Assembly (NCBI GenBank): GCA_035084275.1
Contig: CM068745.1
Span: 10,602,001-10,666,000 of the forward strand
Direction: 5' to 3'
Length of the DNA: 64,000 nt
From: Hydrolagus colliei
Lineage: Eukaryota
Shown: positions 1 to 64,000 of the stretch, piece after piece
How the letters are laid out: every line of letters begins with the position of its first letter
Numbering within the stretch: the stretch's first letter is position 1
The notes under the pieces: model-generated
Told to the model about the DNA's origin: nothing
Seen by the model: only the letters and a program-made list of their open reading frames with translations
The model's database searches: none
Position numbers and translations under genes: made by a program

Positions 1-4
1 TGAT

Positions 5-142
5 AGTAATAATAATAATAATAAAAATAATAATCCTTGCATTTGATATAGCGCTTTTCACAACTTATCGATGTCTCAACGCGCTTCACAGAATATACTG
101 TAAAGTGAATTGACTATACTTGTGGGTGAAACGCGGCTCCAA
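5..142 (-). mobile_element. 3' fragment of tRNA-derived/Deu-type SINE with L2-like tail
   Basis: Reverse complement reads GCCGCGTTTCACCCACAA...GTGAAGCGCGTTGAGACATC...GTGAAAAGCGCTATATCAAATGCAAGGA(TTA)n, the tail shared by many SINE copies in this window. Confidence 0.85.
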
Positions 143-611
143 ATGCTTCAAACACGGTTGCCCTGCAAAGCTTCACCCAAGTGACCCAATCAGTGAGTAT
201 CGTCAGCCTATTCAGTTGTGGAGGACATCACAGTTGAAGTCATCCTGATCTCACTCAAGGATGGCAATCAGGACCCCCAGCTGATATTTTTCTAGACAAG
301 AGGATGCTGAAGTGGTGCAAATGTGGCATCCATGTGTAGAATTTAACATAAAAAGCAGATTAAACATGAGCCTGTATGGATAATATTACCAACTGAATAA
401 CTGTGCAGACAGTTCCTTAAACAACACAATGAATCTCCACTGATGATTTTGTGGGAAAGGGAGTCAAACGTTTCCAGGTGAGAAAAGAAAAATGAAGAAA
501 CAAATGCAACATCGCATGCTATTCAAAGACCTACTTCTTCCTCCCTGTAGTATTTATTGCCAAGTAGGCCCTGGTCATTCTCACAGCTGCTAGTGACTAT
601 TCTTTTGCATT
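143..611. repeat. ~470-bp inverted duplicate of 33543-34018
   Basis: By-eye alignment to the reverse complement of 33543-34018, e.g. CCCTGCAAAGCTTCACCCAAGTGACCC and GGATGGCAATCAGGACCCCCAGCTGATATTTTTCTAG; roughly 93-95% identical with a 6-bp indel. Confidence 0.93.
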
Positions 612-923
612 TTAATAATAATAATTGTTGCATTTGATATAGCGCTTTTCACATCTTCTAGATGTCTCAAAGCACTTCACAGAATATACATAAAGTGAAT
701 TGACTGCATATTTGTGGGTGAAACCCAGTAGCCAATTGCACGCAGCAGTGTCCCACAAACAGTCATGGATTGAAAATGACCAAGTTCTTTTCATTATTAT
801 GTTTTTTTGGATGGATTATTATTAGGCATGTGGAGTAAGGAAACTTGCCCAAAATCAGCCTGGATTTGAACGCAGGTCTCACGGATGTAAGGCAATCCTC
901 TAACCACTGAGCTATGAGCTCCA
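612..923 (-). mobile_element. Full-length tRNA-headed SINE (chondrichthyan SINE2/DeuSINE type)
   Basis: Head with A-box (TAGCTCAGTGG) and B-box (GTTCAAATCC), body CTGTTTGTGGGACACTGCTG, L2-like tail with (TTA)n. Confidence 0.88.
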
Positions 924-1108
924 TGATCATAATGGGAGTAGTTCAGTGGTTAGCACACTTGCCTGTGGTCTGAACCCACTTTTCCTGTAAAATGAAAATT
1001 TGTAAGAATAAAAACACCAGCCTTAATTGTGAGATTCACAAATATCGAATCTGGAACTATGATAATGACCTCAGTGAGATCCAAACTCATTCCTTTAGTC
1101 CGTGATTG

Positions 1109-1460
1109 TGTGGAGTCCTGTAGCTCAGTGGTTAGAGCCTCGCAAACACAAGATCTGGCTTCAATTCACGGCAAGGCGAAACATTGGCCAAGTTTCTTAC
1201 TCCACACACCTGTTTACCAAGCAGTAAGTAGGAACCCAGTTGTTAATAGATTGATTTCTGGGGATAGATGCACAATTGCCTATTTACTCATCCATTGTCC
1301 ACTTTTAGATCTTAATACTTCCCAGTTTTTTGTGTGAATATTGCTGTGAGCAAATTGGCTGCCTTAGCCACCCACAAATAATCGGTCACATCTATTTGAA
1401 GCACAAGAGAAATTCTCAATGCTACAGGTGCTATATATATCAAAAGCAAGCCAAATTATT
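1109..1460 (+). mobile_element. tRNA-headed SINE with a degraded 3' part
   Basis: TGTGGAGTCCTGTAGCTCAGTGGTTAGAGC head; decayed CAAATTGGCTGCC and tail motifs. Confidence 0.75.
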
Positions 1461-1987
1461 TTTATCATCATTCTCATTATATTAAACGCAAAAGCGTTTT
1501 ACTAAAACAGAAGTTTTGAAGGAATTATATGAAAATTGTTTTCTTGTTTACCTGTTAATAAGGCAATCATGTATTCACATCTTGTACCACAAACAGCAGT
1601 TTTAAACCACAGCTAGGCTAAGGAAATGACTATCAAGACTGCAACAGAGGGTAGACTCGATTCTGCCAATCCATTGCAAAGCATGACACCTTGGAGCCAG
1701 TTCTACTGAAAGGACACCAAACTTTGATTCATGGTTTTCATGGTAGTTCACCAATTTATTTTGACAATACCCTCCTCCTTAGTTAATATTCTGTCGAAAT
1801 AAAGTGCTGAATTACGATGAAAACCTGAAACAGCTTTACCTTATTTTTCATTTCTCATTTTGTGTTAAACGCTCTGTAATTTCACTCACATTTTGTTCAC
1901 ACTTTATGCAAAAAACATTTTCTTTCTTTTTGCTGGATTTGAGTTTCAGAATGAGCCGAGTGACTGATCTTGCTGTGTGCTTTCCAG

Positions 1988-2103
1988 AGCGAGAGAAGAA
2001 TGATCACATCCCCACAGCAGTCTTCAAAGTACTGCAGTTGGAAAGTGAAATGGGAAATGAACTGAAGTTCAATGACCCAATGTGGCCTAAGCAGTGGGAG
2101 CTG
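1988..2103 (+). CDS. Exon A of a proprotein convertase subtilisin/kexin (PCSK, S8B) gene; N-terminus of the catalytic domain (partial gene)
   Basis: Encodes (E)REKNDHIPTAVFKVLQLESEMGNELKFNDPMWPKQWEL, with the convertase FNDPxW/FPxQWxL motif. Ends at donor CTG|GTAAGC (2104), phase 0, where furin/PCSK1/PCSK2 also have an intron. The 5' boundary is uncertain: TTTCCAG|1988 preferred, alternatives 1990 or 1950. Confidence 0.85.
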
Positions 2104-2394
2104 GTAAGCATTGCATCACTCATCATTCATTTTTGACTTTTAACCCTCTAAGCAAAAGCTTCTCATATGTTCTTTTCCCCCCATGCAAACACGCACACAA
2201 AAGGTGGGATCATCACAAATAAATCTAAAGAAACGTGTTATTCTATTATTGTCGCTTTCTGTGTTTAATGAGTCTTAAATCGGTTTACATTTTATCCCAA
2301 CAAATGAGCAGTTTAATTTGACAACTTTCTGTTTTATTCTGTCATTGTTATCAATTACCATGTAAAAATTCCTATAAAATGGACTCAAATAACT

Positions 2395-2875
2395 TAGCTG
2401 TAATATCACAATGTTAAATCCTCATTTACCAATATCTCACAGTTACATTTCCCAGTTGATTATATTTCACAGATATAATCTATATTTATCAATATCTCAT
2501 GGAGCTTACATTTCACATCTCACACAGTTACAATTTTCAGTTGTTAATTTCTCATGCAGTTACAATCAAGATTTGTTAATACTGTATATCCTGCAGTTGT
2601 AATTCCCAGGTGCTAATATCTTTCAAAGTTACAATTCACACAGTTAATATCTCACTTAGTCACAATCCGATATACCATGATCTAATGTAGTTACAATTCA
2701 CAATTGTTCATATTTCACTCAGTTACAAATCGCAGATGCTGCCATCTCACTCATTTGCGGATATCTCTTACAAATGACAATTTGTTTGCTGATGTACCTA
2801 TGCAGTATGCAATGCATGTTTGCTGACATCGTCATACAGTTTACAAATCATGCTTGCTGAGATCTCTTGAGTTCA
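2395..2875. repeat. Degenerate ~32-bp minisatellite, about 14-15 units
   Basis: Recurrent (G/C)TAATATCTCACACAGTTACAATT(C/T)-like units at ~30-33 bp spacing, with no unique spacers. Confidence 0.75.
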
Positions 2876-3019
2876 GGTGTGTTTGTCCTTCATAATCCGC
2901 GTTTACCTTTGCTTCCAGGCAGTCTGTGATCTGCATTTGCTAGTCTTCTCCAGTATTTCTCTCTTTTTCTGAAGACACTGACTTATGATGAGGTATATCT
3001 CAATGAGCACCCTTTGCCC

Positions 3020-3312
3020 TCTGGTCCCTCACTCTAGCGACCATTCTTCATCGGCGGGTGAGCCTTCAGCCACTCTGCCGCCAACCTTTGGAATTCCATC
3101 CTGCAATCCCTCCGCCTCGCCCCCTCCCTAGCCACCTTCAAGGCCCATCTCAAGATGCTCCTCTTTCAAGATGCCATCAGTCACCCCACTTCCCTCCACC
3201 CTCCCTGATCCTGACTCCAGCTTTGGTCCGAAACCCTGACTGTCCAGTGCCTTGGGACATCCTCCAAACGTGAAAGGTGCTGTACAAATGTAATTTTGTT
3301 ATTGCTGTTGTT
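3020..3312 (+). mobile_element. L2 LINE 3' end fragment
   Basis: GAGCCTTCAGCCACTCTG...TGGAATTCCATCC (RAFS...LWNS-like), then tail GTGCCTTGGGACATCCTCC...GTGAAAGGTGCT and (TTG)n. Confidence 0.8.
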
Positions 3313-3769
3313 GTATAAACTAATCAAGTACAGTCGAAAATAGAAATAAAAAGAAAATCCATATGGAGCTTGACCAAAAATAACTCGTACCTCTGGAGAT
3401 AGAAAATCAACCGTGTTTCTGGGGGAGAAAAAATGTTGAATAACACAAAACAAAATCTGCAGTGTTAGTAACTGAAAAAAACAAATGGCATGCTTTACCT
3501 GTTGTCATCAAGCCTTATGTAGGTACATAAGGTAGATAGATAGGTACGCACGCGTGTGTATGTACGTATATGTAGGTATGTACATATTGAGGTAGTGAGG
3601 AGGTTAACCTGTGTATTAACCTTGGGTTAATATCAGTGGCGCACCCTTTGGCAGGGGGTGGGAGGAGATCAGGGAGACTTATGACCCCACAATCTCTTTG
3701 AAGTCAGTCAAACTGTATGTCAATCAACCAAAACTAACTGCGTATAACTTAATCATCTATAAATTCACG

Positions 3770-4075
3770 ATCATGTTGCCATTATGAATCTTGTGCCAAG
3801 GTAACATAGCATTGGAAGATTGTTAGCCAGAACAAAGAGAGAAGATCCCTTCTCTTTTTGAATTGTGCCATGGAATTTTTAAAATACACCTGAACCGGCA
3901 GATTGGACCTCAGTTCTTTCATCCAAAGAACTGCATCTCCAACAATGTAATGCACACCAGCACTGCATTGGAGTATCAGCTAAGACTATGTGAATTCAAG
4001 TCTTGACTCGGGGCTTGAATGCAAAACGTTCTGAGTCAGAAGAAGGTACTGTTCAATTGAGCCAGCCTGACACCA
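3770..4075 (-). mobile_element. Old Deu-domain SINE (SacSINE1-like), degraded
   Basis: Decayed reverse complement of the GGTGTCAGGCTGGCTCA head and of the GATGAAAG...TTCAGGTG...ATTCCATGGCAC Deu-domain motifs. Confidence 0.65.
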
Positions 4076-4930
4076 GAGTCTTACAGGAATACCTGGTTAT
4101 AAAATCTTGGTTAAAACTACCTATAGGGTCATTATCAATTTCTTCAGGTCACTGATGAAACTTGAGCAGTGCTAAGTTTCTTTGTCTGTCCCAACTTTCA
4201 GCTCGAGTCTCCTTCACTGCGCTTCATATGACCTGCTCTGTTGCAAATGTAGCTCAATTTATGTAGGTTGAAAAGGGATGCACAGTATATGCCACTGCAT
4301 ATTTTAGCCTCATTACTTCTTTGTACAAAATAGTTTGAGCTAGAAAGTGTGAGTATCAGAAGATAGCAACCTGACATTTAATACTGTTAAAGAATATGAA
4401 TTAGATCAATTCTCATTGTGTTAACCCTTTCCACTGAAACTCTTTACTCTGAGCTTTCAATGAATTTTAATTCTATTTTTAGAGAATTTCACCACATTAT
4501 TTGATATTGCTTTGATAGATGCTGCAAATTCAGGATATTGTTTTACTCTACCAATAGAGAGCATAATTAATGAGTGCTTAATTTCTCTTTAAATTTAGTT
4601 AAATACTGTATATTGTATATTTCAAAAATGCAGAATAGTTAATCTTGTGAATAAATAGTCTATTCCATGTTATACAAATGTAAATGTTTGTTTAACAAAG
4701 ATGTTCATTTTCAATGAACAATGTTGCCATTTAATTTGTATTTATTTTTTGGTAAATTATATTTGATTTTTAGTGATCTTTTTGACTAGAAAACTGACCA
4801 AATTTGGATTATAATTATACCATGGACATCACTTGCATTTTGCTGATCATGAAGGCATCACCACTGACAATGGGCAAGCAATAACTCTTGCCATGTGCAC
4901 TATTTGAGGTGCAGCCATTATTGGCATGTA

Positions 4931-5270
4931 TGTGGAGTTCTGTAGCTCAGTGGTTAGAGCACTTACCTTACAAGCGAGAGACCTGGGTTCAATTCCCAGC
5001 AGGGCGAAACTGTGGGCAAGTTTCCTTCTTCATGTGCATAATCACTCGAGGAAGTATATGTGGGTGAAACTTGGCAGCCAATTGTGCAGCCAATTTATTG
5101 GTCATTTCAATCCGCAACTGTTTGTGAGACACTGCTGTGCACAATTGGCTGCCAAGTTTCACCCACATATACAGTCAATTCACTTTACAATATATTCTAT
5201 GAAGTGCTTTGGGACGTCTAGAATAAATATGTGAAAAGTACTATACCAAATCAAAGGATGATTATTATTA
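4931..5270 (+). mobile_element. Full-length tRNA-headed SINE with an internal inverted duplication
   Basis: Head TGTGGAGTTCTGTAGCTCAGTGGTTAGAGCAC...GGTTCAATTCCC and tail (TTA)n; 5054-5088 is the exact reverse complement of 5138-5172. Confidence 0.9.
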
Positions 5271-5522
5271 TCAATACATAGCATTACATTATAACACCAT
5301 TTCTCAGTGCCTTTCATTTCAGGAGGAAAGTGCTTGACAATGCTTGATGGGCATCTGAGCTGGGGGTGTGAGTCAATGAGGGTGGAAAAGCAAAAGAGTG
5401 ACCAAAAGTGCGGTCAAGGGGGAATATTTTGAGATGTTCCTTGAATGGGGGGAGGGAGGGATTTGAGGAAATCTTCCTCAGATCTCAAGGCTCTTAAAAT
5501 AATCATTCTAAAGTTTTAGGGT

Positions 5523-5860
5523 TAGAATCATAGAATCATAGAATTTTACGGCACAAAAGGAAGCCATTCGGCCCATCTAGTCTGTGCCGGCTCTTTGAAA
5601 AGAGCGATTCAATCCCACTGCCCTGCCCGCTCCCCATAGCCTAATAGACCCGTTCTCCCTAAATAAAGATCTAATTCCCTTTTAAAAGTTGTTATCGAAT
5701 CAGCCTCCACCACCTTTTCAGGCAATGCATTCCAGATTCGAACAACTCGCTGAGTGAAAAAATTTCTCCTCAGCTCCCCTCTACTGCGCCTTGAAACTAT
5801 TTTAAATCTGTGACCACGAGTCACAGATTCACCCACGAGTGGAAATAGTTTTTCTCTATT
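5523..5860 (-). mobile_element. Young CR1 LINE 3' end (ORF2 C-terminus + 3' UTR)
   Basis: Minus ORF TRGHRFK...RRNFFTQRVVRIWNALP...FKRELD is the typical CR1 ORF2 C-terminus; ends in GATGGGCCGAATGGC...(ATTCTATG)n. Confidence 0.93.
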
Positions 5861-5897
5861 GTTTGCTTATTACATTTCACAGAAATAAACTATTGGA

Positions 5898-5960
5898 TAA
5901 CAACAACAAAATTACATTTATAGAGTGCCTTTCACATCGGGAGGACGTCCCAAGGTGCTG
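5898..5960 (-). mobile_element. Ultra-short L2 3'-tail insertion
   Basis: Reverse complement CAGCACCTTGGGACGTCCTCCCGATGTGAAAGGCACTCTATAAATGTAAT(TTG)n. Confidence 0.8.
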
Positions 5961-7024
5961 AGCACTAGATCAAATGCAAGTTCTTTTTTAATAGTACATA
6001 TTTAGCTGCAGTAGGAAAAATCTAATAGAATTGCATTGAATTCTGACAGTGTAATTGATATTTTGGTACTAAAATTATGCACTTGTACTATTGTCACAAA
6101 AAATAAACAAATATGAATGATTCATCAATCAGATGCTCCCACTTAAAAAGTTACAGAGTATAATACAGTAGTGATCTCAACTGTGGTTTTACAATGAGCA
6201 TTGAAACTGATTATCTACGAACCATGAAACTTTTAGACATGTGTAACTGCAGACTGATATTTATAAGAAGGGAAATTGCTCCGACACATTTGAATGTGTT
6301 TAAAATTCAGAATGAATATTGTTCCATCATAACAGTTACTGCGACAAATATAATTGAATTTCTCATATTCAACCCAGTCATCCAAGCACCTTATTCGTTT
6401 GAACATGATCTGTTGAGGCGAAATCCCTAGCAGACCATTGATGATACAATTTCCGCTGTCAACCTAAAATACCTAATGCAATAATTACCATGGTTTCCCC
6501 TTTTTCGCTCTCGTGGTGTGAAAGAGTACACATTGTTTTGCTCATTCAAGCTGTAGTAGATTCCGTTGTGTTGTGTCTGTGATTTAAGTAAAAAGCTTCA
6601 ATGTATTTCAGATGAAGCTTGATGTATACAATAACAACAAATTTCATTTTTATGTTGGAAAGACATGAGGGAGAAGGGAAATAGAGAAACATAGGAGAGG
6701 TGGAGTCTTCTGTGGAATATAAACACAGGCGTGGACTCTTTGGGATAAATCTGCTATAATATTCAATGTACTTGTGGCAAATCTCTTATATGTAATGCAT
6801 GGTCCAAATGGAGTAAACACAATGGACCGAATAGCCACATTCTGTACTGTAAATTTCTATGGTTCTAAAATTCTAAACAAAATCTTATTTAAGCAATGTA
6901 TAGACATAATACTAATAATACTAATAAACGTTAAAGCGCTGGTATTGTCTATATTTAGGTTTATCAATATCTGGTCAATATCTGGACAATAGGGTGCTGT
7001 TAAATTTGAAGACTATAGAAATTA

Positions 7025-7215
7025 GAGTAATAATATAATAATACTGTACTTGCATTTGGTACAGTGCCTTATCATATATCTGGACGTCTCAAAGCGCTTC
7101 ACAGAGTATACTGTAAAGTGAATTGACTGTATATTTGTGGGCAAAACACGGCAGGCAAGTGTACACAGCACTGTCACACAAGAAGTCACGGAGTGAAATG
7201 ACCAATTTATTATTG
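7025..7215 (-). mobile_element. SINE 3' half
   Basis: Same tail consensus (CAGTCAATTCACTTTACAGTATACTCTGTGAAGCGCTTTGAGACGTC) on the minus strand. Confidence 0.8.
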
Positions 7216-7579
7216 TTATCATAAGGTTGTTCTTGTCTAAATATAAATCCAGACAAATGGATTGGAATGTCCTCTTCCTGTCTTGTTTGTTTCTACTTCA
7301 TTGTTTGAATATGGAAACTCCAGAGTCTATTGTGAGTTTCAGGAGTGAAGTAGGCAGGTATATCAAAGATAATTGTTTGAAGGGATATGGGGATAAAACA
7401 GTTGAATAAGCAGCTTGCTCTGAGAGCTGGTGAATCAATGGGCTGAATGTCATCCTCCTGTGATATATATTTTTATGTTCCTATATTAGCTAGGCAACAT
7501 CTAGGTGCATTATGATTGCCGGCTGATTGCCTGGATGTTGCAGTAGGCAATTTGGGTTTGAATTCAATCCAGAGTAGGC

Positions 7580-9120
7580 TGAAACAACAACAACAACTTG
7601 CATTTAAATAGCACCCTTCACACGGAATAGCATCTTGCAGTACTACACAATGGTGTTATTGGAAGCCGAGCAAGAAAGAAGTGGGAGGGGGAGATGACCT
7701 TCAAATTGATCAAAGAGATGATTTAAGGTGGGATTAAAGAGGGGTCAAGACTGAAGGGTTGAGGCAGGGAATTCCAGAGTTTAGAAGCATAGTGTGGAAG
7801 TCTTCTTTCACTGCAAACTACAACAACAATTTGCAAATATATAGCGAACTTCACCTGGGTTAGCATTCCGGAGTGCTTGGCAGTGGGCTGATGGCCTGGA
7901 TGTTCGTGTAGGAGCGTCTGACCTCAATCCAGGGGCAGATGGAGAGGATGGTCTTGTTTGTTCCTATGTCATTGTTGGAATAATCAAAAAGAAATTATCG
8001 TAAGCACGATCAAAAAGGAAGGTCTTTAGGCGGGATTTGAAATTGGTGATGGAGGGGACAAGGTGTAGGGATTGAGAGCGAGTTCCAGCGTTTCAGGGCA
8101 TAGTGGCTGAACAGGTAGCCACTGATGGTAGAGTGGAGGGGACAAACAGGAGGCCGGAGCAGGCCAAGTGGAGGCAGCAGGAGGTGAAATGGGGGGTAAG
8201 CAACAAATTGCATTCATGTAGTGCTTTTCACATCAGAAGGACGTCCCAAGGCGCTGGTCAGTCCGGGATCTGGACCCGAGCTGGTGGTTGGGATCAGGAG
8301 GGGTGGAGGGCAACGAGGGCAACGAGGGCAGGGGTAGGATGGTGACTGAAAGCATGGTCGAAAAGGAGGATCTTGAGATGGGTGTTGAAGGAGGCAAAGG
8401 AGGTGGCAAGGTGGAAGAACAGTGGGATGAAGTTCCAGAGGGTGGTGGCAGAGAGGCTGAAGACCTACCTGCCAATTATGGGGCAGGCAAGGCAGGGGAT
8501 GTGAAGCAGGCCCGAACCCACTGAACAGAGGTGTTAGAATGGGTTGGTAAGGGGTTAGGAGGTCACATAGTTAGGGAGGAGCAAGGCCATGGGGGGGCAT
8601 TGTCGGTGAAGAGCAGGATCTTGAACTGTATCCTCTGAATGATGGGGAGGCAGGGGAGCTGGACTAGGACTAGGACAGGATCGTGCCATGGAGTCTGGTG
8701 CGGGAGAGGACATGGGCTGCAGAGTTCAGGATGAACTGCAGCCTGTGGAGTAGTTGGGAAGGCTGGCAAGCAGGGAGTTTCTGTAGTCAAGCCTGGATGT
8801 TACGAATGCGTGGATGAGGGTCTCAGAGGTCTGCGGTAAGAAACAGTGATGAGCCGAGCAATGCTTTGGAGATGGGTAACGCTGGAGTGGATCATCTGGA
8901 TGTGAGGAATGAAGGACAGTTGAGGGTCGAGCAGGATGCTAAGACTCTGTATTGAAGCAGATTGGATAGGTAGGTGCGAGGGGCATGGCAGGATTTCAAA
9001 ACAAATGATAGGATCTTGAAATTGATCTGTTTGGTAATTGGGAGACAATAGATCCTGGCAAGAGGTGGTGTGATGAGGGATATGGAATTTTGTGGGGATG
9101 ACTCTCTGGGCAGCAAAGTT
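7580..9120 (-). mobile_element. Cluster of fragmented L2 LINE 3' regions
   Basis: Minus-strand translations such as LPIIQRIQFKILLFT, LPITKQINFKILSF and ILLDPQLSFIPHI, plus several (CAA)n-TTGCATT tails. Confidence 0.8.
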
Positions 9121-9642
9121 TCAATTAGTTGAACTAAGAATCTTAGGTGAAATTAATTTGGGCCGCCTCAACCTGGAACTGTCTGCATTTTCCAAAAATT
9201 GGCATCAAATTCATAATTCTCACTTTTGCTCCTTTTATACTGCTGGAAGTGAAGTGATATCCCTGCAAGCAGAGGAGCAACGGGAGCAGGAAGCCTGAAT
9301 TTAGGTTTCCTGTTCCCATTGGCAGAGGTCTCAAGTGAATTCTCACATTTGCAGAACTCCAATACCTGAAGTGACCTAAATGAACATTAAAACCTGGTTA
9401 GCAGCGGAGTCAAATTGGTTTGTCACAAAACGCAGTAGAAATGGGAGATCATAGACACAATAAATCCTATCCACATTGACACAGTAGGGAATGTTTTTCT
9501 GAGAGCAGGAGAAAAGTATTTTAATAAAGGCATTTTGGGCTATGATATGGCTGAGCCTGGGAGTTCTTGATGTTCACATAGAGTCTACAAGCCATCAAAT
9601 GGAAGATAATCTTACTTTTATAATAATATATTATACTGTATT

Positions 9643-9940
9643 ATAATAATAATCCTTGCATTTGAAATAGTGCTTTTCATGTCTTTTAGACGTCTCAAAG
9701 CACTTCACAGGTAAAGTGATTTGATTGAATATGTTGTGGGTGAAACGCGGCCAATTGAGTACAGTCGTGTCCCATAAACAGTCGTGAATTCAGGTGCCAA
9801 TTCATTATTAATTTTTTGAGGAATTATTATCAGGCACATCAAGTAAGGAAACTTGCCCAAGGTTTCTCCCTGCCTGGAATCGAACCCAGGTCTCACACTT
9901 GCAAGGCGTGTGCTTTAACCACTGAGCTACAGGACTCCAC
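9643..9940 (-). mobile_element. Full-length tRNA-headed SINE
   Basis: Reverse complement begins GTGGAGTCCTGTAGCTCAGTGGTTAAAGCAC...GGGTTCGATTCC; L2-like tail. Confidence 0.9.
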
Positions 9941-10596
9941 GTATATCTATTACTAAGGTAGAGCTCTGTGATCCACTGTGAGGAGTTTTTTTTTTACTTT
10001 GCCATGTTGCCAAAACCTGATCAGGACAATTTTCTGATCAGTTTCAAATGTTCCACAATTTTACCTGATCCAAGTTACAAAAAGTACATTTTACAAATTC
10101 ATCGTAAGAAATAAAATGCGGCAACATTTGTGGACGTGCTGTAGACTCTGAGGGAAATCATTATTTTGCATTCCGAGGAAACTGACAGTAGCATGCTAAT
10201 TTCTTCCCCACATCGTTGACTTACAATCAATGCAGTGCTGGGGATCACTGTATTGTCAGAGTGAGACATTTAGATAACGGGAAAAGGTTCGAAATCATGT
10301 GCAAGGATTAATATTAAACAAACCAATATCCCGGATCTTGCATTTACCTGCATTAAAATCAATCCACATAGTTGCTTCACTTTTCAGCAATTACCTGTGA
10401 AACTCTTTGTGATGTATATCAAATGCTAAGATTCTTATCATGCACTATAGTTTGGGCCCAAATACATAATTGATCGTAATCTACTTGAATGGTATTTACT
10501 CTCCTCATCCTCACTTGCTCACATAGCTAAGAATCAGCACATTTTATAAGAGCACAAGAAAACATGCTCTTCTTCTGGACATCAATGAATATCATC

Positions 10597-10662
10597 AACA
10601 ACAACAACAAAAAATACACTTCTATAGCGCCTTTCATGTCAGGAGGACGTCCCAAGGCGCTG
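10597..10662 (-). mobile_element. Ultra-short L2 3'-tail insertion
   Basis: (CAA)n...TATAGCGCCTTTCATGTCAGGAGGACGTCCCAAGGCGCTG. Confidence 0.8.
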
Positions 10663-12899
10663 AAGAGAGTCAAAACAGAAAAAAACACCAGTCAGAATCC
10701 CAGAGGAACCATTTTTTATATTCATTATCATCTGCCTAACAAAAGCTCCTGACAATAAAATAGTCTGCTAAGGATTTAGGAATAAAAATCTATTGTATCT
10801 AGCATTGTGATTACAAATAGAAGTCCCTAGTTTAAAAAATCAACGGTATACACCTTCTTGGAGAATGATGTGACATGTGGATGTGCAGACTAGATGAGTC
10901 ATTCATTGCTCAATCCCTTTCCTCCACCCGTTGACTGCACCAAGTACTTCATAATAATCCTGACATGTTTTGCTTACATGTGGTATAGTGCCTTTAAGAG
11001 AACGTCTCTAAGTGCTTCACAGGATACTTGTAAAGTGTAGTAACTGTGTATTTCATAGGCAAATGTGGGGTGAACGGTGGAAGTAGGGTTTTTTAACTTC
11101 AATTCACTCCAAAGGCAGATCAAACTTAAAGGAGTTAAACTATCAAAACTGTTAATCAGTTCGACTACAAGTAATTACCAATATCATTTACATCTCAATT
11201 AACTGTAATTGTTCAATTGGAATTTTCCCTTTACGCTGTTTAAAGCAGTTGTTGTAAATAATTTAATTCATACAATTTCCAGATAAGACTACAATGTACA
11301 ATTATCAGTTTGAAACTATAATGTTATCAATGATGCAAAGCATGTAGTAGTCATTACTTTGATCTTCTGCCACTTGTGGAAATAGGTTTTATATTCGGTT
11401 TATTCTGAGCAAAATGTTTGTTCTGAGATAAATGTACACGGTAACACAGGCTATTTGAACAAATGGTTTGGTCTGCAATTCCTGGTGTTCTACTTCATGT
11501 TTCTATGAATTAAATATTCCAATAGGTTATATTTAAAATGCAAAATACAAATCTCTATACATATACCCCACACCAAGATTCCTCAGAAATTTATTTAATA
11601 GTATTTAGAATGAGTCATATAAAATAAATCGAATTCAAGACTTTTAGAAGGTTCATAAGAACTGTATTTTTAAAATAAGCTTATTGTGGACGGCCACCAC
11701 ATGAGAGGTCAGGGTTTTAAATACGAACACATGCTATGAAGGAAACCGTGCAGCACTTTTTTTAAAATCTTCGTTGTTTTGTTAGTTTAGATTCTGAAAG
11801 AAGCTTTTGTGTGTAAAGATGTAACTCGAACCCAGGCCTGAAGCTATGCCCTCTGGTACACAGGCCACTATTTCTGGCACTGTACCAGCGTGAAAGAAAC
11901 TAGCAAGCCTGTATCTCCAAACTGACACCAGCTTTTGTAAGGTCTAATTTAATTTAACCTTGGCAATAAAAAGGGTTGTCTTGCCATTCCCCCACTTGCA
12001 TTTAACAGAAAGACTTGACATGCTGATGCTACTGGATGACAATCCGTTTTCGAATTTCACATTGATTAGATCCCAGTGTTTGAAATCATATTCTTTGATT
12101 GTTGTCCAGAAAGCATCCGCTTCCGTTTCTCAGTCCCATCTGCTTCCCTCTTTATTCCTTTAATTGTTAATATTTGCCTAACCAGCTTTATTGATTGCTG
12201 GACCAAGCTGCCAGAACAATAATTAAATTGGTTGTTTATAGCTGGGGCAGAGGAGGAAATTCACTTTGGTGTGAAAAACTGAGGCTTTCCCAACAAAGTT
12301 ATGGAAAAGCTACTGAATATAGGTTTGTTTTATTGTATGAAAAAACAGCAATGTCAGGAGAGCTATTAGATAGCTTATCTCTTTTTCTACTTTGGCACAT
12401 GAATACTCCCAGCTCAGCATGCCGTGTGTCAAATCTATCATCTGATACGTCAGCAACCATTATTCTCTCTTTTGTCGCCAATTTTGACCAAAGGATGAAA
12501 AATTGCTGTCAGACATTGGAAAAATTATTGCAGAAAAAGAGAAGCATGCGTTTAGGTGTAAGCCAAGGTGAAAACACAGGGAATCTCTCCTTAGATGAGG
12601 CCTTGGCTAAGAGAATATTGATCTGTGTGCTGAAAATTGTTGATCCCTGGGAATAGGAGATGACAAATGGTTGCAAACAAAAAAAATCAAGCCTCTCCAA
12701 GGACATTCCAGCTGTACTGCGTTCACAGTTTTTTGTCCCCAGCAGAGATTGAAGTTAGCTTCTGCCAAGTCTATTTGTTTATTTTGCAGTTTTGCATTTC
12801 AATCTATTTTGCGTTTTTTGCAGTTTTATTTTACCAGAGATTCCCATGGTTATCTTCGTAACATTTAATTGTATCACTATGAAAATTCATAAAAATAAT

Positions 12900-13420
12900 A
12901 ATGCGGTCACTCAATCCACAGCAGTATGTGGGACGCTGCTGCGGGCAATTGGCTGCCAAGTTTTGTCCACAAAAGCACAGTCACTACACTTTACAGCATA
13001 CTTTGTGAGTGATTTGAGACACCCTGAAGACAGGATAAGACATCAAATGCAAGGATTATTACTAATCAGAACTGCAGTTCACCTACAAAATACAATCACA
13101 ACACTTTACGGTAAAACCCTGTGAAGTGCGTTGAGATACCGTCCTGAAGTAAACAGCACCAACTGAAGTGCAAAGATTATTTAGGATTCTATTACCGGGG
13201 AGAAATTGAGGCATGTATTTATTTAGTTGACACGTGCTTTCGCACTGGAAATCTTTGTGTCATTGTAAATGTTAAGAATGTTGCGTGGTTGTTTGGAACC
13301 AACTACATCTATCCGCCTACAAATACACAGTCTTGTCACAGTAAAAATCCTGTGAAGCACTTTGAGACAACTCAACAACACGATAAAGCCCTACATCAAA
13401 CGCAAGGATTATTATTATGA
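12900..13420 (+). mobile_element. Three consecutive 5'-truncated SINE 3' parts
   Basis: CAGTCAC...GTGAAG...GAGA...CAAAT/GCAAGGATTATT tails at ~12905-13063, ~13075-13182 and ~13310-13418. Confidence 0.7.
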
Positions 13421-14156
13421 TAGGAGGTTTTTCTTTCTATATAATACAGAATAATGATTTAAGCACAGTGATTCTAAATTGTCACGTTAAAATAATCAGC
13501 CACCATTATTGATTAATGATTCAGTAATCCAAAAGCAATTATCTTCTTACCGCATTTTTCCTCTGTTTATTAATTTTAAATGCATATACAGTATAATTTT
13601 GCTTAATTTTGACCAGGTGCTTGATATAGATTTAAACAATGCTATTTTTTACTGCACACGGGTTGCAACAGGAATTATGTAAGAGGATTTCAACCACGCA
13701 AGTAATGGATCATGGGTACCCTAGGCATTCATTTGTGGTTACCCCGAGTGTTCATGAATTCACATCTCATATGTGGAACTATCTGCAGCTGTAGTCAATT
13801 ATGAATTGAATGATACAATCCCACCCCCTTTTAAATATTCTTTTTTTTTAAATTGAATATTTGATGAAGAGATGCCTGTGAATGCTGAAAATATTGCTCT
13901 GCATTGGAGAACATCAAGTGGACCACTCCCCTGTTCGAGTCCTGTAGCTCGGTGGTTAAAGTACTTGCCTCGCAAGCGAGAGACCTGGGTTCAATTCCCA
14001 GCAGGGCGAAACTTTGGCCAAATTTCCTTACTCCTTAGTCCCCCACCCCCTCAATGTATGTTATTCTGTAATTTGTTGTTTTAATGACCAGCTTTGTATG
14101 CCATTCAGAACCATAAGCACTTTGAGGCAGGCAACTGACATAAAAGGTGCTATATA

Positions 14157-14670
14157 CAGTAGACCCTCGCCGAACGCGGGGATTACTTTCCTGGAAAACA
14201 GCGCACTCGGTAAAATCGCATTCAGTAAGCTTACTAAGTAATGGGAAAAAAGGGGTTAGAGGAATCCATCCACAGGCTATCCAACCTCAAGCCTCCAGGC
14301 ACATCCACACCCAACCAACGCAAGGTGCGTACTGAGGCAGGCTACAGCCGGCTGGCCCCTCTCCCCGCTTGTCACTCTCCACGCTCTCACTGAAGACAAT
14401 AAAACCTTTGGTCCTGGAAGTGTTAGGAGACTCTCTCTCTCTCTCTCTCTGTCTCTTCTGTTTACCATGCAATGCCATCAAGTTGCTCTGAGGCCAAGGA
14501 ATCATCTGACTTAGTCGGGAGCTGCCAGCGTCCTCCCAAATGCACATATGAGCCGGGCCAGCCAGCCATCGCGTGTACGCTAATTTTACTCACGTATACG
14601 CAAAAAAGTGCCGCATTTATTTCTTTGCGTATCCGTACTCGAGAAAGTCGTATTCGGTAACAGTTGACTG
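14157..14670. mobile_element. Possible Tigger/pogo-like non-autonomous DNA transposon
   Basis: Bounded by TA|CAGTAGACCCTCGCCGAACGCG and CGTATTCGGTAACAGTTGACTG|TA (imperfect CAGT-starting TIRs, TA on both sides); CpG-rich ends against a CpG-poor background. Confidence 0.5.
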
Positions 14671-15399
14671 TAAATGTAAATTATACTGTAAATAAATTAT
14701 ATTGGTCAGGGGATAACTAGAGTTCAATTTCAGTGAGAGGGTGTTATTAGGGTTTAAAAAGCTCAGAATTATGGCTGCAAAGTACACTGTGTACAAACCT
14801 ACCAAATTTTCACAGTGGGTATATAAGTCCGCACCACCAAAAAGCAGTGGATTTACCAAAAATAAAGTAGCCTTTGAGTCCATACTGCTTGATTCAACCG
14901 AATGGGAATTATTATATGTAAAGCTTGTGTGAATGCATTTGTAGAAAGCACCATTGTAAACCATGTGGAGCGATATTACAGGTGCCTCTAATGATTTGCA
15001 ACCTTACACAATGTAGCACTATCCCAATACAGTGTCAGCCTAAACTCTAGCTTCTAGCTCAGATGCACAGGTACTACCAGCTTAGCCGAGCTGTTACCCA
15101 AGACCAATGTGTGTAGCCCTAAAACCATGTCCTTACATGCTTCCGGATTGCGCTGATTTTATGAAATCTCTAAGCTGAATGAAATTCTCCACTAACAAAC
15201 CACACCTTATTTCGGTAAGTTAATAGCTCGAAGTGTAATCTTTGGGGTCAGTTAGTAGCTGAGCTTTGCTCTTGCAGTTTATGAAGTTACTTGTACCCCC
15301 GAGATTAATTCCTTGTATTCACTCTTTGCTACAACCTATTCATTATTTACAGCACAGTGTCACTAACCTCTTCCAGATTCAGTCTCCCCATTGAGTATG

Positions 15400-15830
15400 A
15401 GGTGTCAGCCTGACTCAATCGGTAGACCTCTTCCTTCTGAGCCTGAAGGTTGTGGGTTCAAGCTCCACATCGGGACTCTAACCTCACAAAATTCAGAACT
15501 AGGCTGACTCTCTATACAGTGCTGCAATGTTGAATATAAAATCATTCGGATGAGATATTAAACCAGGGCCTTGTCTGACTGTTCAGGTGGGCATTAAAAA
15601 TCCCCATGACACTATTCAAAAAGAGGAGTTTCACCCAGAGTTTAATACTACCCTAGATAAAAAATTTAATTAACCTCATGGCTGCTTGTGGAGCATTACT
15701 GTGGGCAAATTGGTTGCCATGTTGATCTACAAAAATATACAGTCACTACACTTGACAGGAAAAATCCTGCGAAGCACCCTGAGATATCCCCCTGACATGA
15801 AGTGCTATACGAATTGTAAGGATTATTATT
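15400..15830 (+). mobile_element. Old full-length Deu-domain SINE (SacSINE1-like)
   Basis: Head GGTGTCAGCCTGACTCA...GAAGGTTGTGGGTTCAAGC, Deu core CGGATGAGATATTAAACCAGGGCC...TTCAGGTGG, 3' GCAAATTGGTTGCC...GGATTATTAT. Confidence 0.78.
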
Positions 15831-17192
15831 TTAAATTCAAGCACTAAAGATCCAGCCACTCAGTCCATTTCAAATCAAGCTGGTTCACATACATCAATTT
15901 TGATTTAGAAACACGATTTATGCCATTTCTCCAGCAGCTCTCATCACAGTTAATACCACACATTCTTAACTCCACTAACACATTATATAGTGTCATTAAT
16001 CAAAAGCACCTAACATTAACACTTTTCCTTACTACTATCTCTCACAAATGTCTGTCACCCATTTTTCAGGGACTAGTGCTAGCTCTTCTATATACTATAC
16101 TCATAAATTCAGTGCCTTAATCGACTCTGTATCCCATAGGCAGTCACAGCAATAAACTTTTCCTGATCATGTCCCTGACTTGTATCCAACAAATGCCAAT
16201 GTAATTCCAAATTTAAAAAAAGTATGCCTTGTTAAAAATAGATTTGAATGCAAATTGTGGCCTTTGAAATGTTAATTATTACTATTGACAATTATCATAT
16301 TGTAGATAAACACAGTTATTTTAAATTTTAAGACAAAATATATATAATGCTGTTCAAAAAATGAAGGGAATTGTTCTAGGTGTCATGGCCAACAATCCCC
16401 CAAACAAAATTGATAATTCATTTCATGGCTCTTTGTGGCACAATGCTGCGCACATATTGGTCTCAGTATTTTCCAACACAGTCTGCATTTTATGGTAAAA
16501 TCCTAAGAAAAGATTTGTGGCATGTTCTCCTGGTGAGCAACAACAACAAGTTTGATTTATATAGCACCCTCCACGCCGGACAGCATCTCAGAGCATCAAA
16601 TGCAAGGAGGAAAATAATGGCATGTAAAGATGATGTTGAAAATAGAAGATTAATTTTTTTCCCTGTAGGAAATTTTGCGTGTAGAATTACTCTTTGAAGG
16701 ATTTTCTGAAAGTTTTCTAATTCTAAGTTACAGCCCTGCAGAATAGTTGATGTCTTTAGTTGACGTTGGAGTGGAATTTTTCAACAATATGTTGATTACC
16801 ATATCACAGTGCCCAATTTTCACCCCCTTCTTTCTAATTCACTGTATTGAGTAAACAAAAGCCCTGATTGTCTTTTTGTAATATGATTGGTATTTCAGCT
16901 TGTGACAAAAGCTATGTAGTAGTTGTGGTTAAGTCTTGTGCCAAGTTTCATTTGTGCTGGCAGCAGACTGGCAGAATATTGGATGAACTTTCTTTGATGT
17001 CTACCTCAGTGCTATTGTACTTCTCATCAAATTCATTTCAAGCAGGTTGAAATTTGCTGCTTTCCTTGGGGAGGTTTTTGTTTTCAAAATAAACTGTTGT
17101 TGTAGAGTTCTTGGCATTGCTTTGTCAAGCCTCCCGAGTTTTCTTCACTGAAAACTATCTGTGGAATTCACATTCATCATTTTCCTTTGCAG

Positions 17193-17301
17193 TACAACAA
17201 CGGTCAGACCAGCGGACCAAAGCGATTTGACCTCAATGTGATGCCAGCTTGGCAGAGACACATAACTGGCTCTGGTGTAGTTGTGACAGTCGTAGATGAT
17301 G
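17193..17301 (+). CDS. Exon B (109 nt) of the PCSK gene, containing the catalytic Asp (VVDDG)
   Basis: Acceptor TTTTCCTTTGCAG|TAC, donor GATG|GTGAGT. Translates YNNGQTSGPKRFDLNVMPAWQRHITGSGVVVTVVDD(G), matching the kexin-family DLNVxxAWxxxxTGxGVxVxxxDDG motif. Catalytic Asp codon at 17295-17297. In frame with exons A and C. Confidence 0.95.
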
Positions 17302-18429
17302 GTGAGTAAAATTCTCATTTTCAACTCAATAAAATCCGACCTTTTTCTTAAAACAAGTCAGTTAACAGGACACAGTTTCTGGATTGCAGCAGCACCTGCT
17401 GACATGAACACATCCATTCATAATAATCACTAGCCATTGTCCTTCAGTTTATAGTCCATAACATTTCAGTATTTGTCAAATGGTTTCAACAATCACCGGT
17501 CTGGTTCAGTCCCAAAAATAAACACTTCATATCATTGTCACTGCAGCAATAAATTATTATAACAATCCTCCGAAACACACAATGATCAGCCAAAGGCTGA
17601 ATCAAAGACTTTGGAAAATCAATTTCCATTTTGAAATCCAGAATATTAGGGAATTGCAGTATTTCATGTTTTATCATAGCTGCTAGACAAATATATAAAG
17701 CAAAGATATTTCTGTTCAAACATTTTGCATGTATTTTGCATGTTGTTTATTTCACTACCCTGCTCAGTTGTGTATTTCTATCTCTGTGTGTCAATTAACT
17801 ATCTGACTGGATCTTTCATAAAAAATGAAATGGATTATACAAAACCAAAAAGAACAGATGTGCCAATCCCAAAACATGGAATGGAGTACATATGTTCACC
17901 ATCACCAAAAAATAACTGCTCAACTCAGTTGATTCCCATAATAGTCTAGTTCTCCCATCAAAGTCTGAGGTCATCTCCATCATCTGCTTTTCACCCAGAA
18001 ATATTTTTAATTTGTAAACCAGGTTTAGTTGGTCCCTGATGGTTAAGTTTAGGGTTATAAATTTGTTATTGACTTCATGGCTGTTTGTGGGACACTGATG
18101 TGTATCAAATGTAAAAAATATTTTATTGGTGTGTGAAGTTCTGTAGCTTTGTGGTTAGTGCACTCGCCTCTTAAGTGAAAGGATCTGGTTTTGATGCTGA
18201 TCATATGATTCTGATACCCATCATATGTTTATACTTGGTTCAGTGTGATTGGGAAGTAGCTAAAGATATAGTAACTGAAGAACTATTATTTTTATTCTAA
18301 ACAATTGTTTTGTATTATGGGAAACTGTGTCTGGCATCCCCGCCATTTTCTTACTTCAGAGGTTTTTTTCCCTGTGGCGAATGCAACTTATTATTTATTA
18401 CTTGAGCTACAATCCAGTGACCTGCTTTC

Positions 18430-19103
18430 AGGGCTCTGTAAAGTATCTGCAATGCATCCGCCCTTCAGATTAGATGTTTGCCTGTTCTGGTGGTTGATAA
18501 AGATCCCTTGGTATTTCTTGAATAGACAGAGAATGTCTCCTGGCCAATAATCCCCAGATAAATTAATTTGTTGTTGACTTCATCGCTGTTTGTGGGACAC
18601 TGCTGTGCACAAATTAGCTGTTGTATTCTCCAACAAATACACCATTACTTCACAGGGAAAATCCTCTGAAGTGCTTTGAGATGTGTTGATGATGTGATCA
18701 TGCATTGTATCAAATGTAAGAATGAATTATTATTTTGCAGAGTCCTGTAGCTTAGTGGTTAGATCACTTGCCTCTTAAGCGAGGGAACTTGGGTTCGATT
18801 CCCAGGATGAAACAATGGGCATGTTTCCTTACTCCACACATCTCTGTTTACCTATAAATAAATAGGAAACTGGTTGTTACTCAATTGGAAGATCGCTTTT
18901 CCAGGGATATTAATCCCTTCAAAAAATAATTAAAAATAAACAATAACAATGATTTGGTCACTCAATCCACCACTGTTTGTGGGACACTGCTGTGCGCAAT
19001 TGGCTGCCATGTTTCGCCGACAAAACATACAGTATATCCCGTGAAGCGCATTGAGTCTTCTAGAAGATGTGATAATGCTCCATATCAAATGCAAGAATTA
19101 TTA
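18430..19103 (+). mobile_element. Old DeuSINE (~18430-18733) followed by a younger tRNA-headed SINE (~18738-19103)
   Basis: Deu core and tail, then GAGTCCTGTAGCTTAGTGGTTAG...GGGTTCGATTCCC head and a second tail. Confidence 0.8.
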
Positions 19104-19135
19104 GTACAGTATTATCCAGACAGCCACTGGGACAT

Positions 19136-19308
19136 ACAACTTTTAAAAGGGAATTAGATCTTTATTTAGGGAGAACGGGTCTATTAGGCTATGGGGAGCG
19201 GGCAGGGCAGTGGGATTGAATCGCTCTTTTCAAAGAGCCGGCACAGACTAGATGGGCCGAATGGCCTCCTTTTGTGCCGTAAAATTCTATGATTCTATGA
19301 TTCTATGA
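19136..19308 (+). mobile_element. Young CR1 3' end, inverted and near-identical to 5523-5692
   Basis: GGCTATGGGGAGCGGGCAGGGCAGTGGGATTGAATCGCTC...GATGGGCCGAATGGCCTCC...(ATTCTATG)3. Confidence 0.93.
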
Positions 19309-19639
19309 TAAACGTACACATCCCATTATAAGTGCTCACCATCAAGAAGTACAGTAGTACATTTACTGATGAGGGAAACATAATCCACGCTCTGCACTAA
19401 AGATCATCAAAATTACTAACCAGAAAGAATAATTTCCCCAATGTTGGTATCTGAACCTACTGCACTATTCTACAATCCCATGAAGGTGGGATATGTGTCT
19501 TCATTGGTATCAGGGACAGTAATGGCACAAGTCTAAATTGGTTCCTATTTCAATGATAACACTGGTCTACAACTTCAGAAGCCTTTCAGATCATTTGATC
19601 ACATCCTTCCAGGATATTCACAACCCAGCTTTCCATCAT

Positions 19640-19990
19640 AGAATCAAATTATTTTTATGATTCCAACGTCTTGGCTTGCTGGTGACCTGTTCCAGTTATT
19701 GTTTGCCCTCTGGGTAAGGAAATACGTCCTGGTGTTTGTACTGAAATTGACATTTCAAACCCTAAACATGTGTGCTCTTGTCTGTAGTTTCAATATAACA
19801 GAAAGTATTATTCTGAGTTTACCTTCTCAGTCCCATTTAAACCTTTTCCACTTCAAAAGGTTCCTCTTTGAAATGCCTCTTGACTTTTAAAGACTGAAGA
19901 CCTCTAGCTTGTCTTATTGTTGCTCTTGGCTAATTCCTCTAACACTGTGGTTCAAACTCGTTGCTCTCCTCTGCACCATTGGTCTTCAAA
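19640..19990 (-). mobile_element. Degraded CR1 fragment
   Basis: GTTCCAGTTATTGTTTGCCCTCTGGGTAAGGAAAT and ATGTGTGCTCTTGT, decayed antisense of FxxRVxxxWN and TRGH. Confidence 0.55.
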
Positions 19991-20873
19991 CTATGGACCA
20001 AATATTTATATTTTGGGTTGATAAAGAACAGTTCACCATAGCACATCATGCCAAATTATGTCTCTTTTAATGAACACTATTTGATGGCTGCATTGTCAGC
20101 CTGATATGATTGATTAGGAGGCAAATGCATTTCAATTTGCCAAAGAAAATGTACTATATAAAGTGCATTGATTTATTCCACTGTGGTAACAGCTCGATTT
20201 TCCTTCTCCTGTGCTTGCAAACTTATAAAATATTGCTCATATATCAATTAACACCCTTTAAATCTATTACTTCCATCTGCCTGGAAATTTAGCGGGTAAA
20301 TATAAGTCTACATTTTGTGTTATATTTAGCATTAAATGCCTTAAAAAGTTCTGCTCATTGCTTCATTCTAGTCATCACTTACAGTTTGTTTAACAAAATA
20401 CACACTTACATATGACTGGAAATATACTACAAGCATCGTATGCATCTGCTTCCCCAAATTGATCTTCATATAATTTGAAGAATATGACTGTCAACTCTGT
20501 AAATCCACAAATAATAATATAAATCAAAACAGAAGAAGATGGTCTTGTGCAATTTCCTTTTGCTCATAGAATAAGGCACCAGATGTCCTTGGCATGCTGA
20601 AGAAGCTTTTCATCTCCTTCAGATTCTTCCAATGTCATAAAAATAAATGCAGCTTTTTTTTGGGAACCCTGTTATATAATGTTTAGGTTTCCCACTGACC
20701 TGTGATACCATCTGTGTAGCATTGATTCAGCTACAGTGAAAGGCCTATTTATTCAGAGAAGGCAATGTTGTTTTAACAAGTGCATATGTGCCCAGAACCA
20801 TGACCTGTTGAAGAATTGAACACACAGTTGTGTCATTCTATAATATTCAGTTAGTCAGTGAAATGCATATCCA

Positions 20874-20931
20874 ACAACAACAACTTTGATTTATATAGCG
20901 CTCTCCACGCCGGACGGCGTCTCAGAGCGCT
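20874..20931 (-). mobile_element. 58-nt L2-type tail-only insertion with TATCCA target-site duplication
   Basis: TATCCA(20868-20873), (CAA)n...TATAGCGCTCTCCACGCCGGACGGCGTCTCAGAGCGCT, TATCCA(20932-20937). Confidence 0.85.
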
Positions 20932-21683
20932 TATCCACTATCAAAAGTGGATTTTGCATTGCATTTTGAATGTTTTTTGTACACTCAAATATACATTACA
21001 CTCCTTATTGCTTCATTATTGTTTTTCCAATGCCATATACTATACAAACTTATAATCTCTTATATCCTGCATCTTCTGTGTGTTAAAACCAAGACACAAC
21101 AAACAATTTCCCACTTCTATCTGGAGAACTCCTGCATCCTTCTCAAACAATCTGAGGTTTGCAAATCCAAGCTTGGCATTACATAACCATCCTCTTTTTG
21201 ATTTGTTTTGCTCTCGCTCTTTTTATTTTGTTTCCATTTTGGTAGTGTTTAGACCTATGGTTTTGAGCATTTATCTAGTGTTTTCAATTGATATCCACTG
21301 TTGGTGTGACATTTTATTGGTCCGTCAGATTTGTGAGATTCTTGCCATGTTCTTACAAATCTTCCTCATCAAATGGATGTTAAAGATTCCATGGCACTAT
21401 TTGAAAGGAGATGGAAGTTTCTCCCAGTGTACTTGCCAACAATCACGCAAATAAAATCGGTTTCGCTCACAAAATATACCGTGAATTCATTCTATTGATA
21501 ATACACCATATTCTAGGAAGTGCTTTGAGACATCTCGAAGATGTGAATACAAGGATTCTTTTTCGAATTATGATTATTTCATGGAGGTTTGTGGGACATT
21601 GCTATGCACAGATTGGCTATTATGTTTGCCTATAAATACTGTATTTCATGTGAAGCGTTTTGAGACATCCTCCCAACATGAAA

Positions 21684-22281
21684 CAACAACAACAACAACA
21701 ATTTACATTTATAGAGCGCCTTTCACGTCGGGAGGACGTCCCAAGGCGCTGAACAGGAGGCGTGTGACCCGAGCTGGGAGGGGAGTGTTTGGGAAGGGGT
21801 GAAACACGAAGGGGAGGTAAAAGAGTTCGGGGTGGAACAAAAGGCACGATCGAAGAGGAAAGTCTTCAAACCGGCCTTGAAAGAGGAAAGGGAAGAGGCG
21901 AAACGGAGGGATTGAGGGATGGCATTCCATAAGGTGGGAGCGGAGAAACTGAAGGCCCGGCCTCCGATGGTGGGGCGGTTCGGGCGGGGGGCTTGGAGCA
22001 GGCCAAGTCCTGTTGAACGGAGGGTCCGGGTGGGCGTGTAGGGGGAGAGTAGATCGGTTAAGTAGGATGGGGCAAGGCCATGTAAGGCCTTGTAGGTGAG
22101 GACGAGTATCTTAAACTCGATCCTCTGGAGGATGGGGAGCCAGTGGAGACGGGCGAGGGTGGGGGTTATGTGGTCGCGGAGGCGGGTGCGGGATAGTACA
22201 CGGGCTGCAGAGTTTTGGATGGCCTGCAGCCTATGAATGGAGGAACTGGGGAGGCCGACTAGGAGAGAATTTCCGTAGTCC
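21684..22281 (-). mobile_element. Young 5'-truncated L2 LINE (ORF2 C-terminus + 3' UTR)
   Basis: Uninterrupted minus ORF LDYGNSLLVGLP...LQAIQNSAARVL...HITPTLARLHWLPILQRIEFKILVLTYKALHGLAPSYL...GGRAFSFSAPTLWNAIP...FKAGLKTFLF is the canonical L2 ORF2 end; CpG-rich with a (TTG)n tail. Confidence 0.95.
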
Positions 22282-23054
22282 AAACAAACAACAAAATTAT
22301 ATTTGTATAGCATCTTTTACATCAGGAGGATGTCACAAGGCGCTGATGAAAGCCTTTCTACCAAGTATGAGGATTATTATTATGTCAGGTTCTATTAGAA
22401 GTTACTGTGTGTTAGAACTGATAGAGTCTTTAAACCTGAAGATACAGATACAGTTACACTCTAACCACGAAAGAGACTGATGGAATATAGCACAGTTGAG
22501 AGGGATTCTGTTGATTCTGATGACATCCTTGAGATATCGTTCAGCACTGTGGCAAGTATCCAGAATCCAGTTTGGGAAGAGAGAGGGAGCCATAGGTCAT
22601 CTTTAGAGTGACGTGAAAGGCATGTGATCCAGTGGCATATCTTTATGTGACAGAAATATAAAAATAGAAATTCCAACTTGTGTCTAAATTTATTCTATTT
22701 GTGTAGCATTATAGAGCATCCAGAATTTGGAAAATTGTTGAATGCGTATTCACCCACAGAATATACATGCCATTCCACTTTGCAGTATATCTTGTGAAAC
22801 ACTTTGATACATGCTCTTGATGTGAAGGCATATCAAAATACAGTATAAGCATTATTGTAATCCCTACACAGTCTTCAATTGCAAGTTTCTTTTTTCTGTT
22901 TATTGAAACTTACCGAAATACAGCTTCAAAATTAATAATAACAATAACAAAATTACATTTCTAGAGCATATATACATTTATATAAATTAAGGCTGTATTC
23001 AAGAATTTGCACCTAGGTGTAACATAGCATAGTGGAGGATAGTGCATGCAAAAT

Positions 23055-23480
23055 AATAATAATTATAATTCTTATATTTGATATAGCACTTTTCACGTCT
23101 TCTAGACATCTCAAATCGCTTCACAGAATATACTGTAAAATGAATTGACTGTGTATTGGTTAGAGCACTCGCAAGCGAGAGGACCTGGGTTCGATTCACG
23201 GCAGGGCAAAATGTTGGGCAAATTTCCTTGCTCCACAATGCCTATGTTTAGCAAACAATAAATAGGAACCCGGTTGTTAATCGATTGGCGGATTGTTTTT
23301 CGGCAGGTAATAATCCCTTTACAATATGTGGCCATTCAATCCACGATTCACAATTGGCTGCTGTGTTTCGCTCACATGATATACATTCAATACAATTCAC
23401 AGTATATGCTGTGAGGCTCTTTGAAGGATCTCGAAGACGTGATAAGGCGCTACATCAAGTGAAAGGATTATTATTATAAT
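23055..23480. mobile_element. Minus-strand SINE tail (~23055-23157) fused head-to-head with a plus-strand SINE (~23157-23480)
   Basis: Reverse tail consensus abuts TGGTTAGAGCACTCGCAAGCGAGAGGACCTGGGTTCGATTC. Confidence 0.8.
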
Positions 23481-24086
23481 TATTATAATTATTATTATAT
23501 ATAGGGTAATTCTAGACCTGGATAGAATTTCTCCCAGTTATGTTTCATGATTCACACTCTACATTTGCGAACAAATGAAAGTGTTTGTCAAATGCTTCAC
23601 TAGGAATGACTTTTGTTTTTTATAAAGTAATTATATAAGTTCATTGCACTCAGAAATGTGCTAAGTGGATGGTGCTGAGTAAAGGGGTACAGGACTGCAA
23701 TTCATTTATGAATAATGAAATTCTACTTGACATAGGAACAGGAGTAAACTATTCAACCCATCAAACCTTTATGTCTATTGTCTACTTCATGGCTTTTCTT
23801 TATCATTCTAATGCCATTTCCCCATCTTTTCTCCATATCTTTTTATTTCCCATTTCTCTATTGTTTTATTTAGCTCCTTAATTGTTGTTGTATTTCTTTC
23901 CTTCAAGAACAGTGTATCCTGTATTCTCATACGCCACTGTTTTGAAATTTACCTGGTCTTATTTCCTAGTTTCAGTTACCATACAGTCTGGATTCCAGTC
24001 CCTCATTATCTTAAATAACTCACCGCTATTGTTTCTTAAACTGAATATTTTTGCAACATGGATCTATTCTCCCTCCCTGCTATAAC

Positions 24087-24657
24087 TGTTTCCTGTAGCT
24101 CAGTGGTTAGAGCACTCACCTTACAAGCGTGAGACCTGTGTTCAAATCCAGGCAGATCAGAGGGAAACCTTGGGCAAGTTTCCTTACTCCACACGCCTAA
24201 TAGTTCGTCAAAAAAACCCACAATAATAAAAGTTGGTCATTTCAATCCATGACTGTTTGTGGGACACTGCTGTGCGCTATTGGCTGTTGTGTTTCACCCA
24301 CAAATATACAGTCAATTCATTTTACAGTATATTCTGTGAAGTGCTTTGAGACGTCGATCAGATGTGAAAAGCTCTATATCAAATGCAAGAATTTTTATTA
24401 TTAGTACTGTAACATTCTGACCTACAGTAAACATAACACCTTTTTTTAATTACATGACTAATGTACAACAAGAACACTGTAGTTTTTACAAGCAAACTTT
24501 AGTTCCTCTGTTGTAATAACTAGGCTGCTGTGTTTCGCCCACAAATATACAATCAATTCACTTTATAGTGTATACTGTGAAGCACTCTGAGACGTTGATA
24601 AGATGTGAAAAGCGCTATATCAAATGCATGGATTATTACATTATTATATTATTATTA
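24087..24657 (+). mobile_element. Composite: full SINE (24087-24403) + 119-bp copied flank (24405-24523) + SINE 3' part (24523-24657)
   Basis: SINE consensus on both sides; the middle matches 52571-52688 directly. Confidence 0.88.
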
Positions 24658-25175
24658 GCCACACCTTTTTCATGTTCAGGATGAATTATTCAAATGCCCT
24701 ACTTGCTAGATTCCACGTTTCCTCCAAGCACAAGCACAAGCTGCAGACTATACCCACAAATCTGTTGACCACATGCTCCTGCATACCAGGCTCCGTGAGC
24801 CTTTCACCCCTATTTTCATTTAAGTTCTTTGACTCTCCATCTCTCGGTGGATCAAACTCCAAATCCTTATCCTCACACTACTACTTCTCAATTAACGTTG
24901 GGGATGTGTTCTTGAAAAATGTAATGTTAACTGAAATGTGATTTTAACTGAAACGACTGATAATGAAACCCGGATGGTCGTTTAAACCACAAACAACAAT
25001 GTTTAACACCTGTAAAACAACCACAAACAAAAATGGCGTGGAGGCAGGCCTACATTGATGTTGGGTCCCCACACAGCTGATTGCTAGCACGTGGTTGCGC
25101 ACGTGGTTGCGCACATTTTTTCTAAACTTTACGACGGCATATTCTAGGAAGTGCTTTGAGACATCTCGAATATAG

Positions 25176-25860
25176 CCTCCTGCAACCCAACCATCCCACC
25201 ATAGGTGTCTTGTTCGATCCTCAACTGTCTTTCTTCCTCCACACCCAAGCAATAACTTGCTCTGCAATATTGCCCGACTCTGCCATTACATCAACCCCCT
25301 GGCTGTCGAAACCCTCATCCACGCCTTTATCACATCCAGGCTCAATTATGCCAATGCCCTGCTTGTCAGCCTTTCCAATTCCTCCCTCTATAGGTTGAAG
25401 ATAATCCAGAACTCTGTGGCCCAGGTCCTCTACGCTCCAAGCTTCGTGATCACATCGCCCCCATCCTCACCCAACGACACCTGCATCACCCAGAAGATTC
25501 AATTCAAGATCCTGGTCCTCACATTCAAAGTCCTCCATGGTCTCACCCCATCCTACCTGTGCAACCTTCTAACCCACTACTAACCTGTCCCCCACCCCCC
25601 CACTCCCCCTCCGCTCAGCAGGCTCCGGCCTGCTCCACGTTCCCCATTAGTGAGTGAGCCTTCAGCCACTCTGTTCCCAATCTCTGGAACTCCATCCCGC
25701 AGTCCCTCACCCCCTCCCTGGCCTTCTTCAAGCCCCAACCCAAGACCCTCCTCTTTGACAGTCCCATTGATCACTCGAAATCCCCTTTTCCCGCCACCCA
25801 TCCCATCCCAGAGCCCACCTTAGGTCTGAAAGAATGACTGTCTAGCACCTTGGCACGTCA
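25176..25860 (+). mobile_element. L2 LINE 3' fragment
   Basis: ETLIHAFITSRLNYANALL...LKIIQNSVAQVL...IQFKILVLTFKVLHGLTPSYL. Confidence 0.9.
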
Positions 25861-28092
25861 TTTTTGTGTTATTGTGTTGAGACATCCTCCTATCAAGAGA
25901 GGCGGTATACCAAATGTAAGGATTATCTTCATGATGGAGTCTAAAATGCACCATTTGCAAATTTTGTTTTGGTCAGCTTGGTGTGTGACACATGCAGAAA
26001 CCCACTATCATGCTAGATAGCCTACCACATACTTTTGCCATGAACACTTACTCTCTTTCCCTCTGGGGGAATGCACCATGCTTACTTAGTCCCAGAGAGT
26101 ATTAGTTACAATTTAGCAAGAGGCAAGGCTTGGTGACCCAAGAATGTGTGTTGGTGGTACTGCTGGAGTTCAACCAACTAAAACTGCAAAGCTTGCCCGT
26201 TTGAACACTTGTCTGGCAAGGTCCCTGCTGCTTGTCCAACTAAAACCAGGCTACCTGTTAGGGCTTTGGTGTGCAGACTTAACAGGAGTCAGGTTCCAAA
26301 AATGCATGCCCCCGGACTGTCCCTCCATGCACAGCTGGCTGCTCTGTCATCAACAGTGGTTTGGAGTACTGAAGACCTGCCTGGAACCCAACCATTGAGA
26401 TAGCCACAGAGAGTTGACTCCCTTCCAACATTCTGTGATGAAGCAAATCCCACAACTTTAGGCCTAAACTAAAAGTTGCATTTAACGCCATGAATTTGGT
26501 TTGTAAATATCACAAAATACTGCAAATTAGATAAACAATCCTTGCATTTGATACAGCACCTTTCACATTTGGAGGAAGCCTCAACAAGGTTCACAGGATT
26601 TAACTGTAAAGTGCAGTAATGTGTTAACAGATATTCAAAGCAATAATATAAGTTTGTTTTTAATTAATATTTATTATTTCATTAAAATGCAAAGCTCTCT
26701 CCAATCAAACAGTAAAGGGAAAGATGGTGAGAGTATTGTACAGAGATTGAGAACAAGCAGCCAACATGTAGATCTCTGTACTTTGTCAATGCTTTGTGCT
26801 TGTTGCTTATGTGAGACCTTGAAATGAATAGCAAGCCTGATGGGAGATGGCAAGCAGGAAATGAACACGAGGAGAAATTGACTTCAGTGGTGCCCAAGCC
26901 CTTCATAAATCACACCATGGGAATTTGGAGAACCCTTACGTGAAAACAATAGGCTCTATCAAAGCCTGTGTAAAAATGAGCCCTCCTTTTGGATGGGTGC
27001 CTGCGACTGCTCTTTATACACCATTAACTGAACATAAGGGCAGATAGACATTGACTTCATTGCCAAAGCAAATACCAAGAGGAACTGGCTGATGTCTGTA
27101 TCACAGCTTCAATGGAAAGAGTCATACTTGTCATCTGAACAACAGGTTTTCTTTGACTCTACAGAAATGTTTACTGCAACCCAACATGCAGAGACATTAT
27201 GGATTAAAATACAACAATTGTAAACTGGATTTGACTCAATAATGCCAACTTCTGGTTTGTGAAATTCATTAAACGTCAGATTTCAAATCCCTAAACCAGC
27301 AACGTCTGGGGTTTTGCTTGTTGATCGTTTTGGGGGATTTTGACGATTGCATTAAGTCCATTGCCACATTTTAGACCCATCACCAAGTTACTTCCTACAG
27401 TCTATTGCAGTCACCATATCGTCTGATATAGGCATCCTGCAGAGTGAATTGGAAGGGAGCATAAAGCACCATATTTGTAAATAAAATAAATCTGTTAGGA
27501 CCACCCTAACTACCTATTGGAGTTTTTGCTTGCAGGATGCTAATTGCAATTAAGGTTTGGATGAGAGAGAGAGAAAAAATTCCTGTGTGGATAACTAATT
27601 ATATGAATAAGTGATTGTGATCTGTAAATGAGAGGTTCAGCACAACTAGCCATTTAAACACCTATGGTATTGGCATGCAGAGAGAGTTGGTAGATTTCAG
27701 TCCTGACAAAAAACAATATCTTTGCCAAACCGGGTATAGGAAGTCCTGGAGCCGCAGTCAGTGGTCATATGGTTATTCTTACTTGAGATTTGAAGACTAT
27801 TTCTTTTTATTACACTAATATTAAATCGTCTGCTTTCTGAAGTCATCTTTCTTGATATATGTAAGAGATATGGTTTTAATCTGATTTTTGAAATTTTCGA
27901 GTTATTTAACTTCCTACCTATAATACAGAACAGATTCTGACTGTTCAATTTAAACCAGACAGTGAAGAAGATTTGTTCATGAGAGTTGCATTTTAGACCC
28001 CTATTCGTAACATTTTACATTTTTCAAGGTGAGTATTCCACCACTATAAACATCACTACAACTGTAGTACCCATCACAAAATGCCTATACAA

Positions 28093-28690
28093 GAACAACA
28101 AAATTATATTTGTATAATGTGCCTTTCACGTCAGAAGGAAGTCCCAAGGTGCTGGACAGCAAATGTTTCAGAGACGGGATTTGAAGGAGGGTGTGGTGGA
28201 GGGACTGAAGGATGGAATTCCAAAGATTAGGGACAGACTGACTGAAGGCTCACCCGCCGATTGTGGGGCGGGTGCAAGGGAATGGGCAGGTTGGTAGAGG
28301 GTTAGGAGGTCGCCGAGGTAGGGTGGGGCGAGGCCATGGAGGGCTTTGAAGGCGAGGACCAGGATCTTGAATTGAGTCCTCTGAGTGTTGGGGAGCCAAT
28401 GGATTTGGGCAAGAATGGGGGAGATGTGGGTCACAGAGCTTGGAGCAGTAGAAGAAATGGACCGCAGAGTTCTGGGTTATTTGCAGCCTATGGAGGGAGG
28501 AAATAGGAATATCGACAATTGCTGTAGTTGAGCCTGGATATGATAGAGACATGAGTGAGAGTTTCAGCGGCCTGAGGAGTGAGGTAATGGCGGAGTTGGG
28601 CAATGTGTGAGGAAAGCGTCATGGCTTGGATGTGGAAGAGGAAAGACAGTTGAGGATGGATTGAACAAGATACCTAGGTTCCTGAGGTGG
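28093..28690 (-). mobile_element. L2 LINE 3' fragment
   Basis: HISPILAQIHWLP...QFKILVLAFKALHGLAPPYL plus the L2 tail. Confidence 0.9.
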
Positions 28691-31600
28691 AGTGTGCTTC
28701 TAAGTCCTACATCAGTGTCACCTTTAGAAGGTTTTATCTAATTTAAGGCTTCTACCATCTCCACTTGAGATTACTATATAAAATATATATATTTTAAATT
28801 GGCTATTATGAAACATAATTCTGGGAAAATACAATAGTTGTAAAAAATGCAATAGGTTTTAACAGATTCCAAATACAGTAATCAAATTGGCAACAAAACA
28901 TTTGTTTCATTTTTCAACCCCTCCCCTCTCCTTTATAATGAATGTTAAGTGCATTTAATTCAGTTATTCAGATTGGTTCTGTTCATATTCAGAAACTACT
29001 TCAGCTTTCCTGTTATAGTTGGTAGTATTATCAGAAGTGTTCAGTTGAATTGCATTGTTATTATTCCTCATTGGTTGATTAATGCATTTTAATCTCTGAT
29101 AAAAGTGCAAGTATATTTCTATTTCCTTCTGTTATAAATTTTTTTGTTCTATTAATTTCCCCAACAGAATACACAATTACTGACTTTCGTAGTAAATCTT
29201 TGTACTGAAGAAGGTCTTTGAGATGTCCTCCCGACATTAAAGCACCATATTAAATGCAAGGATTAATATTATGATTATTATTATTACTTAGACTCCTCAC
29301 AACAAATGTGTGAAGAAATTAACTGATAACTGAGACAATTTCAAAGCTTAAATTTCAGAGTGTGTTCAAACAGTCTTTAATGATAATCTCTTATTTATAC
29401 CAATTTTGCTATTTCCCCATTAAAGGCAAGAGAAAAGCTGTACAGGGTCCTAAGCATCTACCTTTTGTAGAACCTTATTAATGTTTCCAGGCATCACCAA
29501 ATAGGCGAGTCTGTGTTTGACTGAGAAAAATGCAGCACAGTGCTGTTGCTGTTCATTAACAACTGAACTATCTCAATTAAAAAGAGAAACAGTCACCTGC
29601 ATACTTGTCCTCAAACTCTTGTGTGCACCTACCTTCAGTATATGAGCAGTACAAAGGGTAATAATAGATGTCTATATAAAGTAACCAGTGAAACTCTACA
29701 TTAGGCAAATCTGTCATCCATTTCCATTTTTTGAAAAGAGAAGCATAATCAAAAGCCTAAATCACAAAGACTTGACAGTAAGATTCTGTTGCAAATGATT
29801 TCTGAGTCGCCAGCCTGGGGAGAGGCTGAAGAAGTTCCCAGCAGACCTGATTAATTCCAGTTTCTCCAGCTGCCAGGAGAGCAGAGGCTAAGCAGTTTCA
29901 CAGAAAGGAGCCTATTACCGCTACCAGGCTGAAATAGATCTAATCAACCAGCAGTAGCTCAAAAGGAAACTTTACAAGTTCAGCTCGCTGAGGCAGTGCT
30001 TTTAAAATGAGAGCTATAGAGAATCACACCAATTCCAGCATCTTTCAGGAAAAAAATATTGTTGATGTCATTGTGAGTTAGCGCTAATTTACTCAATGTG
30101 ACATAATTTTGTATTAAAAGTCCTTAATTCTGTTTGTTTTCCTTCCGGTAATGTTACTGTATATTTGCTTTAGGCTTGTGGCCATTTAGACGGGAATACT
30201 ATTAATAAGCCAAGAATTTTATTTTGAGGCTTATTGGTTAGTTATTAACTAGCTCTGTCCTTCAATTTACATCAATATGGTTGTGTCATTTGTACTGGAA
30301 ATTACAAAATGCTGAAAGGTGCAATTTCATATAAGGCCAATATTACTGAGTGTCAGGGTAGTCCCAGGACTGTTAAAATAAAGGAAGTCGCAAGAAACTT
30401 CAGAATTCTTTTAGATCACAGTTTATTGTATTTTTATATTCTTGTGAATTCTTTTACAGTCACCTACAAATTCACAGTCACTACACTTCACGGTAAAAAT
30501 CCTGTGAAGCAGTTTCACAGTAAAAAATCCTATGACACGCTTGGAATTGTTTTAACGAAGTGATATGGCATTACGCCAAAGGCAAGGATTATTATCATCA
30601 TCATTTGCCATTTATGCACCAATCGCTCCAAAATAATCTATTCATTAGTTGGTTTGAATGGCGTTTCCCATTATAAACATATTGCAAAAAAAATCATTAC
30701 TTTTAAGAAACTGATGATTGGTAGATATTTAGTGCTTAATACAGTAATAGTGTAGTATATGATCAGTACACCGTTATTTACATTTTATCATTACGTGATT
30801 GTCTTACTCCATTGTTCTCAAGATTTTTAATCTTACAAATCTTGAGAGATTACACTTTGTTGTTTTATCCACTTTCAGTTTTCTGGCAGTTTTCGCCCTA
30901 TCTGAGGCCAATTCTAGCGTCACCCCCACAATCACCATGGCTGAGATAAGCTAACTCAATGCGGAGCAAGGAATTGAAATTGTCACCTTGTGCTCTGCTT
31001 GGCTCGCTTTCACACACCACACGTGGCTCTACTGCGTAAGCCAACAGACTCCATGGGGCAGGGGGTGGGTTGGGGGGGAGTTTGGAGAAGAGAAATATTG
31101 AACTCCCAAGAGTGTCAGCAAATAGATTAGCCACTGCTTTCTGATGATTATATATTGAGACAAGCACAGAAGTAAGGAAGAGTTAATGTCAAAAGAAACC
31201 TTTAATGGGTTTTTTTAAAAAAGGATTAGCAAATGCTGTAATCAATTATACAACCACTGTCTTCTCCACCACGCTCCAGTTGTTTCTTGGGTCAATGACT
31301 AATAAAGCAGTTGTAAATGTGTGGATATATATGGATTGGCTGGTTAGTCGTTTATAGTTAATCTTAAAAGCACAGTTGTGGGTGAAAAGCCTTATCATTG
31401 GATTCTGCTGATGTTAGTTATGTTTCCTCTGTTACACCAGTTTCATAGTAGCATTGAGATTCTCCGGAAACGTTTCCCCCCTATTATATTGCTGACCTCT
31501 CTGAAGAAGGTGACCCAGGTTGAGGTCAATGTCATGGATCCTGACAATGCTCAAATGCCTCGACCAAATGACCAATCTTCACCTGCTGGGTTACCAGCTA

Positions 31601-33130
31601 TTTAACCAAGAGGAACTTCATAACTGTTTACTTGAGACTTGAAGATTAGTGCTTTATATTACATGAATATCAAATTCCCTCTTCTTTTTTGAGCACTGCA
31701 TTGGTGCATCACGCTCCATGATACTTCAATATAGTATGGAGTATCAATATAACATGATATTTCTATATTGTCAGAGGTGTGTACTTCAATGAGACGTTAA
31801 TCTGCAGCTCCATCTGTTCAACATTCAACCATATTTGCCTACAAATATACAGTCACTACACTTCATAGCAAATTCCTGTGTAGCAAGTTCAGTTGTCTTG
31901 GCAATGCGATATGGCAGTACTGTATATCAATTGCAAAGATCATTGATAAGAGGAAATCTATTTTTTATATATTTCCTTATTAAATTTCTTATCTAAATAT
32001 ACAATAGAATCTGAACCTGTTCTGCTCTATGGCCTCACATGTGCACTTTCAAGCAGGGTACAATATGTAGCAAAATTCCTGGTTATCCAGTAGCAGCAAA
32101 ACATATTTCATATCAAGTGTGAATTTAAGAATTTTCAAAAATTCTTACATTTTAAGGCAATCATTTCAAGGCTGAGACAAAGAGAAATCTCGAGACTTAG
32201 AAGCAAGGAACCATGGCATTTCTTCCCCTCCTCCCAACTAAAGGACAATTAATTCTTAAATGCAAGTCAAACAGCCTTTTTATGTCAGAATAAATATTCA
32301 GGCAGACATGTAAGTTAGTGTAAAAGAAACTCATTACTGCAAATGTCCATCTAATCTGTGTTTGGGTTGGATGTCAATTAATGTTCAGGCTAAATATGGA
32401 TTTATTTTTTTTTAATATTTTTTGTTGGACCTGCAATGGAAGTGATGTTCAATTATATTTTAAGTGCACTTACCAATACTTGGAGTTCACATCTTATATA
32501 CTGCCTGTTACAAAGAGGCAGCTGAGTACAATAGACCTGGATAGAGAAACCCTTTCCTTTATTAAACCAGCAGCTCAGTGTCCTATTGAGCAAAATATGT
32601 TCCAGTTTGATACAAAAATAAAGTGGCTCATTTCCTTGCAAATTCCTTTTAAGTAATAAAATTGGAGTCTGTGGCATACGCAAACTTCAACAATGACCCC
32701 TCTTTGCTAGATCTCAGGCTGTGATTTACCGAGAAGCTGTATAATGCATGTTATAATGCTTGTGAGACCCTGATGTGAGGAAAACAAAACCGAGTCTTTA
32801 TACTGGTGAGAGCTTACACTGTGGCTCAGTGATGTTAGTGGGGAGGGGGGGAGGAGGAAAAATAACATACATTTCAAATAGTTAATCTTCAGAACCGGAC
32901 CTGCTGCCCACCCTAAGCATTGAAAGTTAATGGTTACCTGTGTTCTTACTTTTACAATTGAAGACCAGCTATAACTCACTCACGGAACTGGAAAGAGTAT
33001 TCTAAATTGATACCTTTAGACTTGCTCAAAATGTTATACAGCATTGCTTTAGAAGGTGTAGGCTCACTTAAGTCCTCTGATTATTTACTGAAGCAAGGCT
33101 GAGGAACTCTATGAGAGAAGCTGTGACCAA

Positions 33131-33543
33131 TGTGGAGTCCTGTAGTAAAGTGGTTAGAGCACTCGCCTTCAAAGCATGAGACCTGTGTTTCGAATCCAGG
33201 CAGATCAGGGCGAAACCTTGGGTAAGTTTCCTTACTCTACATGACTAATAATAATCCGTCCAAAAACTATAATAAATTGATCATTTCCATCCACGACTGT
33301 TTGTGGGACACGGCTGTGTGCAATTGGCTGCTGCATTTCACCGACAAATATAGTCAATTTTCCCACTTTTCTTCATCCTGCCCCGACCCCTCCCCCACTG
33401 CTCTTGTCCCTACCTAATTGTACAGCGCCTTGGGACGTCCTTTCGATGTGAAAGGTGCTATATAAATGTAAGTTTTGATTGCTTGCTTGGTCGGTCAGTC
33501 GGTCGGTCGATTGATATCAAATGCAAGGATTGTTATTATTATA
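33131..33543 (+). mobile_element. tRNA-headed SINE interrupted by an L2 3' end (~33360-33510)
   Basis: SINE head and body to ~33360, L2 tail CAGCGCCTTGGGACGTCC...GAAAGGTGCTATATAAATG, then SINE end ATATCAAATGCAAGGATTG(TTA)n. Confidence 0.85.
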
Positions 33544-34018
33544 ATGCAAAAGAACAGTCACTTAGCAGCTGTAAAAATGACCTGGGACTGGTTGGCAATA
33601 AATACTACAGGGAGGAAGAAGTAGGTCTTTGAATAGCATGCAATATTGCATTTGTTTCTTCATTTTTCTTTTCTCTCCTGGAAACGTTTGACTCCCTTTC
33701 CCACAAAATCATCAGTGGAGTTGCATTGTGTTGTTTAAGGAACTGTCTGCACAGTTATTCAGTTGGTAATATTAAAGTGATCCATACAGGCCCATGTTTA
33801 ATCTGCTTTTTATGTTAAATTCTACATATGGATGCCATATTTGCACCACTTCAGCATCCTCTAGGCTAGAAAAATATCAGCTGGGGGTCCTGATTGCCAT
33901 CCTTGAGTGAGATCAGGATGAATTCAACTGTGATGTCCTCCACAACTGAATAGGCTGACGATACTCACTGTTGGGGTCACTTGGGTGAAGCTTTGCAGGG
34001 CAACCATATTTGAAGCAT
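33543..34018. repeat. Probable source copy of the ~470-bp inverted duplication (partner 143-611)
   Basis: Reverse-complement match to 143-611; lies immediately 3' of a SINE tail. Confidence 0.93.
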
Positions 34019-37000
34019 GTTAATCAGTGACCGAGCACAAAAATCAGTAGAAAAGTTGAAGGGAAGTCACAGTGGCTGTGTCCCATTAATTTTGCAGATA
34101 ACAGAAATTAAACCCAACTTCCACGCATCAATCAGAAGTGATACCATGGAGCTTCTTTGATTGCACTAGATGTTGTCTCTAGGCTTTCTAAGGTCAGAAG
34201 ATTGCAAATTCAAGTGTGCTGAGTTATTTAATCTAAGCTGGAACAACAATTGGATTACATTTGGCTGCAATATCTCTGTTTAATACAGGAGATATTGGGC
34301 ATTAGTGGGCATTAAATCTTAAAAGCACAGTTGAAGTTCCCTCCAGAAGCTGGAAATGCAGTACAAGGACACCTGTGTTAAAAGCAAACCCTAAAGAGGT
34401 ACTTAAGAGATGGCAGTATCTCCTGGTGTCCTGCCAATACATCCCCTAAATAAAAATTGGTCACTCACTTTATGGCTGTTTGTGGGAACGTGTTCTGTGT
34501 AAATGGTTGCTGTGTTTCACCCATGAAATGCACTTTATAATAAGATATTTAATTATGGTCTGGACTGATAACACAGATCAAGTCCATAGTGACTATACAG
34601 TACAACACAGCCTGTGAAGCTCTTTGAGATGCCTCAGCGATGTGATAATGCTCTATATCAAATGTAAGGATTATTATTATGACAAAGGGCATGGAAAAAT
34701 CAGCTTGGGTTCTTACTCTTGATTGCTATCTGGGGACGACTGTTGAAACAGTACTGTTTGGTTGAGGCGGGAATTGGCTCAGGTGTTATATATACAGTAC
34801 TTCTAAGATAAGTCTGGGCTCATGTATGATGCATGGTCAATTGGGTGAGGCAGTGGAGGGCAGGTAGCACTCTTGGAACAGGATCACTGAATAGAGAAAT
34901 AGGGGGAAAATAGTTTAAAAAGGGTAAAATGACCAAGTGATCTTGCATGCAACACAACCGAGCTTCACACTGTCGGTTGGCAGGAAATGCCTCAGATGTG
35001 TTCAACATTAGCATGAAGCATAAAATCAAGCAGGGATTGCGTGATCCTGTCTCAGCTTTTAATGGGCGCATCCTTTAAGTGACCTGTCATTGCATTGTTG
35101 GAAACAAAAAAGGCGGCTGAAAGACATTCATTTGGCAACCTTTACAAAATATCTTTACAGCAACACTGGCCTTATTAACATGCAAGCACTTGCTTTAGGT
35201 TTTGGGCCATATAAAAAGTAATATACAGTGTCATCTTTGGAAGTGCTTTATTTGTATGGGATAATTAAGTTGGGGCCACTCATTTATCAGTACACGTTCA
35301 TTTGTTGAAAACAGTCACTTGTTATTAATTGATGTGATAGCAACACTGAGGTAAAATTAATGTGTGTTCAGCAGAGGTCAGACTGGCGGTAGTGGGTAGC
35401 TATCAAATAGAAAGACGTGAGATAAATAGTAGCTGTGGTACCACCATTGCATAAGAGATAACCAGGAAATATTAAGCAACACTATGGGTGATATCTATCT
35501 TTATTGGCAAGATTTTAAAAAATTAAACTCTGCATTATTGTTTAACTGGTGAACATCCATTATAAATATTAAAACATTTTATTGCATTATAACCTGCAGT
35601 GTCTGTTTATTCCTTGCCATTATTCTATTTGCAGAATTAATTTCTGGAATTTAGGTAACAGGTTTAAATTTTGGTCAGTAATTTTCTCTCTCACCCTTTG
35701 GCCTGCCGTAGATGTGCTAATCTTATTTGACTATGCCAAGCTGTTCTCTGTACCCTGTGAGTTGGTAATATACTCCCATCTCTCATTTAGGCAGGCAGCA
35801 GAGGTAAAGAATGCACCAGGGCAACACAGTCTGTCTGCCTTGAACAGACTGTAATGAATTGCGCTTTCAGCGGTAAGGCAGACAAATTTTTCTTTTAATC
35901 CAAGTCTGCCAACTAGGAATTTGGTCTCCACACCTGTTTAATAATGACCGTGAAAATAAATTTGTCTATGTACGTCTGTTTACGGGTCACTGCAGAAACA
36001 GGGAGTGTAGTGCATTTTGCAGACCTGATGTACATAATCAGGGTAATTGATATTTGGAGCAGCCAGTTTGCAGCAGCACAGGTTTGCTTCTCCCAGTGAG
36101 GCTATGATCTGTGTTATCAGTCCAGCCCATAATTAAATATCACTCTCTTACAATATGTTTCAGGTTCCTTAATGAGTTTGAACCAGAAGCAGTCACCTCT
36201 TTCCCCTTGGAGCTTTATTTGCTTGTTATTAAACAATATTATTGAGCTGACTGTATTCTCAATTGTGTCGCTGTTTCCATAATCACATATGATTTAAAGA
36301 ATACTCAGTTACTGGCAGACCTGCATTTTTACCTGAGGAAAGCCTTTTAAAGAAACAAAATAAAGGCATTTCAGCCCTTCCTAATTCCATTCGATTGCAA
36401 GATTTGCACCAAATGTAATGGGGAAGGTTTTTTTCATGGTTGTTTTTCCATCGCAAATTCCGCCCCTCCCTCCCCCCCCCCCCCCACCCATGCAGACTCC
36501 TGTGACTTTCAGCATGACCTTGTGCCGTGTTGTTAAGGGTCCAATTTGCTCATTGTTCCATGCTTGCATAATTCCCAAGCCCCTCACCCACCTCCCTACA
36601 CGCACTGACACGCGCGCACACATAGGCACACACATAGACGCAAACCTTAAACCTTCGGATCTGCTCATTTAAATTCTATGGGTAAGCGCTATCCATTTGA
36701 AGCTAGCAAGCTGTGTAGTTTTAGTAATTCCTTCTAACCACTTTGCACAGATTTCCCTCTCAACCTGCAATAAGCAGTGTATTAAGTTTGCTCTGAAAAA
36801 AAATCCTTTTGCATTCTGCCGTGTCACTTTTCCTCACAGGTTGCAGGCACACTGCAGATTGGCCCTTTTTTTTCGCATGCAGGTTGCCACGGTGAAGATT
36901 TACAATGCCAGTTATTCACACATCTGCCTTCCTTTTTTTCCTCCTCATTGTGAAATCCCCTGGGTGAAAGCAACCTTGATACCCAAACTCGTAAAATTCA

Positions 37001-40000
37001 TGCAGGCTTATCGTCCTAATGCTGATGCCGTTTTCAGGCGCTCATTACCTTAACCAGCTGCTCTGGCACACACCCGCCAAGGCATGATGGGACCACAAGC
37101 CAATATGTAGACCAGCAAATGCCGTGATATCAGACGGAAATATCAAACATGGCAACATCAGGCATACCGGAGCCTTGTTAAACACACTCTCCCTCTCTGA
37201 AGTGTAAGCCTTAAAATATTATTCTCAGGCAATAGTAGTTTAACAACAAAAAAATCTGTTTTGGCTTCGAATGTAAAGTTTTAAATTGGGGTTTCTCACT
37301 TCCAAACAATGAGCTAATTGCTTCCTGCAGTAACACAGCATCAACTGGGAGGGCGCTCTTGCAGCAATGCAGCCCAGTCGAGCACATGTAACTCAAACAA
37401 TTGTAAAATCTTCGTCAGTGCATTGTATTTCATGTCAGTATCCAATATTATGAGAGCTAAACATCTGTCCGATGAATACCTTGCTTAAAAGAAATTTGCC
37501 CCAAGCAAGAAACCAAATGCGGTGCCAAATATTGGTATATACTTGTGCATTTTAAAAGTATAAATTACCTGGCAAACCCACGACGTAGTCGGTGACCAGA
37601 CACCATTTAGCAGTTAGCTGAGGCAACCAGTACTACTTTTATGCGCTGACATCACAGACTATTCCTGCAACAAAGGTACTGTTCACCTGTAAAAAGAGCT
37701 TGAAGAAAACAAATCCTCATTGTAAATCTGTTAAATGCAGGCCAGTTTTGTTTAGATAGGGACTTCTGCTGAAGTTACCAGCCACCTACGGTTTAATGTT
37801 GAGATGCTCAGAAGCCTGGCAATAGTGACATGTAAATCTCATGAGAACGATATAATATACCTGTGTACTAGCATCAGCATTGACATGTTTGCTCGAAAAT
37901 CCTGTTTTATAATGTTTTATGCTGTGTTAACACTCGCCCAGAACCACCATTCACTATATTAAGGATTCTCTTCCTCCATAGTTTAGTTTTTATGGATTTT
38001 TTTGGTGCAAATATCATTACTACAACAAACAACCAAACAAAATTGCATTTCCAAAGTGCATTTCATGTCGGGAGGACTTTCCAAGGCGTCCCAATGGACG
38101 TCCCATTACTCCAGGAAGCTTCCTTTTCAGAGAGAAAAACAGTTCTCTTTGAATATGAGAATTACCATCTTGGACTTGATCTGCAGGGAGATGGGGGAGC
38201 CAATGCAGTCCAGCAAGGATGGGGGTGATAAGCTCGAGCGCCACAAAAAGCACCTACTGCATAAAAGTAAAATAATGTAATTCCAATCACAAGAGCTTCT
38301 CCAACCTGGGATTGCCCTTCCAACCCCAAAACAACTTCAAGGTCCTAAAATATAGGTTTGAGAGATGATGAGATGCAACAGTGATAGGACAGTAAGAGAA
38401 TGAAGGAAAAAGACAACCGGTGGAGGAAGGGGGAGGGTAGAACTGGGAATCAGTGTCAGCAGAGAAAAGGGTCACAGGTGGCAAATCAGAAACGCACAGA
38501 GGATTGCTGCTTGTGGTCTATCTCAGTCCTGTCCTATATTTCTAAGAGAAAGATAAATCAAGTGAAACTGATACCACATTGAAGAGGCAGGAAAAGCAAG
38601 GAAACTAAGAGAAATAACTGTTTTATCAGTAACTCAGAGAGAGAGGAGGGGTAAATGTAACCTCTGAGACAGGACATGCTGTGCACTGCACTGGCACTGA
38701 TCCAGCTTGTTGACATTTTAACCTCTGTGTACAACAGTAGAATGTAAAATTTGTTACCAAAGTACAGTACCAGGCTTCTGATCTGTGGAGCCAATGTATA
38801 GAAATGAAATCGCATAAAACATCTAGTACTACATCCTCTTATTTGAATACTGGTTGAGTCTGTGATTTTGACTACCACAATAAACTCCTGATAGCTCGAC
38901 CTTGGCTTAACTTGTCACTACCACTTAAGTCCTCCTATTATTAATATCCTGGATGCATTTATTTTTGAATTTATATACTGTATAATATATACATTACTAT
39001 ACTCTAGATAACACATTGCTGAGACTTTTTCCCTTGGAGTGACGAGTTATCAGGAGTTGTTTATACTTTCATACATTACGAATTTGACCGTGCCTTCAGC
39101 CACCCTCCTATCTCTCTGCCTTCCCTCATCCCAACCCTGCCCCCCACCCACTCTCTGCCCCCCCTCTTGATGTGAAAGGCACTCTACAAATGTAATTTTC
39201 TTCTTGTTGTATTATATAAAGAATCCATTAATCCCTCCAAGAGAGTCCTTTGGCAACTTTGATGTTGTTTAAACCCACAGTCATATCACATAAGGGGATG
39301 TATAAACAGGAGTGAACAGAAACAATGTGAAATTAATCAAACAATTTAACAAAATAATAAATCATAACCATTTTAAAAGAAAAAAATCCTGATCCTCAAC
39401 TGAGCTCTCAACAGATCTCCTTAGTATACACTCTTGTCAGAACTCCACAGTGTTGTTTTTGGTCAGATCTCATCAGTAATGACCCCTCATCAGAACTCAT
39501 GGCACTCACCAAATCCCACAGAAATCCTGTTTGCCATCAAGCAATGTAGAGCCATCATTCATATCACAAAACATTACAGAATCACAAAAACAGAATTGGA
39601 AATAAAGCCATTGGTTTGTTACCCTCCTAAAACCATTGACAATCCCCCTTCAATCCCATTGATTAAATTGACTGACACATCCTTGGGCAAACATGGTAAA
39701 TTCAGGCTAGGTTCAGCAATGCCAGTGTTTAACCGAAAAACAAGTTTTCATATCGGAAGTTTTCGTACTGAAAATTCACATTGAAATGTTTCAAAGAGCT
39801 TTACAGTAATTGCTTTCAGGTGAAGTGACTGTTTTAAAAGGTATACAAGCAGTTGTTTTGCGCGCAACAAATTGCAGGTGGTTTATTTAGTATTGCTACA
39901 TTTAACATCAATTAAAAAAAAATTAGCCCCATTTCAGCATACTTTAAATTTAAATAAGATTGTTATAGACATGCAAGGTCAGCAGCTTTGCCATGGATTG

Positions 40001-41507
40001 CTCAAATTAGATTGATATTGAATACATGGACCCAAATGCCAAGATCATACCTGCTCATAGAAAATGTGTACGGCAGCTCAGCAATTAATGGACGCCGTCG
40101 GCCACTGATATATGGGCATAGAACTTCATTTGTGCTGTTTTTGTTGTTTCTTGTGCTCTGAAAAAAAGAAAAGAGCATCTCATATCTCAATTCTAACACA
40201 GAAGAAACAAACAAGTATTGGTTTAGAAGAACCCAATCACATAGCGTATTGAACTTGTATATTTTAGGCAGACTCTCCAATGTGGGTGTACACTGCATTG
40301 TTGAAGGTGCAATCCTGTGAGTGAAATGTAAAACCAAAGTCCCAGCCCCCTGTTCAAATAGACGTGGAAGATCCCATAGCATTATTTGAAAATGTTGATA
40401 GCAATGTTGCTTTTTGATCATTCAGTGTCTTTTCTTCCTATCATTGTGAGCAGAATTTACTAAGTGTTAGATTGTTTATCCACCAATAGGGAATATGAGC
40501 TGGATTTAGACCACAGTGAGATAATTTATTGATGATGTGTTGTTTCAATAGAAATCAGTCACTGCACAGTCACTACATTTTATATAAATCCTGTGCAGCA
40601 AGCACTTTGAGACATACACCCATTTCTAAATCAAATGTAAGGATTACTATTATAATCGAGGTGACAATGTGAAGGGTCAAAGGATTTAAGAACAGATATT
40701 ACATTTAAAAAGTCCCACATGCGGTTATTCTAAGAGATTGCTTTAACCAAATTATTTCCCTTTTATAATATTGAAGAATCAAAGCTAGAGAATCTTTACC
40801 TTCCATCATTTTTCCAGTCTCCTGGCTTTCTTGCTAAGCATATTTATAATGTTCAAAGTAATTTTTATTGAAACAGTGACTATCATATTCAACAAGTGGG
40901 GCTCACAGTTTGTGTTGTCACTAGGCAACTGAGGATTTATTCTTCTGTAATTGGTTTTTAGATAGGATTTTTTTGTGTTCAAGGTGAAGGGTCTCAGTGC
41001 TGGGAATGGAATTTCATTTTACACTTTTTGCACAGTGTCAGCACACTTCAAGGTCAGTTGTGTGTCGAAGGTTGGAAGCTCCCTCTGCTCCACCCTCAGC
41101 AATATGCCTTCACTCACATGAAAATAGTTTTATCTTATCAATCCTTCTGGATTCAAACCCCAGGTCTTGAGAGAAGAAGTCAGTGAAATCATCTCACACA
41201 TGTACACAGAACAGGATTTTGCCCTCAGCCAGAAGGTCAGCCTCCTAACGTGCTACACTGTACTTTGATACCATGTAGGTGAGAGAGAAAACTCGATCTG
41301 CACAGGAAGTGATATGAATGGTGGCCATTTTTTCAGGACATGATGTAATCAATTGCTGTTTTCCCCCAGGAAGTGATGTCAGCATTGGGGTATTATTTTT
41401 TATTTTTTTTGGGGGGGGGGGGGGGGGGCGGGGGGGGAGGTGACAAAGATAGGAAATCAGCCCACCCAGTCCTGTTGTCCCTGCTTACCTGGTTTACAAC
41501 AGATGTA

Positions 41508-41570
41508 CAACAACAAACAAAATTACATTTATCAAGCCCTTTCACGTCGGGAGGACATCCCAAGGCGATG
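41508..41570 (-). mobile_element. Ultra-short L2 3'-tail insertion
   Basis: (CAA)n AATTACATTTATCAAGCCCTTTCACGTCGGGAGGACATCCCAAGGCG. Confidence 0.8.
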
Positions 41571-41774
41571 AAAACCAATGTAAACCAATTACCCCTATGA
41601 TGTTGTCAATTCTGTGAGTACTACTAATGTTGAATTTTAAGGACTGTACAGGAGGAAACATTTGGGACTCATTGGTCTTTAAATTTCCATCCATCCCATC
41701 TCCTCGTGTGTAAATTATATTTTTGATGAACAATGAATATCATGCTCTATGTATAAATGAAACCAAGATTTGCA

Positions 41775-42180
41775 GTAATAATCCTTACATTATTACTGAG
41801 CCTTCAAGTCGGTGGGACTTCACAGATCAATAAACTGAAGTGACTGTGTTCTTGTGGTCAAGCTTTGAAGATTATTTTGCCGCAGTAATGTCCCAAGAAC
41901 AGCCACAGAGTAAATTATTAATTTTATTTGAGGGATTGTTGGCCAGGACACCAGGAGAAAATCCCTACTCTATTTTAATAGTGCCAAGGGATGTTTAATA
42001 TCAATCTGAATGGGCAGGTGGGTCCTTGAGTTAAAATCGCATCCGTATGACTGCACCTACAGAATTGCACAGTAACTCCAGCACTGCATTAGCATTTTAG
42101 ACTATATGGGTTCAATATGGCTTGAACCAACAAACTTCTGACCAGGAGGCAAGAGTTCAACCAACTAAGCCAGGCTGTCA
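41775..42180 (-). mobile_element. Old Deu-domain SINE
   Basis: Decayed GGCCAGGACACCAGGAGAA...ATAGTGCCAAGGGAT...CTTGAACC...TTCTGAC motifs, antisense to the element at 15400. Confidence 0.7.
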
Positions 42181-44514
42181 TATCCTTACTGTGCAAAGGC
42201 GATATGAGGCAGGTGAGCCCTGAAACTCTGATGTAACCTCACACTGAGTTGTAATGCCAAAGAGAGACTTCTATGTAACATTTTCGATGACATTTAGAGG
42301 TCAAATCAATCAAAAAGGAGATAGAATGATCTGTCAAAATATAAAGATAAATATTTTATTTAATTTTGCTCAAATTCTGTCATTCAGTATAATAAACTAA
42401 AACATCTTGAGGGTGAAAAGGACTAATCAGTTAAATATCTCCTAGTATCAGAAAAGGGATTTAAAGTATGTCTCCTCCAGGGAGCCCTGTGTACATTATG
42501 TCACCCACAAGGCACCTCTTCCAACTGAAAATGTTTGGATATACCATCGAAGCCAATTTAAGGAAGTTAATTTTGTCTGTGAGTTTTCAATGAAGATCAA
42601 TTTCTGCGTGTGCAGAGGGTAAGGCAAGTCTTACATTGGTCTACTGCAGGAATTTCCCATAATTATCCTGACATCTGACTGTATATCTTGTTTATATCAT
42701 CGCAGCAACATTTTGGGCCAAGACCATACAAACCGATATTGTTTACACTTTCTTTGACAACAACAATAACTTGCATTTATATCGTACCCTTCCGTGCCAG
42801 ACAGCCTCTCAGAGTGCTTAACATAAATGCTATTTTATTACCTAATTGAACCTCACAAACAAGGCTGTATATGTTCTACTGTTGTCTCAATAAAGCTTGG
42901 GCGAACTTGATCTGATGCTATGTTTGCCTTGAAAATCAATCACTATACTTGACGATAATTACTTCAGAAATTCTTTGTGTCATGGAATCTTTCTACATCC
43001 AGCTGAACAGGCAGATGGAAATTCGGTTCAAAGTCTCACCAAAGGGCAGCACCTCCAACTCACTTCCAGTACTACCTTGATGTGTCAACCTTGAATGTGA
43101 ACTGAAAGTCCCAATGTGGGGCTTGTATATTTTCTATTGTGGCCTTAGTGAGGCTTAGGGGAACTTGATCTGAGGTATTTGACCTATTGACTCAGAGGTG
43201 AAAGTACTGCCAAATGAGTTAGGCTGACACAGATATGCCACTTAACACAATGAGTTACTTTTAAGTCCAATGACAGTTGTGATATCGGCAAACTCAGCAT
43301 CTGATGTTTGACAGCAACATCTCAAAGAGGACAATGAGGTCAATGACCATTGGATCTGTTTATGGGGAATTTGGATAAGCGAGGATGAGGCCTCAGTCTA
43401 CATTATAAGCTCAATTCATGGTCAATGTATGGGATTGGGGAGAGAGTTCTAAACTTCGGAGAATTGTGGCGAAAAGCGCAGCCGCCGATGATGCGGGAAG
43501 AGGGGGGAGGGGTGGGGGGACAACGGACAAACAGTTTACCAGAGCCAGCACAGCAGAGGCAGTGGATTGGTGAGAAAGCAGTTAGTTAGAAAGTTAGGGA
43601 GGTGCAAGGCCATGAAGAGATTTGTAGATGAGTGACAGGATTTTGAAATCGATCCATCAGTTTTCTGACAAAAGGATTAAAATGCTATCAAAGTGAGGCA
43701 AACACAGTCAGGGTTCTGCTTTTATATTATGTACGGAGCGTAGGATGGAAAAATTAACCTGGTTTGTGATCCTGATGGTGATCCAGGGATCCTTTTTAGA
43801 CTTGAGCAGCTAAGGAGAGGATCTAACTCTTGAAACGATTTCACCCTTGGATGAACAGCTTGCAGATACTCACTGTCGAGGCTCACATCAGAATTTACCT
43901 ATAGAGGTTAAAAGGACCCAAAAACTTTGAGGAAAAGAGAACATTGGAGAAAATTGGCAAAGATTTAGATGCTAAATTTTAAACAAAATTGTAATCAAAA
44001 TCAGGTTGCTCAGTATAAAGCAGGGAGTTATGCTACAGGAAGTTTTCACAATGTCCATTTTGTGCATTTCACGTTAGAAATATACATCATGTCAACTTTG
44101 TCACGGCAAAAGCTTTTTAGTTTCTGTTCAAATGGCCTGTGTTTGCTGCTTTTGGCAGGAAGCGGGAGCAGTTTCAGTGATGGTCAGTGATTTTTACAAC
44201 ACACATTTGACAGAAGCTGGCACTCTGTCTGTGTGCCCAGGAGCTGGTCTCTATAATGTCTGAAGCTGTTTCAGTAATGTAACAGGACTGCAGCCATGCA
44301 TGCTGGGCTGCTTCATTTCAAAAATGACTTATTTTTAAAGTGCCACGTACACCATATTAGCTGGACTGCCTCACACATCTTGCCAATGTTCACTTGGTAG
44401 TAGCCCAAGGAAAGATCACATGGGATGATCACTGGGCAGAAACTGGCATATTCATATCTCCGTTTCTTGCTGCCAAGCAAACGGATCCAACTTTGGCCAG
44501 AATAAGATTTAACA

Positions 44515-45350
44515 GTTGGTAGTACTTTTGCCTCTGAGTCAGTAGGTTGTGGGTTGAAATCCCACAGCAGAACTTGCAACCCATAAGTCTATGCTGACAC
44601 TCCAGAGCTGGAATTGTGCTGCATTATTGGAGGCATTAAACCGAGGCTTCTCCTACCTGTTTAAATGGATGCTAAATATAGCGCAATTCAAAAAGAGAAG
44701 GCAGTTTCTCAACAATCACCCAGATAAAAAAATTATTGTTTGCTTTACAACTGTTTTGGGTATATTGCTATGCACTAAATTGACTATCACATTTGTCTAC
44801 CACAAAATCTGTGAAGTGCTTCAAGACATCTTCTAGACATGAAAGATGCGGTGTAAAATGTAAGCAATATTATTATATAACAGCAGAAAGTTATGAATCC
44901 AACAGCAACTTACATTTGATAGAGCAGAGTAGCGACTCAGAGCATTTAACACCGATGTAGTTTGATGCTGAGAGTAGGGGCAGGTTAGATCACTGGAGCC
45001 ATGGTCATAAAGGAAAGTATTTAAGTGCAAATGGAGGAGTCACGGCAGAGAGATTTAGATAGGGAGTCCCGGAGGATTAGGGCACAGTGGCTGAAGGCAA
45101 AACCGCCGATCGTGCAGTGCAGGGGTGTTCAGAAACTCCAAGCTGGCTGAACAAAGGGAGCAGATAGAAAAGTGGGATGTGAATAAGCTGGATAGGTTGA
45201 GAACTGCTAGAGCATGAGGTGATTTATAGGTGAGTGGTGAGGATCTTGAAACCGATCCATTCGGTGATAGAAGCTGGTGGTGCCTGGCACGGACTAGGGG
45301 GATGCAAGTGTAGGGTTTGGTGGATGTACAGGCAGTGGAGTTCTGAATCG
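44515..45350. mobile_element. Old DeuSINE (+, ~44515-44880) and degraded L2 fragment (-, ~44900-45350)
   Basis: GCCTCTGAGTCAGTAGGTTGTGGGTTGAAATCCCAC head; GTGGCTGAAGGC and GGATCTTGAAACCGATCCA L2 antisense motifs. Confidence 0.65.
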
Positions 45351-45467
45351 ACCTATTATCATCTTACTGCGGAGAATCGCATCTAGTACAAGCAGCATTG
45401 TTGCGAATGTTTACACCACATATAAATAAACGTAAGCTTCAACCAGCTCCCCAAATAACATAAAACA

Positions 45468-45720
45468 GTGTAATTTGCAATATTTACAGAAGGATTTGTA
45501 AACAGCAAACCCCGCAGGTACCCAGATGAGTCTCCACTTAGAGGCCAATCTTGGCTTCTACATCTGTGAAACCGCAGCCTAAGGAGAATTTTGCTGCCCG
45601 GTAGGAGATCGGCATTGATTGTCTTCCGAGCGGAATTTCAGAGGATCAGCTTGACATGTATCCGGGTACCGGCAGGACCTGCTATTTACAAATCCCTTTT
45701 GCGGACATCGCGAATTAGAC
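45468..45720. mobile_element. Palindromic MITE-like element with ~60-bp imperfect terminal inverted repeats
   Basis: Left arm GTGTAATTTGCAATATTTACAGAAGGATTTGTAAACAGCAAACCCCGCAGGTACCCAGAT; reverse complement of right arm GTCTAATTCGCGATGTCCGCAAAAGGGATTTGTAAATAGCAGGTCCTGCCGGTACCCGGAT. Confidence 0.65.
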
Positions 45721-45917
45721 CCAAATGGAGGAAATTCCAGTAATGAATTCAAGCTGCCAATTCAGTGAAGATTCTTGCTAATTATTACACATAACCATAA
45801 CCAGAAGTTTGTTCCTCTTTCATATTTCCACTGCACGATCCCAAAGCCAGTTGACCCATGATATTTCTACTCCTGCTACTTAACCCCCTAAAATTATCCA
45901 ATACAAATACTTACAAA

Positions 45918-46725
45918 AATAACAACAACAACAAAATTACATTTGTAGAGTGCTTTTCATGTGAAGAGGATGTCACAGGTGCTGAACAATCAGGGGTCAG
46001 GACCTGAGCATGGTGGGGGAGGGGGGTGGGCACAGTTTGGATGAGGTAGGCGAGGTAGGAGAGCGGTCGAAAAGGAGGATCTTCAGTCGGGCCTTGAAGG
46101 AGACAAGGGAGGGAACAAGGTGAAGGGATTGTGGGATGGAATTCCAGAGAGTAGGGGCCTGTCAAATGGATGGAGTGGATAGGTTAATAGGAGGTCAGCA
46201 GCTCAGGGAGATAAGAGATGGATAGACCATGGAGGTCCTTGAAAGTTTGGACGAGGATCTTGAATTCTATCCTCGGGGATGGGAGCCAATGGAGCCAGGT
46301 GAGGGTGGGGGTCATGGAGCCTGGTGCAGGAGAGGACAATGTAGTAAGGTAGGTAATAATAATCCTTGCACTGGATATAGCACCTTCTTATCATGTCTTT
46401 GAGACATCTCAAAGCGCTTCACAGAATATACCGTCAAGTGAAGTGACTGTATATTTTGTGGGCGATACGCGGCAGCCAATTGCACACAGTAGTGTCCAAC
46501 AAACAGTCGTGGATTGAGTGACAAAATTATTATTTTTATTGAAGGGATCATTACCCCTGGAAAAGTGATCCTTCATTGACTCACAAAGGGTTCCTACCTG
46601 CTGCTAGGTAAACAGAGGCATGTGGAGCAAGGAAACTTGCCCAATATTTCGCCCTGCCTGGGAATCAAACCGAGGTCCTCTCACTTGTGAGGGAGTGCTC
46701 TAACCATTACGCTACAGGGCTCCAC
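45918..46725 (-). mobile_element. L2 3' fragment (~45918-46345) plus full tRNA-headed SINE (~46354-46725)
   Basis: L2 antisense GGATCTTGAATTCTATCCTCGGGGATGGGAGCCAATGGAGCC; SINE head antisense GCTCTAACCATTACGCTACAGGGCTCCACA. Confidence 0.85.
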
Positions 46726-48159
46726 ATAATAATAATCATTGTATTTGATATACCTGTATTGCCTTCCATGCCACAAAAACATCTTAAAGTGCTTCACACA
46801 ATATACTGTAAAGTGCAGTCAGTATATGTGGCAGCCAATTTGTTGTAGCAAAGTTCCACAAGCAGCCATGAAGTGAACAACTAATTTTATTTCAGTGCAG
46901 ATTCAATCAAACTCCCAGGTACAGAACCTTTATGTGACAATGGTTAGATTGACTAACTGTTGAACAACAAAGAAACGGATTAAGTCAAATAGGACTAACA
47001 TTTATAATATATATGATTCAATGATCTAAAATTTGGAATGAATAATATATAGGTTTCAATGATAGAAGAGAATTCCCGAGGGGAGAGATAGATGTTCATG
47101 ATTACTCAACTGGCCACAGGATCTTTTTTTCATTACACCCAAACATTTCGTTTCACCTCGAACCCCAAGGCAGGCCCAGGGCGTCTCCCTTTAGAGTGCA
47201 GAGAATGAAAGGCATGGGGGCCACAGAGTTGGCTGTGCCCTGACCCATAGGGTCCCCCTGTCAATCATTTCCTACCCATCCCTGATCCCTTTCACACCAG
47301 ACAGCTGTCCCGATCGTTGTTAACCAGGTAACAACAACCCAACAATAGAGGCCTCAATGCCTGGTCTAGACACTCTTTTAGCCACTTATTTGCTGTTCTT
47401 GGCAGCTGTTGAAGCATAAATAAGCAGTTTGCAATCAGAAAGCTGACATCATTATAGCTCAGCTAAGAGAAATAATTGTGCCTATGCACTGAGCTGCTTT
47501 TCCCCCTATTTTATGACAACAGATTGGAGATGCAGATTGAACGGCCTGAACTGGCCTCTGCTTTTATTTAGCAGAATACAATTGGATAGGAAAAAAATCT
47601 TGTAGAGCCTGGAAGTTTCAGGAAACTCACTTCTGCTCATAGTTATATTTGAAACTAAATATTTAGTGAATGATTTGCTGGTGTGCTTTTCAGTGAGACT
47701 ATCACACAACCTTGTTTCAATATTAACCCTGCTTTTTAAGCATAGCCAGGATGAGCAGATAATTCCAATTGATTTTGATTTATTTCCAATTATTATTCAG
47801 CGCTGCTATGCAGATCACAAATGGAAGGGGCAGCCGAGGTTTTGTACATTGTTTTTGCCTTTGTCACAGAATGCATTTTTCACTGCAGGAGCCATATTGT
47901 TGTGTACAACTCAAACATTGTATTTTGATTTACTACATTAGAATATGACAGCATATTTTTTAAATCACATTTGAATTCCATTGTGGGAAAGAGTGAGTCG
48001 TTCTTGTTTTCTTTTATCATTTAAAAAAACCTTAATTCTACTGCATGCTTAGATCTAATTTGCAGATTGGGTTAACAGCAAATGTGCACAATGTGCATGT
48101 TAGGTTACCCATGTGTAAATACACACATGGGCTTGTATTGCTTACCCTGCACCTTATCC

Positions 48160-49500
48160 TGTCTTCTTGGCTCAGTTGGCTGCAGTCACCTCTGAGTCAG
48201 CAGCTGAAGATTCAAACTCCACTCTCGAGACTTGGAATTCGCAGTCTTGACTGCCACTCTAATGCAGTTCTGTGGGTATGATTCACTGTTGGGAGATATT
48301 GTCTTCCAGACGACATGTTCAACCAAGTGTTGTTTGCCTGTTCAGGTGGACTTTAAAGAGCTTGTGGCACTGCTCAAAGGAGTTTCTTCTGGTGTCTTGG
48401 CCAACAATTAACTAGATTAAAATCACTCATTCACTTCATGGCTGAATGTGAAACATTGCTGTGCATAATTTGGCTGACTTGTTCGCCCTCAAATATAGTC
48501 ATTACATTTCACTGTAACATCGTGTCGCAGACTTTGAGACATCTCGATTATAAGGATTATTATTATTGCTGAGCACTATGACACCGGGGTTTACTTTGTC
48601 GTTTGAGATAACAATCCACAGGTAAAGTTTGCAGGTTGGGTTATCCATGTGCAAATTCATGTTTTACAGAGGGAACTCCAAATGCCCCTGATGATAAGAT
48701 TGAGAACCAATAAAAAGACCAACATTGATTCCTTGGGTCCTTTCTGTTGATTACTAGGCACATAGTTAAGTTCACTTATGTGCATTACCCCAGGGCCTTG
48801 AGACGTCCTCCTGACGTGAAAAGCACTACATAAATGCAAGTTGTTGTTGTTGTTGTTAACTCAGCCCACAAATGAATAATCATCCTTTATAGCACCTTTC
48901 ATTATCAGGAGGACACTTCAAAACGCTACACAGGATATTATTAAAAAGTTTAGTGACTGCATTTGGTATACGAACATAACAGTTAATTTATACACAGCAA
49001 TGGTTCTCAAGCAGCCATGTGGCGAAACTCTGGAACACTATTTCTCTATCCCTCCTCTTGCCCCTTCTTCCCCATGGTCAGATTATGCCTGAAGACCTTC
49101 CTCTTCAATCGTGCCTACGGTCACCTCTCCCCTCGCGCCGACTCAGCATCATACCCCATTACTGTCAAGCGCTCAGGGATGCTACCCTGTATGAGGGATG
49201 CTATATAAATGCAAGTTGTTGTTGTTGGTTGATCAATTCTATCCGGGGGAATTGTTGACCAGGAGGCCAGCAATAATTCCCTTATCTCCTCAAACAGTGA
49301 TATGGATTCTTTAACATCTACCTGAATATAGGTAGACATGTTTAACATCTCATCTGAAGAACGACACTGCCAACAATGCAGCAAGCACTGCACTGCAATA
49401 CCAACATAGACTGTGAGTTCAAAGTCCCAACGTGGAGTTCAAACTCACAATCTTTTGACTCAGTGGTGAGAGTTCTGTCAGCTGAGACAGGCTAACACAC
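48160..49500. mobile_element. Cluster of old DeuSINEs (+ ~48160-48570; - ~48875-49015 and ~49230-49500) with L2 tails (~48793-48856, ~49020-49226)
   Basis: Deu-core and tail motifs as at 15400; L2 tails ending in (TTG)n. Confidence 0.7.
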
Positions 49501-50780
49501 AATTGGACCACAGAGAAGGCAAGTATTCCTTTTAAGGTTGAATGGTATTAGCCCACAATGAGAATTATGTGCTTTTAAGCATTTTATTGAGGGTGGAAAG
49601 GAGAGGAAATAATAGTAATAATCTTTGCTTTGATGTGGCGCGTTAGAAGGATGGCTTTAAGGGCTTCACAGGGTATACTGTAAATCGTGTAACAGATTAT
49701 TTTGTAGGTAAACAATAGTGTACAAAGTGGGTGAAGGAATCTGTGTTACATTCATAGCTGACACAATGTTCATTATTGTGAGTTCACAAATTAAGTAGAG
49801 AGTTTAATCAGATGTGTTGGAGGTTGCTTCGATGGAATAGCACTTGACAAAAATCTTCTGTCAGGTGTCAATAGTCTTCTTTGACTGCAATCTTTCTTTG
49901 ATATATTGGAACTGAGATCAGGAATAGACTGAAGTTCACATGATCAAAAGAGAGAACTGGATGAAAAGGATTGTGTTGCCCATTTGATCCAGAATATCCA
50001 ATCTACCGTGCTTCCACCACAGCATCAAGCTGCTTTGTAAATAAGTACAGTGTCCTGACTGCACCACCCTTCCACGTAACTTGTTTTAGTCTTTACTTAC
50101 CCTCTGTTCCAGGGTTAGCCGCTGAGATATCAAGGTAACTGCAGGATTTGCCATTTATGAATCAATTTGTTGTGCGTAAATTAGTAAATTAGACCTTTGT
50201 GGATCCTTCTGTATATAACTGCATTTACTGACTATACGTCTTGATGTCGCGACTGTGTGATTACCATACTACAGCTAACAACATCATTAACAGGCAATTA
50301 AAGTTTATTACATAATAAATTTTAATTAATATTTATCTGAAAGGATGAGGTTCAGTACTGAACAGGAAATCACACTGTAACAAGGACCAAGGAGAGGGAA
50401 ACAAATCTTTCAATGTTAGTCAGCATTAAATGATATAAGAGGTTTTTTAAAGCAGTAAAATGCACTGTATGATCGATACAGGAAGAAATTAGTATAGTGT
50501 TGTGCAATCAAGGGCATTCTGGGAATGAACCCTGGGGAGGCGAGGAGGATTTTGCCTTTCTTATTCTTTCCGCTTTCCAGAACTAATATGGGTTAAAAAG
50601 GACAACCACTGATCACATATGTTGTGTATACATTCAATCCTTTATGAAATGTTGCTTGTTTATCATCTCCGCACCTTAATCTTTCCTGAGTGTGATCAGT
50701 GAAATATATGAACAGCATGATTTTAATCAATTGGATGCAGTGTCAAATCTTTGGCAGATTTATTTTGTCCCATTGTCGTT

Positions 50781-51087
50781 GAGCTCCTGTAGCTCAGTGG
50801 TTAGAGCACTTGCCTTACAAGCTTGAAACCTGTGTTCAAATCCAGGCAAAATCAGAGCAAAACCTTGGGCAATTTTCCTAGTAATCCTCCAAAAAAAAAC
50901 ACAATAATAAAATTGGTCATTTCAATCCATGACTGTTTGTAGGGATACTGCTGTGCGCAATTGCCATCCACATTTTGCCCACAAATATACAGTCAATTCA
51001 CTTTACAGTATGTTCTGTGAAACGCTTTGAGACGTTGATAAGATGTGAAAAGCGCTATATCAAAATGCAAGAATTATTATTATTACT
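50781..51087 (+). mobile_element. Full-length tRNA-headed SINE
   Basis: GAGCTCCTGTAGCTCAGTGGTTAGAGCAC...GTTCAAATCCAGGC...GTGAAAAGCGCTATATC...(TTA)n. Confidence 0.9.
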
Positions 51088-52464
51088 ATAGGGGTTCTAC
51101 CTGAGGAGAAATCCTGGGGGTTATTCCCGCTTAATGTAGCGCATTTGTTAAAATGGCCTAAGCATTCAACCATCCTTTGGATAAGACGGATACGAGGTGG
51201 ACATTAAAAATCCTATGGCAGTATTTGAAAAGATAAGAGAGATTCTCCCCTGTATCCTGGGTAACAATCCCCCAAATAAACTGGTCATTCATTTCATGGC
51301 TGTTTTTGGAATGTTGTTGTGAGTAAATTGGCTGCCAAGTTTGTTTATTAGGGCTTAGACACTGCATTGGATGAATTCTGTTTGCACTTCAAGACATTTC
51401 AACATTACCATAAGCTGCTATATCAAATGCAAGATTTATAAAACTATTATTCTATAATGTTCTATGATACAGTATACCTGGGGCATTATAGGCAAACTGT
51501 ATAGGCAATATGAGTATCAACTGGATAGATTTATATTAAAAAATGCATTCTGAATTCTATTAACTCCTTCATGTACAATCTCTTCAAACAGCACAATGCT
51601 CGAGGTTATGCTATGTCATCTCTAAATCTTTGGGGTTTTAATTACAGATAACATTGCACTTTTCAGTTGCAAAAAATATCTTGTCAGATTGTTTCAGTTC
51701 TCTTGTCTCTGGGTCAGAAGTTTGAGGGTTAGAAATCTCCAACCAAGCATTGAGTTCCTATTCTAGGCCAATACTCTTGTCCAGTGGATTGTAGATTGAA
51801 TAAACTAGTGTTTTCTGCCTGTCTTGTTGTTGAGGTGGGTACCAAACACCCCCAAAATACTATTTTGAAGCTGTTTTGAAGAAGTGTAGATTTTATTTAG
51901 TCATTTCATTCTTTCATGGGACTATACTGGCAAACATTAGCTGCACTATTTACATATATATAACAGACGTCATTGTGTTATATCGAATACAGATGTTGTT
52001 ATTGAGTGAAATTATTAAAGTCTAACATATGGTTTGAAATGAGAAAATTCTAAAATGTGGAGCAGAAATTACCGTACTCAGAAGCGGACACCCCACCACA
52101 ACATTGTTCTCAATACCATTGTCCACAAAGCCAGGTTGTGAATTTGATGGTTCACACGTCGTGCCATTGAAATGCTGGCAAGTGAGAGATTGCAACTTTT
52201 TACTAATGTTAAATCAGCTTTCCGGATAACCAGAAGTGGAAAGTAATGATCCGTACAAGACCCCATTCATGTGTCTGGCATAAGACCCATGCTGGGCACT
52301 CTTATTAAATCCAACCGAAAACAACAAAATTCACAGCAACAGTGGGTTTTTAAATTATGAAAGTTGCAGTGCAAAAAGTCATGAAGACCTGCGGCTCTGA
52401 ATGGGTTAAAACAACCTGTTCATCCCACTGATGAATCTGTTGACTGTCAACTTAGATACAGTAT

Positions 52465-52688
52465 TCTCCCACAAACTGTACAGTCAATTCACTTTACAGC
52501 ATATTCTGTGAAGCGCTTTGAGACGTCTAGAAAATGTGAAAAGCTCAAATGCAAGAATTTTTATTATTATTACTGCAATATTCTGACCTGCAGTAAACAT
52601 AACACAATTTTTAATTACATGACTAATGTACAACAAGAACACTGTAGCTTTTACAAGCAAACTTTAGTTGCTCTGTTGTAATAACTAG
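52465..52688 (+). repeat. 5'-truncated SINE tail (~52465-52570) plus unique flank (52571-52688) duplicated at 24405-24523
   Basis: ATTACATGACTAATGTACAACAAGAACACTGTAG...ACAAGCAAACTTTAGTT.CTCTGTTGTAATAACTAG occurs at both places. Confidence 0.9.
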
Positions 52689-53759
52689 AAAAGTTAATGT
52701 AGCTTGAACAAGAATCCTAATTGTCCCTGTCTCTGTCATATTTGTCTACTTGAATGGTCCCAAATACCACAGCGATTAATTAGTGTGGAGCAGGTATTAC
52801 AAGATGTTATCATCCTTCCCAGACTGTCTGGGTGAATGGAGGGAGGCAGTAGATTGTTACAATGTTTCATCCGTGCACTTCCTATAAGACAGTTTAACCA
52901 GAAGATTTAATGTGTCAAAGTTAACTGCATTCAGCAGCAGATTTTCACATTCTAATTAAAGATTAAGAACATAGTACATTACAGTACGATTTGTCATACA
53001 TGGCTTGTTAACTAGGAAACCTACCGGGATTCCACAACATTTTCGAAACATTATTGAGGCTTTTAATGTGGAATAGGGGACAATTACAAGAGCAGGCTAT
53101 TGACAGCATTGTAATAATTTGCTTGGTTTATTGTTAAATATTATAGAGTTCCTACAATATCAATTTATTCTAATCCTATATTCTGAATTATTTTAAATAT
53201 GGGTATTTCTGCAATAGCATTCCAGAATGTTTTTTAAAAAAGCAAAATACAACTCACAATTTTTTTTAACAAAAGTAAGTAATTGGAAGAGAGCCATTTT
53301 GGTATTATGTTATTCTTATGGGAAACATTGTATTGATAAATAAAACACATTAAAATACTAGGATATCATCTGCCACACCACCGGTGAGCTGTCAACCATT
53401 CTACCCTATCTCTAGAATTCTATCAAGAATACCTCCACTTTATCCACTCTCTTTCCCCACTCCTACAAAACCTGCCTTGAAACCTTATTTCTAGTTCGGT
53501 GAGTCAGAATTTGCGACTAAGTATAATTACAGTACCAATGTGATTGTTTGAATACCATGAGCAAATAAGTAAATAGCAAATAAGCTATTTTCTGTTCACA
53601 AGTTTCAAAATAATCTGTGTTCAAGTGCCGCACAGACACGATGTACCAAATGGCCTCCTTCAGTGTTATAATATTCTATGAAAATCGATATCCCTGGTCA
53701 CTGTGAGAACAATGAGGCTACTCAGATTGTCAGAAGAATCTACACGCGTGAGCTTTTAA

Positions 53760-53815
53760 GCGCTCTGAGACGCCGTCCGGCATGGAGGGCGCTGTATAAA
53801 TCGAAGTTGTTGTTG
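53760..53815 (+). mobile_element. 56-nt L2-type tail-only insertion with TTTTAA target-site duplication
   Basis: TTTTAA(53754-53759), GCGCTCTGAGACGCCGTCCGGCATGGAGGGCGCTGTATAAATCGAAG(TTG)n, TTTTAA(53816-53821). Confidence 0.85.
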
Positions 53816-54194
53816 TTTTAACATTATTCAAATTATTTTTTAATGGTGTAGAAGTAGAGAACACATACAGAGGAATTTATCCTGCACCAATTGAAAAGAA
53901 TGTATTATGGACACTAACTGGGCAGGTTGCACTGGAGTATTGTGTACCGCTCTGGTCACTGTGACACAGGGAGGTTGCTCAGGATAAGGAGGCAATACAG
54001 AGTAGAGCTGTGAGGTTGATCCTCAATGTTAAAGAAATCAGCTTTCCCAAGAAATGCGCAGCAATTCGACAATACAATGATGTTAAACAATAATAACTTG
54101 CCTTTACAAGATCCCCTTCACACAGGATAGCATTGTGGAGAGCTGCACAGCTTCAATTTTGAAATGAGCCATCTCAAAGGGAATCTTTTAAATA

Positions 54195-54772
54195 AATAAA
54201 TAATCTGTGCATTTGATATGACCTTATTACTGTACATTGTCAAGACATCTCAAAGCGCTTCAGAGGTTATAGATGATAATCATCCTTGCATTTGATACAG
54301 ACATGGTTGAGATGTCTTAAAGTACTTCACATGCTGTACTGTAAAGCAGACTGACTGTATTTTGGGGTGAAACATGTCAGCCAGTCTGCGTACTTCAATG
54401 CCGCACAAACAGCTATGGGGTGAGTGATCAATTTTATTTGGTGGATTATTGGCCAGAATACCAGGAGAGAGAAACTCAAAGTTAAATAGGCAGATAGGAC
54501 CTTGGTTTAAGATCTCATTCAAAGGATGGCATCTCCAACAGTGCAACAAACCTCCAGTACTGTATTGGAGTGTCAGCTCAGTCAATATTAGGTGAAAAAA
54601 AATTGGTTATTTCAATCCACGACTATTTATGGAACACTGCTGTGCACAATTGGCTGCCGCATTTCTCCCACATATATACAGTCAATTCATTTTACAGTAT
54701 ATTCTGTGAAGCGCTTTGAAACAAGATGTGAAAAGTGCTATATCAAATGCAAGGATCATTATTAATATTATT
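54195..54772. mobile_element. SINE cluster: minus tail, minus DeuSINE (~54275-54583), plus SINE 3' half (~54600-54772)
   Basis: Tail and Deu-core consensus motifs in both orientations. Confidence 0.75.
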
Positions 54773-56592
54773 ATGGGGTATGGGTGGACAGAGGGAATAC
54801 AACTAGGATGAGTGCAATAGAAACTGAAACACAAGAATTGGCAAAGGTAGTGTTTTTGTGGAGTGCATCTAAAGAGTAGTCCATCAGAGCATGTACCCAC
54901 CTATCCCATCTCTCCAGAGTTAACATTATGGACAAAGGCAAAGCAGTTCATTGAGTATAAACTTTGGGAACAGGGCAGCAATAATGATAATGATAATCCT
55001 TGCATGTAATATAGCGTTTTCATGTCTTCTGGTCATTCCAGTCATGTTTTCAATGACCAAGGGAAAGTGAAGCACTCCCCTCCCTCCATCAATCCTATCA
55101 TGTTATGCCGGCTCTGTTGTAGGCCCACTGTTTTTTATTGAAACAGGTACCACCCATAAGACACCTCACTGTCAGGGGAGGGAGGAGAATCAGGAGCGAG
55201 TCTTATCAGGTCAAACAACAACATTGACAAAGGTGGGCCCGCTTTTTGATTTCCCTGGGATGTAATGCACATGATAATATTAAATACTAATTCATACATT
55301 TGACACAGTACCTTATCACTTATCTGATATATTTCAAAGCGCTTTACGTGGCACAGTAAAATGCAGTAACTGTGAACTTAAAGTCTCATGCGTTAGGTAG
55401 CCAGTTGTGAAGAGCAATATCCCACTAACAGCCATTTTTTTTAAATCCGGAGGATGGTTTACTAAGCCACCAGGCAAAGCTCCCTCTCTTTTCCAATAGT
55501 GCATTAGGATCTTTAATGTTCACTTGAACAATCTAATTTGAAGCATTGCTCTTTCAACAATGCAACCCTTACTACACTCCGGGGAAAGAGCATGCAGTGG
55601 GCTGCTGGAATTCAAAAGAAGGGAGGGAAATAGCTGCACAAAAATAAACTGATCTTACTTAAAATGTGACTTTGGGTGGATGGATTTTTTTACGAATGAT
55701 TTGTTTTCTGGCAGGGAAACATAATCAATTGCGTTGCCATTCCTTTGTAGGGCTGCAGCATGGAAGCAGTTCAGGGCAATAATTTCTATCAAATGCTCGT
55801 GTAGCTATTATAAAGGAAAGACAATAGATGCGTCGATGTGTATTGCTTCTATTTACTGCACAATTTCTATGAACGTTACAGCAATAGAATTAACTGCTTT
55901 CTCTTAACACTTTTTTTTCCTTTTGATGCAGTGTACAAAAACCTGCATTAGTTTACAAAAACATCATAGGCATATCCAAATATTGCAGTGTTCAGGTTAA
56001 GAGAGGCGAGTATTGATTGAATTCAGTATTATCAGTGCTGGGCTTTGTTTCGGAAACTTACTACAGTAATGCCTCAGTATATCGTCCAAGACGGTGCTAT
56101 TTCTTTCACGATATAGATTTCCCAGATGTAAAATAAGCATCCTCAGCCTCCGCTGATACGTTTTCATATGCAGAGCATGTATCCACCTAACCCATCTCCC
56201 CAGAGCTGTTTTTATGGAACCCAATCTGAGGACATTGCAGACAAAATAAAATTTCATTTTGATCTGCCCTCCTGCTGAGCATATGACTGCTTTGTTTCAG
56301 CCAGCAGAACCAGCAAGCCAGAAAGGTATGTCCTGTTTTGCATGGCTGCTGGTATGGCTTGAGGATCACAATCAAGTTGTTCATGCTTCCAGGCTTCGGA
56401 ATCTCATCCACATCCTGTGCCGTCCTCCTCTTTCCCTATTCCATTTGCTTTTTTAACTTCGCTGCCCTATCATCTACCTGCAGGGCAGAATGATGATTGG
56501 CCCAGCACAGTTGTTTTCTTTAGTGTACACATATGCCTCTTTGATTGTTATGTTTAACCCCCCATATCCCCTACTCCTTTTTTCTCTTCTAG

Positions 56593-56630
56593 GTATTGAC
56601 CACACAAACATTGACTTGAAGAGAAACTAT
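56593..56630 (+). CDS. Exon C (38-nt micro-exon) of the PCSK gene
   Basis: Long pyrimidine tract, then TCTTCTAG|GT ATT GAC CAC ACA AAC ATT GAC TTG AAG AGA AAC TAT|GTAAGT = (G)IDHTNIDLKRNY. The phase 1 start completes the Gly of DDG. Equivalent to GIDYLHPDLASNY of PCSK2. Confidence 0.92.
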
Positions 56631-58165
56631 GTAAGTAATGTCTGCAAGTACATGCTTCAGAGGCTTTTAAGTTACGGTTTAATGGTTCGTTCGAATGACT
56701 GCCTATATCAGTTAAACGTTTTTATAAAAGAAATTGATTTCATTCGATTCTGTCAGGAACAAATTACGAATGCACTAGGGCAGTAATTATTACTGCAAAA
56801 TCCAGTCAGTTACAGCACAAGCGAAGTTAGTAAATGTTTCCAATGCAGATACTTTTTCATGTGTGGCTTTCAATCTCACATGCATCGCAAGCAGCATGAC
56901 TGGGGAAAAAATACTAATCCTTACATTTGGTATAGAGTCTCATCATGATGAAACCATCTCAAAGTGCTTCACAGACTTTATTATAAAGTGCAGTGACCAA
57001 GTGATTTGTAAGCAAACACAGCAGACAATTTGTCCAGGGTAATGTCCTACAGACACCATGAAGTAAATGATCAATTTTATTTGGGGGAATATTGGCCGGT
57101 AAACCGGGAGAATTTCCCTTTTGTCATATTATGCTATGAAATATTTAACAGCTCCCTGAACAAGCAGATGAGACCTAACTGTAACGTCTCACCTGAAAGA
57201 TGGTAGTATAAGTAAAAGACATACGTACTAAACAAAAGGCAGACCATTAATCAGTAAAGGTTGGAAGATGTTATCCTAGGGACAAAAACAGCATACTTTT
57301 CAACTGCATTTACAAATACTGCATCCTGCTGGTAACCAGAAGTGTGTCATGGTAACCTAGGGAAACTTCACGTCAGGTTCATAAATATTGGATCACACTG
57401 GTCACCGGACTGACCCCTGGAACTCCACTCTTGATCCAATCTACTCCTGGTCAGTCCTTATGTTTCTCTTCCACATATTTGCAGTGAAGGTCTGAAATTT
57501 TCAGAAGTATGTCAGATCAGAGAGATGCTGACAGGAAACTGGTTGTTGTACATGCAGGAATCTGCGCTCTAGCTTATTCAGCTGGTGGTTTCAATGTGGA
57601 CAGATGTCTAGGACGTTTTGAAATCTGCTCAAGTCTTTTGCCGTGTTTTTATGCAGCACAATACAGGCAACCATTCCAATACCAGCTGCACAAAGCTTCG
57701 GGCTGCCTTCAGGACTCTGTTTAGAGACCAGAATCTTCCAGTATGGCTAGCAACATCCGAGAAATTGTGCAACAAAATATTTTTCCTAAATAACACTGGA
57801 TTTCATTTGCACCAGAAGCTTAAAACTTCTCTAGGATATTAAGACTATTTTACGTTTAATCATACATAGACAAAGGAAAACGTGTAAATACAAGCATAAA
57901 TTGGAAGACAGTTTGGGACACGCGAGAATCTGAAGATTTTAGGATATAAAACAAAGTCTAGGTAGATTTCCAGGCCTCTAAGGTGACCCTTTATACCCTG
58001 CCAAGGTGGCCATTTGTAGGCCTGTGTTGACATGTTTGGAATGATGGAACGGGGGAGGGGTAGGAGCAAAGTAATTAACCCAAACCTTCCTTACTTAGTT
58101 AGCATCAATAAACACACAGTTTCCAGTAAGTGTTGCTGAATAATAATAAACCTAGCATTTCATTA

Positions 58166-58785
58166 TAACAACAACTTGCATTTATATGGTGCCCTTCACA
58201 CATGGTTCGGTCCCAGAGGCTTTAACAGTGGCTGAGCATGAAGCTGAGCCCGGGGGAGGGGGAGGTGACCATAGGTTGAAGAGGAAGTTCTTCAGGCGAG
58301 ACATAAAGATAGAGAAAGAAGGGGCAAGACTGAGGGATAGACAAAGAGTGTTCCAGAATTTTGGGGCGTAGTGGCTGAAAGTGCGGACACCGAGGATGCA
58401 ATGGAGGGCACGAGGGACATTCGGAAGGCCAGAACCAAGTCAAGAGGAAGCAGAGGGTGGAGGTAAATAGATCAGAGAGGTAGGGAGGTGCCAGGGCATG
58501 AAGGGATTTAAAAGCAAGTTTGACGATCTTTAAATCGATCCATTCAGCGATAGAGAGCCAATGGAGAATTGATGTGATGGAGGTGCAGAATTTAGTGTGG
58601 GTGAGTATACAGCAGCGGAGTTTTAGATTAGCAAACAGTTGTGCATGGCAGAGCTGGGGAGACAGGTGAAGAGGGCATCTGAATAATCTAGTCGATAGGC
58701 GACGAATGGATGGCCGAGTGTTGGATTTGGGTAAGGTACGGTCAGAGACAGTCAATGTGGTTTAGGTGGGGGCAGGTGGTCCTAG
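58166..58785 (-). mobile_element. Older L2 LINE 3' fragment
   Basis: ILHWLSIAEWIDLKIVKLAFKSLHALAPPYLSDL plus a (CAA)n tail. Confidence 0.85.
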
Positions 58786-60199
58786 TCAACAACAACAAAA
58801 TTACAGGGAGAAACTCCTTTCACTTTTCAAACAGGTGTTCACTTACAAAATACTGTACACAGTTACCAAACTTCACAGTAAAAACCTGTGAAGCGCTTTT
58901 AGACGTCCTCCCGACATGAAATACAAGGGTTATTGTAAGTAGAGCTATGAGATCTTCAACATCCATCTAAAGAGGCAGACAAGCATTGGTAGTGTTTCAT
59001 TTAAATGATGGCACCTCGAACAATAGGAGTGTTTTTCCAGCACTTTATATTGAAGTGCCAAGCCAGGACCGTGCGAGTTCAAAGTTCTATTATGGCTTTT
59101 GAACCCGCAGCCATCTGACAGACGTAAGAATGCTACCAAACAAGCTAAAGTGAAACTTAAATTGTGAATACAAGTGGGCTATATACTCCCACCTTGCCCA
59201 AGGGCACAAGGATAAGTTGTAGCACCTTCTTCCTGAGATCTGAAAATTTTACATGGACTAAATATCTGGAATGGGATATTTCTGGTTACCTACTGAATAG
59301 TAATGTGCTTAAACAGACTTGAATGCACTTTTTCATGAAAGGCATCTTCCCCTCACAGAAAAGAGCAGCAATATTTTCAGTAATTACTCGCTGGTGAATT
59401 GCACAATTAAGGATTATAGTGCTCCCGAAGAAGAGATTTATTTGAAGCTCCAATAAATCAACTTTTGGAAATATGAAAGCCATTAGTTCTAGAAAATCCT
59501 ATTATACACATACAGCAGAGCTTGTAATGTTACAAACAAATTAACCCTAATAATGCCCATATCAACTTAATATCTTTCTTTCTGAATGGGGTGTTCCATT
59601 ATACTTCAAGATAATTTAATTATTTTTTTTAATTAGGTCTTGGCATTAACCGTTACAACTTCTGTATTGTATGAAAACAAATAAACATGAACATCACTTA
59701 ACAGTAAATAGATAAGACAAATTTGTTCTCTTCATGTCAAAGTACTATCGATCCTGGAAATTCTAAGTCAGTCTCTTACAAAACTGCTTCTCCAAGAGCC
59801 TGGCTGAAGCATGAAATGTTCTCTTTGGAGTTTGCATCACTTTCTTCACTGAATGGCTCTTCAAACACTGAAATAGGGGTCCCGATGCCTCAGTGAGTTG
59901 ATTCAGTGAGCAGCTGAGATATACAGACAGGTTTGATCCCCGAGCTTTGCAGAATTAGCTTATTAGTCTCCACTTAGAGAAGTGGAGTTCTCATGCACCA
60001 GCATACTGTGCATGTTATGCTCATGGTTATTGGAAGGAAGTTCCACTTAGAAATTCTGGAATTAAGGAATTCCATGTTAAATTACAGCATTTTAGACCTG
60101 TCCATCTCCACATTTTGATGTATTCCCCCCCCGCGATGCCGTGTCTAAATAATTTATGTAAATGGAAATCCACAAAGATGACAAAAATAGGGAATGTAA

Positions 60200-60660
60200 C
60201 TAACAGTGCCAATGCTGGAAGACATAGACAGACTAGTAGATTGGGCAACAAGATGGCAGATGCAATCTAATGCTAAAAAGTAGGGAAGTAATGTTCAATT
60301 TATATTGGTTATACTATATTTGGAGAGATGTGTGCAGTTTTGGTTGCCATACTACAGGAAGGATATTATGGGTTCAGAGGGAGTGCCATGTATGTTTCCA
60401 GGGATGAATGAAGAAAGATTGGATAGGTTGGATCTTTTTTTCTTTGGAGACAAGGCAATTGTGAGAGGACATGTTAGAGGTGTTTAATATCATGAAAGGC
60501 TTTGATAAAGTGTTGGTAAGTCCAAAACAAGGCTGCATAAATCTCAGATAGTCAGTAACAGATTTAAAAGGGAGTTTAGGAGGAATTTCTTTTTGCCCAA
60601 GGTGGTGAGAATGTGAAAACAGTGGTTGAAACAGAAAGCATCTATATCTAAATGTTTAGG
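60200..60660 (+). mobile_element. Degraded CR1 ORF2 C-terminal fragment
   Basis: YLERCVQFWLPYYRKDI...EERLDRLDLF; GGAATTTCTTTTTGCCCAAGGTGGTGAGAATGTG. Confidence 0.8.
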
Positions 60661-61007
60661 TAAATTATGAATGGCAGCAGTATACTGATGTATAACTCCA
60701 CACTTCATGAAAAGTTAATTCCAGAAGTTTGTGCATAGTCTGTTATTTGCAATACTATTTGTAAGCAACAGACTCACTGCGAATACATAAAATTAATGCA
60801 ATGCCTAATGTTGGCAAGACCCAATTAATACACAAATATCCAACATAGTGTTTTTTGTTATTTTTCTCAAGGTTTACAATAATATGTACTTGTAAGAATC
60901 TGCTAAGACTTAGAAGGCCTGCACTTTCACACAGTCTTACCCTATAAATCCATTTTGTCTTACAATTTTAAGGTCACAAAGAAAATTATTGAGTTCACTC
61001 TTCATTT

Positions 61008-61221
61008 GCCTAATAATAATTAATCCAAAAAAACCACAATAATAAAAATTGGTCTTTTTCAATCCACGACTGTTTGTGGGACACCGCTGTGCACAATTGG
61101 CTGCTGCATTTTGCCCACAAATATACAGTCAATTCATTTTACAGCATATTCTGTGAAGCGCTTTGAGACATCAATAAGATGTGAAAAGCACTATATCAAA
61201 CGCAAGGATTATTATTATTAA
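61008..61221 (+). mobile_element. 5'-truncated SINE
   Basis: CAATCCACGACTGTTTGTGGGACACCGCTGTGCACAATTGGCTGC...tail. Confidence 0.88.
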
Positions 61222-61462
61222 TTTAGAAGCTGATTCTTTGTTTCTTAAAAATATCTGTTGAATTTCAACTTCAAACTGAAGTTAAGAGTTTTCCACAGTT
61301 CTGAACAATTTTAAATTTTCAGACAAAATGGTCTTATAGGCTTATTCGAGGTGGAACGTTTGCACTATAAGGCTACACTCATATTTTCAAAGAACTTGAA
61401 GAGTGCAATACCATGAAGCTGTATAAAACAAAGTGCTGACTCTTACTATTTTATCTCTACAG

Positions 61463-61545
61463 GATCCCCAAGCCAGCTTTGATTTCAATGACCATTTTGA
61501 TACACTACATGATCCAATTCCTAATTCTTCAAACAAATTGAATGG
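61463..61545 (+). CDS. Exon D (83 nt) of the PCSK gene, ending just before the expected catalytic His (HGT) exon
   Basis: Acceptor TTTTATCTCTACAG|GAT, donor AATGG|GTAAAA. Translates DPQASFDFNDHFDTLHDPIPNSSNKLN(G), compared with furin DPGASFDVNDQDPDPQPRYTQMNDNR. Phase 0 start and phase 2 end, as in other PCSK genes. Not in the ORF track. Confidence 0.92.
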
Positions 61546-62318
61546 GTAAAATATTTTAACTGCCTTACTGTAAATTGCTATCATGTGAATGATTTTGACT
61601 GAATTCCCAATGAAAGGATAGAATGATACAAAGAACACAGAACAAAAGGCGTAAAAATAGTAATGTAGCCTTCTTTATCAAAGTGTAAACTTTATCATCT
61701 ATTTCTATTTATTTGTAATGAGCAAGAGTGGAAAATGCTTTAAAACGTAAAAGCACTGATGTGCCAGTGGGGCGTCTAAGTAAGTATAAAACAACAACTT
61801 GCATTTATATATTATTGTATACAAATTATATATTTATATAAATTCTGCACTGCTAAATTCGGGAATCTCCATAGAACTGTAATACAAACATTGGCATACA
61901 TGACCCATTCTCATAAATTTTTCACCCAGTCTATAAATTCAAGCACATAGATTCAATAACAATAATTTGTATATGCAAATACAAACACACATCAGAAGAA
62001 TACATGTTGGAGTGCTTTAAAAAGGCAGAGTTGCATTCTGAGCAGAGGAGAGGATGGAGAAAGGGGGACATAACCATAGATGTGGCCAAAAGAGTAGCTT
62101 TTTGGGTCAGGACCTAGAGATAGATAGAGAATGGTAGAGGGCGGGTATTCTAAAGTTGAACATTGTATGATGATAACAATCACATACATAGAGAGTGATT
62201 TTGGCCTATTGAGCTGGTGCTAACTTCTCATCTGGAGATAATTACTCTATTTCCAATTCTTGCTTAACCTTACACCTTTTTTTTAAAATTGGTTAGCATC
62301 AATGGTTTATCCAAATGT

Positions 62319-62672
62319 TGTGGAGTCCTGTAGCTCACTGGTTAGACACTCGCCTCCCAAGTGAGAGAACGGAGTTCAATTCCCAGCAGATGAAATGTTG
62401 GGCAAGTTTCCTTACTCCACACACCTGTATACCCAGCAGTAAATAAGAACCCAGTTGTTAGTCAATTGGTGGATAATAATCCCTCAAAACAAACCAATAA
62501 TAATTTGATCACTCAATCCATGACTGTTTGTGGGACACTGCTGTGCACAATTGGCTGCCACGTTTCACCCACAAAATATACAGTCAATTCAATTTGCAGT
62601 ATATTCTGTGAATTGCTTTGAGTCTAGAAGACATGAAAAGCATTATATCAAATACAAGGATTGTTATTATTA
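62319..62672 (+). mobile_element. Full-length tRNA-headed SINE
   Basis: TGTGGAGTCCTGTAGCTCACTGGTTAGAC...GTTCAATTCCC...tail. Confidence 0.9.
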
Positions 62673-63109
62673 ATTGACACTTAAATATTGTTATTGCCAT
62701 TTCATTATTCATTCCATTTCCTAACTCACCTGAAAGTGATGTTTCTTCTAACCTTTCTTTTTGTCTGTCTTGCAGTGATAATCCTGATATTAAGCCCCTT
62801 AGTTATCAATTTACCAACCAGGAATAATGTAAAACAACAGTCTGTATTGTTAAACATAACTCAATTACTGGATATCTCTCAGTAAGGATTTAAATGAATT
62901 ATCCTGAACAGTTCTGCTGACATGAAAAATCAAATGGTTACAAAATTTGTTTTACGTCTTCGGATTTAATTTGAGGCATTTCTTAATGAGGCGCTCTATC
63001 AGAATTCCTGTTGATCAACACAAACTCTATTGGACAATAGATCAGGTCAAAGAGGAGTACTTGCCAGGCAGTGGGACATACTTCTAGGTAGCGGAAGCTG
63101 TTTCCATTT

Positions 63110-63560
63110 ATATAGAATTGCAGACAATGTTTCAACACTGAAACAAGTATTCACCTAACTTGTCCTGCTGATGTTTATACTGTACTTCAAATGAGCCTCC
63201 ACCCATCCCAATCCGCTCTCCCACACCTAAAGCTTATGGCTATTCCTTTCACCGACAAGTTTTCTCTTAAATATGTTCATGTTTTTTGCTTCAGCCAGTT
63301 TCCAGCAGCGAGTTCCACATTCTCACTATCTTTTGTGTGAAGACATTCCTCCTAAACTCCCCATGAGATGTGCTTCTGGCTATCCTACATTTATGCACCC
63401 TCATTTTCGACTGGCCAACAATACTATTAATGTCCACTTCATCAAATCCTCTCATAACCTTAAATACATATATCAACCATCTCTCAATTGTCTTTTCTCC
63501 AGAGAAAAGCACAAATCTTTCCAACCTTCCTGCATAGCTGTATCCACTACAGTATTCCTA
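63110..63560 (-). mobile_element. CR1 3' fragment
   Basis: LIYVFKVMRGFDEVD...RRNVFTQKIVRMWNSL. Confidence 0.85.
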
Positions 63561-64000
63561 GTATCTAAATGATGCATTATTTCATTTCTGCACCACAGAT
63601 GTTTTATCCTACTAATAAATACTTTGATTTTGCCCTCCCCACATGAAGAATTAAAAATAGCAAAACCTACCAATGCAGCTCACCTACAGATAAGAAGGAA
63701 ACTATCTTATAAAAGCAGTTAGTAAGGGATGGATGAAACAATGGCACTTGAGCAGGTGAATAGAAACAAGAATAGGGAATATCAGATGTGGTAATTCAGA
63801 CCCTATTCTGCTTATCAGGCAGCAAAAAGAGATATTCTAAAGACCTGGAAGCAGATTGCTCACCTCTCTTCTCAAGACGAGTCCAGCAAGGCAAAAGAGA
63901 GCAGGGAGAACTGACCTTGAAAATTACAAGCAGGTGATAAAAGAACAAGTCCCCATTCATTCCCAGCAACTATACGAGACACTGTTTGAATCATAAAGAA

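What the first reader, a model, noticed from the sequence alone, without database searches (positions are those of the whole stretch)
1..923. SINE-anchored local capture, event 1: a SINE carries ~470 bp copied, inverted, from 33 kb away and then restarts its own 3' end
Seen, reading the minus strand: full SINE (923-612), then ~470 bp matching the unique 3' flank of the SINE at 33131-33543 (partner 33543-34018, ~93-95% by eye), then an abrupt switch (...TGAAGCAT|TTGGAGCCGCGTTTCACCCAC) into a SINE 3' part starting at the CAATTGGCTGCCGCG motif. The partner continues into unrelated sequence, so it looks like the donor. Event 2 has the same architecture. Inference: a repeatable mechanism copies neighbouring intronic DNA into SINEs. 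Candidates are SINE-homology template switching during DNA repair (one-sided invasion/MMBIR), or an L2 reverse transcriptase jumping from SINE RNA onto a local template. Both donors are sense-oriented in the host intron, so nascent pre-mRNA is a possible template.
Basis: partly seen in the sequence, partly recalled or inferred. Interest (0 to 1): 0.7.

Follow-up and report, generated by a model that had tools for sequence, protein, structure and literature searches.

The report
SINE insertion patched with nearby DNA
About 470 bases of intron DNA from 33 kb away sit as an inverted second copy between an old SINE and a piece of a younger SINE, likely left when the younger SINE inserted and repair patched its loose end with nearby DNA, a variant of a known way genomes duplicate local sequence.

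Summary
The duplication is real: window 143-640 (-) matches 33514-34018 (+) at 472/505, and the unique part has two hits in the 1.0-Gb genome, both local. The SINE does not restart 'its own' 3' end: the 3' piece belongs to a younger subfamily (5/103 from its consensus) than the full SINE (11/104; head 16/150), and the two match at only 90/102. The full SINE is not donor-derived either; little more than the tail is shared. Best reading (0.5): a new 5'-truncated SINE was inserted by an L2-type enzyme at the older SINE's tail, and the free chromosome end likely invaded a nearby SINE tail, copied its flank and was joined to the new element. Rivals: reverse-transcriptase jump onto host pre-mRNA (0.17); pure break repair (0.2). 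Both donors are sense in a + strand convertase-like gene, but 22 of 35 tails in the window are + anyway, and one nearby capture is antisense. In 1.86 Mb, 2 of 70 triplets have a unique local donor; enrichment at truncated 5' ends is modest (3 of 23 without these events, p=0.05). A variant of known repair-mediated duplication and L2 5' extra sequence.

The parts
612..923 (-). Older full-length tRNA-headed SINE (acceptor); intermediate subfamily (T-type head, TAG-type 3' stem)
   Evidence: nhmmer hit, model 21-348; head 16/150 and 3' part 11/104 from the nearest subfamily consensus; best match among 139 near-full-length hits in 1.86 Mb is 83.8%
612..640 (-). SINE tail shared with the donor: the likely homology anchor
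   Evidence: alignment extends through it, 4 differences in 33 columns
143..611 (-). Captured copy of intronic DNA, inverted relative to the donor
   Evidence: 2 hits genome-wide; 22 substitutions in 469 aligned bases
9..142 (-). Younger 5'-truncated SINE (GAT-type 3' stem) with a long ATT tail; starts at model position about 214, after a 3-base microhomology (GCA) with the donor end
   Evidence: 5/103 from its subfamily consensus, about the 10th percentile of 48 copies; 90/102 to the first SINE; tail in the longest 9% of 210; junction read
924..933 (-). 10-mer that matches 9/10 the bases just after the younger SINE's tail (just outside the window, L001 about 1344-1353): possible target duplication of the older SINE, weak
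   Evidence: score 9; 4 of 68 full-length copies and 12 of 338 shuffled pairs reach it
33543..34018 (+). Donor segment: unique 3' flank of a SINE tail, in an intron
   Evidence: continues into unrelated unique sequence after 34018
33131..33542 (+). Donor SINE: head to about 33360, an L2-type 3' fragment replacing about 60 bases of the body, then the residual SINE tail 33514-33542
   Evidence: sequence, alignments, model hit 15-323
24088..24657 (+). Event 2 acceptor: young full SINE (24088-24412), captured 111 bases (24413-24523), 5'-truncated GAT-type SINE (24524-24657)
52463..52688 (+). Event 2 donor: TAG-type SINE 3' part and its flank
   Evidence: flank 6 substitutions in 110
34544..34580 (+). 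37-base capture inside an old SINE; donor 36105-36141 on the minus strand, antisense to the host gene
1990..2103 (+). Likely exon of the host gene, a kexin/proprotein-convertase-like protease gene on the + strand
   Evidence: splice signals and motif (motif recalled; no Pfam or PDB hit for this exon alone); Peptidase_S8 and P-domain hits downstream at window 66.5, 83.6 and 193 kb
17235..17300 (+). Likely exon with the catalytic-aspartate motif of the same gene; both donors lie in the intron after it (approximate ends)
   Evidence: motif at 17289; next motif-bearing exon found is at 66506

Best explanation
A 470-base copy of intronic DNA from 33 kb away lies between an older SINE and a younger 5'-truncated SINE, and it likely arose when the younger SINE was inserted at the older one's tail and the break was closed with a repair patch copied from the flank of a nearby SINE tail. 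Steps: (1) shown: the two SINE parts are different copies of different age, and the patch is two-copy and local. (2) inferred: an L2-type reverse transcriptase primed at the older SINE's ATT tail and copied about 135 bases of SINE RNA. (3) inferred: the other chromosome end, finishing in SINE tail sequence, invaded the similar tail at 33514-33542 and was extended by about 470 bases through its flank (SDSA-like). (4) inferred: the extended end was joined to the truncated cDNA at a 3-base microhomology. No function is claimed; it is most likely a neutral scar.
For: 3' piece is a separate, young copy: GAT subfamily, 5/103 from consensus, against 11/104 and 16/150 for the first SINE, which fits the older T-head/TAG class (median 10%) and not the T-head/GAT class (median 6.1%). 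Its divergence is of the size expected from the 4.7% patch-donor difference (inference). It is 5'-truncated with an intact, long tail (longest 9%; event 2 longest 13%). Both events' 3' pieces are GAT type, which is 50 of 286 typed copies. In event 2 the switch to donor letters falls in the last 45 bases of the first SINE. No source copy for the first SINE: a private 25-mer has one hit genome-wide at up to 1 mismatch (about two-thirds power, my estimate). In 1.86 Mb, local low-copy duplications abut 5' ends of truncated SINE/L2 pieces more than expected: 4 of 25 against 0.92 (p=0.012), full-length heads 0 of 26, tails 3 of 26 against 1.59. By eye four such captures have no same-strand tail upstream, so capture follows the truncated element, not the anchor. 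5' ends directly behind a same-strand tail: 16 of 755 against 4-10 in control windows. Literature: L2-clade inserts often carry 5' extra sequence templated from flanking DNA (PMC4245944, PMC4760211, passages/parts read); L1 inserts with sequence templated from DNA near the site (PMC11702581, passages).
Against: The enrichment is weak once the two prompting events and one dispersed element are dropped: 3 of 23 against 0.84, p=0.05. The flank-based test did not separate 5'-truncated flanks from 3' flanks (4 of 220 against 5 of 391 within 100 kb, p=0.73). Most local duplications in the region have no flagged SINE/L2 end, so capture also happens without insertion. The head-to-head control for nesting gave 10, not far below 16. 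In event 2 the first SINE's head (9/161) is as young as the 3' piece (10/105), so a one-step event is not excluded there. This family shows no regular target duplications, so that hallmark of insertion cannot be used. The pre-event state was not recovered: the outgroup differs near the site. Nothing here shows which polymerase made the patch. Published L2 extra sequence is described as several nucleotides from the flank, not 470 bases from 33 kb.
Confidence: 0.5

Rival explanations
1. Pure DNA break repair with several templates: a break at the old SINE's tail is repaired by copying the donor flank, then a third SINE copy entered by microhomology, then rejoining by tail homology. No new retrotransposition.
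For: Local templated duplications without any flagged SINE/L2 end are common here: 26 local pairs in 1.86 Mb, 17 under 3 kb, 12 inverted, including an identical 107-base one and a 37-base antisense capture inside an old SINE. Two-donor repair duplications are described in PMC2671141 (20 cases; part 2 read).
Against: Needs three templates. Both 3' pieces come from the young minority subfamily, with long tails and no flank of their own. No source copy above 93.2% (event 1) or 91.5% (event 2) in 1.86 Mb, levels that unrelated young copies reach; only 0.2% of the genome was searched for it.
Confidence: 0.2
2. Reverse-transcriptase jump onto host pre-mRNA: the L2 enzyme leaves the SINE RNA near position 214, continues on nascent intron RNA, reaches the donor's tail and anneals there to the older SINE (or, in event 2, switches to another SINE RNA in one step).
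For: Both donors are sense in the + strand gene and within it; patch and 3' piece are in the same direction, as a jump requires; both restart within 3-4 bases of each other, a zone holding 13 of 150 truncated GAT-typed hits (loose typing). A capture probably inside the next + strand gene is also sense. Double template jumps are reported (PMC2104539, abstract); L1-RNA chimeras (PMC13174262, passages).
Against: 22 of 35 tails in the window are +, so two sense donors have a chance of about 0.4 under a DNA model. The capture at 34544-34580 is antisense. A jump has no reason to land just behind a SINE tail twice, whereas a DNA end finishing in a tail does. No spliced junction in any patch was seen or tested.
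Confidence: 0.17
3. One reading: one SINE broke near position 214, its 5' part invaded the donor SINE, copied its 3' part and flank, and returned to its own 3' end.
For: Explains the layout with one break; the composite is bounded by a 9/10 repeat. In event 1 most of the donor's 3' body is lost, so the test there rests on 69 bases.
Against: First SINE's head (10.7%) and 3' piece (4.9%) differ in age and subfamily. First SINE differs from the donor at 8 of 69 bases plus an indel (p=0.015). In event 2 it keeps GAT letters where the donor has TAG, and the two parts match 90/105 (p=0.0006 against flank divergence).
Confidence: 0.06
4. Two unrelated events: a repair duplication at the old SINE's tail, and later a SINE inserting by chance at its far breakpoint.
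For: SINE/L2 pieces are dense (1102 model hits in 1.86 Mb); the window was picked for showing this pattern.
Against: The junction is exact to the base in both events; about 0.04 such contacts are expected per duplication even with a 50-base tolerance.
Confidence: 0.05
5. Assembly artefact or ordinary dispersed composite repeat.
For: One look-alike in the region proved to be a dispersed element. No listed contig spans the whole locus.
Against: Copies differ by 4.7%; two hits only; a second sample of the same organism from another study holds 0.87 of the words of 1-1500, above the 0.73 ceiling if the copy were absent.
Confidence: 0.02

Closest known systems
[quoted passage not shown] 2009, PMC2671141; parts 1-3 of 8 and passages read)
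   Same: Two-copy, same-chromosome capture of 50-620 bases next to or inside a transposon; microhomology at a junction; reported across vertebrates. Most of the 26 local pairs found here fit this class.
   Different: Their set is defined by one element split in two with consensus positions within 30 bases and donor within 5 kb. Here the two parts are different copies overlapping by about 120 model positions, the donor is 33 kb away, and one end is anchored on a homologous tail.
5' extra nucleotides of L2-clade LINE inserts, 'annealing' pathway (PMC4245944 passages; PMC4760211 parts 1-2 of 4; PMC2666801 passages)
   Same: 5'-truncated insert of an L2-tailed element with templated host sequence at its 5' junction.
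   Different: Described as several nucleotides from flanking DNA or the LINE; here 111-470 bases from 28-33 kb, starting at another SINE's tail.
L1 insertions with sequence templated from DNA near the site (PMC11702581, passages; the supplementary figure with the cases was not seen)
   Same: Templated genomic patch attributed to processing of the reciprocal DNA end before joining to the reverse-transcribed end.
   Different: Human L1 in cultured cells, three cases; here fixed-looking germline events of an L2-type SINE.
Duplication-dependent strand annealing (Fiston-Lavier 2007, seen only as described in PMC3276153 passages)
   Same: A break in a repeat is repaired from an ectopic copy of the repeat, duplicating its flank.
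   Different: That model has no new retroelement at the far junction; here one is present in both events.
Tripartite chimeric retrocopies from double template jumps (PMC2104539, abstract) and L1-RNA chimeras (PMC13174262, passages)
   Same: Three parts in one direction ending in a retroelement tail.
   Different: Those parts are copies of abundant RNAs inserted in one step with clear target duplications; here the first SINE of event 1 looks resident and older, and the middle part is local intron.
CmiSINEs (SINE2-1_CM, SINE2B-1_CM) of holocephalan fishes (PMC5499810, passages)
   Same: tRNA-Ala-like head (one search finds tRNA-Ala/Val-like genes at three SINE heads), two close subfamilies, 3' end shared with an L2-type element.
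   Different: No sequence comparison with the published consensus was possible; the name is a lead, and the animal group is inferred.

Membership tests
Repair-mediated duplication (Pace 2009) | Inserted sequence found at exactly one other place in the genome | tested here: met
   2 hits
Repair-mediated duplication (Pace 2009) | Donor on the same chromosome within 5 kb | tested here: not met
   Same contig but 32.9 kb apart
Repair-mediated duplication (Pace 2009) | One element split in two, with abutting consensus positions | tested here: not met
   Model 21-348 then 210-350, different subfamilies
Repair-mediated duplication (Pace 2009) | Microhomology, filler or deletion at junctions; empty site in an outgroup | tested here: inconclusive
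   3-base microhomology at one end, tail homology at the other; outgroup site not resolved
L2-type insertion with templated 5' extra sequence | 5'-truncated element with intact 3' stem and repeat tail | tested here: met
   Model 210-350, long ATT tail
L2-type insertion with templated 5' extra sequence | Extra sequence at the 5' junction templated from host DNA | tested here: met
   Exact abutment and local donor
L2-type insertion with templated 5' extra sequence | Element and extra sequence arrived together | tested here: inconclusive
   Ages agree roughly; pre-event state not seen
L2-type insertion with templated 5' extra sequence | Made by L2 reverse transcriptase and host repair | not testable with these tools
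   Needs a cell assay
3' transduction / dispersed composite repeat | Source element and flank copied together; or many dispersed copies | tested here: not met
   Acceptor head 76% to donor head; 2 copies only
One-step tripartite retrocopy | All parts of equal age, with a source for the 5' part and flanking target duplication | tested here: not met
   Event 1: first SINE older, no source copy, duplication at chance level. Event 2 stays open
Pre-mRNA-templated capture | Donors biased to the sense strand of transcribed genes | tested here: inconclusive
   2 sense and 1 antisense in this gene; prior 22 of 35
CmiSINE (SINE2-1_CM / SINE2B-1_CM) | tRNA-Ala-derived head | tested here: inconclusive
   ARAGORN Ala-like and 1 Val-like heads
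CmiSINE (SINE2-1_CM / SINE2B-1_CM) | CORE domain and identity to the published consensus | not testable with these tools
   Figures and RepBase not held

The most novel reading that the evidence does not exclude
The L2 reverse transcriptase routinely jumps from SINE RNA onto the nascent transcript of the gene it is inserting into and uses SINE tails in that transcript to finish, giving an RNA-based route that copies intron DNA tens of kilobases within the same gene; such scars would record germline transcription and local contacts.
Probability: 0.15. Interest if true: 0.7.

Novelty: new variant of a known kind. Interest (0 to 1): 0.36.

Why it matters
It links two described processes, templated 5' ends of L2-type inserts and repair-mediated local duplication, in one germline scar, at a length (470 bases) and distance (33 kb) beyond what the papers read here describe for L2 elements. 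If general, dense SINE tails would act as landing sites that shuffle intron DNA within large genes, and donor strand would give a direct test of DNA versus RNA templates. As it stands it is rare (2 of 70 triplets in 1.86 Mb), probably neutral, and close to known kinds. The tail-anchored form did not turn up in seven library searches, but that library lacks most subscription papers.

Tried and rejected
Outgroup empty site: contigs of a relative about 10% diverged cover the captured stretch at single-copy-like depth, and its one listed contig there fits the donor, but depths are unreliable (a closer relative shows 113 on unique flank). In three samples of the distant relative the match stops 43 bases before the SINE head, with at least 255 other letters beyond that do not match the locus: inconclusive. 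No RNA holder was listed. Circular intermediate (donor 3' part plus flank, circularised and integrated): rejected for event 2, where the 3' piece starts upstream of the donor SINE's start and matches it 76/92; untestable for event 1. Target duplications: not a regular feature of this family. Pfam scans of window ORFs found no gene (25; 150 of 594); the gene came from family searches and motifs. The gene's 5' extent was not found, a homologue search with one exon gave nothing, and base skews were uninformative, so gene strand is unknown for most outside captures. The first flank test was swamped by old repeats and was tightened afterwards. The pair at window 351649/430537 was dropped as a dispersed element. 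Pairs at -683205, -652032, 877221 and 878677 look like parts of gene or segment duplications by eye but were left in the denominator. The automatic classifier missed event 2 and, by eye, three more 5'-junction captures (-224259, -185738, 816740); I do not quote a p-value for by-eye counts because the null is not matched. One search queried the wrong stretch and is void; it was repeated. RNA folding puts the restart in a small hairpin of a predicted stem; not tested against shuffles, not used. Earlier findings: none returned. No supplements were read; the supplementary figure of PMC11702581 may hold closer cases.

Full report
Setting. The window is G000:C6:10602001-10666000 in a 1.0-Gb genome. 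It is 39% GC and rich in a tRNA-headed SINE with an L2-type 3' stem and ATT tail. The family resembles the CmiSINEs described for holocephalan fishes (PMC5499810, passages), a lead I could not test by sequence. A + strand kexin/proprotein-convertase-like gene spans the window: motifs at 2074, 17289, 66506, 69813, 71123, 105148 and 185192 (motifs recalled), Peptidase_S8 hits at window 66.5 and 83.6 kb and a P-domain hit at 193 kb.

The observation. Window 143-640 (-) aligns to 33514-34018 (+) at 472/505. Without the tail there are 22 substitutions in 469 aligned bases, 4.7%. The unique part has two hits genome-wide. The same search returns 333 candidates for a dispersed element and finds 91-93% partners of 150-base queries, so two hits is meaningful. 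An independent sample holds 0.87 of the words of 1-1500, above the 0.73 possible without the copy. Event 2 has the same layout, two hits and 5.5% divergence. At the donor the sequence runs on into unique DNA; at the acceptor it switches into SINE after a shared GCA. So the feature is real, local, and the acceptor is at 143-611.

Two SINEs, not one. Among 286 tail-bearing copies in 1.26 Mb, the 3' stem sorts into a younger GAT type (50; median 6.8% from consensus) and an older TAG type (146; 11.4%); 90 could not be typed. The 3' piece of event 1 is GAT, 5/103 from consensus. The full SINE is TAG, 11/104, with a head 16/150 from its consensus, typical of the T-head/TAG class. The two match 90/102, and eight unrelated copies match the 3' piece better; 12 differences in 102 are unlikely at the patch's divergence (p=0.003). 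In event 2 both parts are GAT but match 90/105 (p=0.0006). The SINE therefore does not restart its own end.

The anchor is the tail. The acceptor head is 76% like the donor head. Over the 69 bases where the first SINE's 3' part and the damaged donor SINE can be compared there are 8 substitutions and an indel (p=0.015). In event 2, where the donor is intact, the first SINE has its own GAT letters and takes donor letters only in the last 45 bases. A private 25-mer of the first SINE occurs once in the genome, and its best match in 1.86 Mb is 83.8%, so it looks resident rather than copied in.

How common. In 1.864 Mb around the window, 70 tail-gap-truncated-piece triplets were found; 3 had a partner for the gap, one with several distant partners, and two, events 1 and 2, with one local donor. 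A further tail-adjacent pair 44.6 kb apart is two-copy but its direction is unclear. Of 37 low-copy pairs, 26 are local; 5 abut the 5' end of a truncated SINE/L2 piece against 0.95 expected, 0 abut full-length heads against 0.37, and 3 abut tails against 1.59. One of the 5 is a dispersed element: 4 of 25, p=0.012; without events 1 and 2, 3 of 23, p=0.05. A flank-based test gave 4 of 220 truncated 5' flanks, 5 of 391 3' flanks, 0 of 95 full-length heads and 14 of 3000 controls within 100 kb, which is weak. By eye, captures at window -60142, 362709, -224259 and 816740 sit at truncated 5' ends with no same-strand tail upstream; one was checked genome-wide and is two-copy. Capture thus goes with truncated elements modestly, occurs without them often, and the tail-anchored long-range form is the rare case.

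Strand. But 22 of 35 tail-bearing hits in the window are on +, so this has a chance near 0.4 under a DNA model, and the 37-base capture at 34544-34580 is antisense. A capture near the + strand ribosomal-protein-S9-domain exons at 375-377 kb is sense if it lies in that gene. The question is open.

Outgroup. Laying contigs of relatives did not give the pre-event state; see Tried and rejected.

Mechanism. Shown: two different SINE copies, a local two-copy patch, exact junctions, tail homology at one end and 3-base microhomology at the other. Inferred: a new SINE was primed at the old tail, reverse transcription stopped near position 214, the other chromosome end invaded a nearby tail and copied its flank, and the ends were joined. 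This explains the anchoring without coincidence, the youth and long tail of the 3' piece, and the class of captures that lack an anchor. I give it 0.5. Pure multi-template repair (0.2) and a jump onto pre-mRNA (0.17) remain; the single-SINE break (0.06), independent events (0.05) and artefact (0.02) are unlikely.

Comparison. It works like repair-mediated duplication (PMC2671141, parts 1-3 and passages) but fails two of that paper's criteria (one split element; donor within 5 kb). It fits the pattern of L2 inserts with templated 5' extra sequence (PMC4245944, PMC4760211, PMC2666801) and of L1 inserts with patches from nearby DNA (PMC11702581), at greater length and distance, with an entry step like duplication-dependent strand annealing (as described in PMC3276153). 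Tripartite retrocopies (PMC2104539, abstract only) fit event 2 better than event 1. A long-read L1 preprint (10.1101/2024.08.27.596794, passages) showed nothing closer. No supplements were read.

Verdict. Real, correctly located, partly misread; a new variant of a known kind, of moderate interest mainly because donor strand makes the DNA-versus-RNA question testable genome-wide.

Noticed in passing
window 1990-2103, 17289 and G000:C6:10668494-10795527: A kexin/proprotein-convertase-like gene with very long introns (over 190 kb) lies on the + strand between a sodium/proton-exchanger gene and a GPCR/CNH/SH3 gene block; which convertase it is was not settled.
   Followed up: partly
window 33361-33513: An L2-type 3' fragment replaces about 60 bases in the body of the donor SINE, leaving its head and tail.
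   Followed up: no
L060:5647-5892 region (window about -224514 to -224025): Two 5'-truncated elements point away from each other with two captured pieces between them, one from 1.1 kb (91%, two-copy genome-wide) and one from 22.6 kb (83%): looks like a break closed from both sides.
   Followed up: partly
L079:6545-7630 and window coordinate 351649-352810: A dispersed, fairly young GC-rich element with a terminal hairpin and an L2-type tail; 333 candidates genome-wide, the listed ones 89-96% alike; not identified.
   Followed up: partly
window coordinates 231666-231772 and 233779-233885 (L039): An identical 107-base inverted duplication 2 kb apart that includes 30 bases of a SINE: a very young templated insertion, a good target for finding an empty allele.
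   Followed up: no
window coordinates 553041-553190 and 597825-597974 (L111, L116): 150-base two-copy duplication 44.6 kb apart, behind an L2-type tail in one copy and a SINE tail in the other; a possible third tail-anchored event of unclear direction.
   Followed up: partly
window 5523-5692 and 19136-19305: Two 170-base pieces 99.4% alike with a tandem tail of the CR1 type (label recalled): likely a recently active repeat.
   Followed up: no
window coordinates 877221-879112 and 897194-898148: Two 98% identical blocks (378 and 442 bases) about 19 kb away, closer together in one copy, one ending in a splice-donor-like site: young partial gene duplication or two-step capture.
   Followed up: no
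window 18545-19110 and 46345-46895: Head-to-tail SINE pairs; in 1.86 Mb 16 of 755 pieces start directly behind a same-strand tail, about twice the control windows.
   Followed up: partly
window coordinate -35272 to -34879 (L019): An inverted copy of sequence about 260 bases upstream sits at the 3' end of a truncated SINE, in place of its ATT tail.
   Followed up: no
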